Source: an uncultured Pseudomonadota bacterium (GTDB taxonomy: Bacteria > Myxococcota_A > Polyangia > Fen-1088). From it: DNA of 64,000 nt. The stretch's first letter is position 1. The number at the start of each line of letters is the position of its first letter. The translations under genes and the position numbers were made by a program. Of this stretch, positions 1-64,000 are shown piece after piece. The stretch is from positions 384,001 through 448,000 of the forward strand of contig CAWKBC010000027.1 in NCBI GenBank assembly GCA_963847705.1. The letters run 5' to 3'. A model generated the notes under the pieces. It was not told where the DNA came from. It saw only the letters and a program-made list of their open reading frames with translations, and did not search any database.

Positions 1-16
1 GCCGGCGTGGAGGCCC

Positions 17-1111
17 ATGCTTAGGTTGGTGCTTCGCTCGCCACCGTCACGGGCGCTGACGCTGGCGGCGCCCTTCGTGGCGCTGGCCCTGACCGTGCTC
101 TTCGGCGCGGTCCTCTTCCTGGCCCTCGGCCATCCGCCCGGGCAGGCGCTGGCGCTGTTCTTCCTCGAGCCGCTGCGCGGCGCTGATGCCTGGAGCGAGC
201 TGGCGGTCAAGGCGACGCCGCTCGCGCTGGTGGCGCTGGGGCTGGCCATCTGTTTCCGGGCCAACGTCTGGAACATCGGCGCCGAAGGGCAATTCATCGT
301 CGGGGCGTTGGGGGCGACGGCGGTGGCGATGCGGGCGCATGAAGGAACGCACGCCGCGGTCATCTTGCCCGCCATCGCGCTGGCCGGGATCGCGGCGGGC
401 GCGGCCTGGGCGGCGGTGGTGGCGTTCCTGCGCGATCGCTGGAACGCCAACGAGATCCTGGTGAGCCTGATGCTGGTCTACGTGGCCGACATGCTCCTCG
501 GGTATCTGACCTACGGCCCCTGGAAGGATCCCGACGGCTACAACTTTCCACAGACGATCAGCTTCCTGCCCGTCACGCAGGTCCCGCTGCTGGCCGAGGG
601 GCACCGCGCCCACGTCGGTCTGTTCGTGGCGTTGTTGGTGGCGCTGGTGGCCTGGCTCTTCCTGTTTCGAACCTATGGCGGCTTCCAGCTGACGGTGGGC
701 GGTCAGGCGCCGCGGGCGGCGCGGTACGCCGGCTTCTCGGCGCGCCGCTCGCTCTGGACCGCTCTCCTCTGTTCGGGCGGCCTGGCCGGGTTGGCCGGCG
801 CGCTGGAGGTGACCGGCCCGCTCGGGCAGCTGACGCCGCACCTGCCGGTCGGCTACGGGTTCACGGGGATCATCGTGGCGTTCGTCGGGCGCCTGCACCC
901 GCTCGGCATCCTGCTCTCGTCGATCCTGATGAGCATGCTCTACATCGGCGGCGAGCTGGCGCAGTCGCGCCTCGGCCTGCCGCAGGCGCTCTCGGGCGTG
1001 TTTCAGGGGCTCTTGCTGTTCACGCTGCTCGCCTGCGACGCCCTGGCGAGCTACCGGGTGCTGCGCGTGACGCCGCAATCTCGGGGCGAGAAAACGGTGG
1101 TGGCGGCCTAG
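17..1111 (+). CDS. Nucleoside/purine ABC transporter permease (BPD_transp_2 family)
   Basis: GGAGG at 9-13 before the ATG; hydrophobic protein with WNIGAEGQ and GYGFTGIIVA motifs; adjacent to a second permease and a BMP-family binding protein. Confidence 0.92.
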   Translation: MLRLVLRSPPSRALTLAAPFVALALTVLFGAVLFLALGHPPGQALALFFLEPLRGADAWSELAVKATPLALVALGLAICFRANVWNIGAEGQFIVGALGATAVAMRAHEGTHAAVILPAIALAGIAAGAAWAAVVAFLRDRWNANEILVSLMLVYVADMLLGYLTYGPWKDPDGYNFPQTISFLPVTQVPLLAEGHRAHVGLFVALLVALVAWLFLFRTYGGFQLTVGGQAPRAARYAGFSARRSLWTALLCSGGLAGLAGALEVTGPLGQLTPHLPVGYGFTGIIVAFVGRLHPLGILLSSILMSMLYIGGELAQSRLGLPQALSGVFQGLLLFTLLACDALASYRVLRVTPQSRGEKTVVAA

Positions 1112-2037
1112 TGGGCGGTTTGGCGCTCATGCTGGCGGCCTCCGTCAACGCGGGGACGGTGCTGGCGCTGGCGGGCCTCGGCCTGCTGGTCAACGAACGG
1201 GCCGGCGTCCTGAACCTGGGCGCCGAGGGGATGATGCTGATGGGCGCGCTGGCCGGCTACGCGACGGCGCTGCACCTCTCGGGCGGGTGGATGTTCCTGG
1301 CCTATCTCGCCGCCGCGGGCGCGGGGGCGGCGATGGCGGCGCTGTTCGGCTGGCTGGCCATCGGGATCGGCACCAACCAGTACGCGACCGGGTTGGCGCT
1401 CAGCCTGTTCGGCGTCGGCTTCTCCGCCTTCGCCGGCGCGTCGTTCGTCGACAAGCAGCTCCCCGAGCGTGGCCGCGACGGGCTCCCCTGGCTGCGCGAT
1501 CTGCCGGTGGTGGGGCCGGCGCTGTTCGGCTACCACCCGCTCGTCTACGCGACCCTGCTCCTCGCCGCGGCGCTCGCCTGGTTCTTCTTCCGGTCGCGCG
1601 CGGGGCTCCTGCTTCGGGCCGTGGGCGAATCGCCCGAGTCGGCGCACGCGCTCGGGCACCGCGTGCGCGCGATCCGGTTGGCGGCGGTGATCTTCGGCGG
1701 GGCCATGTGCGGCCTGGCCGGGGCCTACGTCTCGCTCGCCTACACGCACCTGTGGGTCGAGAACCTGATCGCCGGTCGCGGGTGGATCGCGCTGGCGCTG
1801 ACCACCTTCGCGACCTGGCGGCCGGCGCGAATCATCCTCGGCGCCTACCTCTTCGGTGGGCTCACCATGTTGCAGTTCCACCTGCAGGAGCGGGGCGTCC
1901 AGATCGAGAGCCACCTCCTCGGCATGATCCCCTACCTCGCCACTGTCGTGGTGCTGGTGCTGATCTCGCGCCGCGCCGCCTGGATTCGCCACAACATGCC
2001 CGCCTCGCTGGGCCGCATCTTTCGACCGGGCACCTGA
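1111..2037 (+). CDS. Nucleoside/purine ABC transporter permease
   Basis: ERAGVLNLGAEGMML, GESPESAHALG and AGRGWIALAL motifs; GTG start overlaps the upstream TAG. Confidence 0.92.
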   Translation: MGGLALMLAASVNAGTVLALAGLGLLVNERAGVLNLGAEGMMLMGALAGYATALHLSGGWMFLAYLAAAGAGAAMAALFGWLAIGIGTNQYATGLALSLFGVGFSAFAGASFVDKQLPERGRDGLPWLRDLPVVGPALFGYHPLVYATLLLAAALAWFFFRSRAGLLLRAVGESPESAHALGHRVRAIRLAAVIFGGAMCGLAGAYVSLAYTHLWVENLIAGRGWIALALTTFATWRPARIILGAYLFGGLTMLQFHLQERGVQIESHLLGMIPYLATVVVLVLISRRAAWIRHNMPASLGRIFRPGT

Positions 2038-2091
2038 CGGAGCCGACCAATCAACGCACGTACAACCGCCGCGCAACCAGGAGACAACCGA

Positions 2092-3195
2092 ATGCACAAG
2101 CGACGTTCCCGACCTTCACTGTTCTTTGGTCTGCTGACTCTGACGCTCGCGCTTGCCGTCGTCGGGTACGGCGGCGCCGAGGCGGCCGGGCCGCTCAAGA
2201 TCGGGTTCGCCTACGTCGGCCCGGTCGGCGACGCCGGTTGGACCTTCGCGCACGACAAGGCCCGCAAGGCGGTGGAGGCGGAGTTCGGCCCCAAGGTCAC
2301 CACGATCTTCGTGGAGAACGTCCCCGAGGCGGCCGACGCCGAGCGGGTGCTGCGCGACATGGTCAAGCAGGGCTGCGGCCTCATCTTCGGCACGACCTTC
2401 GGCTACATGGGGCCGATGTTGAAGGTGGCGGCGACGGCGCCGACCGTGAAGTTCGAGCACGCCACGGGATACAAGACCGCGCCCAACCTGAGCACCTATG
2501 ACTCGCGCACCTATGAGGGGGCCTACATGGCCGGCGTGATCGCGGGCGGGATGACCAAGACCAACACGCTCGGCGTGGTGGCGTCGATCCCCATCCCCGA
2601 GGTCATTCGCAACATCGACTCCTTCACCCTGGGCGCCCAGAGCGTCAACCCCAAGGTCACCACCCGGGTGGTCTGGGTCAACAAGTGGTTCGACCCGCCC
2701 AAGGAGAGCGAGGGGGCGCTGGCGCTCATGAACGACGGCGCCGACGTGCTGATGCAGAACACCGACTCGTCGGCGGTCCTGCAGGCGGCCGAGAAGGCCG
2801 GCAAGCACGCCTTCGGCTGGGACTCCGACATGGCCAAGTACGGCCCCAAGGCCCACCTGGGGTCGGCGGTGATCAACTGGGCGCCCTACTACAAGAAGTC
2901 GGTCAAGGACGTCCTCGACGGGACCTGGAAGTCCGGGCAGACCTGGTGGGGGGTCAAGGAAGGGGCGATCGATCTGGTCTCCGTCTCGCCGGCGGTGCCG
3001 GCGGCGCTCAAGAAGAAGCTCGAGACCGTCAAGGCCGGCCTCAAGAGCGGCACCTACGCGATCTGGAAGGGGCCGATCGTCGACCAGGACGGCAAGACCG
3101 TGCTCAAGGCGGGCGAGACGGCCGACGACAAGTTCCTGCACGGGATCAACTTCTACGTGACCGGCGTGCAGGGAAAGTTGCCCAGCTCCAAATAG
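2092..3195 (+). CDS. BMP/PnrA-family ABC substrate-binding protein (purine/nucleoside)
   Basis: Signal peptide; YVGPVGDAGWT, IFGTTFGY, FEHATGY and WFDPPKE motifs; AGGAG RBS. Confidence 0.93.
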   Translation: MHKRRSRPSLFFGLLTLTLALAVVGYGGAEAAGPLKIGFAYVGPVGDAGWTFAHDKARKAVEAEFGPKVTTIFVENVPEAADAERVLRDMVKQGCGLIFGTTFGYMGPMLKVAATAPTVKFEHATGYKTAPNLSTYDSRTYEGAYMAGVIAGGMTKTNTLGVVASIPIPEVIRNIDSFTLGAQSVNPKVTTRVVWVNKWFDPPKESEGALALMNDGADVLMQNTDSSAVLQAAEKAGKHAFGWDSDMAKYGPKAHLGSAVINWAPYYKKSVKDVLDGTWKSGQTWWGVKEGAIDLVSVSPAVPAALKKKLETVKAGLKSGTYAIWKGPIVDQDGKTVLKAGETADDKFLHGINFYVTGVQGKLPSSK

Positions 3196-3211
3196 CGGAC
3201 AGGATGACCTG

Positions 3212-4654
3212 GTGAACTCTGGCGACGCGCTCGACCGACACGCCGCGCGCGTGCGCCAGGAGCTGGAGCTCCTCGACTACCCGCGGCGGCCCTGGATGCC
3301 CAACCGGATGTCCAACCTGGGCGGCGCGGGCGGGGCGTCGGGTCAGGAGGTCGTCGACGTCCTGATCGTCGGCGCGGGGCAGGGCGGTCTGACGGCGGCG
3401 TTCGGCCTTTCGCGCGAGCGCGTCTCCAACCTGCTGGTCGTCGACGAGAACCCGCTCGACCGCGCCGGGCCCTGGCTCAACTTCGCGCGCATGCGCACGC
3501 TGCGCACGCCCAAGTACGTCACGGGGCCGGATCTTGGCGTCCCCAGCCTCACGCCACGCGCCTGGTACGAGGCGCAGCACGGCGCCGGCAGCTGGGAGGC
3601 GCTGGGGCTCATCCCCAAGGAGACCTGGGCGGCGTACCTGGCCTGGTACCGGCAGACGCTGGAGATTCCGGTGCGCCCAGATACGCGCGTGGGTGCGTTG
3701 CGCTGGAACGCGGCCGCGGCGGCCTGGGACGTGCCGGTCACCGACGCGCGCGGCGGCGGTGGCGGGGAGACGTTGCGCGCGCGGCGGGTCGTGCTGGCGA
3801 CGGGGATCGACGGGTCGGGGCAGTGGGAGATCCCCGCGATGATCCGCGACGGCCTGCCGCCGCGGCTCTACGCGCACACCCGCCAGGAGATCGACTTCGC
3901 GGCGCTGGCCGGCAAGCGCGTGGCGGTGCTGGGGGCGGGCGCCTCCGCCTTCGACAACGCCGCGACCGCGCTCGAGCGGGGCGCGGGCGAGGTGGTCCTC
4001 TGCTTTCGCCGCCCCAGCCTGGTCAACGTCAACGCCTACCGCTGGGCCGAGTTCGTGGGGTTCCTGCGCCACCTCGGCGATCTCCCCGACGTCGACAAGT
4101 GGCGCTTCATCCGGCAGATCGTGCGGATGGGACAGCTTCCTCCGGCAGACACGGTCAAGCGCGCCCGCGGGCACGCCGGCTTCCGGTTGCACGCGGGCTG
4201 CGCCTGGAGCGCCGTCGAGGCGCGCGGCGACACCGTCGTCATCCGCTCCGCCGGCGGCGAGACCCACGAGGTCGACTTCGTCATCGTCGGCACCGGCTTC
4301 GTCACCGATCTCGCCCGGCGGCCGGAGCTGCGCGAGGTGGAGCCGCACATCGCCCGCTGGTCGGATCGTTTTTCACCGCCTCCCGGAGAGGTCTCCGACG
4401 ATCTGCTGCGCCACCCGTACCTGGGCCCCGGGTTCGAGCACACCGAGAAGGTGCCGGGCGCGGCGCCCTACCTGAAGTACCTCTACAACTACACCTTCGG
4501 TGGCCTCTTGAGTCTGGGCTTCGGTGGCGCCAGCATCTCGGGGATGAAGTATTCAATCCCGCGCCTGGTGGGGGGCATCACCGGCTCGTTCTTCGTCGAG
4601 GATCGCGACACGCACTTCGACAGTCTGCGCACCTTCGCCGAGACGGAGTTCTAG
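3212..4654 (+). CDS. hpyO: FAD-dependent urate hydroxylase (HpyO-type flavin monooxygenase)
   Basis: Two Rossmann motifs (VGAGQGG, LGAGASA); ARMRTLRTPKxxxGPDLGVPSLTxRAWYEAQHG signature; lies among urate/allantoin genes. Confidence 0.8.
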   Translation: MNSGDALDRHAARVRQELELLDYPRRPWMPNRMSNLGGAGGASGQEVVDVLIVGAGQGGLTAAFGLSRERVSNLLVVDENPLDRAGPWLNFARMRTLRTPKYVTGPDLGVPSLTPRAWYEAQHGAGSWEALGLIPKETWAAYLAWYRQTLEIPVRPDTRVGALRWNAAAAAWDVPVTDARGGGGGETLRARRVVLATGIDGSGQWEIPAMIRDGLPPRLYAHTRQEIDFAALAGKRVAVLGAGASAFDNAATALERGAGEVVLCFRRPSLVNVNAYRWAEFVGFLRHLGDLPDVDKWRFIRQIVRMGQLPPADTVKRARGHAGFRLHAGCAWSAVEARGDTVVIRSAGGETHEVDFVIVGTGFVTDLARRPELREVEPHIARWSDRFSPPPGEVSDDLLRHPYLGPGFEHTEKVPGAAPYLKYLYNYTFGGLLSLGFGGASISGMKYSIPRLVGGITGSFFVEDRDTHFDSLRTFAETEF

Positions 4655-6072
4655 TGGCCCGCACCATCGGCGCGCGCGCCCACCTGGCCAAGCTGACCGC
4701 CCACCCGGGCCTCTGGGGGCTCCGCAGCCGGCGCATCGTCGGACCGGACGGGCGCATCCGTCCCGGCACCGTGCTGATCGAGGAGGGGCGCATCCGCGCG
4801 CTCGTCTCCCGGCCGGCGACCGCCACGGTGCCGCCGGACATCCCGGTGGAGGACCTCGGCACGCGGGTGATCGCGCCGGGGCTGGTCGACTGCCACGTCC
4901 ACGTCAACGAGCCGGGACGCACCGACTGGGAGGGGTTCGCCACCGCGACCCGGGCGGCGGCCGCGGGCGGCGTCACCACGCTGGTCGACATGCCGCTCAA
5001 CTGCCTCCCGGTCACCACGACGCGCGCCGCCCTCGAGGAGAAGCGGCGCGCCGCCAGCGGGCAGCTTCACGTCGACGTCGGTTTTTGGGGGGGCGTGATC
5101 CCGGGGAACGCGGGCGAGCTGGCCGAGCTCGCCGCGGGCGGCGCGCTCGGCTGCAAGGCCTTCCTCGTTCACTCGGGCATCGAAGAGTTTCCCAACGCCA
5201 CCGAGGCCGATCTGCGCGCGGCCATGCCGGTGCTGCGCGACGCGGGGCTGCCGCTCCTGGTGCACGCCGAGCTCGATCTGGGCGATGTCCCCGCAACTGG
5301 CGGTGAGGACCCGCGCGCCTATGCGGGCTACCTGCGCTCGCGGCCGGCCGCCTGGGAGGACGCGGCGATCGCGCTCCTCATCAAGCTCGCCCGCGAGACC
5401 GGTTGCGCCGTCCACGTCGTCCACCTCTCCTCGGCGGCCTCGGTGAACCAGATCGCCCGCGCGAAGGCCGACGGGCTGCACTTCACCGCAGAGACCTGCC
5501 CGCACTACCTCTGTCTCGAGGCGGAGTCGGTGCCCGACGGCGCGACCGAGTACAAGTGCGCGCCGCCGATCCGCGACCACGAGAATCGTGAGGCGCTGTG
5601 GCGGGGGCTGAAGGACGGCGTCATCGATTTCGTGGTGACCGATCACAGCCCCTGCACGCCGGCCCTGAAAGGGCGGGAGCGGGGAGACTTCGCGAAGGCC
5701 TGGGGCGGGATCGCCTCGCTGCAGCTGGGGTTGCCGGCGGTCTGGACGGAAGCGACCCGGCGCGGCCACAGCCTGAGCGACATCTCCGCCTGGATGAGCG
5801 CGCGTCCCGCGGCGCTGGCGGGGCTCGGGCGGCGCAAAGGGCAGATCGCCCCCGGCTTCGACGCCGATCTGGTGGTCTGGGATCCCGAGGCAGAGATCGA
5901 GGTCGACGCCGAGCATCTGCAGTTTCGCCACAAGGTCTCGCCTTATCTGGGGCAGCACCTCAAGGGGCGCGTCGAGGCGACGTTTCTCCGGGGCCGACTG
6001 GCCTACGACGGCAGCGGTCATCCCGCAGGCCCGGTGGGCGCGCCGATCCTGGGCCGGGACACCCGCGCATGA
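4654..6072 (+). CDS. allB: Allantoinase (amidohydrolase)
   Basis: PGLVDCHVHVNEPG, DMPLN, VHAE, HVVHLS, ETCPHYL, KCAPPIR and TDHSP motifs; GTG at 4654 overlaps the hpyO stop (the ORF-track start at 3823 is an overextension). Confidence 0.93.
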   Translation: MARTIGARAHLAKLTAHPGLWGLRSRRIVGPDGRIRPGTVLIEEGRIRALVSRPATATVPPDIPVEDLGTRVIAPGLVDCHVHVNEPGRTDWEGFATATRAAAAGGVTTLVDMPLNCLPVTTTRAALEEKRRAASGQLHVDVGFWGGVIPGNAGELAELAAGGALGCKAFLVHSGIEEFPNATEADLRAAMPVLRDAGLPLLVHAELDLGDVPATGGEDPRAYAGYLRSRPAAWEDAAIALLIKLARETGCAVHVVHLSSAASVNQIARAKADGLHFTAETCPHYLCLEAESVPDGATEYKCAPPIRDHENREALWRGLKDGVIDFVVTDHSPCTPALKGRERGDFAKAWGGIASLQLGLPAVWTEATRRGHSLSDISAWMSARPAALAGLGRRKGQIAPGFDADLVVWDPEAEIEVDAEHLQFRHKVSPYLGQHLKGRVEATFLRGRLAYDGSGHPAGPVGAPILGRDTRA

Positions 6073-7148
6073 GCTCCTCGTCCAGCTCGCCCGCCGCCAC
6101 GTTCTCCGGCCTGGTCGATCTGGCCGCCGCTGGGCTGGGCGGGCGGGCGCTCGGCGCCAGCGACGATTTCTTCGCCGGCGCGGACAATCTGCTGCAACCG
6201 GAGCGCGCGATCTTCATCGCGGGGAAATTCACCGAACGCGGCAAATGGATGGACGGCTGGGAGAGCCGGCGCCGGCGCACGAGCGGGCGCGAACTCGGCC
6301 ACGACTGGTGTGTCCTGGCGCTGGGCGCCCCGGGCGAGGTCGTCGGCTTCGACATCGACACCCAGCACTTCGTGGGGAACCACCCGCCCTTCGCCTCGGT
6401 CGAAGGTCTGTGGGCGCCCGACGCCGCGGAGGGGGCCGCCGCGCTGCTGGCGCACCCAGGCTGGGTCGCGTTGCTCGAGCAGTCCCCCCTGCGCCCCGAC
6501 GCGCAGAACCTGTTCGCGGCGCTCGGGCGTGGGCCGGTGAGCCACCTGCGGCTGAACATCTTCCCCGACGGCGGCGTGGCCCGCTTTCGCGCGTTCGGAC
6601 GGGTTCACCCGCGCTGGGATGCGGCGCCCGCGCTCGACGAGGAGACGCGCGCTCAGGTGGCCCCCGAGCTGCGCGATCTGGCGGCGCTGGCCAACGGTGG
6701 GCTGACGCTGGCCTGCTCCGACGCGCACTTCGGCCCGATGAACAACCTGCTCCTGCCGGGGCGCCCCGCCGACATGGGCGGCGGCTGGGAGACGCGGCGC
6801 CGGCGCGGCCCCGGATACGACTGGATCCTCGTCAAGCTGGGCGCGCGCGGCGCGCCCGCCGTCGTCGAGGTCGACACCCGGCACTTCAAGGGGAACTTTC
6901 CCGATCGCTGCTCGCTGGAGGCGATCGACGCGCCCGCCGGCGCGCGCATCACCGACCTGGTCGGCTCGGACGCCTGGCGGCCGCTGGTGCCGGAGGCGAA
7001 GTTGCGGGCCGACGCGCGTCACTTCTTCACGGTGGCGGGCGCGCGCTCGGCCGGTGGGGCGGACCCCTCGGTGACCCACGTGCGCCTCAACATCTTTCCC
7101 GACGGCGGCGTGGCGCGGCTGCGTGTCTGGGGGCGACCGGATGTCTGA
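6069..7148 (+). CDS. alc: Allantoicase
   Basis: Two repeats of (D/G)GWE(S/T)RRRR...GN(H/F)P...RLNIFPDGGVAR; ATGA overlap with allB. Confidence 0.95.
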   Translation: MSSSSSSPAATFSGLVDLAAAGLGGRALGASDDFFAGADNLLQPERAIFIAGKFTERGKWMDGWESRRRRTSGRELGHDWCVLALGAPGEVVGFDIDTQHFVGNHPPFASVEGLWAPDAAEGAAALLAHPGWVALLEQSPLRPDAQNLFAALGRGPVSHLRLNIFPDGGVARFRAFGRVHPRWDAAPALDEETRAQVAPELRDLAALANGGLTLACSDAHFGPMNNLLLPGRPADMGGGWETRRRRGPGYDWILVKLGARGAPAVVEVDTRHFKGNFPDRCSLEAIDAPAGARITDLVGSDAWRPLVPEAKLRADARHFFTVAGARSAGGADPSVTHVRLNIFPDGGVARLRVWGRPDV

Positions 7149-7635
7149 CCCCCACACGGCGCTCAACGCGCTGCCGGCCGACGAGGCCCGCGCCGCGCTG
7201 GCCCGCTGCTGCGGCTCGGCGCGCTGGGTCGCCGGCATGATGGCGCGGCGCCCCTGGGCGACGGCGGCCGCGCTCTTCGCCGACGCGGAGGCCACCTGGG
7301 CCGGGCTCGCGCGCGACGATGTTCTGGAGGCGTTCGCCCACCACCCGCGCATCGGCGCGCGCGCCGAGCAAACGGACGATGCCTGGGCACGCCAGGAGCA
7401 GGCGCGGGTCGCCGACGCCGACGGTGAAACGCGGCGCGCGCTGCTCGAGGCCAACGAGCAGTACCTGCAGCGCTTCGGCTACATCTTCATCGTGTGCGCC
7501 ACGGGGAAGAGCGCCGGCGAGATGCTGGGCCTGCTCGGGGCACGCCTGGGCAACGCTCCGGAGCGCGAGCTGGCGATCGCCGCCGGCGAACAGGCGCGCA
7601 TCACCCGATTGCGTCTGGAGAAGCTCGCCGCATGA
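7141..7635 (+). CDS. uraD: OHCU decarboxylase
   Basis: CCGSARWV, AFAHHPRIG, EQ and YLQRFGYIFIVCATGKS motifs. Confidence 0.93.
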   Translation: MSDPHTALNALPADEARAALARCCGSARWVAGMMARRPWATAAALFADAEATWAGLARDDVLEAFAHHPRIGARAEQTDDAWARQEQARVADADGETRRALLEANEQYLQRFGYIFIVCATGKSAGEMLGLLGARLGNAPERELAIAAGEQARITRLRLEKLAA

Positions 7636-7970
7636 ATTCACTCACCTCGCATGTCCTGGACGTCGCTCTCGGTCAGCCGGCGCGCGGCGTGACGCTGCGC
7701 CTGGAGGTGCTGGAAGGGACGAGCTGGCGATCCCTCGGCGCCGGCGTCACCGACGCCGACGGCCGCCCCGGCGACCTGCTGGCCGGCGCCCCGCTCCAGG
7801 CGCGCACCTACCGCCTGACGTTCGAGACCGGAGCCTACTTCGCCGCCACCGGGCGGCGCTCGTTCTACCCGCGGGTCGAGGTCACCTTCGACGTGGCGAC
7901 GCCGGCCGAGCATCATCACGTTCCGCTGCTCCTGTCGCCGTTCGGCTACTCGACCTACCGCGGGAGCTGA
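7632..7970 (+). CDS. uraH: 5-hydroxyisourate hydrolase (transthyretin-like)
   Basis: LTSHVLD...G.PA, TDADGR, HHHVPLLLSPFGYSTYRGS C-terminal signature; ATGA overlap. Confidence 0.96.
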   Translation: MNSLTSHVLDVALGQPARGVTLRLEVLEGTSWRSLGAGVTDADGRPGDLLAGAPLQARTYRLTFETGAYFAATGRRSFYPRVEVTFDVATPAEHHHVPLLLSPFGYSTYRGS

Positions 7971-7983
7971 GGAGAGCCATCCG

Positions 7984-9429
7984 ATGACAGCCGACAGCCA
8001 GGACGATTTCGGACCGCACCTCGCGGCGCTGGGGCAGGCGAACCGGGACTGGGCGCGCTTGTACCCAGGCGATCCGCCCGCCCGACAGCCGATCCACACG
8101 GTCTACGGCGGTGCCCACCTCTACAAGGCCGAGACCACGCGGCGGCTGGGCGAGCTGGCGCTGCGCCAGATCTCCCGCTACGCCCCCGACGCCGTGGCGC
8201 TCGCCCGCGGCGTCGGCTTCGTGCCCGCGGCGACGTTCGAGGCGCCGGGCGCGCCCGACGCTGCCGCGTGGCGCGCTGCCTTCGAAAGCGACGGGGCGGC
8301 TCTGCGCAAAGAGAGCCCGCAGGCCTGGCTCGCCTTCACGGTGCACGACCGCGTGCTCGCCAAGCTGCGCCGCGAGGCCGTCGAGGACTTCCGCATCGAC
8401 TTCGAGGACGGCTACGGCGCGCGCCCCGACGCCGACGAGGACGCCACCGCGGTGGCCGCCGCGGGCGAGGTGGCGCGCGGGCTCGTCGAGGGACTGCTGC
8501 CGCCGTTCATCGGCATCCGGATCAAGTCGTTCGGCGCCGAGTGGCAGGCGCGCGGGGCGCGCACGCTGGAGATCTTCGTCGATGCGCTGCTCACCGCGAC
8601 GGGCGGACGACTCCCCGACAACTTCGTCATCACGCTGCCCAAGGTCACCATCGCGGAGCAGCCGCGCACGCTGGTCCGGCTCTGCGAGCGCCTCGAAGCC
8701 CGCCACGGTCTGCCCGCCGGGGCCCTGCGGATCGAGCTGATGATCGAGACGACGCAGGCGCTGCTCGGGCCCGACGGCCGCTCGCCGCTGCCGGCGTTCC
8801 TGGAAGCCTGCGAGGGGCGCTGCCGGGGGGCGCACTTCGGGACCTACGATTTCACCGCGTCCTGCAACATCACCGCCGCCTACCAGAGCATGGACCACCC
8901 CTGGTGCGACCTCGCCAAGGGGATGATGATGCTGGCCTACGCCGGGACCGGCCTCTTCCTCAGCGACGGCGCCACCAACGTCATGCCGGTGGGACCGCAC
9001 CGCGGCGAGACGCTCACCGCCGACCAGGAGCAGCAGAACCGCGCCGTCGTCCACGCTGCATGGAGGCTGGCCCACCGGCACATCCGCCATTCGCTGGAGG
9101 GCGGCTTCTATCAGGGGTGGGATCTGCACCCGGGGCAGCTGCCGGTCCGCTACGCCACCTGCTTTGGGTTTTTTCTGGAGGGCTTCGCCGCGGCCGCCGA
9201 GCGGCTCCGCAACTTCGTCGAGAAGGCGGCCCAGGCCACCCTGGTCGGCGACGTCTTCGACGACGCAGCGACGGGGCAGGGGCTGCTCAACTACTTCCTG
9301 CGCGCGCTCAACTCGGGGGCCATCGAGCCGGGCGACCTCGGTCAGACCGGCCTCGAGGCCGACGAGGTGGCGCTGCGCTCGTTCGCCAAGATCCTGGCCG
9401 CGCGCCGCGCCCGGCTGCGGACCGGATGA
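7984..9429 (+). CDS. HpcH/HpaI aldolase / citrate lyase beta-like TIM-barrel enzyme (DUF6986-like)
   Basis: RQPIHTVYGGA, RIDFEDGYG, TLPKV, ELMIET, HFGTYD, LSDGATN and GFYQGWDLHP motifs; GAGGAG RBS. Confidence 0.75.
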   Translation: MTADSQDDFGPHLAALGQANRDWARLYPGDPPARQPIHTVYGGAHLYKAETTRRLGELALRQISRYAPDAVALARGVGFVPAATFEAPGAPDAAAWRAAFESDGAALRKESPQAWLAFTVHDRVLAKLRREAVEDFRIDFEDGYGARPDADEDATAVAAAGEVARGLVEGLLPPFIGIRIKSFGAEWQARGARTLEIFVDALLTATGGRLPDNFVITLPKVTIAEQPRTLVRLCERLEARHGLPAGALRIELMIETTQALLGPDGRSPLPAFLEACEGRCRGAHFGTYDFTASCNITAAYQSMDHPWCDLAKGMMMLAYAGTGLFLSDGATNVMPVGPHRGETLTADQEQQNRAVVHAAWRLAHRHIRHSLEGGFYQGWDLHPGQLPVRYATCFGFFLEGFAAAAERLRNFVEKAAQATLVGDVFDDAATGQGLLNYFLRALNSGAIEPGDLGQTGLEADEVALRSFAKILAARRARLRTG

Positions 9430-9508
9430 GTCGTCGAAATTTACACGATGTTCACGAGCCAGAAACGGCGGCGTCGCCAGTGATGTGCTCAGATTATGTC
9501 GAGGGACA

Positions 9509-10630
9509 ATGTCAGCGTCGTTCGATGTTTCTCCGGCGCTTCGGTTGACGCCGCTCGAGGGTGGTGGCCGCGAAGTGGACTTCGGGGCCGACGCCGGCCA
9601 CCTCGATCTCGAGCGGCTCGACGAGGCCGGCTTCGCCGCGCTGGAACGGGCGGTCCTGACCCACTCGATCGTGGTGGTCCGCGGGCAGGAGCGGCTGTCG
9701 CCCCGGGCGCAGTTCGAGCTCACCCGCCGCTTCGACCCGCGGGTCACCAGCTACGGCCACGGGAACCGCCCCGACATCATGAAGCAGAGCGTGCTCGTGC
9801 AGGACCTGGTGTCGATCCCCGCTTGGCCCCAGGTCAAGCTGCTCGGTCACGGCCGCGTCACCGAGCACGAGGGGCTGCCGCCGGTCGACCTTCACCATCC
9901 CTCTCACCGCAGCTTCCACCACACCCCGCTGACCGACGAGCAGGAGGCGCGCGGCCTGACCCGCTTTTACCGCTGGCACATCGACGCCGCGCTCTACGAG
10001 CTGCACCCGCCCAAGGTCACCACGCTGCTGGCGATCAAGGTTCCGGAGGCGCGTCGCCAGACGGTGGTCTACGACGACGGCAGCGGCGACACGCTGGACG
10101 TCACGCTGGGGACGACCGCGTTCGTCTCGGGCGCGCGGGCCTTCGAGCTCCTGTCGCCCGCGCAGCGCGCCTGGGCGCTGAAAACGAAGGCCCGCTACGC
10201 GCCGCACCCCTACGTCTGGATCCGCAACGCGCGCGCCCGCTCGAACGGCCTCGGCCTCGTCTCCGAGGGGCGCGAGCTCTCGCGGGCGGAGCTGCCACCC
10301 TACGACGAGGCGAAGGTGATGACGCTGCCGCTCGTCTGGAAGAACCCGCTCACCGGCCGCCAGGCGCTGCAGCTGCACGCCTACTGCGTCGAGGATCTGC
10401 TGGTGGACGGCCAGCCGATCGGCGATCTCGAGACCTGCCGGGGCCTGCTCTACGAGCTGATGCGCCCGGCGATCGCGCCCGCCCGCGTCTACGCGCACGC
10501 CTGGCAGGACGGCGATCTGGTGATCTTTCACAACCGCGCCGTCTGGCACAGCGTCGTCGGATCGATGCGGCCGGACGATCTGCGCGTCTATCACCAGTGC
10601 AACCTGGCCGCCAGCGAGCCGGTCGATTAG
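9509..10630 (+). CDS. xanA: Fe(II)/2-oxoglutarate-dependent dioxygenase, TauD family, XanA (xanthine hydroxylase)-like
   Basis: 373 aa; TRFYRWHIDAALY (HxD), PPKVTTL, LGTTAFVSG, YAPHPYVW, DLVIFHNRAVWHSVVG and HQCNLAAS closely recall fungal XanA; last gene of the purine cluster. Confidence 0.78.
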   Translation: MSASFDVSPALRLTPLEGGGREVDFGADAGHLDLERLDEAGFAALERAVLTHSIVVVRGQERLSPRAQFELTRRFDPRVTSYGHGNRPDIMKQSVLVQDLVSIPAWPQVKLLGHGRVTEHEGLPPVDLHHPSHRSFHHTPLTDEQEARGLTRFYRWHIDAALYELHPPKVTTLLAIKVPEARRQTVVYDDGSGDTLDVTLGTTAFVSGARAFELLSPAQRAWALKTKARYAPHPYVWIRNARARSNGLGLVSEGRELSRAELPPYDEAKVMTLPLVWKNPLTGRQALQLHAYCVEDLLVDGQPIGDLETCRGLLYELMRPAIAPARVYAHAWQDGDLVIFHNRAVWHSVVGSMRPDDLRVYHQCNLAASEPVD

Positions 10631-10855
10631 TTCGGGACCCTAAGCGGGTCGCGCGCCCCCGCGAAGAGGTCGCGCCGGCGAAGCCGCCTCTCCCTCAGGC
10701 GATCGATTCGAGCGAGTTGGATCCAAAAAGAAACTGTTCCGTTCCGAATGCTTGAGCCATCCGGAAGGGCGCGCGTTTTCACTTGTTCCAGCGTCCCCGC
10801 GGGGGTTACTCAGGAGAAGACGGGGACGACCGGGGCAGATGCGGAAAGGAGAGCC

Positions 10856-11269
10856 ATGGAGACGAGCGACAACGAGAGGGTGGTTCGTGAGATCTACGAA
10901 GCGATCGGGCGGGGGGACGTCGCCGAGGTGCTCGCGCGCATGAAGGAGGATGCGCGGTGGGACTTCAACGTCGGGCCGAGCGATGTTCCCTGGCACGCGC
11001 CGGCGACGGGGCCGGAGGAGATCCAAAAATTCCTGGGCGGATTCATCGAGAACGTGACGCTCACGGCCTTCGAGCCGCGCCGGTTCATCGCCTCGGGCGA
11101 CGACGTCGTCGTTGATGTCCACCTCGCCTACACCGTCAAGCGGACCGGGAAGCTCGTCGATCTCGACCAGCTCCACTGGTGGTCGCTGGCCGACTGGCGC
11201 GTGACGCGGCTCCGACACTTCGAGGACACCGCGCAAGTCATGTCGGCCTGGAGCGACGGCTCTGGCTGA
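10856..11269 (+). CDS. NTF2/SnoaL-like (ketosteroid isomerase-like) protein
   Basis: NERVVREIYEAIGRGD...W...G.EEI..F, ASGDDVVV and FEDTA motifs; AGGAG RBS. Confidence 0.8.
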   Translation: METSDNERVVREIYEAIGRGDVAEVLARMKEDARWDFNVGPSDVPWHAPATGPEEIQKFLGGFIENVTLTAFEPRRFIASGDDVVVDVHLAYTVKRTGKLVDLDQLHWWSLADWRVTRLRHFEDTAQVMSAWSDGSG

Positions 11270-11288
11270 GCCGTTCCCGCACGCAGGC

Positions 11289-13313
11289 GTGGCAGCGGCG
11301 GTGGCGCTCGTCGCCGTGGCCGCGATCGTTTTCTTCTGCGTGCGTCTGCGCCAGGTGCTCGCCTCCCGCGCGGCGCTGGAGAAACGACACGCGGCGCTGC
11401 GGGAGAGCGAGCAGCAGCTGCGCCACGTCGCCGACGTCATGCCTGCCCTCATCTCTTATGTCGGCCGCGATCGCCGGTACCGCTTCGTCAACCGGCTCTA
11501 CGGGGCCTGGTTCCGATGTTCGACCGACGAGGTGGTCGGCAAGAAGATCGACGACGTGCTCGGACCGGAGACGATGAAGTTTGCCGGGGACTACATCGAT
11601 CGGGCCCTGCGCGGGGAAGAGGTCCACTTCCAGCCCGAGGTCCAGTATCCCGCGGGACCGCGCTGGGTGGATGCCCACTATGTCCCCGACTTCGACGCCT
11701 CGGGAGAGGTGGCCGGCTTCTGCGTCCTGGTCCTCGACGTCACGCAACGAAAGCTGGCCGAGGACGCGGTTCGCCAGAGCGAGGCGCGCCTGTGGGCCAT
11801 CCTCGACCACCTCTCCGTGGGCGTCGGGCTCGTCGACGGCGAGGGGCGGATGATCCTCAGCAACTCGACGATGCGCGACTACATCCCCGAGCGGATCCCC
11901 TCGCGTGATCCGGCGCGAATCCAGCGCTGGCGCAGCGACGGCGACGCCGTGCCGCCCCAGGGGTGGGCCGCCGAGCGGGCGCTGCGCGGCGAGACGATCC
12001 GCCCCGGGCAGGAGTTTTCTTACCAGGGCGACGACGGGCGCGACGTCTCGGTGCTCACGTCGGCGGTGCCGTTTCGCGGAGGGGAAGGCCAGGTGCTGGG
12101 CGCGATCGTCGTTCTTCAGGACATCACCGCGCACAAGGAGGCGAACCGGGCGCTGCAGGCGGCCGACCGGCGCAAGGACGAGTTCCTCGCCACGCTGGCG
12201 CACGAGCTGCGCAACCCGCTGGCGGCGATCCGCAACGCCGCCGCGATCTTGACGGCGATGGAGTCTTCCAACCCCGAGGCGCGGTGGGTGCCCGAGGTCA
12301 TCGATCGCCAGCTGGAGCAGATGTCGCGGCTGCTCGAGGATCTGCTCGACGTGTCGCGCATCGCCCACGACAAGCTGGCCCTCCGCCGGCAGCGCGTCGA
12401 GCTGTCGGCCGTCGTCCACGACGCCATCGAGACCTGTGGTCCCCATCTGGACGCCGGCAAGCACGCGCTGGCGGTCGCGCTTCCGGCCGAGCCGATCGTC
12501 CTGCACGCCGATCCGGTCCGGCTGGAGCAGATCTTCTCCAACCTCATCAGCAACGCCGCCAAGTACACCCCGCCGGGTGGTCACATCCGGGTCACCGGCG
12601 AGCGTCGGGGCGACGAGGTCGCCATCTGCGTGAAGGACGACGGGGTCGGCATCTCCCCCGAGATGTTGCCGCGGCTGTTCGAGATCTTTTCGCAGGGGGA
12701 GCGGGCCTTGGAGCGTTCGCAGGGCGGCCTCGGCGTGGGGCTCTCGCTGGTGCGGGGCCTGCTGGGGCTCCACGGCGGGCGCGTGGAGGCGAAGAGCGAG
12801 GGGCTCGGAAAGGGGAGCGAGTTCACCGTCCACCTGCCGCTCATCGCCCCGGGCGCGTCCGCGTCGCCGTCGCCCCGGGTCGCGGCCGAGAGGACGGCGG
12901 TCGCCGCCAAACGCCGGGTCTTGATCGCCGACGATGCGCGAGACAGCGCCGACAGCCTGGCGGTGATCCTGGCGATGAAGGGGCACGAGACGCACGCCGC
13001 GTACGACGGCGAAGAGGCGATGACGGCCGCGGCCCGCCTGCGGCCGGACGTGGTCATCCTCGACATCCGGATGCCCAGGCGCAACGGTTACGAGGCCTGC
13101 CGCTGGATCCGGGAGCAGCCCTGGGGAAAGGCGATGGTGCTGATCGCGCTCAGCGGCTGGGGGACCGAGGACGATCGCCGCCGGACCGAGGAGGCGGGAT
13201 TCGATCACCATCTGGTCAAGCCGGTCGCCCCCGACGTTCTCTTCGCGCTCATCGCCTCGCGCCCCGCCGCGATGCCCGGGCGTTCGCCGGGCCCGCAGCC
13301 GCGCGTCGGCTAG
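11289..13313 (+). CDS. Hybrid PAS-PAS sensor histidine kinase / response regulator
   Basis: Two PAS domains; FLATLAHELRNPL (H-box), NLISNAAKY, DDGVG, GLGVGL; C-terminal receiver (IADD, ILDIRMP, LVKP). Confidence 0.93.
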   Translation: MAAAVALVAVAAIVFFCVRLRQVLASRAALEKRHAALRESEQQLRHVADVMPALISYVGRDRRYRFVNRLYGAWFRCSTDEVVGKKIDDVLGPETMKFAGDYIDRALRGEEVHFQPEVQYPAGPRWVDAHYVPDFDASGEVAGFCVLVLDVTQRKLAEDAVRQSEARLWAILDHLSVGVGLVDGEGRMILSNSTMRDYIPERIPSRDPARIQRWRSDGDAVPPQGWAAERALRGETIRPGQEFSYQGDDGRDVSVLTSAVPFRGGEGQVLGAIVVLQDITAHKEANRALQAADRRKDEFLATLAHELRNPLAAIRNAAAILTAMESSNPEARWVPEVIDRQLEQMSRLLEDLLDVSRIAHDKLALRRQRVELSAVVHDAIETCGPHLDAGKHALAVALPAEPIVLHADPVRLEQIFSNLISNAAKYTPPGGHIRVTGERRGDEVAICVKDDGVGISPEMLPRLFEIFSQGERALERSQGGLGVGLSLVRGLLGLHGGRVEAKSEGLGKGSEFTVHLPLIAPGASASPSPRVAAERTAVAAKRRVLIADDARDSADSLAVILAMKGHETHAAYDGEEAMTAAARLRPDVVILDIRMPRRNGYEACRWIREQPWGKAMVLIALSGWGTEDDRRRTEEAGFDHHLVKPVAPDVLFALIASRPAAMPGRSPGPQPRVG

Positions 13314-13327
13314 AACCAGGCCCAGCG

Positions 13328-14254
13328 ATGGACGCCGCGATCCGCATCGAAGGGCTGGTGAAGAGATACGGCGAGGTCGTCGCGGTCGACGGGCTCGATC
13401 TCGAGGTCCGGCGCGGAGAGTGCTTCGGGCTCCTCGGCCCCAACGGCGCGGGGAAGACGACCACCATCGAGATCCTCGAAGGGCTGCTCTCGCCGAGCGC
13501 GGGCACGGTGGAGGTGCTGGGGCGACGGTGGGAGCGGGATCCCGACGCGCTGCGGGCGCGCATCGGCGTCGCCCTGCAGGAGACCAAGCTGTTCGACCGG
13601 CTGACCGTCGAGGAGACGCTCCGTTTGTTCCGCTCGTTTTATTCGCCGGGGACGGCGCTTTCGGTCGAGGCCCTCCTCGAGGAGATGCAGCTGGGGGAGA
13701 AGCGGGCCACCTGGGTGATGAAGCTCTCCGGCGGGCAGCGGCAACGGTTGGCCGTGGCGCTCGGGCTGGTCGGCGATCCGGAGGTGCTGTTCCTCGACGA
13801 GCCGACGACCGGGCTCGACCCGCAATCCCGGCGCGCCCTCTGGGACACGATCGCGGCGCTGCGCACGCGCGGCAAGACGGTCGTCCTCACCACCCACTAC
13901 ATGGACGAAGCAGAGCGTCTCTGCGATCGGGTGGCCATCGTCGATCACGGCAAGGCGATCGCGCTGGGGACGCCGGGGGAGCTCATCGATCAAAATGGCG
14001 GCCAACACCTGGTGGAGGTCAGCACCGAGCCCGCGCTGCCGCCCGAGGCGTTGACCGGTCTGCTGGGCCTGCGCTCTCTCCGCGCCAAGGGCGATGGGTT
14101 CGCGCTGTCGATCGACGCGCCGCACGTCACCTTGCCCGCGCTCGTCGCGCGGCTCGGCGAACGGGGCGTCGCGCCCACGCGCCTGGTCTCGCGCACCGCC
14201 ACGCTCGACGACGTGTTTCTGGCGCTGACCGGACGAACCTTGAGGGAGGACTAG
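13328..14254 (+). CDS. ABC-2 type exporter ATP-binding protein
   Basis: GPNGAGKT, LSGGQ, FLDEPTTGLD and TTHYM motifs. Confidence 0.95.
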   Translation: MDAAIRIEGLVKRYGEVVAVDGLDLEVRRGECFGLLGPNGAGKTTTIEILEGLLSPSAGTVEVLGRRWERDPDALRARIGVALQETKLFDRLTVEETLRLFRSFYSPGTALSVEALLEEMQLGEKRATWVMKLSGGQRQRLAVALGLVGDPEVLFLDEPTTGLDPQSRRALWDTIAALRTRGKTVVLTTHYMDEAERLCDRVAIVDHGKAIALGTPGELIDQNGGQHLVEVSTEPALPPEALTGLLGLRSLRAKGDGFALSIDAPHVTLPALVARLGERGVAPTRLVSRTATLDDVFLALTGRTLRED

Positions 14255-14256
14255 GG

Positions 14257-15318
14257 ATGCCTGGTGGACCGGTCGGTGGACCGCTGCTGGCGCTCAGCGG
14301 CGCACGCATCAAGCAGTTCCTGCGCGAGCCGGGCGCTCTCTTCTGGACCTTCGGGTTCCCTTTGCTGATCACGGTCGCGCTCGGCACCGCCTTCCGCAAC
14401 CAGGGCCCGACCAGGAGCCACGTCGCCGTCATGGCGGGCCAAGGGGACGCCAGCGCGCGCGCCGCCGCCGCCCTGGCGGGCGATCGCGGGCTCGAGGTGG
14501 CGATCCTCGACCCGGATCGCGCCGCGCGACGGCTCGGCACGGGAGAGGTCGTCCTCGTGGTGATTCCGCCTGCCTCTCCCGGGTTGCCGTTCGTGTACCG
14601 GTACGATCCCACCCGCCCGGATGCGCCGGCGGTCCGGCGGCTGGTCGACGAGCGCCTCCAGCGGCAGGCGGGGCGCCGCGATCCCTTGTCCACCCGCGAC
14701 GAGACCGCGGTGGCGCGCGGCGCCCGCTATGTCGACTGGTTGGTGCCGGGGCTGCTCGGCATGCAGCTGCTCAACGGCGCCATGTGGGGCGCCGCCTTCA
14801 ACATCGTGAACGCGCGCCAGCGCAAGCTGCTGAAGCGTCTGGCCGCCACCCCCATGCGGCGGAGCCACTACCTGCTGTCGTTCCGGGTCTCGGGGCTGTT
14901 GTTCGTGCCCATCCAGGTCATCGTCCTGTTTTTGTTCGCCCGCCTCACCTTCGGCGTCACGATCCACGGCTCGGCGCTCGCCACGCTGGGGCTGGCGCTG
15001 CTCGGCTCCTGGTCCTTCGCCGGCCTCGGGCTCCTCTGTGCGTCGCGGGCGCAGAACAGCGAGACGGCGAATGGGCTCATCAACCTGATCACGCTGCCGA
15101 TGATGGTGTTCTCGGGCGTCTTCTTCTCGTCGAGCCGCTTCCCGCGGGTGGTGCAGCCGGCCATTCGCCTGCTTCCCATGAGCGCCCTCAATGAAGCCCT
15201 GCGCAGCGTCGTCAACGACGGCGCCTCGATCTTCTCACAGGGATATCCGATCGCGGTGCTCTTGGGCTGGGCGCTGGTCACCTCATTCATCGCGGTCCGC
15301 ATCTTCCGCTGGACCTGA
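14257..15318 (+). CDS. ABC-2 type exporter permease
   Basis: FLREPGALFWTFGFP, YVDWLVPGLLG, LKRLAATP and FSGVFF; six TM segments; follows the ATPase. Confidence 0.9.
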   Translation: MPGGPVGGPLLALSGARIKQFLREPGALFWTFGFPLLITVALGTAFRNQGPTRSHVAVMAGQGDASARAAAALAGDRGLEVAILDPDRAARRLGTGEVVLVVIPPASPGLPFVYRYDPTRPDAPAVRRLVDERLQRQAGRRDPLSTRDETAVARGARYVDWLVPGLLGMQLLNGAMWGAAFNIVNARQRKLLKRLAATPMRRSHYLLSFRVSGLLFVPIQVIVLFLFARLTFGVTIHGSALATLGLALLGSWSFAGLGLLCASRAQNSETANGLINLITLPMMVFSGVFFSSSRFPRVVQPAIRLLPMSALNEALRSVVNDGASIFSQGYPIAVLLGWALVTSFIAVRIFRWT

Positions 15319-15322
15319 GGGC

Positions 15323-16240
15323 ATGCCGGGGGAGGGGACTGGCGCGGCGACGATTCGGGTGGGTCTCGCCGGGTGGGACTACCCGGACTGGCGCGGCATC
15401 GTCTATCCGAAGAAGAGGACCAAGAGCTTCGACGAGCTCGGGTACCTGGCCCGGTACTTCGACACCCTGGAGATCAACTCTACCTTCTACCGCCCGGCCG
15501 ATCCGAAGGCGGCGGCGGGCTGGGTGAAGCGCGTCGACCACAACCCGGCGTTCAAGTTCACCGCCAAGCTCTGGAAGCGGTTCACCCACGAGCGCGCGGC
15601 CGCCTGGACGGCGAGGGAGATCGGGCTCGCCAGCGCCGCGCTCGACGTCATTCAAGAGGCCGGCCGGCTGGGGGCGGTCCTGCTGCAGTTCCCCTGGTCG
15701 TTCAAGCGTGACGAGGCGTCGCAGGAGTGGCTGCGCGATCTGCTCGGCGCGTTCGCCCGGTTCCCGCTGGTCCTGGAGGTGCGGCACGCCAGCTGGGCCA
15801 GCGGTGACGTCCTGGCCGAGCTGACCGAGCGCGCGGTCGGCGTCGTCAACGTCGACCAGCCGCTCTTCTCGAACTCGATCGCGCCGGCCGCGCACGCCAC
15901 GTCGCCGGTCGGCTACGTCCGCCTGCACGGGCGCAACTACCAGGACTGGTTCCGGGCCCGCGCCAGCGGCAACCAGCGCTACAACTACCTTTACACCGCC
16001 GACGAGCTCCGCCCGTGGGTGGAGCGCATCCGGGAAATGGCCGCGCGGCCGACCATCCGCGAGCTCTACGCGGTGACCAACAACCACAACCTCGGCAAGG
16101 CCCCCGCCAACGCCGGGATGATCCTGTCGATGCTGGCGGGCGAGAAGGTCCGCCTTCCGGCGGGGCTGTTCGCCCTCTACCGGAAGGACCTCGACGAGTT
16201 CGCCGTCCCGGACGTCGTCGGTCAGAGGGAGCTGTTCTGA
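15323..16240 (+). CDS. DUF72-domain protein
   Basis: GLAGWDYPDW, TLEINSTFYR, LLQFP, LEVRH, YVRLHGRN and YLYT..EL..W motifs. Confidence 0.9.
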   Translation: MPGEGTGAATIRVGLAGWDYPDWRGIVYPKKRTKSFDELGYLARYFDTLEINSTFYRPADPKAAAGWVKRVDHNPAFKFTAKLWKRFTHERAAAWTAREIGLASAALDVIQEAGRLGAVLLQFPWSFKRDEASQEWLRDLLGAFARFPLVLEVRHASWASGDVLAELTERAVGVVNVDQPLFSNSIAPAAHATSPVGYVRLHGRNYQDWFRARASGNQRYNYLYTADELRPWVERIREMAARPTIRELYAVTNNHNLGKAPANAGMILSMLAGEKVRLPAGLFALYRKDLDEFAVPDVVGQRELF

Positions 16241-16274
16241 CGATCTCCGGCGCCCAGGCTGGATACTTGCGCGA

Positions 16275-16291
16275 CCTGAACGGACGTATAG
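16275..16291 (-). promoter_or_regulatory. Myxococcus-type LexA (SOS) box overlapping the promoter of the UvrD helicase gene
   Basis: Minus strand reads CTATACGTCCGTTCAGG, a 17/17 match to the M. xanthus LexA consensus CTRHAMRYBYGTTCAGS; sits in the spacer between TTGCGC (-35, 16267-16272) and TAGTAT (-10, 16289-16294) and overlaps the -10. Confidence 0.8.
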
Positions 16292-16300
16292 TATCAGTCC

Positions 16301-18364
16301 GTGGCGTCCTCGGCGAGCTCCCCTGATCCGATCCTCGATCCGCTGAACCCCGCGCAGCGCCGCGCCGCAACCGCCGATGACGGCCCGCTGTTGATCGTGG
16401 CCGGGGCGGGGACCGGGAAGACCCAGACGCTGGCGCACCGGGTGGCGGCGCTCATCGCCCGCGGCGCGGATCCGCGGCGCATCTTGCTGCTGACGTTCTC
16501 CCGCCGCGCGGCGCAGGAGATGACCCGGCGGGCGGTGCGCCTGCTGGCGCGGCGGCCCGGCGCGGACGCCGCCAGCTTGCCCTGGGCCGGGACCTTCCAC
16601 GCCATCGCCAACCGGCTCTTGCGGCATCACGCGGCGGAGGCGGGGCTCGATCCGGCGTTCACGCTCCTCGATCGCGAGGATGCCGCCGACCTCCTGGACC
16701 ACCTTCGCCACGAACAGGGGCTGTCGAAGAGCGACCGCCGCTTTCCGCGCAAGGGGACCTGCCTCGCCATCTATTCCAGCGTGGTGAACACGCAGGTCGA
16801 TCTGCGTGCCTGCCTGGAGACGCGCTTCCCCTGGTGCCTCGAATGGGAGGAGGCGCTGCGCGCGCTCTACGCCAGCTATGTCGAGGCCAAGGCGTCCCGG
16901 GCGGTCCTCGACTACGACGATCTGCTGCTCTACTGGTTTCACCTCATGAGCGACCCCTCGCTGGCGCGGCGGATCGGCGCGCTGTTCGATCACGCGCTGG
17001 TCGACGAGTACCAGGACACCAACACCCTGCAAGCCGAGATCTTGCGGCGGCTCAAGCCGGACGGGCGGGGCGTGACCGTGGTCGGCGACGACGCGCAGGC
17101 GATCTACAGCTTCCGGGCCGCCTGCGTGGGGAACATCCTGGCCTTCCCGCGCCAGTACGACCCGCCCGCCGCGGTGATCACCATCGAGCAGAACTACCGC
17201 TCGACGGCGCCCATCTTGGAGGCGGCCGACGCCGTGCTGTCGCTGGCGACCGAGCGCTACGAAAAGCGTCTCTTTTCGGCCCGGCTGGGCGGTGTGCGGC
17301 CGGTTCTGGCCACCGTCCCCGACGAGCTCGCCCAGGTCGAATATGTGGTCACGACCATCCTCGAACAGCGCGAGGCCGGCGTCCCCTTGCGCCAGCAGGC
17401 GGTCCTGTTCAGGGCGGCCCACCACAGCGACGCGCTGGAGGTCGAGCTCGGCCGTCGGAACATCCCCTTCGTGAAGTTCGGCGGGCTCCGTTTTCTGGAG
17501 GCCGCTCACGTGAAGGACGCGCTCGCCTGCCTGCGGTGGGCGGAGAATCCGCGCGACACGCTGGCGGCGTTTCGGCTGGCGCAGCTGCTTCCCGGAATGG
17601 GTCCGCGCCTGGCCGCCGCCCTGGTCCAGCACGTCTCCGCGGCCTCGTTTGCGCTTTCGCCCGCGCTGGCGAGCTTTGTCCCTCCGGCGGCGGCGCGGGA
17701 AGACTGGCCGGCCTTCATCGAGCTCTTCCACCAGCTCGGGGGCAGCGGCGCGGCCTGGGCCGCTCAGATGGGTCTCGTCCGGCGCTGGTACGAGCCGCAC
17801 CTTGCGCGTCTCTACGACGACGCCCGCAGCCGTCTCGCCGATCTGGAGCAGCTCGAACAGCTGGCGGCCGTGGCGCCGTCCCGCGAATCGTTCCTCTCCG
17901 ATCTCACCCTCGATCCGCCGTCCGCCACCGGCACCGAGGCGGGAGCGCCCCACCTCGACGAGGACTACCTGATCCTGTCGACGATCCACTCCGCCAAAGG
18001 GCAGGAGTGGGACACGGTGTTCGTTCTCAATGCCGCCGACGGTTGCATCCCCTCCGACCTCGCCACCGGAAATCCCGCCGAGATCGAGGAAGAGCGGCGG
18101 CTGCTCTACGTCGCCATGACCCGGGCCAAGAACGCGCTCTCCCTGGTCCATCCACTGCGCTTCTTCATCCGACAGCAGAGCCGCCTCGGCGATCGGCATG
18201 TCTTCACCCCGCGGACCCGGTTCATTCCTGACACCATCCTCGACAGATTCGAACGCCTCGTGCCGCCAACCCTGACCACCCCGGACGCGGGGCCGGCCGG
18301 GGCGGGGCCGCGGATTGACGTCGCCGCCCGCCTTCGCGCGACCTGGGCGACGCCGGCGCGTTGA
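16301..18364 (+). CDS. UvrD/Rep/PcrA-family ATP-dependent DNA helicase
   Basis: LNPAQ, AGAGTGKT, TFSRRAA, TFHA, VDEYQDTN, VGDDAQAIYSFR, QNYRS, STIHSAKGQEW and EERRLLYVAMTRA motifs. Confidence 0.95.
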   Translation: MASSASSPDPILDPLNPAQRRAATADDGPLLIVAGAGTGKTQTLAHRVAALIARGADPRRILLLTFSRRAAQEMTRRAVRLLARRPGADAASLPWAGTFHAIANRLLRHHAAEAGLDPAFTLLDREDAADLLDHLRHEQGLSKSDRRFPRKGTCLAIYSSVVNTQVDLRACLETRFPWCLEWEEALRALYASYVEAKASRAVLDYDDLLLYWFHLMSDPSLARRIGALFDHALVDEYQDTNTLQAEILRRLKPDGRGVTVVGDDAQAIYSFRAACVGNILAFPRQYDPPAAVITIEQNYRSTAPILEAADAVLSLATERYEKRLFSARLGGVRPVLATVPDELAQVEYVVTTILEQREAGVPLRQQAVLFRAAHHSDALEVELGRRNIPFVKFGGLRFLEAAHVKDALACLRWAENPRDTLAAFRLAQLLPGMGPRLAAALVQHVSAASFALSPALASFVPPAAAREDWPAFIELFHQLGGSGAAWAAQMGLVRRWYEPHLARLYDDARSRLADLEQLEQLAAVAPSRESFLSDLTLDPPSATGTEAGAPHLDEDYLILSTIHSAKGQEWDTVFVLNAADGCIPSDLATGNPAEIEEERRLLYVAMTRAKNALSLVHPLRFFIRQQSRLGDRHVFTPRTRFIPDTILDRFERLVPPTLTTPDAGPAGAGPRIDVAARLRATWATPAR

Positions 18365-18388
18365 CCCGTCCCGCGGGGCGCGCGCCGG

Positions 18389-19150
18389 CTACCGAACGGC
18401 GACGATGAACAGACGGGGAAACGAGAACAGGCGCTTGCCGTCGACCCGCGCGGGATAGGCGAGCGCGATCGCGGCCTGGTAGGCGGCGAGGTACGACGTG
18501 CGCTCGCCCTCGGTCAGGTCCTCGAGATACGGCCGGAGGCCGGTCCCCTTGACCCATTCGACGATGGCGGCCGCGTCCAGCATCACGTGCTCGTAGGTGG
18601 TTCGCCAGATGTCGACGGCGGTGGCCTGCGGGGCCAGCAAATCGTAATAGAACGCTGCCCCCGCGACCGGCGTCGCCGACGTCACGGGGGTTCGGCCCGG
18701 CATCAACCGCGCGCGAACCTCGCGCATCAGCCGATGACTCGGCTCCTCGAAGCTGTGCGGCATTTGAACCGCCAGGACACCCCCTTTTCTCACCTGCTCG
18801 AGGAGCGACGGGAACAGCGTGGCGTGCTCGGGCAACCAGTGAAAGACCGCGTTCCCAAACAGCAGGTCCAGGGGCTCCGAGGCCCGGTAGCTGCCGGCAT
18901 CGCCCAGCGTCCATTCGATTGCCGGAAAATCCCGGCGGGCGCGTTCGAGCATCTCGGGCGAGTTGTCGAGGCCGCTCAGCCTGGCGTTCGGCCAGCGCTC
19001 GCGCAGCAAGGCCGTCGAGTTGCCGGGGCCGCAGCCGAGATCGACGACGCGCTCCGCGCGCTCGAGCGGCACCCGCGCCAGAAGCTCCCGCGCCGCGCGG
19101 GTTCGTTCGTCTCCGAACTTCAGGTACTGGGCATCGTTCCAGAGCGCCAC
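18389..19150 (-). CDS. tam: Trans-aconitate 2-methyltransferase
   Basis: WNDAQYLKFGDERTR, VDLGCGPGNST, NAVFHW, WVKGTGLRP and FPRLFIVA motifs; probable GTG start at 19150. Confidence 0.92.
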   Translation of the reverse strand: MALWNDAQYLKFGDERTRAARELLARVPLERAERVVDLGCGPGNSTALLRERWPNARLSGLDNSPEMLERARRDFPAIEWTLGDAGSYRASEPLDLLFGNAVFHWLPEHATLFPSLLEQVRKGGVLAVQMPHSFEEPSHRLMREVRARLMPGRTPVTSATPVAGAAFYYDLLAPQATAVDIWRTTYEHVMLDAAAIVEWVKGTGLRPYLEDLTEGERTSYLAAYQAAIALAYPARVDGKRLFSFPRLFIVAVR

Positions 19151-19223
19151 GGTCGTCGAGGATAGCCCAGCAAGCGGCGCCGTATCCTGCCGAATCCAGC
19201 GACCCCGAGCGTTCGCCACCTGA

Positions 19224-20172
19224 TCAGGGTGTTTCCGGATCGGACGCCTGTGGCACGGGCACGGGTGGGGCGGCGGGCGCCGGTGGCGGCGTGGCCAGGG
19301 CCGGAGGCGCCGATGGAGCGGCCAGAGGAGGCGTCGGCGTGGGGCCCGGTGCCGGCGGCGCCGTTGGAGCGGGTGAGGGGGGGGCCACAGGCGGAGGCGG
19401 GAGTCCCGCCACAAACAGCGGGGCCGACCGCAAGGGTTCCACGTGCCCCTCACCTTCGACCAGAACCGCGTTCTGAAGGCCGATCAGAATCCCCCGGGCC
19501 GAGCTGCGCCAGCGGAACCACGCGCCCGAGGCCGCCCCCGTAAAAGAGGTGCAACGGATGGTTGCCATCGACAGCAACCCATCCGTCGTAGCGGCGCGCC
19601 GCGTCCGCCTCCGCTGCTGTGATGGCGGCGTCCGCCAGGATCGCGACGAGCGCAACTGCGGCGACCGCTCCGGCGGCGGCACCGGCACCGCCGCCGCCGC
19701 CGCCGTGTCGGCCGCCACCCGACCGGCCGAACGACGTGGGGGTGGATCGGCTGGGTGCGGGCGCGGGTCTCCACCCGCCGGCCTTTCCCGGCGGTTTCCA
19801 CCCGCCGCCCACAGGTGGTGCAGCGCGTGGGCCTGCAGCGACGGTCGTCCCGACCTGGCGTGGGAAGACCACCGGCCGCGGCGCAACCACCAGCGGACGG
19901 GGCGCCACGACCACCGGAATCTCGACATCGACGTCGACGCCGACCTCGGGCGGAGGCGGCGCATCGGCGACCAACGCGGGCGGCGGCGGGAGCACGACGT
20001 TGGACGGGACCACGCGCACCTCGCTGCCACGCATCGCGGGCGGCAGCTGCGTGAGCCGTTGAACCTCCCAGGTCGGCACGCGGTACTCGACGGAGGCGCA
20101 GCCCCCGACGCCCACCATCGCGCCCAGAACCAAGCACCGCATCCAGCGCCCCATCCACCTCTCGTCAACCAT
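19224..20172 (-). pseudogene. Pro/Gly-rich putative lipoprotein split by a +1 frameshift near 19490
   Basis: One frame gives a signal peptide with lipobox-like VGVGGC...VVPLAQLGPGD; the next frame continues LIGLQNAVLVEGEG...Pro-rich tail; removing one base at GGGGGATTCTGATC joins them. Confidence 0.55.
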
Positions 20173-20411
20173 GGGGGCGCACAACTTCAATTCCGGGGCC
20201 AACGGCGCCGGGGCACCCCCTGGCCACGATCAAGCGCGAGCTTGCGCCCGCGAACGCGCCCGCCTGGTGACCAAACGCACCGGCGGGGGCACGATGTGTG
20301 AACCGAATGCACAATGCTGGTGCACACACACCCGATCGACGGGAGAGGGCGCCTTGCGATTCCCCGCCGCGCTGAAGCCGAGGGCGCCACGCGCCCTCAT
20401 TCCAGGTTCCG

Positions 20412-21986
20412 CTACTTCGTGAAGAGCGACAGGTCGACCGAGTCGGCCATCTTCTGATAGCCCGCGGGGCTGGGGTGCAATCCATCCCCCGACCCATCCG
20501 CCGAGGTCCAGGTGGCGTACTGCGTTTGCAGCTTGGGGGGATTGCCACCGTCGGTGACCGCGGCGTCGAAATCGAGGACGCCGTCGAAGACCCCGCTCCT
20601 GATGTAGGTGTTCACCTGCTGGCGCACGGCCTCGTGCGCGGCGGTGTAGTACGCGTTGGCGCCGAAAGGCGTGATGGTCGCGCCGAAGATCTTCAGACCC
20701 GCGGCGTGCGCCTGGCTGATCATGCTGGCGTACACCGGCATCATGGAAGAGAACGACGCGCCACCGCCGATGTCGTTGACGCCGTCGAACACGATCACGT
20801 ACCGAACGCCGTCCTGCCCCAACACGTCCCGTTTGAAGCGGGCTTGAGCCGCCGTGCCGCTGCCGACGAGATTGGTCGCGCCAATCCCTTGATTCAGCAT
20901 CCCCACCCCCGACGTCGCGCTCATCCCCTGAAAGCGGGCGGACAGGTCATCCGTCCACCGATCGTTCTTGTCGATGTCGACGCCCCGGCCGTCGGTGATG
21001 GAGTCGCCAATCGCGACCGTGGCGTTGTACGAGGCAGGCGCCATGACGTCGATGCCCGAGATGATGTACCAGTGCTCGGTGGAGGTCGCGGAGCTCATGC
21101 TGGCCGCGTTCACGGTGCTGCTGCCGGCCTGGATGAAGGAATTGGTCCTCGAGCCCGAGTGTCCGGTCACCTCGCTCGGAACGGTTCCGAAGGCGGTGGT
21201 GATGGTGACGTTGCCGAGCGGCGGGACCGTGAAGGTCACCGGGTCGGACCAGACCTCCTTGCCCTGGGCGATGGTCACCGTCTCCGCGCCCGAGAAGGCC
21301 AGGGCGGTGTCGGTCGTCGTGTCGATGGTGCTGTTGACGAGGGGCGTGGCTTTGCAGAGCGCGATGTGCGCCGACTCGATGGTGACCGAGCCATTGCCGA
21401 ACAGATTGGAGAACTGCACCCGAAGCTGGCTACCGCCGATCGAGACGTGCGTGATCTGACGGATCACCGCGTTCGACAGCGAGACGGGAGGCTGGTTGCC
21501 CGAATCGTAATAGGGCGACGCGGCCCAGGTGCCGACCCAGTGTGCCGTGCCGCTGTCGCCGCCGGCACTGCCCCCGGTGCCGTTGGTGCCGCCCGTGGCA
21601 GGGCTGCCGGCGTTGCCGCCGGCGTTCGTTCCGCCCGTGCTGGTGCCGATGCCGCCCGTGCCGGTGCCGCCCGTGCCCGTGAGGCCGCCGGTCCCGTTGC
21701 CGGTGCCTCCGGTGCCGTTCGCTCCGCCCGTGGCCGTGGTCCCGCCCGTCCCCGTCCCGCCGGTCCCGGAGACGCCACCTGTGTGGACGCCTCCGGTTCC
21801 CGGGGTGCCTCCGGTGGACGATCCGCCGGTCCCCGGGCTGCCCCCGGTCGCGGAGGTTCCGCCTGAGCCGAAACCTCCGCTTCCGTTGCCGCCGGAGCCG
21901 GTCCCGTCACCCGTGCCCGAGCTCGCGCAGGCGCCGAGCAGGGCAATGCCACCAAGGAAGCAAGCGAGACGCGGAGTGTTCATCAT
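20412..21986 (-). CDS. SGNH/GDSL hydrolase lipoprotein (probable carbohydrate esterase) with Gly/Thr linker
   Basis: LLGAC lipobox, long TGG-repeat linker, GDSITDG, NQGIG, DGVND and DGLHP motifs. Confidence 0.9.
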   Translation of the reverse strand: MMNTPRLACFLGGIALLGACASSGTGDGTGSGGNGSGGFGSGGTSATGGSPGTGGSSTGGTPGTGGVHTGGVSGTGGTGTGGTTATGGANGTGGTGNGTGGLTGTGGTGTGGIGTSTGGTNAGGNAGSPATGGTNGTGGSAGGDSGTAHWVGTWAASPYYDSGNQPPVSLSNAVIRQITHVSIGGSQLRVQFSNLFGNGSVTIESAHIALCKATPLVNSTIDTTTDTALAFSGAETVTIAQGKEVWSDPVTFTVPPLGNVTITTAFGTVPSEVTGHSGSRTNSFIQAGSSTVNAASMSSATSTEHWYIISGIDVMAPASYNATVAIGDSITDGRGVDIDKNDRWTDDLSARFQGMSATSGVGMLNQGIGATNLVGSGTAAQARFKRDVLGQDGVRYVIVFDGVNDIGGGASFSSMMPVYASMISQAHAAGLKIFGATITPFGANAYYTAAHEAVRQQVNTYIRSGVFDGVLDFDAAVTDGGNPPKLQTQYATWTSADGSGDGLHPSPAGYQKMADSVDLSLFTK

Positions 21987-22011
21987 GGTTCTTTGTTTTG
22001 TTTTGTTTCTG

Positions 22012-23556
22012 TCAGTTGAGCGTCGGGTTGGTCCAGGGGACGTCCGCCTGCCAATTCAAGTCGAAGGTGGTCGAGGGCGGCTTGATGGCGATGTTCGGAG
22101 GCGTGGTGCCTCCCTTGAGGAACCGGGTGACGAACGTGGCGATGCTGTTCTGCTGCGTCGTCGGGGCCGAACAGTGAGCGTGGTTGGAGGTGAAGTCGTA
22201 CCCGATGCTGTTGGGGACGCCCATGGCCGTGAAGACCTGAAGCGCGGCCATCGTCGATTTGTAGCCGGATTCGTCGCCCAGCCAGTCGTAGCCGTCATTC
22301 CCCAGGATGATGACCGCTCGGGGAGCAATCATGGCGATCAGCTCGTGGTGATCGTGCGGCAACTTGTAGGGGTCGAGGCTCTTCATGCTGCTCATGAACC
22401 AGGAGTAGTTGGTGTTGTCGATCTTCTCGACCTGGACGCCCGTGCGGTCCACGAACTCCTGCGACATTCTCCAGGAGTCGATTCCGCCGCCGCCCGACTC
22501 CTCCACGATGGTGAGCGCGACACGCTCGTCGAAGGCCCCGGCAAAGAGGGACATCTTCCCGGCGTAGGAGCAGCCCCAGGTGGAGATCTTGGTCATGTCG
22601 ATGCCCAGTTGGGTCTGGAGCTGCGCGAGACCGTCAATCAGACGGCTGACCCCCCAGGCCCAGGCGCTGTAGTTTCCGATGTGGCCGTAGAGCGAGGGAT
22701 AGAGCTTGTAGAAGGGGTCCGACTGGTTCTGCGTGTTGGTCTGCGAATACATGACCACCTGATCGGTCGAGAAAGGAACCTCGGTGCAGCCCGAGACCAG
22801 GCTGGTCGTTCCATTCATGCCGATGACCACGCAGCTGCCGCTCCCGGAGATGGCCGAGGTGAGCGTGATGGAGTTCGAACCGACCGTCACCTTGACGCTC
22901 ATCGTCTTGCCGGACAGCGTGGCCGCCACGGTCGGCGGCTCTTGCTTGGGGCCGATCTCGTACTTCTCGAGATCCGCCTTGACCTCGTTCCGTCGGCACT
23001 CCCACTGCGCCTTGGTCGAGATGATGGTGCCATCGTGCATGGCGAAGGGATTGGGCAGCAGCTTGTTGTCCGCGCTCAGCAAGGCGCCCGCGGTGGCGTT
23101 GCAGTTGGAGCCGCTGTTCTCGACGGTCCCAATCGGCGCCGCACCTCCTGTCGCGCCCGTCCCGGTGGTACCGCCGGTCGAGGCGGAGGCGCCGGCCGCG
23201 CCGCCCGTCGCGCTGTTGCCGCCGGTCCCGACGTTGCCGCCCGTCGCGCTGTTGCCGCCGGTCCCGACGGTGCCGCCCGTCGCGCTGTTGCCACCGGTGC
23301 CCACGCCGCCAGTCCCGATCGTCCCGCCCGTGCTCCTGTTGCCGCCGGTTCCAACCGTCCCGCCCGTGCTGGAGGAGCCGCCCGTGCTGGAGGCGCCGCC
23401 GGTGCTGGTCGTGCCGCCGGTGCTGGTGGAGCCGCCGGTGCCGGTGGTTCCGCCGGTGCTCGAGGAGCCTCCGGTGCCGGTGTCGCCACCGCCGCTTTGG
23501 GCGCAGGAGAGGCACACCGAGATGGTCGCGAGCGTCATCAATCGTTTGAGCAGCAT
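22012..23556 (-). CDS. CE15 glucuronoyl esterase-like lipoprotein with Gly/Thr linker
   Basis: LPNPF, WECRRNE, AWAWGVSRLIDGL, GCSYAGK (nucleophile), AGAFDER, ESGGGG, DHHELIAMIAPR and H-C motifs. Confidence 0.87.
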   Translation of the reverse strand: MLLKRLMTLATISVCLSCAQSGGGDTGTGGSSSTGGTTGTGGSTSTGGTTSTGGASSTGGSSSTGGTVGTGGNRSTGGTIGTGGVGTGGNSATGGTVGTGGNSATGGNVGTGGNSATGGAAGASASTGGTTGTGATGGAAPIGTVENSGSNCNATAGALLSADNKLLPNPFAMHDGTIISTKAQWECRRNEVKADLEKYEIGPKQEPPTVAATLSGKTMSVKVTVGSNSITLTSAISGSGSCVVIGMNGTTSLVSGCTEVPFSTDQVVMYSQTNTQNQSDPFYKLYPSLYGHIGNYSAWAWGVSRLIDGLAQLQTQLGIDMTKISTWGCSYAGKMSLFAGAFDERVALTIVEESGGGGIDSWRMSQEFVDRTGVQVEKIDNTNYSWFMSSMKSLDPYKLPHDHHELIAMIAPRAVIILGNDGYDWLGDESGYKSTMAALQVFTAMGVPNSIGYDFTSNHAHCSAPTTQQNSIATFVTRFLKGGTTPPNIAIKPPSTTFDLNWQADVPWTNPTLN

Positions 23557-23707
23557 GTGAACTCCTTGGGCGGAACAGGCCGAAAGTGGCGGTCGCTTCG
23601 TCGGCAAGCGGCGAAGCAGACGGGGGTCACCGTGCAAGGGGAATGGGTGGGGCGGATGCAAACCTTCGTTTCTTGATTCCGCTATTTTCAAATTCGGCTC
23701 ACGAACG

Positions 23708-23741
23708 CCAAAAATGAGAACAACCAACCAAACATGAGAAC
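23708..23741. promoter_or_regulatory. Tandem 14-bp direct repeat upstream of the CE15-SGNH operon (candidate operator)
   Basis: CCAAAAATGAGAAC (23708-23721) and CCAAACATGAGAAC (23728-23741), 20-bp period, in an AT-rich intergenic patch. Confidence 0.5.
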
Positions 23742-23766
23742 TGCCGCCGGTCCATCGACGGTCGAA

Positions 23767-24735
23767 TTACCGTCGAGCTTCGAGCGCGACGCCGAGCGAG
23801 AGACCAATCTGCAGCGGCGCGGTCGTCCCTATATTCCCGAGCGGGGCGACAGCGATCTCGTAGGTGCGCGGAAAATAGTCGACGTGCAGACTCGCGAAGG
23901 GCGCGAGGCCGGGACGGGCGAGGCGCAGCTCCAGCGCCAGCCGGGCGCCGGCGTCGAAGCGCGTGACGGGGAGAGTCATGTCGAGCCCCTGTCCATGCAA
24001 CGTGAATGGGGTGAGGGCGACCCCGAGGTCTGCGCCCATCTCCAAATGCGCGCTGGCTCTCCGGCGAAAGGTGCCGGAGAGGCTGCACGGAAAGCGCTGC
24101 TGGGTGACCTGGACAGAGTCGATCGTGTTTTGGGTCGACGTCACCAGGCCGGCGGACGCTTCGATGCCGAACGAACCTCTTCCGATGGCCACGTCGAGCT
24201 CGCCCCCGACGGTGGCTCCGCTCGTCGCGTCGCTGCCGGCGCCCACGGCGCCATCGACGCGAGCCGCCACACCGACGGACAGCCAGCTGAGTTCGCGCTC
24301 CCACTCCGGCGGCGGCTGCGGTCGTTGAATGGCGGGCGGGACCGGTGGCGGCGGGCGCATCGCCTCGAGCGACGGTGGGTTCATGGCCAGCGCCACGAAC
24401 ACGGCCGCGACGCGGGCGCGTTCGGTGCAGTCGCGTGGCGCGTCGGCATAGCGCTGCACCTGTCCACCGACGGTGACCTCGAAGGCGTCGCCGAGATCCG
24501 CGAGTCGGAAGTCTGACGGCAACGGATCGAGGTTCGGCCGGAAGTGAGCCAGGGCGGGCGAAAGCGCGGCGGCCACCGCCTCGCGGGTGGGACAGCTGCT
24601 CACCTGCTCCCCGTCGCTCCTCGGCGCGCCGCTCGGAGCGACGGTCGGCGCGGGGATCGGCTCCGCATGTACGCCTCCGCTTGCCTCCGCGGGCGACGCA
24701 AGGACGGTCATGGTGAGGAACAGGGCGATGTTCAT
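23767..24735 (-). CDS. Secreted hypothetical protein, C-terminal half beta-barrel-like
   Basis: Signal peptide MNIALFLTMTVLASPA; CP...C..RA motif; Pro-rich linker; amphipathic beta strands. Confidence 0.6.
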   Translation of the reverse strand: MNIALFLTMTVLASPAEASGGVHAEPIPAPTVAPSGAPRSDGEQVSSCPTREAVAAALSPALAHFRPNLDPLPSDFRLADLGDAFEVTVGGQVQRYADAPRDCTERARVAAVFVALAMNPPSLEAMRPPPPVPPAIQRPQPPPEWERELSWLSVGVAARVDGAVGAGSDATSGATVGGELDVAIGRGSFGIEASAGLVTSTQNTIDSVQVTQQRFPCSLSGTFRRRASAHLEMGADLGVALTPFTLHGQGLDMTLPVTRFDAGARLALELRLARPGLAPFASLHVDYFPRTYEIAVAPLGNIGTTAPLQIGLSLGVALEARR

Positions 24736-24859
24736 CTGGAGGCTGTGTCGCGCCGCTCGCGATCGGTTCGGTCGAGGGGTTCGACGGCCTTCGTGGCCTG
24801 CCGCGGCCCGGTATGGTATCCAGGATTCGATCGTGGCCGCCAAGGAGATTGTTGCGCGC

Positions 24860-25642
24860 GTGCGATTGGACGTCGTGGCGACGATGCTCCTGGCCTGCCT
24901 CCTCGGCGCTGCGGCGTGCGCCCGGCAGGCCGATTTGGGAAGCATCGGAGACGGCCCGGCCAGCGTCCTTTGGCGGGGGACCTTCGAGCCGGGCGATCTC
25001 TCCGAGTGGACCGGGGACGGGGAAGGCAAGGCCTACACGCAAAACACCGGCGGTGTCATGCCGGTGGCGACCCTGGCCATGGCGCACAGCGGTCACTATG
25101 GCGGGCAGTTCACCATCGCGCCCCAGGCGAGCATGCAGTCCACGAGCTACCTCTATCGCAACCAGCCGAGCCCGCCCGAGGGGTACTACAGCGCCTGGTT
25201 CTATGTCCCATCGACAATCATCGTCGGGTCCTGGCTGAGCCTCTCCCATTTCAGCGGCAGCGACACAGGTGATGGAAAGAACCTTTCCGCAATCTGGGAC
25301 GTCAATCTCTACCCCCTGCTGGGAGGGGGGCTGGCGGCGCAGCTCTACGACTACCTCGGCGTCGGGTTCAACCTGCGGCAGACCATCCCCGTTCCCTTCC
25401 CGCTCGACACCTGGGTGCAGCTCGAGGTCTACGTCTCGAAAGCCACCGGACCGACCGGTGAAGTCACCGTCTGGCAAGACGGCGTCCAGATCCTTCAGCG
25501 GCCGAATGTCCAGACCGTCTCCAACGACTGGATGCAGTGGGACGCCGGGGCGGCTGCGGACGCCACCACTCTTCCCTCGCCGTCCTACGTCTACATGGAC
25601 GACGCTGCGATCAGCCTGGTCCGCCTCGGGCCAGGTTCTTGA
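24860..25642 (+). CDS. Lipoprotein with polysaccharide-lyase/ConA-like beta-jelly-roll domain
   Basis: AAAC lipobox; FEPGDLSEW, YYSAWFYVP, WVQLEVY, GEVTVWQDG and YMDDAAIS motifs; start approximate. Confidence 0.6.
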   Translation: MRLDVVATMLLACLLGAAACARQADLGSIGDGPASVLWRGTFEPGDLSEWTGDGEGKAYTQNTGGVMPVATLAMAHSGHYGGQFTIAPQASMQSTSYLYRNQPSPPEGYYSAWFYVPSTIIVGSWLSLSHFSGSDTGDGKNLSAIWDVNLYPLLGGGLAAQLYDYLGVGFNLRQTIPVPFPLDTWVQLEVYVSKATGPTGEVTVWQDGVQILQRPNVQTVSNDWMQWDAGAAADATTLPSPSYVYMDDAAISLVRLGPGS

Positions 25643-25772
25643 CACGCAACCCCGAACGGCGCCGGGCGGCTACAGGCCGGAAGGGCGGGAGAACGAACGG
25701 CCTCGTGCGTCGCAGGCCCCCTACGAAGTGAAGGTTTTCTTCCCTCGTACCCATGTACTCTTTACAACCGTC

Positions 25773-26432
25773 ATGACTCCCGTGACCGTCCTCGCCCAGA
25801 CCCGCTCCGAGCCGCCGACCCTGCGGGTGGTGGCTGGTGGCGGCAGGGGGGCGGGGGGGGAGCGCGCCGGGCAATCGACCGCCGCTCCGAAGGGCGCCGA
25901 CTCGAGCCGTGACGTTCAGTTTCGCGAGATCTACGAGCGGTGGTTCGACGACGTGGTCGGGTGGCTCTACGCGCTCGGCGCGCCCGGTGCGGACACGGAA
26001 GATCTCGCCCAGGAAATCTTCATCGTGGTTCGCCGAAATTTGGGGCGTTTCGACGGAGGGAATCTGGCGGGCTGGCTGTATCGAATCGCGCAGCTCACGG
26101 TTCGCGATCACCGGCGGCGTTCCTGGTTCAGGAATCTCGTGCTGCGGAGGCAGGAGGTGGATCTCAGCAAGATGCCGCACGACGCCGACAGCCCGGCCCG
26201 TAATTTCGAGGACGCCGAGGCGCGCCGGCAGTTCCAGCTCATGGTCACCAAGATGCACGGGAAGCTGGTGACGACCTTCATCCTCTTCGAAATCGAAGGC
26301 TACTCCGGTGAGGAGATCGCTCGCATCCAGGACATCCCCATCGGCACCGTCTGGACCAGATTGCACAAGGCACGGAAAGAATTTTGGAAGCTGGTGAAAG
26401 ACCAGCGCGAAGCTGACGAAGGAATCCGATGA
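25773..26432 (+). CDS. ECF RNA polymerase sigma factor
   Basis: EDLAQEIF, GWLYRIA and EGYSGEEIARIQDIPIGTVWTRLHKAR motifs. Confidence 0.92.
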   Translation: MTPVTVLAQTRSEPPTLRVVAGGGRGAGGERAGQSTAAPKGADSSRDVQFREIYERWFDDVVGWLYALGAPGADTEDLAQEIFIVVRRNLGRFDGGNLAGWLYRIAQLTVRDHRRRSWFRNLVLRRQEVDLSKMPHDADSPARNFEDAEARRQFQLMVTKMHGKLVTTFILFEIEGYSGEEIARIQDIPIGTVWTRLHKARKEFWKLVKDQREADEGIR

Positions 26433-27232
26433 ACCGCCTCCGCGAAGAATCCGGGCTCGATCCGATCTCCGAAAAGGGAATCGAGATGTTGCGTGCGGTG
26501 CGACCGACCGCGAGCTCGCCCTTGTTGAAGCGCAGAGTGTGGGCCGCTCTGCAAGCGTCGACAATCGCCTCGCCGGTCCGCCAGCGGTCGTCCATGCTGA
26601 GAGTCGTGGTGGTTGGTGTCGGGCTGGTGGCGTTCACTGCGACGGCCGCTGCCACGATCGGCGGCCGGCGAATCGCGACGCGGATCGAGCAGTTCTTGGG
26701 GCCCCTGGGCGGGGGTGGTGCGGGCGTTGCGCAGCCTCGGTCGGAGCGCACAAAGCCGGTTCGGGTCGTCGCGGAGGCTCCCAAGGCTCCGGAGGTGGAG
26801 ATGCTCCCGGAGAGCGCTGCCTCCCAGGAGCCGGCCCAGGCCGACAGCCGAGCGGCCGTCGCGGGATCTGCACCGGCGTCGTCCACGCACGTTGCGCTGC
26901 GACCGACGAGGACCGGTTCCCTCGCGGTGGAGACGACGCGAGAGCGCGCACAGGTCTGGGAGGCGCTGGTCGCGCTCCGGCGCGATCACGACCCGAATCA
27001 CGCCGCGGCGCTGCTCAACCACGAGCTCGAGGCCAACCCGCACGGCGTCCTCCGCCAGGAGGCTCTGGTGCTGGCAATCGAAGCCGCCGATGCCCGCGGC
27101 GATCGCCGGGGCGCCGAGGGCTTTGCGCGCGCCTACCAGCGAGAGTTTCCGACCGGCCGATTCATGCAGCTGGCGCAGCGCTATCTCGACGAGAAGAACG
27201 CGCGCGTGCGCGCTCTCCCCTCGAATCCGTAG
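26429..27232 (+). CDS. Putative membrane anti-sigma factor with C-terminal TPR-like helices
   Basis: ATGA overlap with the ECF gene; single TM helix; low-complexity linker; P.G.L..EA...A...A..Y...FP.G motif. Confidence 0.6.
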   Translation: MNRLREESGLDPISEKGIEMLRAVRPTASSPLLKRRVWAALQASTIASPVRQRSSMLRVVVVGVGLVAFTATAAATIGGRRIATRIEQFLGPLGGGGAGVAQPRSERTKPVRVVAEAPKAPEVEMLPESAASQEPAQADSRAAVAGSAPASSTHVALRPTRTGSLAVETTRERAQVWEALVALRRDHDPNHAAALLNHELEANPHGVLRQEALVLAIEAADARGDRRGAEGFARAYQREFPTGRFMQLAQRYLDEKNARVRALPSNP

Positions 27233-27509
27233 CGCCAGTCGTCAACGCGCCCGAGGCGGCGGCGCCCGGCAGAGCTTCGGACTCTTGCGCGCGTGCGGGC
27301 CGCGGCCAGGGTCGCGCGTGCAATGGCCGCCGGAGCAAGGGCAATGCGTTGAAAGTGAGATTGCCGGTCGATTTGGTGAGCCGGTTTGACCGTTGTCGGA
27401 TTTTGTGTGGCGAGACACGCTTTGATTGAGCGGGGGGCGATTCCATCGGTATAAGCTCCCAATCAGGAGTGGAACCAGCAACAACAGGGGACCCCCGAGG
27501 TTGTCGACC

Positions 27510-28409
27510 ATGTCTTTGAGTCATTTGCAGCGTCTCGAAGCGGAGACCATCCAGATCCTCCGCGAGGTCGTGGCCGAGACCGAGAGGCCGGTCATGATGT
27601 ACTCGATCGGCAAGGACAGCGCCGTGATGCTGCACATCGCGCGCAAGGCCTTCTTTCCGGCGGGGCTTCCGTTTCCGTTGCTTCACGTCGACACGACCTG
27701 GAAATTTCGCGAGATGTACGCCCTGCGCGACAAGGTCGCTGCCACGCCGGGAACGGAGCTCATCGTCTACATCAATCCCGACGCGGTCGCGCGGGGGATC
27801 AATCCTTTCACCCACGGCTCGGCGGTCCACACCGACCTCTGGAAGACGCAGGGACTCAAGCAGGCGCTCGACAAGTATGGCTTCGACGCGGCCCTGGGCG
27901 GCGCCCGTCGGGACGAGGAGAAATCGCGCGCCAAGGAGCGGGTGTTCTCGTTTCGCACCGTGCAGCACCGCTGGGATCCCAAGAACCAGCGGCCGGAGCT
28001 CTGGCGCCTCTACAACACGCGCAAGCACAAGGGGGAGTCGATCCGCGTCTTCCCCCTCTCGAACTGGACCGAGCTCGACGTCTGGCGCTACATCGAGCTG
28101 GAGGGAATTCCGATCGTGCCGCTCTATTTGAGCCGCGAGCGGCCGGTGGTCGAGCGCGACGGCGTGCTGGTCATGGTCGACGACGAGCGGATGCCGCTCC
28201 GGCCTGGAGAAAAGCCCAAGCTGCGCAAGGTGCGGTTTCGGACGCTGGGTTGCTATCCGTTGACGGGCGCCGTCGAATCGACCGCCGCCACCATCCCCGA
28301 GATCATCGCGGAGATGGCCCGCGCCCGGACCTCGGAGCGGCAGGGACGGCTCATCGATCAGGACGCGCCCGGTTCGATGGAGATCAAGAAGCAGGAGGGT
28401 TACTTCTGA
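27510..28409 (+). CDS. cysD: Sulfate adenylyltransferase subunit 2
   Basis: [39 protein letters not shown] and KKQEGYF motifs. Confidence 0.97.
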
Positions 28410-30286
28410 TGAGCGCCGCGCCCGTGCATCTCGCGGAGCCCGGCGCCGGCCTCCTGCGCTTCAACACCTGCGGAAGCGTCGACGACGGCAAGAGCACGCT
28501 CATCGGGCGCATGCTCTACGAGGCCAAGGCGCTGTTCGACGATCAGCTCGCCGCGCTGGCGGCCGACTCCAAGCGGGTGGGGACGCGCCCCGGTCAGCTC
28601 GACTACGCGCTGTTGCTCGACGGGCTCTCCGCCGAGCGCGAGCAAGGGATCACCATCGACGTGGCCTACCGCTACTTCTCGACCGCGCGGCGGCACTTCA
28701 TCGTCGCCGACACACCCGGCCACGAGCAGTACACCCGCAACATGGTGACCGGGGCGTCGACGGCCGATCTGAGCGTCATCCTGATCGACGCCCGCAAGGG
28801 GGTCCTCACCCAGACCCGCCGGCACAGCTTCATCGTCTCGCTGCTGGGAATCCGCCACGTGATCCTGGCGGTGAACAAGATGGATCTGGTCGGCTATTCG
28901 CGGGAGGTGTTCGCCCAGATCGAGGGGGAGTACCGGCGGCTGGCGGCCGATCTCAAGTTGCCGGAGATCACCTGCATCCCGGTCTCCGCCGTGGAGGGGG
29001 ACAACATCGTCGAGAAGTCGGTGGCCATGGGGTGGTACCGGGGACCGACGCTGATGGGCCTTCTGGAGAGCGTCGAGGTCGATGAATCGCGCGCGCGCGA
29101 GCAGCCGCTGCGGATGCCGGTCCAGTGGGTGAACCGCCCGCACTTGAACTTTCGCGGCTACGCCGGGACGATCGTGGCGGGTGGCGTGAAGACCGGCGAC
29201 GCCGTCCGCGTCCAGCCCTCCGGGCGGGTGAGCCACGTGTCGCGGATCGTCACCGCCGACGGCGATCTCCCCCAGGCGTCGGTCGGACAATCGATCACCC
29301 TGACGCTGGAAGACGAGATCGACATCTCGCGCGGCGATCTGATCGTGCAGGCGGACCAGCCCGCGGAGGTGGCCAATCAGTTCGAGGCGACGGTCGTCTG
29401 GATGCACGAGGCGCCGCTCCTGCCCGGGCGCACCTACTTCCTCAAGATCGGGACCCGCACGGCGACCGCCACCGTCACGTCGCTCAAGTACAAGATCAAC
29501 GTCAACAACCTGGAGCACATGGCGGGCGCCACCCTCGAGCTCAACGAGATCGGGATGTGCAATCTCGAGCTCGATCGCCCGATCGCCTTCGATCCCTACG
29601 ACGTGAACCGGGACACCGGGGGGTTCATCCTCATCGACCGCATCTCCAACGACACGGTCGGGGCCGGGATGCTCCGCTTCGCGCTGCGAAGAGCGAAGAA
29701 CGTGCAGTGGCAGGCGCTCGACGTCGACAAGACGGCCCGCTCGGCGATGAAGCGGCAGCGCGCCTGCGTGCTCTGGTACACGGGGCTCTCGGGGGCCGGC
29801 AAGTCGACCATCGCCAACCTGGTCGACAAGAAGCTCCACAGCAACGATCGGCACACCTACCTCCTCGACGGAGACAACGTCCGCCACGGCCTCAACAAGG
29901 ATCTCGGCTTCGCCGACGCCGACCGGGTGGAGAACGTCCGGCGGATCGCCGAGGTCGCCAAGCTGATGGTCGACGCCGGCCTCATCGTCGGCACGGCGTT
30001 CATCTCTCCGTTTCGCGCGGAGCGAGAGATGGCCCGGGCGCTGCTGGCCGAGGGGGAGTTCATCGAGATCTTCATCGAGACGCCGCTCGACGTGGCCGAG
30101 GGGCGGGATCCCAAGGGGCTCTACAAGAAGGCCCGGCGGGGCGACCTCAAGAACTTCACCGGCATCGACTCGCCCTACGAAGCGCCGGAGAACCCGGAGC
30201 TGCGGATCAACACCACCACGACCACCGCCGAGGAGGCCGCCGAGGCGATCGTGGCCTATCTGAACCGCCGCGGCGTGACCGACTGA
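28409..30286 (+). CDS. cysNC: Bifunctional sulfate adenylyltransferase subunit 1 / adenylylsulfate kinase (CysNC, NodQ-like)
   Basis: [28 protein letters not shown]; then [18 protein letters not shown] and FTGIDSPYE. Confidence 0.97.
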
Positions 30287-30362
30287 CCTTGTGACAGCTC
30301 TGCGAACAATCGCCGGCGCGCGCGCGGCCTGCTGACGCCTGCGGTACGCTCTCGCCGACCCG

Positions 30363-31721
30363 ATGGCAACGGTCCGCGAGAGCGCCCGGGACGTCCCTGT
30401 GATTGCGGACGTCGACGTCCTGGTGGTGGGCAGCGGGCCAGGTGGGTTGGGCGCGGCGCTCGGCGCCGCCCGCGCGGGCCTGGAGACGATGGTGGTGGAG
30501 CGCTTCGGCTGCCTGGGCGGCAACATCACCGTGGTCGGGGTGGAGAGCCTGGCCTGGTACCGCCGCGAGAAGACCGTCGACAGCGAGGGGATCGGGATCG
30601 AGCTCGAGCAGCGTGCCAAGGCGATGGGCGCCACCAGCCCGGAGCCGCAATCGAAGAGCGAGGCGATCAACGCCGACATGTTCAAGGTGGTGGCCGATCG
30701 GGTGGTCGCCGAGGCCGGGGTCCGGCCGCTCCTGCACGCCGTCGCCATCGACACGATCCAGGAAGGGGACGCGCTCCGGGGAATCATCGTTCACAGCAAG
30801 TCGGGGCGGGGCGCCATCCTGGCCAAACGGATCGTCGACGCCTCGGGCGACGCCGACATCGCGCATTACGCCGGCGCGCCCTACCACATGACGCCCAAGG
30901 AGCGAATGCTCCCGGTCACCGTGATGTTCTCGGTGAACGGCGTCGACAAGCGGCGCTTCCTCGACCACGTCGCCGCCAACCCGACCACCTACAAGGACTG
31001 GGGCCTCAACTGGGACGTCGCCAAAGGGGGGAAGGAGGACGATCTTTTCAGTCCCTACCTGGAGAAACCCTTCGCGCAGGCGCGCGCCGCCGGCCTGATC
31101 CCGCCGGGCCTGAAGAGCATCGGCGGCACCTGGAGCACCATCACCGACTCGGGCGAGGCGACCTACCTCAACATGATTCACCTCACCGGCTACGACGGCA
31201 CCGACGTCTGGGATCTCACCCGGGCCGAGATCGAGGGACGCGCCCAGTCGATGCTGGCGATCGGAGCCCTCAACCGCTTTGCGCCCGGGTTCGAGAAGGC
31301 CAGGCTGCGGACCTTCGGGATGACGGTGGGGATCCGCGACACCCGCAAGATCGAAGGGCGCTACAATCTGACCGAGCATGACGTCCGCAACCAGGCCCGC
31401 TTCGACGACTCGATCGGGATCTTCCCGGAGTTCATCGACGGCTACGGCGTGCTGGTGTTGCCCACCACCGGGCGCTACTTCGAGATCCCCTACGGTGTGC
31501 TCCTGCCCCACAAGGTGGAGAACCTGCTGGTCGCCGGGCGCTGCATCGCGGGCGACGAGATCTCCCACGCCAGCGTGCGCAGCATGATGTGCTGCACGGT
31601 GACGGGGCAGGGGGCGGGGGTGGCGGCGGCGGTGTCGATCAAAGATGACGTCAGCCTTCGCGCCCTGGACATCGGGCGGCTGCAGGCGGAGCTCGTGCGG
31701 CAAGGAGTGCGGATCCATTGA
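30363..31721 (+). CDS. FAD-dependent oxidoreductase (FAD_oxidored family)
   Basis: [37 protein letters not shown] and TGQGAG motifs. Confidence 0.85.
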
Positions 31722-32929
31722 CCACCAAGGCCCCCCTCGGTCTTCCCGTCATCCTGGGCGACGCGCCCCTCCAGCGGATTCTGCTCGGCCCCGGGCCGAG
31801 CGAGGTCCCGGCGCGGGTGCTGGCGGCGCTGGCGGCGCCGACGCTGGGGCACCTCGATCCGGAGTACCTGCGCATCATGGACGAGACGCGCGGCCTCCTG
31901 CAGCGGGTGTTCCGGACCGCGAACCAGCTCACGCTGGCGGTCTCCGGCACCGGCAGCGCCGGGATGGAGGCCTGTGTCGCCAACCTCCTCGAGCCGGGCG
32001 ACGAGGCGATCGTCTGCGTGGCGGGGGCGTTCGGCGCGCGGATGGCCGACGTGGCGGAGCGTTACGGCGCGAGCGTGCACCTGGTGAGCGCCGAATGGGG
32101 AGAGACGATCGCGCCTGGCGCGGTGGCGGCGGCGCTGGCGGCGCACCCGCGCGCAAAGCTGGTCGGGATCGTTCACGCCGAGACCTCGACGGGCGCGCAC
32201 CAGCCGCTGGAAGAGATCTCCCGGATCGTCCACGCGGCGGGGGCGCTTTTTCTCGTGGACGCGGTCACCTCGCTCGCCGGACACGAGCTGCGCGTGGACG
32301 ACTGGCGCATCGACGCCTGTTACAGCGGCACCCAGAAGTGCCTGTCGTGCCCGCCGGGGTTGGCGCCGGTGACCTTCAGCGCCGCGGCGCTCGAGGTGAT
32401 GGACCGCCGCAAGACGAAGTGCCGCAGCTGGTACCTCGACCTGTCGCTCATCCGCAACTACTGGAGCGCCGATCGCGCTTACCACCACACGGCGCCGGTC
32501 AACATGACCTACGCCCTGCGTGAGGCTCTCCGCGCGGTGCTGGAGGAGGGGTTGGAGGCCCGCATCGCCCGCCACCACCGGAACCACCTCGCGCTGCGGG
32601 CCGGACTGGAGGCGATGGGGCTCGCTTATGTCGCGAAGGCCAGCCTCGCTTCGCTCAACGCCGTCTTCGTGCCGGCGGGCGTCGACGACGGGCGGGTGCG
32701 GGCGCGCCTGCTGGCAGAGTTCGGGATCGAGATCGGCGGCGGCCTTGGACCGTTCAAGGGGAAGGCCTGGCGGATCGGTCTCATGGGCGCCTCCAGCACG
32801 CGGCGCAACGTCACCCTGCTGCTGGGCGCGCTCGAGACGCTCCTGCGCGACGCCGGCGGAGGCCTCTCGCCCGGCACCGGGCTGGAGGCGGCCGCGGCCA
32901 GCTACGCAGCCGCTGACAGCAACACCTGA
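31718..32929 (+). CDS. Alanine/serine-glyoxylate aminotransferase (class V PLP)
   Basis: [41 protein letters not shown] and YHHTAP motifs; TTGA overlap. Confidence 0.92.
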
Positions 32930-33092
32930 GCGCCGGTCGCTCGGCCGCGCGCCTGAGCCGTGAAGGCGACGCGCGAGCGGCGTTCGTCACCACTGTCAGA
33001 CGGCGCCGCAATCTCTCCCAACGCTCTCCCGACGGCCGCGCGCTGCTTGTAGAGCGGGTGACGGTCCCTAGAGTTTCGGAGAAGGAGAAAAC

Positions 33093-34571
33093 ATGGCCAC
33101 AAAAAAGCCCAACATCTTGGTTCTCTTTGGCGACGACATTGGCATGTGGAACATCAGCTACTTCAGCCGCGGTCAGATGGGCTACCGAACGCCCAACATC
33201 GACCGCGTGGCCCACGAAGGCGTGGCCTTCACCGACTACTACGCGCAGCAGAGCTGCACCGCCGGCCGCGCCGCCTTCATCACCGGCCAGAATCCGGTTC
33301 GCGTCGGTCTGAGCAAGGTCGGGATGCCCGGCGCGACCGTGGGGCTCCAGGCGGAGGACCCGACCATCGCCGAGCTCCTCAAGCCGCTCGGGTACGCCAC
33401 CGGCCAGTTCGGCAAGAACCACCTCGGCGATCGAGACGAGTACCTGCCGACCGTGCATGGCTTCGACGAGTTCTTCGGGAACCTCTACCACCTCAACGCG
33501 GAGGAGGAGCCGGAGCTGCCCGACTATCCCAAGGATCCGGCGTTCCGGAAGAAGTTCGGACCCCGCGGTGTGCTCCACTGCCTCTCCGACGGCAAGGGGG
33601 GCCAAACGATCAAGGACACGGGCCCCTTGACCATGAAGCGGATGGAGACCATCGACGAGGAGATCACCGATCGCGCCATGGAGTGGATGGAGAAGCAGGT
33701 CAAGGACGAGAAGCCGTTCTTCCTCTGGTACAACTCGACCGCGATGCACTTCCGGACCCACCTGGCCGAGAAGAACCGCGGCAAGAGCGGACAGGACGAC
33801 TACAGCGACCGGATGGTCACCCACGACGAGCAGATCGGCCAGATGCTGGACAAGCTCGACGAGCTGGGGATCGCCGACAACACGATCGTCATGTACACGA
33901 CCGACAACGGCCCCGAGAACGACACCTGGCCGGACGGCGCCAACACCATCTTCCGCAGCCAGAAGGACACCAACTGGGAGGGGGGCTGGAGGGTCCCGGC
34001 GTTCATCCGTTGGCCGGGCAAGATCAAGCCGGGCACGGTCTTGAACGACATCGTCTCCCATCAGGACATGCTGCCGACCCTGCTGGCCATCGCGGGTGAT
34101 CCCGACGTCAAGGCGAAGCTGCTCAAGGGCTACAAGGTCGGCGACAAGACCTTCAAGGTCCACATCGACGGCTTCGACATGCTGCCCTACCTGACCGGTC
34201 AGGCGAAGGAGAGCCCCAGAAAGTTCTTCTTCTACATGAGCGATGACGGCGAGGTCATGGCGGTCCGGAACGGCGACTGGAAGTTCGTGCTCGGAGAGCA
34301 GCGCGCCATGCAGCTGAAGGTCTGGATGGAGCCGCTCAGCAAGCTGCGGCTCCCCCTGATCTTCAATCTACGGCGCGATCCGTTCGAGCGCGCGCAACAC
34401 AACTCCAACACCTACTATGACTGGCTGGCGTACCACGCCTTCATGATTTACGAGATGCAGGAGCTGGTGGCGGAGCAAGTGGAAGCCTTCGTCAAGTACC
34501 CGCCGCGGCAGAAGCCGGCCTCGTTCAACCTGGACGAGGTGATGCGACAGGTTCAGCCCCATCATCAATAG
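33093..34571 (+). CDS. Arylsulfatase (formylglycine-dependent, CxAxR type)
   Basis: KPNILV..GDD, SCTAGRAAFITG, FGKNHLG, TDNG and WEGGWRVP motifs; AAGGAG RBS. Confidence 0.93.
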   Translation: MATKKPNILVLFGDDIGMWNISYFSRGQMGYRTPNIDRVAHEGVAFTDYYAQQSCTAGRAAFITGQNPVRVGLSKVGMPGATVGLQAEDPTIAELLKPLGYATGQFGKNHLGDRDEYLPTVHGFDEFFGNLYHLNAEEEPELPDYPKDPAFRKKFGPRGVLHCLSDGKGGQTIKDTGPLTMKRMETIDEEITDRAMEWMEKQVKDEKPFFLWYNSTAMHFRTHLAEKNRGKSGQDDYSDRMVTHDEQIGQMLDKLDELGIADNTIVMYTTDNGPENDTWPDGANTIFRSQKDTNWEGGWRVPAFIRWPGKIKPGTVLNDIVSHQDMLPTLLAIAGDPDVKAKLLKGYKVGDKTFKVHIDGFDMLPYLTGQAKESPRKFFFYMSDDGEVMAVRNGDWKFVLGEQRAMQLKVWMEPLSKLRLPLIFNLRRDPFERAQHNSNTYYDWLAYHAFMIYEMQELVAEQVEAFVKYPPRQKPASFNLDEVMRQVQPHHQ

Positions 34572-34611
34572 GACGGGCAATAGCGCCGCTTCGGCCGCGG
34601 TCACGGAGGGG

Positions 34612-35826
34612 GTGCGGGCGTTCTACGAGCGCCACCCGTATCCCCCTCCCGTGGACAGCCTGGAGAAGTACCGGCGTGTCTGGCAGGACGGCCAGAGGCG
34701 CCGTGCGGACTACCATCTGTTTTGGCCCGGCCGGCCCTACCGCGAGGACCACACCATCCTGATTGCGGGCTGCGGAACCTCCCAGGCGGCGAAGCACGCT
34801 CTCCGCTGGCCGCGGGCGCGGGTGACCGGCATCGACTTCAGCGCCACCAGCGTCGGCAAGACCGAGGAGCTGAAGCAAAAGCACGCGCTCGACAATCTCC
34901 AGGTTCACCAGCTCTCTCTCACCGAGGTGGGCGAGCTGGGGACGACCTTCGATCAGATCGTCTGCACCGGGGTGCTCCACCATCTCCCCGAGCCCGACGC
35001 AGGCCTCCAGGCCCTGCGCGACGTGCTGGCGCCCGGCGGGGTCATGCACCTGATGCTGTACGCGCCCTACGGACGGGTCGGCGTCTACATGCTGCAGGAC
35101 TTCTGCCGTCGGCTGGGCATCGAGGCCGACGAGAGCGGAATCCGAGAGCTCGTCACCGCCCTCGGCGCGTTGCCGTCCGGACATCCGCTGGGAACGCTGC
35201 TGCGCGAGGCGCCCGACTTTCGGAGCGAGGCGGCGCTCGCCGATGCGCTGCTGCACCCGCAGGATCGCGCCTACTCGGTGCCGGAGCTGTTCGCGTTCCT
35301 CGAACGGTGCCGGCTCCGGTTCGGCCGCTGGGTGAAGCAAGCACCCTACAGCCCCCACTGCGGGTTGATGGCCCGTCTCCCACAGGCGGCGCGGCTCGCG
35401 CAGCTTCCAGCCATGGACCAGCACGCCGCCGCCGAGCTGTTTCGGGGGACGATCTCTCGCCACAGCGTCGTCGTGTACCGCGACGATGACCCGGGCGCCC
35501 CCCACGCGCTCAGCTTCAGCGGGGACGCCTGGCGGCGCTACGTGCCGATCCGGGCGCCCGACACCATCGCCGTCGAAGAGCGGTTGCCCGCCGGCGCGGC
35601 GGCGGTGCTCATCAACCGGGGCCACAGCCACACCGACATCTATCTGCCGATCGACGCGCAGGAGAAGCGGCTCTTCGACGCCGTCGACGGCGTGCGCACC
35701 CTCGGCGAGCTGGCCGAGGCGCACGGACGTCGGGAGACCGCCGCTCCGTTCTTTCAACGCCTCGGCTGGCACGACCAGGTCGTGTTCGACACCTCCGGGA
35801 GCCTACGTCGGTCGAAGGGGAGCTAA
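34612..35826 (+). CDS. Class I SAM-dependent methyltransferase
   Basis: FYERHPYP, IAGCGTS, GIDFS, CTGVLHHL and DALLHPQD motifs; start codon uncertain. Confidence 0.85.
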   Translation: MRAFYERHPYPPPVDSLEKYRRVWQDGQRRRADYHLFWPGRPYREDHTILIAGCGTSQAAKHALRWPRARVTGIDFSATSVGKTEELKQKHALDNLQVHQLSLTEVGELGTTFDQIVCTGVLHHLPEPDAGLQALRDVLAPGGVMHLMLYAPYGRVGVYMLQDFCRRLGIEADESGIRELVTALGALPSGHPLGTLLREAPDFRSEAALADALLHPQDRAYSVPELFAFLERCRLRFGRWVKQAPYSPHCGLMARLPQAARLAQLPAMDQHAAAELFRGTISRHSVVVYRDDDPGAPHALSFSGDAWRRYVPIRAPDTIAVEERLPAGAAAVLINRGHSHTDIYLPIDAQEKRLFDAVDGVRTLGELAEAHGRRETAAPFFQRLGWHDQVVFDTSGSLRRSKGS

Positions 35827-36449
35827 CGGCCGGCGACCTGCTCCGGGCGAGACTGGCCGCGCACGCGGCGCTCGGCTTTTCGCTCTGCGAAAATGAGGGC
35901 GTGCGCCGCCTCCGGGCCGAGGAGATCGGCGATGGCCGCGCGGCGCGCCTGATCGGCGTTGGGGTCGAGCCCCGCGCTCCGGAGGTCGGCGCCGCGCGGG
36001 AGCTGCGCCATCGCCTGGACGGTGCGTGCGTAGGCGTCGTCGATGGCGCGGATCGCGGTGCGCTGCTCGTCCGACAGGTGCAGGATGCCGAAGACCTGCT
36101 CGTCGGCCGCCTGGAAGACCGCTCCGCGACGTTGCGGCGTCAGCCGCCGTCGGCGCTCGACCGCCGGGTCGGTCTGGAGGTCACTGACGGTCTCGGTGTC
36201 GGGCGGCGGGGCCGGGACGGCCGGGACGGCGGGCGGTGGAGGCGATGGGCGCTCGGCGGGCGCCGGAACGGCTGGCGTCGGGACGACCGGTGCCGCCACC
36301 ACCGGCGCCGCGATCAGCTCGCTCGGCCCCCTGAGCTCTGCGGGGCGGGCGCGGCGGTGGTGCGCGTGATAGAGCGCGTAGCTCTCGACTCCCAGAATGA
36401 GCGGCGCCAGCACGACGGAGCCGACGATGATGACGTTCGAGCGCCCCAT
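35823..36449 (-). CDS. Hypothetical membrane-anchored protein
   Basis: N-terminal TM helix, Pro-rich linker, L.LSDEQ..AI helical domain; GAGGA RBS. Confidence 0.55.
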   Translation of the reverse strand: MGRSNVIIVGSVVLAPLILGVESYALYHAHHRRARPAELRGPSELIAAPVVAAPVVPTPAVPAPAERPSPPPPAVPAVPAPPPDTETVSDLQTDPAVERRRRLTPQRRGAVFQAADEQVFGILHLSDEQRTAIRAIDDAYARTVQAMAQLPRGADLRSAGLDPNADQARRAAIADLLGPEAAHALIFAERKAERRVRGQSRPEQVAGR

Positions 36450-36521
36450 GGAGTCCTCAGTGCGAATTGGCGCTTGAACTGTAACGCCGACTTCGGCCGC
36501 CGGCGTGGCCAACGCGCGGAA

Positions 36522-38993
36522 CTAGTGATCGACGGCGGCGGTTTCCGCCGGATGCTGACGGCGGACGATCTCGTTGAGGATGTTCCCCAGGTTGTCCTCG
36601 GTCATCGACCAGGCCTGGGGAAACTCCTCCTTGGTGTAGACCTGCAGCGCGTTCCGGTAGGCTTCGACCGCCTGCGCCAGGAGGCGATTGCCAGACTCGT
36701 CCTCGCGGCGGCGTCCCTGATCCTCGAGCACGGTGCCGAGGTTGTTCTCGGTCATCGCCCAGTCGCGCGGGAGCGACTGTCGCGTGCAGACCTCGAGGGC
36801 GCTGTTGAAGGCGCGCACGGCCTGCGCGAGCAGCGCTTCACTCGCCGCCCCTTCGGCCCGGCGACCCTGATCGGCGAGGACGGTGCCGAGGTTGTTCTCG
36901 GCGATCGCCCAGTCGCGCGGCGCCTCCTCGCGCGTGAGAACCTCGATCGACATCTGGAAGGCCAGGGCCGACTCGGCGAGCAGCTTGTCTCCCGGCTCCC
37001 CTTCGGTGCGCACCCCCAGATCGTCGAGGGCGGTCCCCAGGTTCGCCTCGGTCGACGCCCAATCACGCGGGAGCCGCTCGGGCGTCCGGACCTGCAGCGA
37101 CTGCTTGTGAGCCTCGACCGCTTGCGCGAGCAGCGCCAGGCTCTTCTCGCCCTTGGCGCGCGTCCCCTGCTCGTCGAGCGCGCCGCCCAGGCTGTCCTCG
37201 GTAGTGGCCCACGCGTCGGGTGCGAGCTCGCGCGTGCGGACCTGCAGCGCCTGCTGAAAGGCATCGACGGACTGCGCCAGCAGCTCGTCCCCCTTGCCCT
37301 CGGGCGCCCGCTTGCCCTGCTCCTCGAGCACGTCGCCGAGCGTCGCCTCGGTGGCCGCCCACACCGGCGCCGCCCGTTCTCGGGTGGAGACCTTCAGCGC
37401 CGCGCGGAGCGCGTCCGCCCCCTGGGTCAAGAGCTCGTCCCCTTTCGTGCCGCTCGTCCGCTTGCCGCGCGCGGCGAGCGCCCGGCCGAGCGCGCTCTCG
37501 CCCGCGGCCCAGTCGGCCGGGACCTGTTCGCGGGTGCGAACCTTGAGCGCGAACCGGTACGCGTCGGCCGCGCGGGCGAGGTAGTCGTCGCTCTTGTCGT
37601 CGGGCAGGCGCTCCCCCTGCGCCTCCAGAATGGCTCCCAGCTCGATCTGCGTCGCCGCCCATTCGTTGGGAAAACGATCGGCCGTCCGCACCTCCAGCGT
37701 CGACTTCAGCGTGTCGGCCGCGCGCGCGAGCAGCTCGTCCCCCTTGGCGCCCGGCGTGAGCGTCGCCTGGTCGACCAGGACCCGACTGAGGTTGGCGGCG
37801 CTGGCCGCCCACGCCTCGGGGTGTTGCTCGCGGGTCGACACCTCCAGCGCCAGCTGGATGGCGGCGGCCGCCTGGCCGAAGAGCTCGCGGGCCTGTTTCC
37901 CGGTGGCCAGCTTCCCCTCGTCGTCGAGGATGGCTCCGAGGTCGCTCTGCGCGGAAGCCCACTCCTTGGGGAACTCCTCGCGCGTGTAGATCTGGAGCGC
38001 GTCACGGCAAGCGGCGGCGCCGCCTTGCAGGTGCGGGGTGGCCGCCGCGGCGGGCTTCCCGGCGGCGAGCTGCTGCTCCGCGCGGGCCACGTCGATCGAA
38101 GCCGCTGCCCAGCGGGTGGGATCGTCCTTCTTGTCGAGCTGGGCCAGCACCCGGCGGTACGCCGCCAGCGCCGGTTCGAACTGCAAGCTCAAGAAGTCGG
38201 CGTCCGCCTCCTTCTTCAAGAGCTCCCGCATGGCGTCTCCATGCGCGCGCTTCCTGGCCGTGAGCGCCTGCGCTTCCTTCTCGAAGCCGGTCTCCTCGGC
38301 GAGGGCCGCCGCGACCGCGGCGTGGGAAAAGCGGGCCGCGTCGGCCAGCTCGTGTCGGACGAACGCCGCCTGGCTCTTCTGGGCCGGCGTGCTCAGGTGG
38401 TTGTTCTTCACCTTGGCCGCCCAGCTGTCGACCGCGGCCTTCACCTCCTTGAACGAGAGGCCGTACCGCGTCGCCCAGTCGCGCAGGTAAGGGTCGAGGC
38501 GGAGCTGGCCAGGATGCGGATCGTGGCCGATCTGCTCCCGCGCGCGCGCCATCATTCCGCTGACGAGCGTCTCGAGCGCAGGCGGCGAGAGGAATCGCTT
38601 GGAGCCGATCGGCACCAGCTGCACCTCCAGCAGGTTCTTGTCGAGATCGGCCGGAACCCGCGCCGCGCCGCCCGACGGCGACCAGAGCCGGTAGCCCTCC
38701 TTGTCGGCATCGATCGTGAGCGCGTCGCCCGGTTTCATCTCGGGCGGGAGGATGAGCCAGAAGCGGCCGTCCTCATCGGTCGACGGCGCGTCCTTGGCGC
38801 CGCGAACATGCACCACGGCGTCCGCCAGCGGCCGTGGCTTGCCGGGGCGATCGGGAGGCGCCACCACGATCCCTTTGAGGTAGCGCGCATCGGCCGCCCG
38901 CGCCTGCTCGGCGGGGGCCACCATGGCGGCCAGAGCAACCGCGCCGGCGACCTTCAACGGGGACCAACAAACAGAGAGCCGCTGGCGTGTCAC
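36522..38993 (-). CDS. Secreted tetratricopeptide-repeat protein (about 47-aa repeats)
   Basis: About 9-10 repeats of AL.V.TRE..P..WA.TE.NLG..L..QG; N-terminal signal and carboxypeptidase-regulatory-like domain (TDEDGRF); start approximate. Confidence 0.8.
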   Translation of the reverse strand: MTRQRLSVCWSPLKVAGAVALAAMVAPAEQARAADARYLKGIVVAPPDRPGKPRPLADAVVHVRGAKDAPSTDEDGRFWLILPPEMKPGDALTIDADKEGYRLWSPSGGAARVPADLDKNLLEVQLVPIGSKRFLSPPALETLVSGMMARAREQIGHDPHPGQLRLDPYLRDWATRYGLSFKEVKAAVDSWAAKVKNNHLSTPAQKSQAAFVRHELADAARFSHAAVAAALAEETGFEKEAQALTARKRAHGDAMRELLKKEADADFLSLQFEPALAAYRRVLAQLDKKDDPTRWAAASIDVARAEQQLAAGKPAAAATPHLQGGAAACRDALQIYTREEFPKEWASAQSDLGAILDDEGKLATGKQARELFGQAAAAIQLALEVSTREQHPEAWAASAANLSRVLVDQATLTPGAKGDELLARAADTLKSTLEVRTADRFPNEWAATQIELGAILEAQGERLPDDKSDDYLARAADAYRFALKVRTREQVPADWAAGESALGRALAARGKRTSGTKGDELLTQGADALRAALKVSTRERAAPVWAATEATLGDVLEEQGKRAPEGKGDELLAQSVDAFQQALQVRTRELAPDAWATTEDSLGGALDEQGTRAKGEKSLALLAQAVEAHKQSLQVRTPERLPRDWASTEANLGTALDDLGVRTEGEPGDKLLAESALAFQMSIEVLTREEAPRDWAIAENNLGTVLADQGRRAEGAASEALLAQAVRAFNSALEVCTRQSLPRDWAMTENNLGTVLEDQGRRREDESGNRLLAQAVEAYRNALQVYTKEEFPQAWSMTEDNLGNILNEIVRRQHPAETAAVDH

Positions 38994-39168
38994 GCGTTTG
39001 AAACCTCGCTGGAAACTCTGGCGCACGCCTCGATGTTGTCCAGACCCAATACGCGACCGGTGATCGGAATCACCGGCCAACCGCTTCCAGGATCACGGAG
39101 GGATCGCCCATCGCGCGGCCCTGGCAGATCGCGCGTGTCACCCGTCACGGGCGCGGTATCGTCGGCCG

Positions 39169-41151
39169 ATGAAGCTCCGCCTGCCCGCCCGGGCTCTGGT
39201 GATCGCTCTGGCGACGGGCATGATGAGCCTGGCGATGGGCGGCTCAGCCGAGGCGCGGGGCCGGACGCGCAACGTCGTTCTCTTCATCGCCGACGGGTTG
39301 CGGCCGTCGTCGCTGAATCCCACCGACGCGCCGACCCTGGTTCGGCTGCAGAAGGAAGGCGTCTTCTTCGCCAACAGCCACTCGCTCTATCCGACGGTCA
39401 CCACCGCCAACGCCTCGGCGCTGGCCACGGGACATCAGCTGGGCGACACCGGCAACTTCGCCAACACCATTTACAACGGCGCCCGGGTCGTCAACAGCGG
39501 GACACCCTTCATCGAGGACGACGAGGTCCTGGCGGAGCTCGACGCTCAGACGGGCGGCAACTACCTGGGCGAAGCGACGCTGCTCGCCGTCGCGCGGGCC
39601 CGCGGGTTCAGCACCGCGGCGGTCGGGAAGGTCGGGCCGACCCTGATCCAGGACGTCACGCAGGGCGATCGTTCGGTGAAGATGCCGGCGACGATCTTCA
39701 TCGACGACCGAACGGGAACCGGGAAGGGGGTGCCGCTCGCTCCGGCGATCGCCACGGCGTTGACCGCCGCGCTCGGCAGCGCGACACCGCCGGCGCGGAA
39801 CAGCAAGCCGCCGACACCCGAGGACAACGGCTATTCGGGGAGCAGCCAGACGCCGGGGACACGCGTGGCCAACCTTCGCCAGCAGGAGTTCCTGGCCGAC
39901 GCCGTCACCAAGGTCATCCTGCCCGCCTTCAAGCAGCGGGGAAAGCCGTTCGTGCTGGTGTTCTGGTCACGAGATCCAGACGCCACGCAGCACAACCAGG
40001 GCGACAGCCTGGGGGACCTCGCCACCGGCATCAACGGACCGACCTCGCGCAGCGCGATCCACAACGCCGACCAGACCCTGCGCCGCATCCTGGCCGCAGT
40101 GGAGGGCGACCCGGCGCTCGCCGAGACGACCGATGTCGTCGTGACCTCGGACCATGGCTTTTCGACCATCAGCCGGCGTGACGTCGACGCCGAGGGGCAC
40201 CCGTCGCAGAGCCCGTCGACGAAGCGGCGCGCGCCCGACGTTCGCCCGGGTGATCTGCCGCCGGGGTTCGTGGCGATCGACGTCGCCGCGCACCTGGGGC
40301 TGAAGCTGTGCGATCCCGACAGAGTGGCGCTGGGAGTCGACGGCCAGTCGGGCTACGCGCCGGTTGGCCCCCAGGAGCACCCGTCGCTGGGGAACGGGCT
40401 CATCGGGCCGAGCTGCGTCGTCAAAAACCCGCACGACGGCAAGGTCATCGTCGCGGCGAATGGTGGGACGGACCTCATCTACGTGCCCGACGGCGACGCC
40501 GCCCGGATCGCGGAGGTGGCGACGTTCCTTCTCGGACAGGACTACGTCGACGCAATCTTCGTCGATGGCCCACCCAACCTGGTGCCGGGCGCGCTCAGTC
40601 TGCGCGACATCAACCTCGCGGGGAGCGCGCTCCTGCCGAAGCCCGCGATCGTCGTCGCGCTCAAGACCTTCAGCCGGGATCCCCGCGAGCCCCTCCGCAG
40701 CCAGGTCGACGTCTCCGACACGACGCTGCAACAGGGGCAGGGGGGACACGGCAGCTTCGGCCGCGCCGACGTCACCAACACGATGATCGCCTTCGGGCCC
40801 GGCTTCAAACGTGGGTTCGTCGATCGCTCGCCCGCCAGCAACGCCGATCTCCCCGTCACGCTCGCGCACCTCCTGGGCCTCGCCCTGCCGAGCCGCGGAC
40901 AGTTGCGCGGTCGCGTCCTTGCCGAGGCCCTCGCGGGCGGCCCGCCCGCCGTCAGGGCGACGTGTGGCGAGGCGGTCGCGACGCCGGGCACGGACGGGCT
41001 CCGGACGGCTTTGCATTTTCAGATGATGGCGGGCGTCCGTTACCTCGACGCCGCCAGGAAGTTCAGCGGCCCGAGCGTCTGGGGCGACGCCTTCGACGGT
41101 CTTCCGTGCAGCCTGCCGAGGCGCGATCTGAAGGCCACCACGAAGCACTGA
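39169..41151 (+). CDS. Alkaline phosphatase superfamily protein (NPP/PafA type, Thr nucleophile)
   Basis: Signal peptide; ADGLR, PTVTTAN, DATQH, SDHG and GGHG motifs. Confidence 0.87.
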   Translation: MKLRLPARALVIALATGMMSLAMGGSAEARGRTRNVVLFIADGLRPSSLNPTDAPTLVRLQKEGVFFANSHSLYPTVTTANASALATGHQLGDTGNFANTIYNGARVVNSGTPFIEDDEVLAELDAQTGGNYLGEATLLAVARARGFSTAAVGKVGPTLIQDVTQGDRSVKMPATIFIDDRTGTGKGVPLAPAIATALTAALGSATPPARNSKPPTPEDNGYSGSSQTPGTRVANLRQQEFLADAVTKVILPAFKQRGKPFVLVFWSRDPDATQHNQGDSLGDLATGINGPTSRSAIHNADQTLRRILAAVEGDPALAETTDVVVTSDHGFSTISRRDVDAEGHPSQSPSTKRRAPDVRPGDLPPGFVAIDVAAHLGLKLCDPDRVALGVDGQSGYAPVGPQEHPSLGNGLIGPSCVVKNPHDGKVIVAANGGTDLIYVPDGDAARIAEVATFLLGQDYVDAIFVDGPPNLVPGALSLRDINLAGSALLPKPAIVVALKTFSRDPREPLRSQVDVSDTTLQQGQGGHGSFGRADVTNTMIAFGPGFKRGFVDRSPASNADLPVTLAHLLGLALPSRGQLRGRVLAEALAGGPPAVRATCGEAVATPGTDGLRTALHFQMMAGVRYLDAARKFSGPSVWGDAFDGLPCSLPRRDLKATTKH

Positions 41152-41160
41152 CGGCGGGGC

Positions 41161-41367
41161 TCACGGCGCGCTCACCTCGCTCGCCACGGACCCGGTGTCT
41201 GTTCCGGCGTCCTCCGGCGGTGCCTGGAAGTCCGCTCCCAGACTGGAGTCGAAGTTCTCATCGATGGGCGGCGTCTGGTCGCATCCGACAAACGCGACGA
41301 CGGCGCCGCCGAGCGTGAGCCCCAGGATGACGATGCTCACGCGAAGGGTCGACAGCTTCCGAGACAT
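41161..41367 (-). CDS. Small putative lipoprotein
   Basis: Basic N-terminus, hydrophobic stretch, FVGC lipobox, acidic tail. Confidence 0.5.
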   Translation of the reverse strand: MSRKLSTLRVSIVILGLTLGGAVVAFVGCDQTPPIDENFDSSLGADFQAPPEDAGTDTGSVASEVSAP

Positions 41368-41580
41368 CACGACTCTTCAGGATTGCGAGGGACGTGCCAG
41401 CCGGCAGACCCAGCTCCGGCCATCTCTACCCATCTCCTGGCCCCCAGATCTTCGGCGGCCGCGGCCGGGTCACCAGCGACCACCGCCGATCTGACACCAG
41501 ACGCGCCGGGGGTGGAGACGATCTGGCAGCGCGATCGGGCGTAAAATATGTTCTGCTGTCCCGGACGTGGTGCGAGGTCG

Positions 41581-43203
41581 ATGAGAGTACGTCGCATCGC
41601 GCTTCTGCTCGCAGCTCTGCCGTCGACACTGGTCCTCGCATGCGAGCGCCAGCCCGGCCCGCCGATCGCCACCGGCCGGGCGGTCCGGGAGGCGGGCGTC
41701 GACGGCGAGTGGGATCGCGGCCCGTCGCGCGCCGACGCGTCTGCCGTCGACCGGTCAGGACGGGACGCCGGCCGCCGCGATGCGCTTCTGGACGCGGCAC
41801 CGGCTGACGCGGCACCGGCTGACGTGGCCTCGGTCGACGCGGGGCCGGTCGACGCGGCAGCCCTCGACGCCGCGCGCGGGGACGCGGTCAGCGACGCGGG
41901 CTTCGTGTTGCTGGGCGCGCCTCTGGTGTTCGCGCCCACGCCGCGTGGGTTCGGGCTCAGCGTCGTGCTGCGCTCGGGCGATCCCACCTCGCTCGCGCTG
42001 CGGGTGCGCGACGAGGAGCTGGCGGCCTGGTCGGTCCTGGGACCGCCGCTGTCGCCGGCGGTCGACATCGCCCAATGGACGGTGGACGGTCTCGCGCCGG
42101 GCCGCCGCTACGTCTACGAAGTTTCCGCACCAGGCGCCGCCGGTCAAACGGGCCCGGCAGGCTCGTCGGTTCCGCTCGATCCCGCTCTCCTTCTTTACAG
42201 TGGGAGTGCCGTCACGGCGCCGGCCCCGGGGACGCCATTCAGCTTCGCCCTCATCGCCGACACGCACATCGAGCCGCGCGATCCGGTTCCGCCCGACGAC
42301 ACCGTGAGCGACGACTTCTACGGGACGATGGAGACCACGCTGCGCGCTGTCACGGCTGAGGTCGCCGCTGCCAAGCCGGACTTCGTGATCAACTTGGGCG
42401 ACATGCTCGACTACCACCTGTTCGGGTTCAATGCCCCGCCGCCCGACGCCTCCTGGGCGCGCCTCGGTTATCTCAACTACCGCCGGCTGCTGGGCGACAC
42501 CGTCGGGAACGCGGCGCACTTTCCGGTCATCGGCAACTGGGACGGCGAGAGCGGTTGCAACACGCCCGATGAGATCGCGCGCTCGATGAGCCAGCGCCTC
42601 CTCTATGCGCCGGGCCCGGGGCCCGACACCTATCCCGAAGGGGGGAGCGCCAACGGCGACTACTACGCGTTCACCTGGGGCGACGCCCTGTTCATCGTCC
42701 TCAATGTCATGACTTACACGCCGACCTGCCACCTCCTCGGCAGTGGTTCCGGGCAGGCCGACGACTGGACGCTGGGCGCCACCCAGCTGGCCTGGCTCGA
42801 TCAGACCCTGGCCCAGGCGAGCTCGAAATGGCGCTTTCTCTTCATTCACCACACGGTCGGCGGCGCCGCGGGCGACGCGGACGATGCGGCCTACGGACGG
42901 GGCGGGGGACAGGCCGCCTACGTCGGCGAGCAGGCGACGATCCACGCCATGATGTTGCAGTACGGCGTGCAGGTCTTCTTCTACGCCCACGACCACGTCT
43001 TCACCGACATGGTCGTCGACGGCATTCACTATCTGCTGCCGGGGAGCGCGGGCGCGCCCTGGAAGTTCGATTCATCCGAGACCGGTTACACCCACTACTG
43101 GCCGGACTCGGGATACGCCCGCGTCCAGGTGACGCCAGAGCGTACGGAGATCGATCTGGTCTCCATCGACGGCGACATGCTGGAGGGGCTGACCCTGCCG
43201 TAG
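41581..43203 (+). CDS. Calcineurin-like metallophosphoesterase lipoprotein with FN3-like domain
   Basis: VLAC lipobox; ADTH, LGDMLD, GNWD, HH and AHDH motifs. Confidence 0.8.
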   Translation: MRVRRIALLLAALPSTLVLACERQPGPPIATGRAVREAGVDGEWDRGPSRADASAVDRSGRDAGRRDALLDAAPADAAPADVASVDAGPVDAAALDAARGDAVSDAGFVLLGAPLVFAPTPRGFGLSVVLRSGDPTSLALRVRDEELAAWSVLGPPLSPAVDIAQWTVDGLAPGRRYVYEVSAPGAAGQTGPAGSSVPLDPALLLYSGSAVTAPAPGTPFSFALIADTHIEPRDPVPPDDTVSDDFYGTMETTLRAVTAEVAAAKPDFVINLGDMLDYHLFGFNAPPPDASWARLGYLNYRRLLGDTVGNAAHFPVIGNWDGESGCNTPDEIARSMSQRLLYAPGPGPDTYPEGGSANGDYYAFTWGDALFIVLNVMTYTPTCHLLGSGSGQADDWTLGATQLAWLDQTLAQASSKWRFLFIHHTVGGAAGDADDAAYGRGGGQAAYVGEQATIHAMMLQYGVQVFFYAHDHVFTDMVVDGIHYLLPGSAGAPWKFDSSETGYTHYWPDSGYARVQVTPERTEIDLVSIDGDMLEGLTLP

Positions 43204-43218
43204 GCAGCGGCCGCCAGC

Positions 43219-44733
43219 ATGAAGATGACGGTCACGATGAACAGGATTTCGCTCGCCCTGCTCTTCGGAGGTCCGCTCCTGGTTGCGGTCGGCTGTAGCT
43301 CGAGCGGCGGATCGGGGGGGCCAGCTGGAAACTGGGGCGCCGGCGGAAGCGCGAGCGGTGGGACGACCGGCACCGGGGGAGCCGTCGTCGTCCCCATGCC
43401 GATCGACGCCGGCACGGGCGGCTGCACCTTCACCGGGACCTACGCGGTGAGCCCGGTGATCTCCACCGTCGGGATCGTCACCTTCGCGACGTTGCTCCCC
43501 AACCCGACGGAGGCGCACATCGACTTCGGCCTCGACACCTCCTACGGCATGACGGCGCCGGTCGACCTCACGCAACCCGGCTATCGAACGTTGCTGCTCG
43601 GCATGAAGCCCTCGAAGACCTACCACTTCCAGCTCTCGGCGAGCTCGGCCACCGACGGCGGCGTCCTCACCTGCACCAGCGGCGACCTCACGCTCATGAC
43701 CGGCGCGGCGCCCAACGGGATGCAAAACCCGACGATCACCACGAACGACGCCAGCGCGCTGTTCGGCGGATTTCTCGTCACCGGCCAGTACAACCAGGTG
43801 ATCATCGGCGGAACTTCGGCGGGCGCCCCGGCGTTCATCCTCGACAAGGACGGCACCTACGTCTGGTGGTACACGGTCGTCGGCAGCGACGCCACCGGGG
43901 TCACCATGAGCTACGACGGCAACTACATGTGGATCAACAGCGTGAACGTGCCGAGCCACATCGCCAAGGTGCACCGGGTGTCGATGGACGGGTTGATTGA
44001 CGAGGACCACTCGGACGAGTTCGCGGGCCTCAGCCATCAGCTCACGGTGCTGCCGGACGAGACGGTGGCCTTCTACGCCTACGGCACGAACGGCTGTGAC
44101 GACATCAAGCTGCGCGCGCCGGACGGCACGGTCACCACCGTCGTCAACGCCCAGACCGCGCACGGCGGGACCGACGCCTGCCACGTCAACGCGATCTTCT
44201 ACTCTCGCCCGGACGACACGCTGGTCTTCGGCGACCTCGACAACAACTGCCTCACCAAGATCACGCGAACCGGGACCACCGTCTGGGTCTTGAACGGCGG
44301 CGTCGACACCGGGCCCACCAGCTCGTTCAACGGCGGGGGCCTGGTCTGGCGCGGCGGCGAGCATGGCTTCCACATTCTCGGCCTCGACGACTTCGTCATC
44401 TTCAACAACAACGCGATTGCGCCGGCGGCGAGCAAGGTCAGCTGGGGCGCGGCCGCGGGAGACGGCACCGGCTCGTTCGGGATCGAGATCAAGCTCGACC
44501 TCACGGCGATGACGGCGACGCGGACCTGGGCCTACCAGGCGGTCGGGCTCGACGACAGCGTCCTCGGCGACGCCCAGCGCCTCCCCAACGGCAACACCAT
44601 GATCGACTTCTCGACGAAGGGATCGATCCAGGAGGTCGACGCCAGCGGCAACCTCCTGCAGGAGATCAAGACGACCACGAATTTCGGCTACCTGCAGAAG
44701 CGCGCCACGCTGTATGGTCCACCTCCCAGGTAG
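43219..44733 (+). CDS. Arylsulfotransferase (ASST)-like beta-propeller lipoprotein, paralogue 1
   Basis: AVGC lipobox; Ig-like N-domain; ILDKDG.YVW, SHQL, CHVNAIFY, GGEH, FNN and QRLPNGNT motifs. Confidence 0.65.
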   Translation: MKMTVTMNRISLALLFGGPLLVAVGCSSSGGSGGPAGNWGAGGSASGGTTGTGGAVVVPMPIDAGTGGCTFTGTYAVSPVISTVGIVTFATLLPNPTEAHIDFGLDTSYGMTAPVDLTQPGYRTLLLGMKPSKTYHFQLSASSATDGGVLTCTSGDLTLMTGAAPNGMQNPTITTNDASALFGGFLVTGQYNQVIIGGTSAGAPAFILDKDGTYVWWYTVVGSDATGVTMSYDGNYMWINSVNVPSHIAKVHRVSMDGLIDEDHSDEFAGLSHQLTVLPDETVAFYAYGTNGCDDIKLRAPDGTVTTVVNAQTAHGGTDACHVNAIFYSRPDDTLVFGDLDNNCLTKITRTGTTVWVLNGGVDTGPTSSFNGGGLVWRGGEHGFHILGLDDFVIFNNNAIAPAASKVSWGAAAGDGTGSFGIEIKLDLTAMTATRTWAYQAVGLDDSVLGDAQRLPNGNTMIDFSTKGSIQEVDASGNLLQEIKTTTNFGYLQKRATLYGPPPR

Positions 44734-44736
44734 CGC

Positions 44737-44765
44737 CGGAGCGTCCGCGGCCGCGCTCCGTTTTT
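44737..44765 (+). terminator. Rho-independent terminator
   Basis: CGGAGCG / CGCTCCG 7-bp stem followed by TTTTT, 3 nt after the stop codon. Confidence 0.65.
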
Positions 44766-44824
44766 GACAGAGCTCTTACCGGAAGACTGGAAACGACCAC
44801 CTCGCCGCAGCGTGGCGGTGTCCC

Positions 44825-44858
44825 TGTCTACCGACACAGGACACGTGTCTACCAATAC
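44825..44858 (+). promoter_or_regulatory. TGTCTA-N15-TGTCTA direct repeat (candidate operator) upstream of ASST paralogue 2
   Basis: TGTCTACCGACAC (44825) and TGTCTACCAATAC (44846), 21-bp period. Confidence 0.5.
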
Positions 44859-44946
44859 CGGGAAAAGTGACGGTTTTCGAGCCGGTTTCCGTAAAGGCCG
44901 TCACTGCTTCCCATATCCAATGATGAATTGGGAAAGGGGTTCGTCT

Positions 44947-46599
44947 ATGCGCGTGTCTCCGCCGGTCCTCTTATTCGGTTGTCTTCTCTCGGTCGGCATC
45001 GGCTGTGCCAAGGGCGAATTCATCGTGACGGGCGTTTACGGCGACACGGGCGGCTCCAGCGCGACCGGCGGCTCCTCGAGCGGAGGGAGCAACGGCGATA
45101 CGGGCGGCAGCCCCGGCACCGGCGGCAACCGCAGCGGCACGGGCGGCAACGTCAGCACCGGAGGCGCGACGGGGACTGGCGGCAGGGCAACGGGCGGCAG
45201 CAATGGGACCGGCGGCAGCTCGTCGACGGGCGGCAGCATCGGGACCGGCGGCAGCATCGGGACCGGGGGCAGCCCCGGGACGGGCGGCAGCGGCACCGGG
45301 ACCGGCGGCACCACCACCAGCTGCACCATCACCCCGAGCGCCTCGCCCAGCAGCAAGATCCCGACGGTCGGCATCGTGACCTTCACGACCACGCTGGCCA
45401 GCCCGACCTCCGCGAGCATCAAGTTCGGGCTCGACACGAACTACGGCATGACCGCCCCGGTCGACCTCACGCAGACGAACTACCGGACGCTGCTGCTCGG
45501 CATGAAGGCCTCGAAGACCTACCACTACCAGGTCACCGTCACCAACAGCAGCGGCAGCTGTACCAGCGCTGACCAGATGATCACCACGGGTGCCAAGCCG
45601 AACGGCGGTGGACTCCCCACTTTGACCATCACCACCAACAACAAGGCCGCGCTCTGGGGTGGCTTTCTGGTGATTGGCTCGTACCAGGGCGCGACGAATC
45701 AGTCGTTCATCCTCGACGCCGACGGCGACTTCGTCTGGTGGTACTCCGACGGCAGCGACGGCTGCGGGACCCGGATGAGCTACGACGGCAACTACATGTG
45801 GATCAACAACGGCAACGTTCCGGCAATGACCGGCACCACCCACGTGCACCGGGTGACGATGGACGGGTTGACCGACACGGACCTTTCGACACCGTTCAAC
45901 AACATGAGCCATCAGCTGACGCCGCTCCCGGACGGCAGCGTGGCCTTTTACGCCTCCGGATCGAACGGCTGCGACGACATCAAGATCTTCCCCGCCAACG
46001 GCACCGCGAGCAGCACGGCGACCACGGTGACGAACGCGCGGACGGCGCACGGCGGAACCGGCGCCTGCCACGTCAACAACATCGAGTACTCGCAGTCGGA
46101 TGACACGCTGGTCTTCTCGGACCTCGACAACGATTGTCTGACCAAGGTCTCGAAGACCACCGGCGCGATGGTCTGGGTCCTCAACGGGAACACCATGGGG
46201 ATCACCAGCACCTTCACCGGCGACCTGTGGAGCGGCGGCGAGCACGGATTTCACATGCTCTCTCCGACCGACATTCTGCTCTTCAACAACAATGACAGCG
46301 GCAGCAGCTCACAGGCCCTCGAGCTGACGCTCGATCTCACCGGGAAGAAGTCGACCAAGAAGTGGTCGTATGCCCCCAACCCCGGGATCCAGGTGCAGGT
46401 GCTGGGCGACGTGCAGCGGATGACCACCGCGGGGCCGAGCGGGGCCGGCAACGGCAACACCATCGTCGACTTCGGAACGGGAGACACGCTTCAAGAGGTC
46501 GACTCGAGCGGAACCCTGCTCCAGCAGATCAAGAGCCAGTATCCATTCGGATTTATGGAAAAGCGCGCCTCGCTTTACGGACCACCGACGAGGCAATGA
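44947..46599 (+). CDS. Arylsulfotransferase (ASST)-like beta-propeller lipoprotein, paralogue 2, with Gly/Thr linker
   Basis: GIGC lipobox; TGG linker; clearly similar to 43219-44733 (YGMTAPVDLTQ..YRTLLLGMK, SYDGNYMWIN, CHVN, GGEHGFH). Confidence 0.65.
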   Translation: MRVSPPVLLFGCLLSVGIGCAKGEFIVTGVYGDTGGSSATGGSSSGGSNGDTGGSPGTGGNRSGTGGNVSTGGATGTGGRATGGSNGTGGSSSTGGSIGTGGSIGTGGSPGTGGSGTGTGGTTTSCTITPSASPSSKIPTVGIVTFTTTLASPTSASIKFGLDTNYGMTAPVDLTQTNYRTLLLGMKASKTYHYQVTVTNSSGSCTSADQMITTGAKPNGGGLPTLTITTNNKAALWGGFLVIGSYQGATNQSFILDADGDFVWWYSDGSDGCGTRMSYDGNYMWINNGNVPAMTGTTHVHRVTMDGLTDTDLSTPFNNMSHQLTPLPDGSVAFYASGSNGCDDIKIFPANGTASSTATTVTNARTAHGGTGACHVNNIEYSQSDDTLVFSDLDNDCLTKVSKTTGAMVWVLNGNTMGITSTFTGDLWSGGEHGFHMLSPTDILLFNNNDSGSSSQALELTLDLTGKKSTKKWSYAPNPGIQVQVLGDVQRMTTAGPSGAGNGNTIVDFGTGDTLQEVDSSGTLLQQIKSQYPFGFMEKRASLYGPPTRQ

Positions 46600-46647
46600 C
46601 GAGGTAGAGTGGCGCCTGTTCCCTTCTCTTTCCGCGAGGTCTTCTCG

Positions 46648-47712
46648 ATGAGCCGAGCCCGATCGTTCCTTTGCGCCGCCGTCGCCTTGTTGTCCTCGAT
46701 GACGTTCTCCTGTGGGAGCAGCAGCAGCAGCAGCAGCTCCCAGAGCGTGACCTGCACCGACGGGACGATCATCGCGAACCCAGCCAACGACTACAGCTTC
46801 TCGAGCTCGCTGATGCTCCACCCGGTCAGCGTCAAGCCGTTGTCGGACCTGACGTTCAACTGGGGCAGCGTCACCAAGGACTTTCTCGGGCAGCCGGTCA
46901 ACGCCCAGACCGACCTGAACGCGATCTTCCTGTTGCTGGTGAACCTGCCGGCGGCGACGTTCGAGAAGCAGCTGAACAACGATTCGTTCTCCACCTCGTC
47001 GATTGTGATCCCGGGGCCCCCGCCCAGCTTTCTGCCGACCGGCGGCGTGACCACGACGACCCTCTACGACAACTTCATCAGCGCCAACGGGCCGGTCGAC
47101 TCGACCATGGCTGCGATGTACCTCGACGCCACGACCTACACGCCGAGCAACTCCACCTTCGTGATCGCGGCGCAGACCGGAACGAGCATGATCGGGACCG
47201 GGATCCGGATGTTGCAGTCCTTCGAGCTCGATCCTTCGTCGACCAACACCACGGTCAACCTGACCAACACCTCGACGACGCTCACCTACTCGGCGGATCT
47301 GCACAGCCTTCACCCGACCGGGGTTCCCGCGGGAACGGCCGCCCTCTCCCTCGACTGGACCACGCTGTCGACCAACGGGCTCGGCGAGACCCTCTCCGAC
47401 GACGGCAGTCCCGGAACCGTCCCCAGGACGAACATCGGGAACGCGATCGTCGGCCACTACACCCAGACGCCCTCGCAGCTGGAGAGCCAGTTCCTCGACC
47501 TGCAGACCATCGCGACCGACCTCTACAAGGCCGACATCCCCTCCGGGACGGTGCTCGATTTCACGACGCTGAAAGACGGCTCGGGCAACAGCTTTCCGGG
47601 CGTCGACGCGTCGGGGACCTGGCTGGTCGCCCTCATCTGCACCAACTGCCGCAACCCGGCGCCGTACTACCTGACGATCCTCGAGCCGGCCGCGCAGCCC
47701 TGCGCGAAGTAA
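46648..47712 (+). CDS. Uncharacterised lipoprotein with C-terminal CxxC (paralogue of 52307-53281)
   Basis: FSC lipobox followed by poly-Ser; NDYSFSSSL, W..VTKDFLGQP and GTWLVALICTNCRNPAP motifs. Confidence 0.75.
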   Translation: MSRARSFLCAAVALLSSMTFSCGSSSSSSSSQSVTCTDGTIIANPANDYSFSSSLMLHPVSVKPLSDLTFNWGSVTKDFLGQPVNAQTDLNAIFLLLVNLPAATFEKQLNNDSFSTSSIVIPGPPPSFLPTGGVTTTTLYDNFISANGPVDSTMAAMYLDATTYTPSNSTFVIAAQTGTSMIGTGIRMLQSFELDPSSTNTTVNLTNTSTTLTYSADLHSLHPTGVPAGTAALSLDWTTLSTNGLGETLSDDGSPGTVPRTNIGNAIVGHYTQTPSQLESQFLDLQTIATDLYKADIPSGTVLDFTTLKDGSGNSFPGVDASGTWLVALICTNCRNPAPYYLTILEPAAQPCAK

Positions 47713-47764
47713 CGGCCACCGCCGCCGCCCGGAGCTCCGCAGGCGTGGTGCCGCCGCCGGGAGC

Positions 47765-50146
47765 TCAGGCGACGTTGCGGCTCGCCGCCGGCTCCGCCAG
47801 GGCGGGCGCCTTCTGACGCCGCAGGAAGCGCGGTGTGACCATCAGGATCACCGCCGGTAGAAACGCCACCGTCGCGGCGCTGCTGGTCACCATGGTGAGC
47901 GCGACCAGCACGCCGAGGAGGACGTGGACCTTGAAGAAGGAGAGCGTCAGGCAGAGATAGCCGCCCGCCACGGCGCTGGCCACGTAGGCGATGGCCTTGC
48001 CCGAGGTGGTCAGCGCGGTGGCGGTCGCTTCGCGCAGATCGCCGGTGCGCTGGAACTCCTCGCGGACCCGGAAGATGAAGTAGACGGCGTAGTCGGCGCC
48101 GATGCCGACGGCCATGGCCGAGATGGCAGCCGTCCCCATCGACAGCAAGATGCCGGTCCAGCCCATGAGGCCCAGGTTGACCAGCGCCGCGGTGGCCAGC
48201 GGCAGCAGCACCAGGAAGCCGCCTGCCAGCGAGCGCAGAAGGATCGAGGTGATGACCACGACCAGGATCGAGATCTGGATCAGATTGATCGTCTTGCCGT
48301 GCACCATCGTCTCGTTGAGCGCGATGGCGTTGGTGACGCCGCCGCCGACGCGCGCGGTGACCGGCAGGCCGGAGAAGAGGCGGTCGGCCTCGGCCTGGGT
48401 GGCCACGGTCATCCGCTTCATGGCCCGGAAGTCGTCGGTCTTCAGATAGGCGGTGATGACCGCGTGCTCGAACGGCCGGTCGACGAAGTGGGAGAGATCT
48501 TCCTCGTCGCCCCCCATGGCGTAGAGCAACAGGTACTGGGCGACGCCCTGGGTGGTGTCGGGAAGCTTGCCGCCGCCGCTGCCGTCGACGGCCAGGCTGA
48601 TCTGCTTCAGCAGATCGACGATCGACACCACCTTGCCGACGGGGAGTGGCTGGTGCGCGATGAAGACGCCGAGTTGGTCCATCCGCCTCAGAACCTCGGG
48701 GTTCTTGATGACGTCGGGCGTCTCGCCCGACACCAGCACCTGGATGACGCGCGTCCCCGCCAGGCGCTCGTCCGCCATGCGGAAGCCGTGGACCGGCGCG
48801 TTGCGCTCGAAGAACTGCGCCGCCAGGTTGTTGCCAGCCTCGAGGCGGGTGACGCCGATGAGCGCCACGATGATCAGACCGCAGAAGACCCAGACGATGG
48901 GCCGCTCCTTCCCGGTCCGCACCAGCGTCGCCAGCTTTTCGAGGATCGGGTCGAAGTACTCCTCGCGCTTCTCGCGTTCGGTCTGGTGCGCCGACGGCGG
49001 AGACATCAGGACGCGGATGGCCGGGATGAAGGTCATCTCGACGGTCAAGGCCGCGATGATCCCGAACGCCGTGCAGAGGCCGAAGTTCTTGATGGTGGGG
49101 AGCCCGAACGTCGCCAGCGAGCCGAAGCTGAGCGCCGCGATGGTCCCGGCCGCCAGCATGACCAGGCCGACCTTGGTGGTCGCCTCGATGACCGCCAGCC
49201 GGTTGTGCTCCTGCGGCGACAGATCGGCCCGCGCGCCCTGCAGACGGTTGTACTCCTCGTAGTAGCGCTTGAGGATCTGCACCGAGTGGCCGGCGCCAAT
49301 CGCCAGCAGCAGGATCGGCGTCATGATGTTCCAGGGGTCCATCGGCGCGTGGATGAGCCCCATCAGGCCGAGCGCCCAGACGACGCCCATGATCGCGGTG
49401 ACGAGGGGGATGATCATCCCCTGCAGCGTGCGGAAGGCGCGGTAGTGCAGGTAGCCGATCATCGCCAGCGCCAAGACGAAGAGGAGGGCGACGCGCCGGG
49501 TGTAGACCAGCAGCCAGTGAAGGACGGTCGGCGCGCCGGCGGCGACGATCTCCAGCCCCGGCACCCGCTCGGGCGCCAGAATCTCCTCCAGGCGGTCGTA
49601 GAGGAAGCGCGAGCCGCCGGCCTTCTCGAAGTCGCTGAAGTCAGCCAGCACCGAGGTCGCGCGGCCGTCGTCGCTGACGAAGAGGCTGGTCAGAAAGCCA
49701 TTCGCCTTGACCCGCTCCCGGAAGGCCGCCACCTCGGCGTCGGTCTGGGGGACCTTGTCGGCGAGCGGCGTGATCTCCAGCGAGTCGGTCGAGCTGTGGA
49801 TGTCCTTCACCCGTGACGACATGAGCGACAGGACACTGCCGGTCTTGATGCCAGGGAGCTTCTCCAGCTTCTCGGTGACCCGCTTCACCCTGCCGAGGAT
49901 GTCGGGCGTGTAGACCGTTCCCGACTCCGGATAAAAGCCGATCACCGTCATGTACTTTCCGCCGAAAAGCTTCTCGATCCGCTTGCCGGTGATCACCAGC
50001 GGATGTCCGGGCGGGATCTGGGCGTCGACGTCCAGGAGGACGTGTAGCCGGGTCATGGAGAAGCCGAGCGCCAACGTCACCAGCGCGACCAGCGCGATGA
50101 CGAGCTTGGGCCGGCCGACGATCGCGGTCACATAGCGGCGCAGCAT
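47765..50146 (-). CDS. MMPL/RND-family lipid transporter
   Basis: 793 aa with two-fold RND topology; LLLAIGAGHSVQIL and VGIGADYAVYF motifs. Confidence 0.9.
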   Translation of the reverse strand: MLRRYVTAIVGRPKLVIALVALVTLALGFSMTRLHVLLDVDAQIPPGHPLVITGKRIEKLFGGKYMTVIGFYPESGTVYTPDILGRVKRVTEKLEKLPGIKTGSVLSLMSSRVKDIHSSTDSLEITPLADKVPQTDAEVAAFRERVKANGFLTSLFVSDDGRATSVLADFSDFEKAGGSRFLYDRLEEILAPERVPGLEIVAAGAPTVLHWLLVYTRRVALLFVLALAMIGYLHYRAFRTLQGMIIPLVTAIMGVVWALGLMGLIHAPMDPWNIMTPILLLAIGAGHSVQILKRYYEEYNRLQGARADLSPQEHNRLAVIEATTKVGLVMLAAGTIAALSFGSLATFGLPTIKNFGLCTAFGIIAALTVEMTFIPAIRVLMSPPSAHQTEREKREEYFDPILEKLATLVRTGKERPIVWVFCGLIIVALIGVTRLEAGNNLAAQFFERNAPVHGFRMADERLAGTRVIQVLVSGETPDVIKNPEVLRRMDQLGVFIAHQPLPVGKVVSIVDLLKQISLAVDGSGGGKLPDTTQGVAQYLLLYAMGGDEEDLSHFVDRPFEHAVITAYLKTDDFRAMKRMTVATQAEADRLFSGLPVTARVGGGVTNAIALNETMVHGKTINLIQISILVVVITSILLRSLAGGFLVLLPLATAALVNLGLMGWTGILLSMGTAAISAMAVGIGADYAVYFIFRVREEFQRTGDLREATATALTTSGKAIAYVASAVAGGYLCLTLSFFKVHVLLGVLVALTMVTSSAATVAFLPAVILMVTPRFLRRQKAPALAEPAASRNVA

Positions 50147-50148
50147 GG

Positions 50149-50814
50149 TCAGCGCTTCTCCAGCAGCGAGCGGATCAACGGCTCCCGCGTGTCGCTCTTG
50201 GGGGCGAAGTAGCTGGCCATGACCACCCGCCGCGCCCCGGCCTCGCGCTCGGTGAGGTCGAGCAGCACCTGCCCACCCGCCGAGAGGACGACGGTTCGAA
50301 GGGCGTCGGGGCTGACGGCGTAGATGAGGCGGTCACCTTTTTGATACCCGCGCTCCTGAAGCGGGGCGAACCACTGAGGGATTCCGTTGCTGACCCGCTG
50401 CTCGATGTCGCGGCCGATGAGCCCGGCCTCGCGCGCCAGCTCCAGGTTGTCGCGCACGACACCGATCCAGCGGTTGAGCGGGACGTCGCGCACGAACTGC
50501 ATCTGCACGATGGCGTGCGGGGCGGCGATGGCCGCCGCGGCGAGCTGGGCGTCGAGCGGATAGGAGTACGCCTGTCCCCGCGCCAGCTCGGCGAAGTGGG
50601 CCTGGGTCGGCTTGTCGACGCGCACGTCGACGGTGGCGACGTCGATCTTGAGCACCGTCTTCTGCAACAGCATGTGCATCGATGAGTACGGACCTTGCGC
50701 CAGCTCCGGCGAATCGAGCGAGGGGAGGGCACCCCCCGCCATCAAGGCGGGGGCCAACAGCACGGCCGCCAATCCAGTGGCGGCAGCGAAGGACCTGTGC
50801 GGGATGCGTGACAT
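50149..50814 (-). CDS. Secreted protein, chalcone-isomerase-like (lipid-binding) fold suspected
   Basis: Signal peptide; KIDVA, MQFVRDV, KGDRLIY and YF...L...LL pattern resembling bacterial CHI-like proteins. Confidence 0.5.
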   Translation of the reverse strand: MSRIPHRSFAAATGLAAVLLAPALMAGGALPSLDSPELAQGPYSSMHMLLQKTVLKIDVATVDVRVDKPTQAHFAELARGQAYSYPLDAQLAAAAIAAPHAIVQMQFVRDVPLNRWIGVVRDNLELAREAGLIGRDIEQRVSNGIPQWFAPLQERGYQKGDRLIYAVSPDALRTVVLSAGGQVLLDLTEREAGARRVVMASYFAPKSDTREPLIRSLLEKR

Positions 50815-50833
50815 GTCTTCTCCTTACCTGTCC

Positions 50834-52300
50834 TTACTTGCCAAACCTGCAGATGAGGGCCAGCGAAACGAGGTGAGAGGTGGCGGCGAAGGTGCCGGCG
50901 TTGACGTTACAGGCGTTCGGATCGGAAGCGGGGGCGGTGCAGGCGCCGCCAGGGGTCTGCTGGTAGACGCGGGCGTCCGCCTCGGCGACGGTGACGCTCG
51001 GTTGATAGCGCAGCTGGTAGGTGAGGGCCACCTCGGCGCGCCCCAGCAGCAGCGAGGCGCCCAGTGCGGCGCCAAGCTGCGCCCCGGCCGGAAAGTCGAC
51101 GTTGGAGTACGCCGCCGGTGACGCTGCCGTCTCGTAATAGACGCCGGCGCGCAGCGTCCAGCGCTCGGGCACCAGGTTGAAGTCGCCGCCCAGCTTGACG
51201 CTGAAGACGTCGTTCCACTGCTTGGGGACGGTGATCGTCCCGATCGGCACGTGCTGGCTTCCAGCGGTGGCGACCAGCCCGTTGCTGTCCACGGTGAAGG
51301 CATTGGCGCGCGACCAGGTCTCGTACTCGACGTCCAGCTCGAGGTCGAACAGCTCGCGTCCGCCGGTTTGGTGTCGGTAGCGTCCCCCGGCGCGCACCAT
51401 GAGCGGCAGCGGCAGCTTGACGGTCACATCTCTCGCCGAATCCGGGGCGCCCCCGTTCCGCGCCGTGGTGATGCTGGGGAGCACCTTCGTACCGTCAGCG
51501 TTGAAGGCCAGACCGGTGAGGTCGAGCGTGCTGTGGGTGACGATGCTTGCTGGAAGAATCTGCCCGGCCAGCCCAAATTCCAGCGACGGCGTCGGGCGGA
51601 GCCAGGCGCCCACGATCGCGTTGAAGGTGGCCCAGTCCGAGCCGCTCGTCTGCGCCAGTATGTCTTCCGTGCTCGACACGGGGTTGGCGGCGCCCGGGGC
51701 CGGATTGGCGTTGATCACCAGCGAGTAGTCGAGCCGCGGGACGGTGATCCACTCCAGCGTCACCCCGACACCGAACAGATCGTGGTACTTCCAGGCGGCG
51801 CTGGCGGCGACATCGAGGATGATCGCCTGGCGGTTCACCATCATGTAGCGCTGGCCGCCGTCCTGCGGAAACTGCTCCCGGCTGATCCCAGGCGGCGCGA
51901 AGGCGGCCAGCGCAAAGGCCCAGTCCCGCAGGCCGAGGCGCGATGAGCCGCCGATGAAAGGGAGGGCCGCCTGCCAGGGGGTCCCGTTGTGGACCTTGGC
52001 GAAGGTGGTGGGCTGCGTGGGGGTGGGGCTCTGTCCGTAGTCGATCGTCGGCGCGCGCGTGTAGTCGTAGCTGTTGTAGGAGAACTGGTTGCCGATCTGA
52101 ATGGTCGACTCGTCGAGATCGGCCAGCCCGGCGGGGTTGATGCTGACCGCCGTGACGTCGTCAGCCCGGGCCACGAAGGCCCCGCCGCGGCCGGCGGCGC
52201 GAGGGCCGAGCGCGCCCTGATAATAGCCGCCGTCGGCGAGCGCCGGTGAGGCGACCGCCGCCGTCAAGAGCAGCGTCGAGAGTCCTGCGCGAGACTTCAA
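50834..52300 (-). CDS. FadL/OmpP1-family outer-membrane hydrophobic-compound transporter
   Basis: GPRAAGRGGA..ARADD.TA...NPAGL, W.DVFSVKLGG and LRAGVYYE motifs; TTG start. Confidence 0.85.
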   Translation of the reverse strand: MKSRAGLSTLLLTAAVASPALADGGYYQGALGPRAAGRGGAFVARADDVTAVSINPAGLADLDESTIQIGNQFSYNSYDYTRAPTIDYGQSPTPTQPTTFAKVHNGTPWQAALPFIGGSSRLGLRDWAFALAAFAPPGISREQFPQDGGQRYMMVNRQAIILDVAASAAWKYHDLFGVGVTLEWITVPRLDYSLVINANPAPGAANPVSSTEDILAQTSGSDWATFNAIVGAWLRPTPSLEFGLAGQILPASIVTHSTLDLTGLAFNADGTKVLPSITTARNGGAPDSARDVTVKLPLPLMVRAGGRYRHQTGGRELFDLELDVEYETWSRANAFTVDSNGLVATAGSQHVPIGTITVPKQWNDVFSVKLGGDFNLVPERWTLRAGVYYETAASPAAYSNVDFPAGAQLGAALGASLLLGRAEVALTYQLRYQPSVTVAEADARVYQQTPGGACTAPASDPNACNVNAGTFAATSHLVSLALICRFGK

Positions 52301-52306
52301 AGCCCT

Positions 52307-53281
52307 CTACTGGGGCTGGAGAATGGAGAACACCACCGGCGCCGGGACCGAGCAGGTGCTGCAGAGGACCGCGACGGCGTAGGTGCCGCTGGTGTCGGTG
52401 AAGCCCGGGAACGTCCCGCCGCTCACCGGGGTGCTCATGAGGTCGATGTACTCCTGACCGGGCGGAACGGCGTAGGTGTAGAGCGCGGTCGCGTCCTGCT
52501 CGATGTTCAGGAAGTCCGCCTGAATGTCGGCGGGCTGCTTCCCCTGGAAAAATCCAACCTCGACCTTGTCGAGCGTGGTCACCGAGAAGTCGAGTGGCTG
52601 GCCAAAATTGTCCTTGGTGACCTGGCTCCAGTCGATCTTCCAGGGTCCGGCGGCGGGGATCGCGACAGGCGTGTTCAGCGTGGGGGTGAAGGAGAGGAAG
52701 TTGCTGGTGCCGCAGGGGTTGGGCGCGGTGACCGTCGTGTTGACGGAGGTCGCCGAGGGCGAAAGGAAGACCATCGACTGAGCGCCGACCCCGATCACCG
52801 TTCCGCTGGTGAAGAGCATGAGGTACTGGGTACCGGCCGAGACCACGTAATCGGTCGCCGGCACCAACTTCGGTTGCCCGTAGGAGAAATCCGAGAGCAT
52901 CGCGGAGGTGGCGCCCTTGGTGTGGAACTCACGGTAGGTGGTGACCTCCGTCGACGTCAGCTGTCCCTTGGCCAGCTTGTCCTCGACCGCGCTCTGGGTC
53001 ATGTTGCCGATCCGCAGGAACGCGACGTTGTCGATCGGCAGCGCCGTGTGGCAGAGCAGATCCTGGGTGATGCCGTCCCAGGAGATCGACAGATCGACGC
53101 CGGCCGTCGTCTCCACGGTCGGGATCGTCAGAGTGCTGGTCGACGAATAATTATTCGCGTCCTTGATGATCACATTGCCGACGGGGCCCGTCGTCCCGGC
53201 GGGGCTGCTGGAGCCGCAGGAGGCGGCCAGCGCCAGGGTGAGGAGAGCGGCGACAGGGTGGCAGGAGGTGCTCGATTTCAT
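52307..53281 (-). CDS. Uncharacterised lipoprotein with C-terminal CxxC (paralogue of 46648-47712)
   Basis: AASC lipobox; NNYSSTSTL, DWSQVTKDNFGQP and GTYAVAVLCSTCSVPAP motifs. Confidence 0.75.
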   Translation of the reverse strand: MKSSTSCHPVAALLTLALAASCGSSSPAGTTGPVGNVIIKDANNYSSTSTLTIPTVETTAGVDLSISWDGITQDLLCHTALPIDNVAFLRIGNMTQSAVEDKLAKGQLTSTEVTTYREFHTKGATSAMLSDFSYGQPKLVPATDYVVSAGTQYLMLFTSGTVIGVGAQSMVFLSPSATSVNTTVTAPNPCGTSNFLSFTPTLNTPVAIPAAGPWKIDWSQVTKDNFGQPLDFSVTTLDKVEVGFFQGKQPADIQADFLNIEQDATALYTYAVPPGQEYIDLMSTPVSGGTFPGFTDTSGTYAVAVLCSTCSVPAPVVFSILQPQ

Positions 53282-53466
53282 CCGGCGGATTAAAACGTAA
53301 AGCGGCTCCGCCGTCGACCCGATCGACATCCGCGAGACACAATTCACGCTTTTGAAGATCGGCTCACGCAATCGACCGGTGCACGCTGATTCCATTTCCG
53401 TGAAGGGCGATGGAATCTCCTGTCGCGTCAGCGGAATTACCGTCGGTGCGCTCCGCAAACGATCGC

Positions 53467-53504
53467 CGGCAATTGAATAGACAAACGCGGCAATCGAATA
53501 GACA
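53467..53504 (-). promoter_or_regulatory. 17-bp direct repeat with 21-bp period in the divergent promoter (TGTCTA core on the minus strand)
   Basis: CGGCAATTGAATAGACA (53467-53483) and CGGCAATCGAATAGACA (53488-53504), one mismatch. Confidence 0.6.
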
Positions 53505-53621
53505 GATGCCGCGGATTTTTTTGGCGCGCCACTCAACGAGCGTTGTTTGATCTCGAAGCGGGCGACGCCTGTGTGCTACCGTGACGTTCCTCTCTCCCCT
53601 TCTGGATCCCGGTAGCTGTTC

Positions 53622-54695
53622 TTGAGCCTGCCTGAATTGCATCTGTCGAAGCCGGGCGTGGCGTTGCCCGCGACGGCCGTCGACAACGCCGAAATCATCC
53701 GACGCGTCCGCGCGCGCTTCAAAGGGAGCGAAGCGGAGTTCTCGGTGATTGCCTCGGCCATCGAGCACGTCTTCGGCCTCTGCAAGACGCGGGTGCGCTA
53801 CCTCGAGCCCGACGAGCGGCAGGGAATCGTGGCCGACTATGCGGTGCGGGCGGCGCAGGACTGCCTGGCGGTCAACGGCGTCTCGCTCGAGGAGGTCGAC
53901 CTGGTGATCTGCGGCGGGATCGCCCGTCAGTACTTCGAGCCAGCGACGGCCATGGAGGTCGCCGCCAAGCTCGGCCTCAAGAAGACGCACGCCTTCGACG
54001 TCACCGCGGCCTGCGTCGGCCACCTGGAAGCCATCCAGACGGCGGCCGGGTACCTGGCGCTTCATCCCAATTACCGAACCGCGTTGGTCTGCACGGCAGA
54101 GCTCTCGGGCCCGTTCCTGAGCTACGACATTCAGACTGTCCGCGACCTGCAGATGAAGACCGCGGGGTTGACGATCGGCAACGCGGCGGCCTGCATGCTG
54201 GTGCGCCGGATTCCATTTCCGGAAGGCGGAGTCCGGTTGATGGCCATCAACACCTTCACGGCGCCCGACCATTGGCACCTTTGTCAGGTGCCGATCGGGG
54301 GCACGTTGGTCTCTTCTTCGGTTGAGCTGATGAGGCTCGGCAAGTACATTCCCCCCTGGGTCACGGAGCGTCTGGGCGCGCTCGGTCTGAAGCCCGACGA
54401 CATCGCCCACTACGTCTTTCATCAACCGAGCGAGATCATGGTGCGCAAGATCTTCGACGACATCGGTGTCGATCAGACAAAGGGCGTCTACACGCACGCG
54501 CGCTACGGCAACACCGCCAGCGCCAGCGTCGGGGTGACCTATCGGACCCTTCTGGAAGAGCGGGCGTTGAAGCGCGGCGAGAAGATCGTCCTCGGCAGCG
54601 CGGCGGCCGGCTACTCGATGGTCATGGCCACAGGCGAGTGGACCGGGTCGGCTGGCAAAAACGCTGACAAGATCGCCGGCAAGATCGCGCAATAG
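53622..54695 (+). CDS. 3-oxoacyl-ACP synthase III-like condensing enzyme (OleA-like)
   Basis: Cys-His-Asn triad (FDVTAAC, FHQP, YGNT); RQYFEPATA matches the OleA-type EPxTA motif; TTG start. Confidence 0.8.
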   Translation: MSLPELHLSKPGVALPATAVDNAEIIRRVRARFKGSEAEFSVIASAIEHVFGLCKTRVRYLEPDERQGIVADYAVRAAQDCLAVNGVSLEEVDLVICGGIARQYFEPATAMEVAAKLGLKKTHAFDVTAACVGHLEAIQTAAGYLALHPNYRTALVCTAELSGPFLSYDIQTVRDLQMKTAGLTIGNAAACMLVRRIPFPEGGVRLMAINTFTAPDHWHLCQVPIGGTLVSSSVELMRLGKYIPPWVTERLGALGLKPDDIAHYVFHQPSEIMVRKIFDDIGVDQTKGVYTHARYGNTASASVGVTYRTLLEERALKRGEKIVLGSAAAGYSMVMATGEWTGSAGKNADKIAGKIAQ

Positions 54696-54702
54696 ACCGG
54701 CG

Positions 54703-56247
54703 ATGAAACTCTCCGTCAGCGTCGCGTTGCTGATCTGCTGCGCAGGGGCGCGCGTCGCGCGAGCGGACAGCGACGGCGGCGCGCCGCCCAGCGAGGCGAC
54801 GCCACCGCCGGCAGCGCCCGCGGGTGAACAACCGACCGTCGAGCCGACCGCCGACCCGGGTGGGGGGCTCTTCGAGCAGAGCAACGCCGCCGCTGCGGCG
54901 GCGCCGGGTGCGGGCGCGGCGCCGGCCCCCACGGCCGTCGGACCGTTCACCCTCACGGGGTACGTGCGTGGCGACATGTTCGCCGGCAAGGTCTCGGGGC
55001 AGGACGCCGCCGAGCTGAAGGCCGGCTACGGCGAGCTGGATCTGACGCTGCGAACTGCGAAGGAGACCTACGGCGACGGCTTTGCCGAGGCGCGCATCCG
55101 GTATGGTCTGCAGGCCGACGGCCTCCAGGCGACGGTCGTCGACCTGCGCGAGGCCTACGTCAACACCTACCTCGGCCCGCTCGACCTGCGCATCGGCCAG
55201 CAGATCATCGTCTGGGGGCGCGCCGACGCGCTCAATCCGACCAACAACCTGACCCCGCTCGACTTCCGCATTCACTCGCCGATCGAGGACGATATTCGGA
55301 TCGGCAACGCCGGCGCGCGCGCGTTCCTGCGCTTCGCCCCCTTCCGCCTGGAGGGGGTCTGGATGCCGCTCTACCTGCCGACCGAGCTGCCGGCGGTGCA
55401 GCTCCCGCAGTACGTCTCGTACGGGGCGCCGCTCTTCCCGTCGCTCAATCTGAAGGACGGGACGGAGGCGGTCCGTCTCCACCTCGAGCTGCCCGCCATC
55501 GAGATGTCCGTCTCGTACCTCCACGGCTTCGCGCCGCTTCCCGGGCTTTCGCCGACGCCGAACGGGATCACGTTGACGGCCGCCGACGACGGAACGCCGA
55601 GCACCACGACTCCGCCGTCGATCCTGGTCTCGCGCACGGCCTACGAGCAGCAGGTGCTGGGCTTCGACTTCTCGACCTCGCTGGGTGAGGTCGCCACCCT
55701 CCGCGGCGAGGCGGCCTACCGGCGCCCCTACAACTGGGCGGTGCCCGCCGACCATCACATCGCCTACCCCGACGTCCAGTACACCGTCGGCGCCGACCAC
55801 ACCTTCGGCTCGCTGAGCGTCATCGTGCAGTACATGGGTCGCTACGTCTTCGACTGGCAGAAGCAGAGCGGGCCGGCGATGGTGCTCGATCCTGCGGTCC
55901 TCCCGATGGAGGCGATGGCGAACCTGAAGTTCGTGAGCGACATCGTCAACGCCACCCTGGCCAAGCAGAACCAGATCCTCTTCTCGCAGACCGCGCAGCT
56001 CCAGCACCTGGGGACGCTGCGCTTCGAGTGGCTGGCGCTGCACGAGACGTTGTCGATCTCGTCGCTCTGCCTCTACAACTTCACCACGCGCGAGTGGCTC
56101 ATCACCCCGCGCATCGGCTACCGTCTGTCCGACGCAATCACCATGTATGCCGGCGCGCAGGTCTTCCACGGGCCGGCCGACACGCTGTTTGGCATCATCG
56201 ACGCCCAGCTCTCCGCCGGCTACGCCGAGCTGCGCTACACCTTCTGA
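54703..56247 (+). CDS. Outer-membrane beta-barrel protein (DUF1302-like)
   Basis: Signal peptide; DLREAYV...LRIGQQIIVWGRAD..NPTN motif; ends in ELRYTF. Confidence 0.75.
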   Translation: MKLSVSVALLICCAGARVARADSDGGAPPSEATPPPAAPAGEQPTVEPTADPGGGLFEQSNAAAAAAPGAGAAPAPTAVGPFTLTGYVRGDMFAGKVSGQDAAELKAGYGELDLTLRTAKETYGDGFAEARIRYGLQADGLQATVVDLREAYVNTYLGPLDLRIGQQIIVWGRADALNPTNNLTPLDFRIHSPIEDDIRIGNAGARAFLRFAPFRLEGVWMPLYLPTELPAVQLPQYVSYGAPLFPSLNLKDGTEAVRLHLELPAIEMSVSYLHGFAPLPGLSPTPNGITLTAADDGTPSTTTPPSILVSRTAYEQQVLGFDFSTSLGEVATLRGEAAYRRPYNWAVPADHHIAYPDVQYTVGADHTFGSLSVIVQYMGRYVFDWQKQSGPAMVLDPAVLPMEAMANLKFVSDIVNATLAKQNQILFSQTAQLQHLGTLRFEWLALHETLSISSLCLYNFTTREWLITPRIGYRLSDAITMYAGAQVFHGPADTLFGIIDAQLSAGYAELRYTF

Positions 56248-56267
56248 CCACCAACGAGGACGCCACC

Positions 56268-57065
56268 ATGCACACCCGCCGCTTCCTGTTCGCCCTGTTC
56301 GCCTTGCTGCTCTCCGGGACGGCGCAGGCGGACAAGGGCCCCTCGGCCCGCGAGATCATGGACAAGGTGACCACCACCCGGAAGCTCGACGGCTCGGAGG
56401 CGGTCATCAAGATGACCGTCTTCGGTGAAGGCGGGCAGGCGCGCGAGCGCGAGATCTCGATGGCCACCAAGCTCTACGACGGCGGCAAGACCGAGAAGCG
56501 CATCTACCGCTTCCTGTCGCCGGCCGACGTCCAGGGGACGGGGATCCTGGTCTACGACTACGAAGCCAAGCCGGACGACGTCTGGATCTACCTGCCCGCA
56601 TTGCGCAAGACGCGACGGGTGGTCAGCACGCAGCGCGCGCAGAGCTTCATGGGGAGCGAGTTCTCGTACGGCGATCTGAACATCCCCTCGCTCGACGACT
56701 TCAACTACACGCTGGTGAAGGAAGAGGAGTCGGGGGGCGAGCCCTGCTACGTCATCGACCTGGCGCCGAAGACCAAGGAGATCGCAGAGGCCGAGGGCTA
56801 TTCGAAGAAGACCTACTGGGTGAGCAAGGCGAAGATGGCGGTCGTGCGGGGGCTCTACTACGACAAGGACGGCAAGCTGCTGAAGGAGCTCATCGCCCAG
56901 GACATCAAGCTGCTCGACCCCAAGAACAAGCGGTACCGGGCGATGCACATGGAGATGGTCAACAAGCAGAACGGCCGCAAGTCCGTCTTCGAAACCAAGA
57001 AGGTCACCTTCTCCCCCAGCACCAAGGACGACTACTTCACCACCGCCTACCTCGAGCGCAGCTGA
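56268..57065 (+). CDS. Outer-membrane lipoprotein-sorting (LolA-like) periplasmic protein
   Basis: FLSPADVQGTG.L, DDVWIYLPALRKTRR, SFMGSEFSYGD and YDKDGKLLK motifs. Confidence 0.88.
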   Translation: MHTRRFLFALFALLLSGTAQADKGPSAREIMDKVTTTRKLDGSEAVIKMTVFGEGGQAREREISMATKLYDGGKTEKRIYRFLSPADVQGTGILVYDYEAKPDDVWIYLPALRKTRRVVSTQRAQSFMGSEFSYGDLNIPSLDDFNYTLVKEEESGGEPCYVIDLAPKTKEIAEAEGYSKKTYWVSKAKMAVVRGLYYDKDGKLLKELIAQDIKLLDPKNKRYRAMHMEMVNKQNGRKSVFETKKVTFSPSTKDDYFTTAYLERS

Positions 57066-57142
57066 CCGCCCCACCCGAACTCGCATCAGCTCCGCCTCGC
57101 TCGCTCGCTCGCGGATTTCGTTCCGCTCGGTTTTACTTGGGG

Positions 57143-57257
57143 GCGGCGGGGGCCGGGTGACTCCTCGGCCTGCGCACCTGAAAGGTTGGAATCGTCGGGC
57201 GGAACAACAGAGCCGCCCTCCTCAGCTCCGGCCGAGGAGTCACCCGGCCCCCGCCGC
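57143..57257 (+). repeat. Structured cassette A: perfect 28-bp inverted arms enclosing a 59-nt core
   Basis: Arms 57143-57170 and 57230-57257 are exact reverse complements; core 57171-57229 contains two further hairpins. Confidence 0.9.
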
Positions 57258-57296
57258 GCGCGCGTTCGACCTCGGCTCCACTGCGCCAGCCTCCAC

Positions 57297-57461
57297 CCGC
57301 CGGTCTTGCCGTCCGTCTGGCCGTCGTTTGTCCCGTCGGTCTTGCCGTCCGTCTGGCCGTCGTTTGTCCCGCCGGTCTTGCCGTCCGTCTGGCCGTCGTT
57401 TGTCCCGCCGGTCTTGCCGTCCGTCTGGCCGTCGTTTGTCCCGTCGGTCTTCCCGTCCGTC
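57297..57461. repeat. Tandem repeat, 36-bp unit x about 4.6 (built from three 12-bp variants)
   Basis: CCGYCGGTCTTGCCGTCCGTCTGGCCGTCGTTTGTC at 57297, 57333, 57369, 57405 and partial at 57441; no spacers. Confidence 0.95.
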
Positions 57462-57503
57462 GTCGCGGGCCTCCGGGCGGAGAGGAGCGTTGTTCCGAGG
57501 CAA

Positions 57504-57616
57504 GCGGGAGGGACGGGGATTCGGTCGGCCGGAGCTGAGTCGGGCGGCTCTGTCGTTCCGCCCGACGATTCCAACCTTTTAGGTGCGGAGGCCGACCGAA
57601 TCCCCGTCCCTCCCGC
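57504..57616 (-). repeat. Structured cassette B: perfect 27-bp inverted arms enclosing an inverted copy of the cassette A core
   Basis: Arms 57504-57530 and 57590-57616 are exact reverse complements; core 57531-57589 matches the reverse complement of core A at 54/59 nt. Confidence 0.9.
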
Positions 57617-57629
57617 CCCCGCCGAAGAG

Positions 57630-57690
57630 TTGAGCGGAGCGGAGTGGAGCGGAGCTGAGCGGAGCGGAGTCCAGCGGAATTGAACGGAGC
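57630..57690. repeat. Imperfect pentanucleotide tract (GCGGA)n
   Basis: GAGCGGAGCGGAGTGGAGCGGAGCTGAGCGGAGCGGAG; loosely mirrored by the TCCGC/TCGC tract at 57087-57130. Confidence 0.7.
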
Positions 57691-57704
57691 CCCGCGAGGC
57701 TGGG

Positions 57705-58847
57705 TCAGCGGGCGGAGGCGGGGGCGGGTGCCGGGGCCGAGGCGGGGAGGTTCAGCGGGGGAAGGAAGGTGTCGTAGAAGAAGGCGCAGTCGCGCCGGAT
57801 CTGTTCCTCGGTGAGGCCGAACTTCTCGAGGTCGTACTTGTGCTCCGACTCGTACTGGCGCTGCTTCTCGCCGCGCTTGGCGATGGTGGCGCGCAGCTTG
57901 GGCGTCATCTCGTGGCCGAGGAACTCGCACATCTCGTCCATCATCCCCTCGAAGTCGGCCATCATCCGGTCGTAGCGGACGATGAAGACGCGCTTCTTGT
58001 CGATGAGGCCGCCGGTCCAGTCCTCGTGGAACTTCTGCAGCAGGAGAACCCAGGCCTTGTACATCCGGTCGAGCCAGCGCTTGCGCACCGGCTCGGGCAG
58101 CGACCAGAACCCCACCGCGCGATCGAGCACCCCGATGACCAGGCTCATCGAGCTGGGGATCACCGACAGCGGATCGCGCGCCATGTAGAGGATCTGTGCC
58201 TCGGGGACGTTCTGGAGGAACTGCGGCAGCCGGACCGCCAGCGAGAACAGCTTGGCGATGTTGCGCTCCGACTTGTGCAGCACCAGGCTGCGGCGCCAAA
58301 GCGCGTCCAGCCAGGCGGCGTCGCGCGCCGAGGTGTCGCGCACGCGCGGGTCGAACCACGGCAGAAGATCTTCGTCGTCGAACGACAGAAAGAACCCGTA
58401 GAGGAAGAAGCCGTCGAGGTAGCGGAACAGCACGCCGACGTCGTCGGTCTCGACCGAGCTGAGGCTGGTCTGGTGGGCGTCGGTCGAGTGATACTTGGCC
58501 GGGCTGATCTTCTCGAGCAGCGGCAGAATCGGCCGCAACAGCTTCTGCAACGTGAGCGACGGGTAGAGCATCAAGAACAGCTCCATCCCCGAGCCGAAGC
58601 CCTCGTCGGCCAGGAAGCGCTGCAGGAAGGTGGTCCCGGTGCGCGGGTTGCCGACCAGCACGATGGGGCGGTTGGCCCGCGTCTTCCGCAGGCGCGGGAA
58701 GAAGACGTTGTCCAGCGCCATGGCCACCGCGACGAACGTCCGCACGCATCCAAAGAGCACCGCGATGAAGAGCGGCGCGACCTTGACGCCGAAGGTTCGC
58801 CGCAGCACGCGGTAGACCCGACCCATTCGAGAGAAGATGCTGTTCAT
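57705..58847 (-). CDS. PAPS-dependent sulfotransferase (Sulfotransfer_3 family)
   Basis: 5'-PSB loop VGNPRTGTTFLQR; 3'-PB motif YMARDPLSVIPS; VRYD; hydrophobic N-terminal segment. Confidence 0.88.
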   Translation of the reverse strand: MNSIFSRMGRVYRVLRRTFGVKVAPLFIAVLFGCVRTFVAVAMALDNVFFPRLRKTRANRPIVLVGNPRTGTTFLQRFLADEGFGSGMELFLMLYPSLTLQKLLRPILPLLEKISPAKYHSTDAHQTSLSSVETDDVGVLFRYLDGFFLYGFFLSFDDEDLLPWFDPRVRDTSARDAAWLDALWRRSLVLHKSERNIAKLFSLAVRLPQFLQNVPEAQILYMARDPLSVIPSSMSLVIGVLDRAVGFWSLPEPVRKRWLDRMYKAWVLLLQKFHEDWTGGLIDKKRVFIVRYDRMMADFEGMMDEMCEFLGHEMTPKLRATIAKRGEKQRQYESEHKYDLEKFGLTEEQIRRDCAFFYDTFLPPLNLPASAPAPAPASAR

Positions 58848-59002
58848 GTCGCGTCCGAGCCTCGAGCTTTCTCTGCCCTGTGTGACCCTGCCTCCCCGAT
58901 GACCTGGAGGCCAGTCTCACGCAGTAGCAGCGGCGGCCTGAAAAGGGTCACGTTACCGCTTCAACGTCACGACTCCGCGGTGACTCTATCAGTGGCGCGA
59001 GG

Positions 59003-59974
59003 TCAGGCCGCGCCGAACTGCGTCTCGAACGCTTCGGTGAATTTGTGGAGATCCTCGTTTGGCAGGTGGTTGATGCCGGCCGCCGTGCGGCGTCCGCCAC
59101 CCGTCGGGAAGGTGCGGCAGAACGCCTCCGCCGAGACGGATGAGTCGCGCGGCACGCGCACCGAGACCAGGTAGCCGCCGCTGGTCTTCGGCGAGACGAT
59201 CGCGACGGCGTCGCCGGCGTACGCGCGGGCGAGGTCATTGGCCAGCGTCCCGCTGGCTCGCCGCGCCCAGGCGGCGTCGGGGAGCGTGAAGCAGACGGCG
59301 CCCTTGGTCCGGCGCGCCGGCTCGAGGCGGCGCGCCAGCTCCATGTCATGGCGAAACCCCTCGGCCAGGCGGCGGCAGGCGGCCGACTGTTCGGCAAACG
59401 CGAGCGGATCGGCAAACGGCGCCATCTCGGCCGCCAGATCGGCGGGCAGGACGTGCAAGTCCTCGAGCGTCTCGCCGTAGGCGTTGTAGTTGATGGCGAC
59501 GCCGAGCTCCTTCAGGCGCTCGGTGGCCGCGGCGTCGAGCCCGGGGTCTGCCGCTGCCAATGCTCGGGCCTCGTCGCCCAGGCTGTCGCCGAAGAGGCCG
59601 ACGATCGCCCAGCGCCGAAACCTCCCCGTGAGGGCGCGGTCGACGAGGAGGCTGGTGCAGACGTTGGGGCTGAGGTCGAGGTGTGCCTCCAGCCCCGGGT
59701 GCTTGGGGACCTCGCCGGTGAAGTGATGGTCGAAGTAGCGGACCTGCACCCCCGCCTCGAGGAGCGCGACGAGCGCGGCCCGGTTCACGTCGAGCGAGAT
59801 GTCGAGGACGGTGCAACGATCCCCCGGCTGCGCGGCGCCGGTCACCCGCGCCAGCAGCGCGATGTCACGCTTGACGCCGGTGACCAGTGTTCCGGGGGGC
59901 GCCCCGTCGAGACGCAGCTGCTGAAGCGCGCAGAGACCGTCGGCGTCACCGTTGAAGACGTAGCTGTGATTCAA
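59003..59974 (-). CDS. DHH/DHHA1-family phosphoesterase (candidate PAP 3'-phosphatase)
   Basis: NGDADG, LDIS, YFDHH, GD, SVR and GGGR..AAG motifs; TTGA overlap with the cysC fusion. Confidence 0.8.
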
Positions 59975-62073
59975 GACAGAACCCCTCTCGTTTGTAGAAA
60001 CGCCACGATCGCCACGGCCGCCTCCTCGGGTGAAGTGACGGTGGTGTCGATCCTCAACTCCGGATTCTCCGGCCCCTCGTAAGGGGAGTCGATGCCGGTG
60101 AAGTTCTTGAGGTCGCCGCGCCGCGCCTTCTTGTAGAGGCCCTTCGGGTCCCGCTGCTCGGCCACGGCGAGCGGCGCGTCGATGAAGATCTCGATGAACT
60201 CCCCCTCACCGACCAGCGCGCGCGCCATCATCCGCTCCGCGCGAAACGGGGAGATGAACGCCGTCCCGACGATCAGGCCGGCGTCGACCATCAACCTGGC
60301 CACCTCGCCGATCCGCCGGATGTTCTCCACCCGATCGACGTCGGTGAACCCCAGGTCCTTGTTGAGCCCGTGTCGGACGTTGTCACCGTCGAGCAGGTAG
60401 GTGTGCCGCTTCAGGCTGTGCAGCTTCTTGTCGACCAGGTTGGCGATGGTCGACTTTCCGGCCCCCGAAAGGCCGGTGTACCAGAGGACGCAGGCCCGCT
60501 GCTGCTTGAGCGCCGCCCGGGCGTTCTTGTTCACCTCCAGCGCCTGCCAGTGGACGTTCTGGGCGCGCCGCAGGGCGAAGTGCAGCATCCCGGCGCCCAC
60601 CGTCTCGTTGGAGAGTCGGTCGATGATGAGGAAGCCGCCGGTGTCGTGGTTCACCTCGTACGGATCGAACGCCACGTCGCGGTCGACGTGGACGTTGCAG
60701 ACGCCGATCTCGTTCATCCCCAGGGTCGTGCCGGCCAGCCGCCCCAGCGTGTCCACGTCGAGCTTGTGCTTGAGGGGGGCGAGCGAGCCGGTGACCAGCT
60801 GGGCGCCGACCTTCACGAAGTAGTCGCGGCCGCGCAAGAGCGGGGAGGGGTTCATCCAGACCACGGTCGCCTCGAACTGATCGGAGCTCTCGGCGGGCTC
60901 GGCGGACGCCACCAGGAGATCGCCCCGCGCAAGCTCGACCGCGTCGGCCAGCGCGACTGTGACCGACTGCCCGGCGGAGGCCTCGGGCAGATCTCCCTGC
61001 GGGGTGGCCAGCCGGGTGACGCGGCTGAGCTGTCCCGAGGGCTGAACACGAACGGCGTCGCCCACCCGGACCCGACCGGCGACGATCGTCCCGGCGAACC
61101 CATGGAGCTGGGCGCGCGGCCCGAGCACCCATTGCACTGGCAGACGCAGCGGCCGGGCGATGAGGTCTGCGTCGCCGGTCTCGGCGGCCTCGAGCAGACC
61201 GAGCAGCGTCGCTCCCGCATACCAAGGGGTGGCGCCGCCGCGCGCGAGGACATTGTCTCCGGTGGCCGCCGAGACCGGCACACAGGCGACCGGCGGCAGC
61301 TTCAACCCGGCGGAGAACTCTCGGTACTCGTCGACGACGCGCGCGAACGCCGCCTCGCTCTGGCCGGCGAGGTCGATCTTGTTGACCGCCAGGACCAGCT
61401 GACGGACGCCCAGCACGGAGAGGAGCACCAGGTCGCGCCGGACCGTCGTCGACAGCCCCTGGTGAACGTCGACCACCACGACGCTGAGATCGGCGCTGGC
61501 GGCGGCGGTCAGCACGCCGCGTGGATCGCGATCCTGACCGGGCACGTCGTCGACGATGAAGTCGTGCCTGGCGGGCCCGCTGGCCGCCCGCGCACGGGCC
61601 AGCGGTGCGCCCGCCGCAGGCGAGAGCAGCGCGGCCAGGGCGCTCTTGCCGCTGCCGGTGCCACCGCAGAGGTGAAAGCGCAGGGCAGATCGCCCAGCGA
61701 CGCCGGCGAGGCAGTCGCGGAGGTCGGCCTCGGTCCAGCCGGCGAACGGGAAGAGGCGCACGGTCTCGCCCCGGCGTTTGATGGCATGCCCGAGGCGCCA
61801 GATGGGGGCCGGCTGGTTCGGGGCGCCCGTCGGGCGCGCGCCGTCGATCACGAGATCGAAACCCCGCTTGGCCGACGCCGCGGCCAGCGCCTCACGGGCC
61901 ACGATGGGGAAGGGCGGCTCGAGCGGGTAGAACGCGCGACCCGCCAGCCGCCCGAGCGCCGTGCTCTCCGCATCGTCGGCGCGGACCATCACCGGCCGCT
62001 TGGCCTCGGCGACCGCTTCCCATAGCAGCCGAATCGCGGCGCCTTCCAAGCGCTCTGGACGGGAGGTGCTCAT
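59971..62073 (-). CDS. cysC: Adenylylsulfate kinase fused to degenerate CysD and CysN domains (CysD'-CysN'-CysC)
   Basis: C-terminal APS kinase nearly identical to that of 28409-30286; N-terminal about 125 aa align with CysD fragments; middle aligns with CysN but has altered GTPase motifs. Confidence 0.88.
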
Positions 62074-62225
62074 CGTCGACGCAGGCGCCAGGCTCGAAAC
62101 GAGCGAAGCGGCTCGATGCTAGCGCGCGGCGCTGCGCCGGATCAATGGGCGATCGCGGGCATTCGTCGACGGGAACGCACGAACGCCCGGTTTTATTTCT
62201 GGAAGGCTGCTCAGCTTCTGGATCG

Positions 62226-62813
62226 CTACCAGCCGCCGCCCGCGGGCTTGGCGGGCGCAGCAGGGGCAGCCGCCGGAGCAGGGGCGGCCGCCGCGGCTCC
62301 CTCCGAGGTGTGACAGCCGTAGCAGCCGAACCCCTTCGGGTTGGTGGGCGTCCACTCGTCGACGTTCAGGAGGTTCGCCATGGCGGGCTTCACCTGCGTG
62401 CCCATGAACTTCGCGGCTTCGGGCTTCTTCTGCATCAGCGCCATGAACCCCTGGCGATCGGTCGGCGCCGGCAGCTTGGGGAGCTCGGCGTTCGGCATCT
62501 TGAACTTGTTCTCGACGGCCTTCTCACCGTGGCAGGTCAGGCAGGTCATGCTCTTGTACTTCTTGTCGAAGCCGACGAAGAGCTTCTTCATCTCGGGGAG
62601 CACGGTGGCCTTCATGTATTTCTTGCGCTGGCCCTCGTTCATCTTCTCCCAGTCGATCTTGGCGCGGGCGGGGAGCTTGGGCGCCGTGGTGGCGTCGATG
62701 GCCGGCTTGCCGGGCGCGGCGGCCGGCTGATCGGCGGCGGCACCCACGCCGACGAAGGAGAAGAGTCCCAAAGAAAGACCGAGGAGCGGAGCGAGCATCG
62801 TCTTCGTCGTCAT
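62226..62813 (-). CDS. Periplasmic diheme c-type cytochrome
   Basis: Signal peptide; two heme-binding motifs CLTCH and CYGCH; several Met residues as possible axial ligands. Confidence 0.8.
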   Translation of the reverse strand: MTTKTMLAPLLGLSLGLFSFVGVGAAADQPAAAPGKPAIDATTAPKLPARAKIDWEKMNEGQRKKYMKATVLPEMKKLFVGFDKKYKSMTCLTCHGEKAVENKFKMPNAELPKLPAPTDRQGFMALMQKKPEAAKFMGTQVKPAMANLLNVDEWTPTNPKGFGCYGCHTSEGAAAAAPAPAAAPAAPAKPAGGGW

Positions 62814-62904
62814 GGCAGTCCTTTCCGGTTGAGCTGCTAGTGATGCGCCCGATCTCGGTCAGTTACAAGTTTCCCGTCGGCCTCGCCGGCCACCCCTGCC
62901 GGCT

Positions 62905-63996
62905 TCAGCGCGACCTCACATCAAGGAAACTGGGGGCCTCGCGCTTCGCACCGAAGTCCACGCTCTGCAGCTCGACGGTCACCCGGGTGATGCGCTTCAA
63001 GGGATAGATGATGCGGCCCTTGGCGAGATCGAGCCCCACCGACGGGAGCGGCGGCATTCGGAAGGCGCTGACGGCGACCCGATAGCAGGCCAGCGCCGGC
63101 TGAACGTCGGGCGTCACCGGCCGCGCATCCCCCGCCGACTTGAACGCCTCGACCGCCAGACGATCGAGCGCGGCGTTCCCCGACGATCGGCGCAGCGTCG
63201 CCACCACGGCATGATTTGGCGCGACGCCCAGGCAAATTTCAGCGGACCGTTGCTCGGCGCCTGATTCCGCCTGATGGGCCGCCTCGTTGTACCCTCCGAG
63301 CACATCGGGGCGAGGGCTCCCCGGCGTTTCTTCCGGCGTTTCTCCCGTCGTTTCTTGGGGCCCCGGCGGCGGCGCGAACCGGCCGCTGTGTGCTTCTTCG
63401 ACGCCCCGCAGGTATCCGCGTGCCCATCCTTTCGTCGTCTCGGCAGCGCCGAGCGGGAGCGACTCGGCAATGTGCGTCGCCTCGGGCGTCAGACGATCGC
63501 GCGCGTCGCGGAGAACGTCGAAGAGCAGGGGGTGTGCGCGGCCCGCCCGGACGTTCGCCACCGCTTCGGCGCGGCGGTCGGCCTCGGCGCGCAGCTCGGC
63601 GAGAGGCTTGCGTCTCGCGGGCAGCGCCGGGCCCTCGGGCGCTGGAGCGAGAAGTTTCTCCAGGGCCTCCTCGTCGGCGGGTCTGGCGGTGGCGCGCCGC
63701 TTGGCGTTGTCGCCGAGCGCGTCGAACGACAAATCGACCGGGCGGTCGGGTAACGAAGGACCCTCGACCGGTTTCGGGGAGGTCGCTGGTGGCGCCACCG
63801 GTTCAGCCCTCTCGATGGGCCGCTTGCCCGGCGCACGCCGTCGCAGCGGCGGCGACGGCCATACCTCGGCGCGAGCCAGCGGCGAGCAATCCTGGTGCGC
63901 CGTCTCCACGAGGGAGAGCTCGATCGGCGTCGGCGGGCGCTCGACGCGGCGCTCGGGGCGACCTCCGGTCACGCCGCGGAGCACGATCAGCGCCAC
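62905..63996 (-). CDS. TonB C-terminal domain-containing protein (5' end probably outside the window)
   Basis: N-terminal hydrophobic segment, PIELSLVE, Pro-rich linker and RRSSGNAALDRLAVEAF motif. Confidence 0.6.
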   Translation of the reverse strand: MALIVLRGVTGGRPERRVERPPTPIELSLVETAHQDCSPLARAEVWPSPPLRRRAPGKRPIERAEPVAPPATSPKPVEGPSLPDRPVDLSFDALGDNAKRRATARPADEEALEKLLAPAPEGPALPARRKPLAELRAEADRRAEAVANVRAGRAHPLLFDVLRDARDRLTPEATHIAESLPLGAAETTKGWARGYLRGVEEAHSGRFAPPPGPQETTGETPEETPGSPRPDVLGGYNEAAHQAESGAEQRSAEICLGVAPNHAVVATLRRSSGNAALDRLAVEAFKSAGDARPVTPDVQPALACYRVAVSAFRMPPLPSVGLDLAKGRIIYPLKRITRVTVELQSVDFGAKREAPSFLDVRSR

Positions 63997-64000
63997 CAGG

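Follow-up and report, generated by a model that had tools for sequence, protein, structure and literature searches.

A mobile family of paired hairpin repeats at gene ends in one genus of uncultured myxobacteria

Two inverted, structured cassettes lie between convergent genes in a stretch of 64,000 nucleotides of DNA from an uncultured bacterium (the window, by which the whole stretch that was analysed is meant). They belong to the A/B/C repeats, which are a real, mobile repeat family restricted to one genus of uncultured myxobacteria. Three subtypes can be distinguished: A and B share a core and differ in their arms and ends, and C has a related core. That the family is a mobile, non-autonomous repeat is very probable. 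The window holds one A+B pair. The form in which the family moves is probably folded single-stranded DNA (ssDNA), with an HUH enzyme as the agent.

How palindromic intergenic repeats spread when they have neither a GTAG tag nor a cognate RAYT is the question on which this family bears. It is small, well resolved, strongly covarying and strand-biased, with dated gains and losses at orthologous sites, and the question becomes testable since a concrete candidate enzyme is present in the same genome as the repeat. If the family were only a decaying repeat, it would serve as a marker of the lineage and cause rearrangements at gene ends, and would be of modest interest. No description of it was found in a literature search whose coverage excludes most subscription journals.

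Structure of the pair and its relatives

The features of the pair are listed in Table 1. In both units, the arms are exact reverse complements of each other, 28 bp long in A and 27 bp in B, and the two inverted 59-nt cores are identical at 54 of the 59 positions, as a preliminary description of this DNA had stated. It was also confirmed that the flanking genes converge, the LolA-like gene with its end at 57065 and the sulfotransferase-family gene with its end at 57705. Several other parts of that description are to be refined. The arms are indeed self-complementary and mutually divergent, and those of A and B are diverged homologues, with 21 matches in a 29-column alignment. Two core hairpins do give a three-way junction, but the second core stem, which is paired over 9 bp in most copies, contains 2 mismatches in A. 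The outer tracts, described as pentamers, consist of 5-mers on the right but mostly of 4-mer repeats on the left, and whilst arms and cores were delimited correctly, the full unit is larger than the cassette, i.e., ~165 nt with conserved ends.

Table 1. Features of the A+B pair and its flanks, in window coordinates.
Feature	Position	Strand	Basis and remarks
LolA-like gene	56268..57065	+	Pfam PF17131, E 4e-55; host gene, outside the element; its stop codon is followed by the outer end of unit A
Outer short-repeat tract, 4-mers and 5-mers, continuing into the left end of unit A	57087..57130	+	Sequence; tracts of this kind and stacked partial left ends recur at many sites
Unit A, ~165 nt: two arms with the core between them, bordered by conserved left and right ends	57120..57285	+	nhmmer, 137-156 bits
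Putative folding strand of unit A	57120..57285	-	Mismatch asymmetry
Left arm of A, 28 bp	57143..57170	+	Pairs with 57230-57257; exact reverse complement
Core of A, 59 nt, three-way junction	57171..57229	+	4-bp stem 57176-57186; 9-bp stem with conserved 10-nt loop 57194-57221
Right arm of A, 28 bp	57230..57257	+	Exact reverse complement of the left arm
36-bp tandem array in the spacer	57296..57461	.	4.6 copies, 96%, 12-nt subunits
Unit B, ~165 nt, inverted to A	57478..57641	-	Arms 57504-57530 and 57590-57616 (27 bp), core 57531-57589
Putative folding strand of unit B	57478..57641	+
Outer tract of 5-mers, left end of B	57627..57678	-	Overlapping GCGNAGC words on the plus strand
Sulfotransferase-family gene	57705..58847	-	Pfam PF13469, E 1e-19; host gene; stop codon faces the outer end of B

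On either strand, each cassette folds far better than 200 of 200 shuffled sequences (z about -10 to -12). Perfect inverted repeats of at least 18 bp with a loop of up to 400 number 32 in the 6.1-Mb genome, and 13 of them come from the A/B/C family. An assembly artefact is refuted by the presence of the A+B pair after the same gene in two other genomes (G021 and G003) and by contigs from other sequencing runs that hold both cassettes. The 36-bp array had been considered part of the element. It proved local to the genome of the window (G000), with different orthologous spacers in G021 and G003. Tandem arrays were found in 5 of 19 spacers of 60 nt or more and are all mutually unrelated, and because each of them is different, the 36-bp array is a local event. 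A coding remnant or a CRISPR was rejected as its identity: the array has only loose matches, to low-complexity stretches elsewhere, and CRISPR spacers are absent. At positions 57690-57705, the window lacks a gene for an arylsulfotransferase-like lipoprotein, which in close relatives sits between the pair and the sulfotransferase gene; in G020, a deletion extends from the core of A into this lipoprotein gene.

The core recurs in the genome of the window, where a profile detects 12 full copies and 1 partial copy at 9 sites. A covariance model of 62 A/B copies has matches in 14 of the 26 genomes of the genus (Polyangia) and in none of the 63 other genomes of the taxonomic family; the model did not detect a C copy that is present in G009 or the partial copies of G016. 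Searches with an exact pattern yielded 52 matching stretches in the GTDB collection, 50 of them with a unit and the named records among these 50 being Polyangia, and 93 stretches in metagenomes, 78 of them with a unit. Two patterns gave 0 matches in viral contigs, and among the sequencing runs there was none with half of the repeat's words. A genome contains 1-30 copies. In G013, about 25 near-identical copies abut stop codons, and the single units of that genome have B remnants alongside.

Turnover at the ends of genes

The family is mobile, as the orthologous junctions show: most relatives have nothing there, and others carry a flipped pair, a different subtype or a different repeat. The site after the LolA-like gene contains A+B in G021 and G003, a cut A in G020, C in G009, other repeat families in G001, G008, G007 and G017, and nothing in G011 and G016. 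At an M16-peptidase junction, read in 22 genomes, A+B is found in G000, a flipped pair in G021 and a 27-nt remnant in G001, the remaining genomes having a gap of -17 to 93 nt (16 genomes) or another neighbour (3 genomes). A PPK2 junction is filled in G013; of the other genomes, three have the same gene pair, separated by 2 nt (in G004, the best match of G013), 13 nt and 61 nt, and seven have another neighbour. Altogether, 16 of 56 sites are common to several genomes, and at these, A/B is replaced by C in 5 cases and the pair is flipped in 2. The nearest neighbour of a copy is located in the same genome for 47 of 100 copies, versus 16 expected. No target duplication was detected at 52 junctions, where the longest abutting direct repeat was 3 nt, as in the shuffled control.

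Arrangements were counted in 139 de-duplicated clusters, among which some metagenome contigs may represent one organism. All 54 pairs are oriented tail to tail, with spacers of 5-242 nt, and 46 of them are A+B, the others being C+C (3), A+A (2), A+C (1) and chimeric (2, one locus counted twice). Two identical halves would make a long inverted repeat, which would be unstable, and this may be what keeps the arms of A and B different. The chimeric units (L019:42-468, in G003) have an A left arm and a B right arm and the reverse, as an inversion between the cores would give; a short-read misassembly is possible at this locus. The outer (left) ends face a stop codon in 155 of 186 cases, at a median distance of 24 nt, these numbers resting on a custom ORF caller that mislabels some neighbours, so that the 14 "start-facing" ends are probably mostly errors. 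One copy, in L052, faces a gene start rather than a stop. The inner ends of single units are farther from genes (median 76 nt, n=32). The neighbouring proteins, 86 of the 151 listed having been scanned, are unrelated host proteins with no shared function and no transposase. TAG stops are not significantly enriched overall next to outer ends (75/155 vs. 351/868, p 0.08). The higher frequencies of TAG within 15 nt (29/45, p 0.002) and of a C before the stop (107/155 vs. 441/868, p 3e-5) were found post hoc and are inflated by orthologous sites. In 20 long gaps beside a unit, which were read by eye for hidden genes, only host genes or other repeats were seen.

Some sites also show stacks of partial left ends or deletions of hairpins, and in one case an inversion whose ends are duplicated, all of which point to template switching after insertion. 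Such processes could even account for the whole family if no dedicated enzyme were active now and if the copies spread and changed through switching of replication templates and through gene conversion, involving other copies and short terminal tracts. Partial tandem copies that end at short homologies with the left end, a site composed of a partial A, an inverted whole pair and a partial B, and the replacement of subtypes by each other at fixed sites fit this explanation, as does the fact that no cognate gene was found, a situation shared with CGTC REPs according to the available part of PMC3733652. We nevertheless consider it unlikely. It does not readily explain the insertion into 2-nt or overlapping junctions without prior homology or the near-identical copies at the stop codons of G013, and the sequence conservation of an unpaired loop and of the junction suggests recognition by a protein.

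Other repeats occur at or beside these sites. At the site orthologous to that of the window, G007 (L113) contains an inverted pair with the same layout, i.e., self-complementary, mutually divergent arms and a shared core, but with a different core sequence. A second hairpin repeat family (G000:C7:108830, C29:212424, C47:32925 and about 8 more places) has arms of 23-25 bp ending in a T run, loops of 12-22 nt and flanking tandem arrays, and occupies the site of the window in G001 and G008. A third, more abundant intergenic family (G000:C21:144495 and about 60 more places) is often found inverted beside A/B/C units.

The strand that folds

The unit folds into a stem of 26-31 bp with a three-way junction at its tip. 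The covariation suspected from the compensated arms was borne out among 62 copies, in which 34 of the 44 pairs show changes on both sides, including 2 of the 4 pairs of the 4-bp core stem and 6 of the 9 pairs of the 9-bp core stem. The covariation score is 0.40, compared with 0.11 in shuffled alignments (above all 500 shuffles) and at most 0.09 in slid controls, figures that are no probability, as the fold was drawn from the same sequences and the copies are related. Compensated changes in palindromes can also arise by templated repair without selection.

The mismatches that remain in the stems are asymmetric. On the mRNA-sense strand, A.C occupies 53 cells in 15 column classes versus 3 in 3 for G.T (p 0.008), and C.T occupies 160 cells in 13 classes versus 5 in 4 for A.G (p 0.05), with the reservation that these classes are not independent, since the copies are related. 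Because A.C and C.T on the sense strand correspond to G.T and G.A on the opposite strand, folding of the antisense strand is favored. In subtype C, one Watson-Crick block is exchanged for tandem G.A on the antisense strand. Computed as DNA, 64 of 85 copies have the lower energy when the antisense strand is folded, and computed as RNA, 56 of 85 do; as the RNA energies favor the same strand, this strand test cannot separate DNA from RNA. It is on the sense strand, however, that the apical loops are rich in purines, a feature that would speak for that strand.

The ends of the unit are polarized as well. Among 152 copies, the antisense strand carries the word GCGNAGC at 119 left and 106 right ends, whereas the sense strand does so at 2 left ends and at no right end. 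Outside the family, no such polarity exists genome-wide (31 vs. 29). Variation in the 5-mers is not confined to the N of the loop. According to the available part of one study, GCGNAGC words form very stable DNA mini-hairpins for any N, and their RNA forms are weaker (PMC13037366). It is with moderate confidence that we propose folding of the antisense strand as ssDNA.

The preliminary description had offered, as one of two readings, a structured 3'-UTR RNA in the sense of the adjacent transcript. The sense-strand mismatches and the neighbors without shared function weaken this proposal, and the purine-rich loops point the other way. In a broader form, the unit would be mainly a structured RNA at transcript ends, a stabilizer or terminator in the adjacent mRNA or in read-through of the opposite gene, and would be kept for that role. 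We regard this as improbable. The position after stop codons would suit such a function, copies occur in contigs of an RNA run (contigs of this type carry neither strand nor level), and REPs are thought to act in RNA, as stated in the accessible part of PMC3733652. However, the units are rapidly gained, swapped and lost at the same sites, the copy in L052 is turned toward a gene start, and an RNA role would not explain the spread. Moreover, no Rfam family was matched at gathering score, the 16 matches all being below it and driven by the long stem. As for ribozymes, no family matched and a hammerhead core was found in 0 of 175 copies.

A candidate enzyme

In the mechanism that we favor, the family, which comes and goes at tight junctions between convergent genes, is a non-autonomous element whose folded ssDNA would be moved by an HUH (Y1) tyrosine transposase acting in trans, along the lines suggested for REPINs. 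The folding strand would be the one antisense to the adjacent gene, making use of G.T wobbles and tandem G.A pairs, with GNA mini-hairpins as caps at both of its ends. The A+B pair may be the moving unit, with many of the singles as its remnants; partial copies, flips, deletions and spacer arrays would arise later by template switching at hairpins.

A RAYT or IS200-like gene flanked by the repeat, which had been suggested as a check, was not found. More generally, A, B or C units flank none of the Y1/RAYT-like, integron-integrase, GIY-YIG, IS110 and reverse-transcriptase genes examined (sets of 3, 37, 9, 46, and 42 loci), and no spacer between paired units exceeds 242 nt. No match to NF047646 exceeded the cut-off in 5 genomes. 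The genomes are 68-95% complete, so that such a gene may have been missed. The genome of the window has no match to PF01797 and no DUF559; three distant Y1 genes were found there by protein search, along with one reverse-transcriptase and three GIY-YIG matches, none of the latter two with a unit nearby.

The genus does contain a multi-copy HUH element with a Y1/HUH gene (a weak NF047646 match) and 20-bp terminal inverted repeats (TIRs). There are 3 copies in the genome of the window (G000:C47:43536-44740, i.e., L345, with its Y1 gene at 43847-44500, C2:31476 and C29:169532) and about 40 in G020 (loci L316-L343), and internal tandem amplifications occur. Of 33 TIR matches, 24 are located 5-7 nt inside the stop codon, at convergent stops. 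Exact direct repeats of 5-7 bp are present in 5 of 9 complete loci, whereas A/B insertions have no such repeats. The element seems to target and duplicate the gap between two convergent stops. IS200/IS605 elements are not known to target and duplicate such gaps, and the HUH element is possibly more novel than the A/B/C repeat family.

At about 9 sites, all in one metagenome lineage (L218, L220, L225, L247, L254, L259, L261/L279, L269, and L210/L293), the A/B pair is surrounded by degenerate TIRs of this element, both ends being seen in L293. They are absent at the pair in the window and in genome-derived loci. The enclosure may reflect capture and transport of the pair, or nested insertion in a shared niche. 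Numbers of HUH genes and repeats do not run in parallel: about 40 genes accompany 4 repeat matches in G020, G008 carries 15 genes but no repeat match, and in G003 and G018, which are 79-89% complete, the repeat is present and the HUH gene was not found. The TIR-flanked HUH transposase of the genus is the best candidate class for the enzyme, a candidate and not a result.

A more far-reaching version of the HUH mechanism, which we put forward tentatively and consider somewhat unlikely, is that of a class of large T-shaped ssDNA elements. These would be obligate A+B heterodimers with GNA caps, placed at convergent stops by the TIR-flanked HUH transposase of the genus or by an undescribed ssDNA enzyme. 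If so, the sister family of G007, with the same layout and a wholly different core, would make the fold and not the sequence the recognized feature, and a new class of HUH substrates with a gene-end targeting rule would be at hand.

Other enzymes can be weighed against HUH-mediated transfer of ssDNA. In retroposition, a reverse transcriptase would copy the antisense RNA from its 3' 5-mer tail and leave copies that are cut short at the other end, which would agree with the stacked partial copies always keeping the 5-mer end. This is very improbable, given that the only reverse-transcriptase match in the genome of the window has no unit nearby, that target duplications are absent and that partial copies are nearly identical to the full copy beside them, which is what local slippage would produce. 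That the units are attC-type recombination sites or substrates of IS110 recombinases is almost certainly wrong. In favor of it, antisense-strand folding after a stop codon recalls that of attC sites, 11 of the 26 genomes of the genus have an integron integrase, and one IS110 insertion lies in a core. However, the units are inverted pairs and not direct arrays, none of 175 copies has both attC boxes (RYYYAAC and GTTRRRY), integrase loci hold other attC-like sites and no unit, and 9 related IS110 loci are situated elsewhere.

The IS110-family element in question (L230:708-2152) has subterminal inverted repeats and is inserted in the core of an A copy, which makes the repeat a target and not a cargo. 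REPs are reportedly insertion targets of IS110 elements. As a mobilizer, IS110 was rejected on the basis of this single insertion and the related loci elsewhere. A link to integrons was likewise discarded, as the attC-like sites at integrase loci are different and 10 such loci contain no unit. Chromosomal integrons with their own attC-like sites (L171-L180) are a feature of the integrase-bearing genomes in their own right; in the genome of the window none scored over the cut-off.

Relation to other repeats

Bacterial MITEs such as ERIC, Correia and RUP are, like the A/B/C repeats, 100-400 nt long, non-coding, structured and lineage-restricted, and the A+B pair shares their inverted ends. The A/B/C family differs from them by the lack of a target duplication, by a self-contained hairpin in each half and by the rule of tail-to-tail heterodimers. 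Integron attC sites share the long imperfect hairpin on the strand opposite the gene, just after the stop codon, whereas A/B/C units do not form cassette arrays and are not near an integrase.

Similar systems also include the REPs with a CGTC tag and the TIRtrons. In the available parts of the sources, a preference for heterodimers and a position at gene ends are described for REP families, and CGTC REPs are reported without a known transposase (PMC3733652), while TIR-flanked Y1 genes are known as TIRYTs (PMC3733652, PMC6006769). Dimers near gene ends are thus common to CGTC REPs and A/B/C, as is the apparent lack of a transposase, and a TIR-flanked Y1 transposase in the genus, with TIRs enclosing the pair in one lineage, recalls TIRtrons (PMC3733652, PMC6006769, as far as accessible). 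In contrast, A/B/C units have no CGTC tag, are much longer and branched, and in most lineages have no TIR.

The other reading in the preliminary description was a REP/REPIN-like non-autonomous element. Dispersed copies, tail-to-tail heterodimers, empty and refilled sites and covariation uphold the likeness, but formal membership of the REPs or REPINs does not hold. The A/B/C family is best described as a REPIN/BIME-like non-autonomous element with unusually large T-shaped halves. As far as REPINs and BIMEs are described in the available parts of three papers (PMC3116915, PMC3333891, PMC8266576), both kinds of repeat are intergenic and form inverted doublets, with singles as remnants and heterodimers of two subtypes (y and z in BIMEs), and they share variable spacers, local amplification, proximity to 3' ends and use as an IS110 target. 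The halves of A/B/C, however, measure ~165 nt and contain a three-way junction, compared with hairpins of 20-40 nt, the copies in a genome number 1-30 instead of hundreds, and no RAYT gene flanked by the repeat (REPtron) was found. The GTAG foot, which is needed for TnpA-REP activity according to the accessible parts of PMC3333891 and PMC8266576, is not conserved either: the 5' end of the folded strand reads GNAG with a spread N, i.e., GAAG in 25, GTAG in 20, GCAG in 19 and GGAG in 18 of 175 copies, 93 having no match to the pattern. Separately from the family, the genome of the window contains a single doublet of the classical GTAG-type REP (G000:C10:29922-29985).
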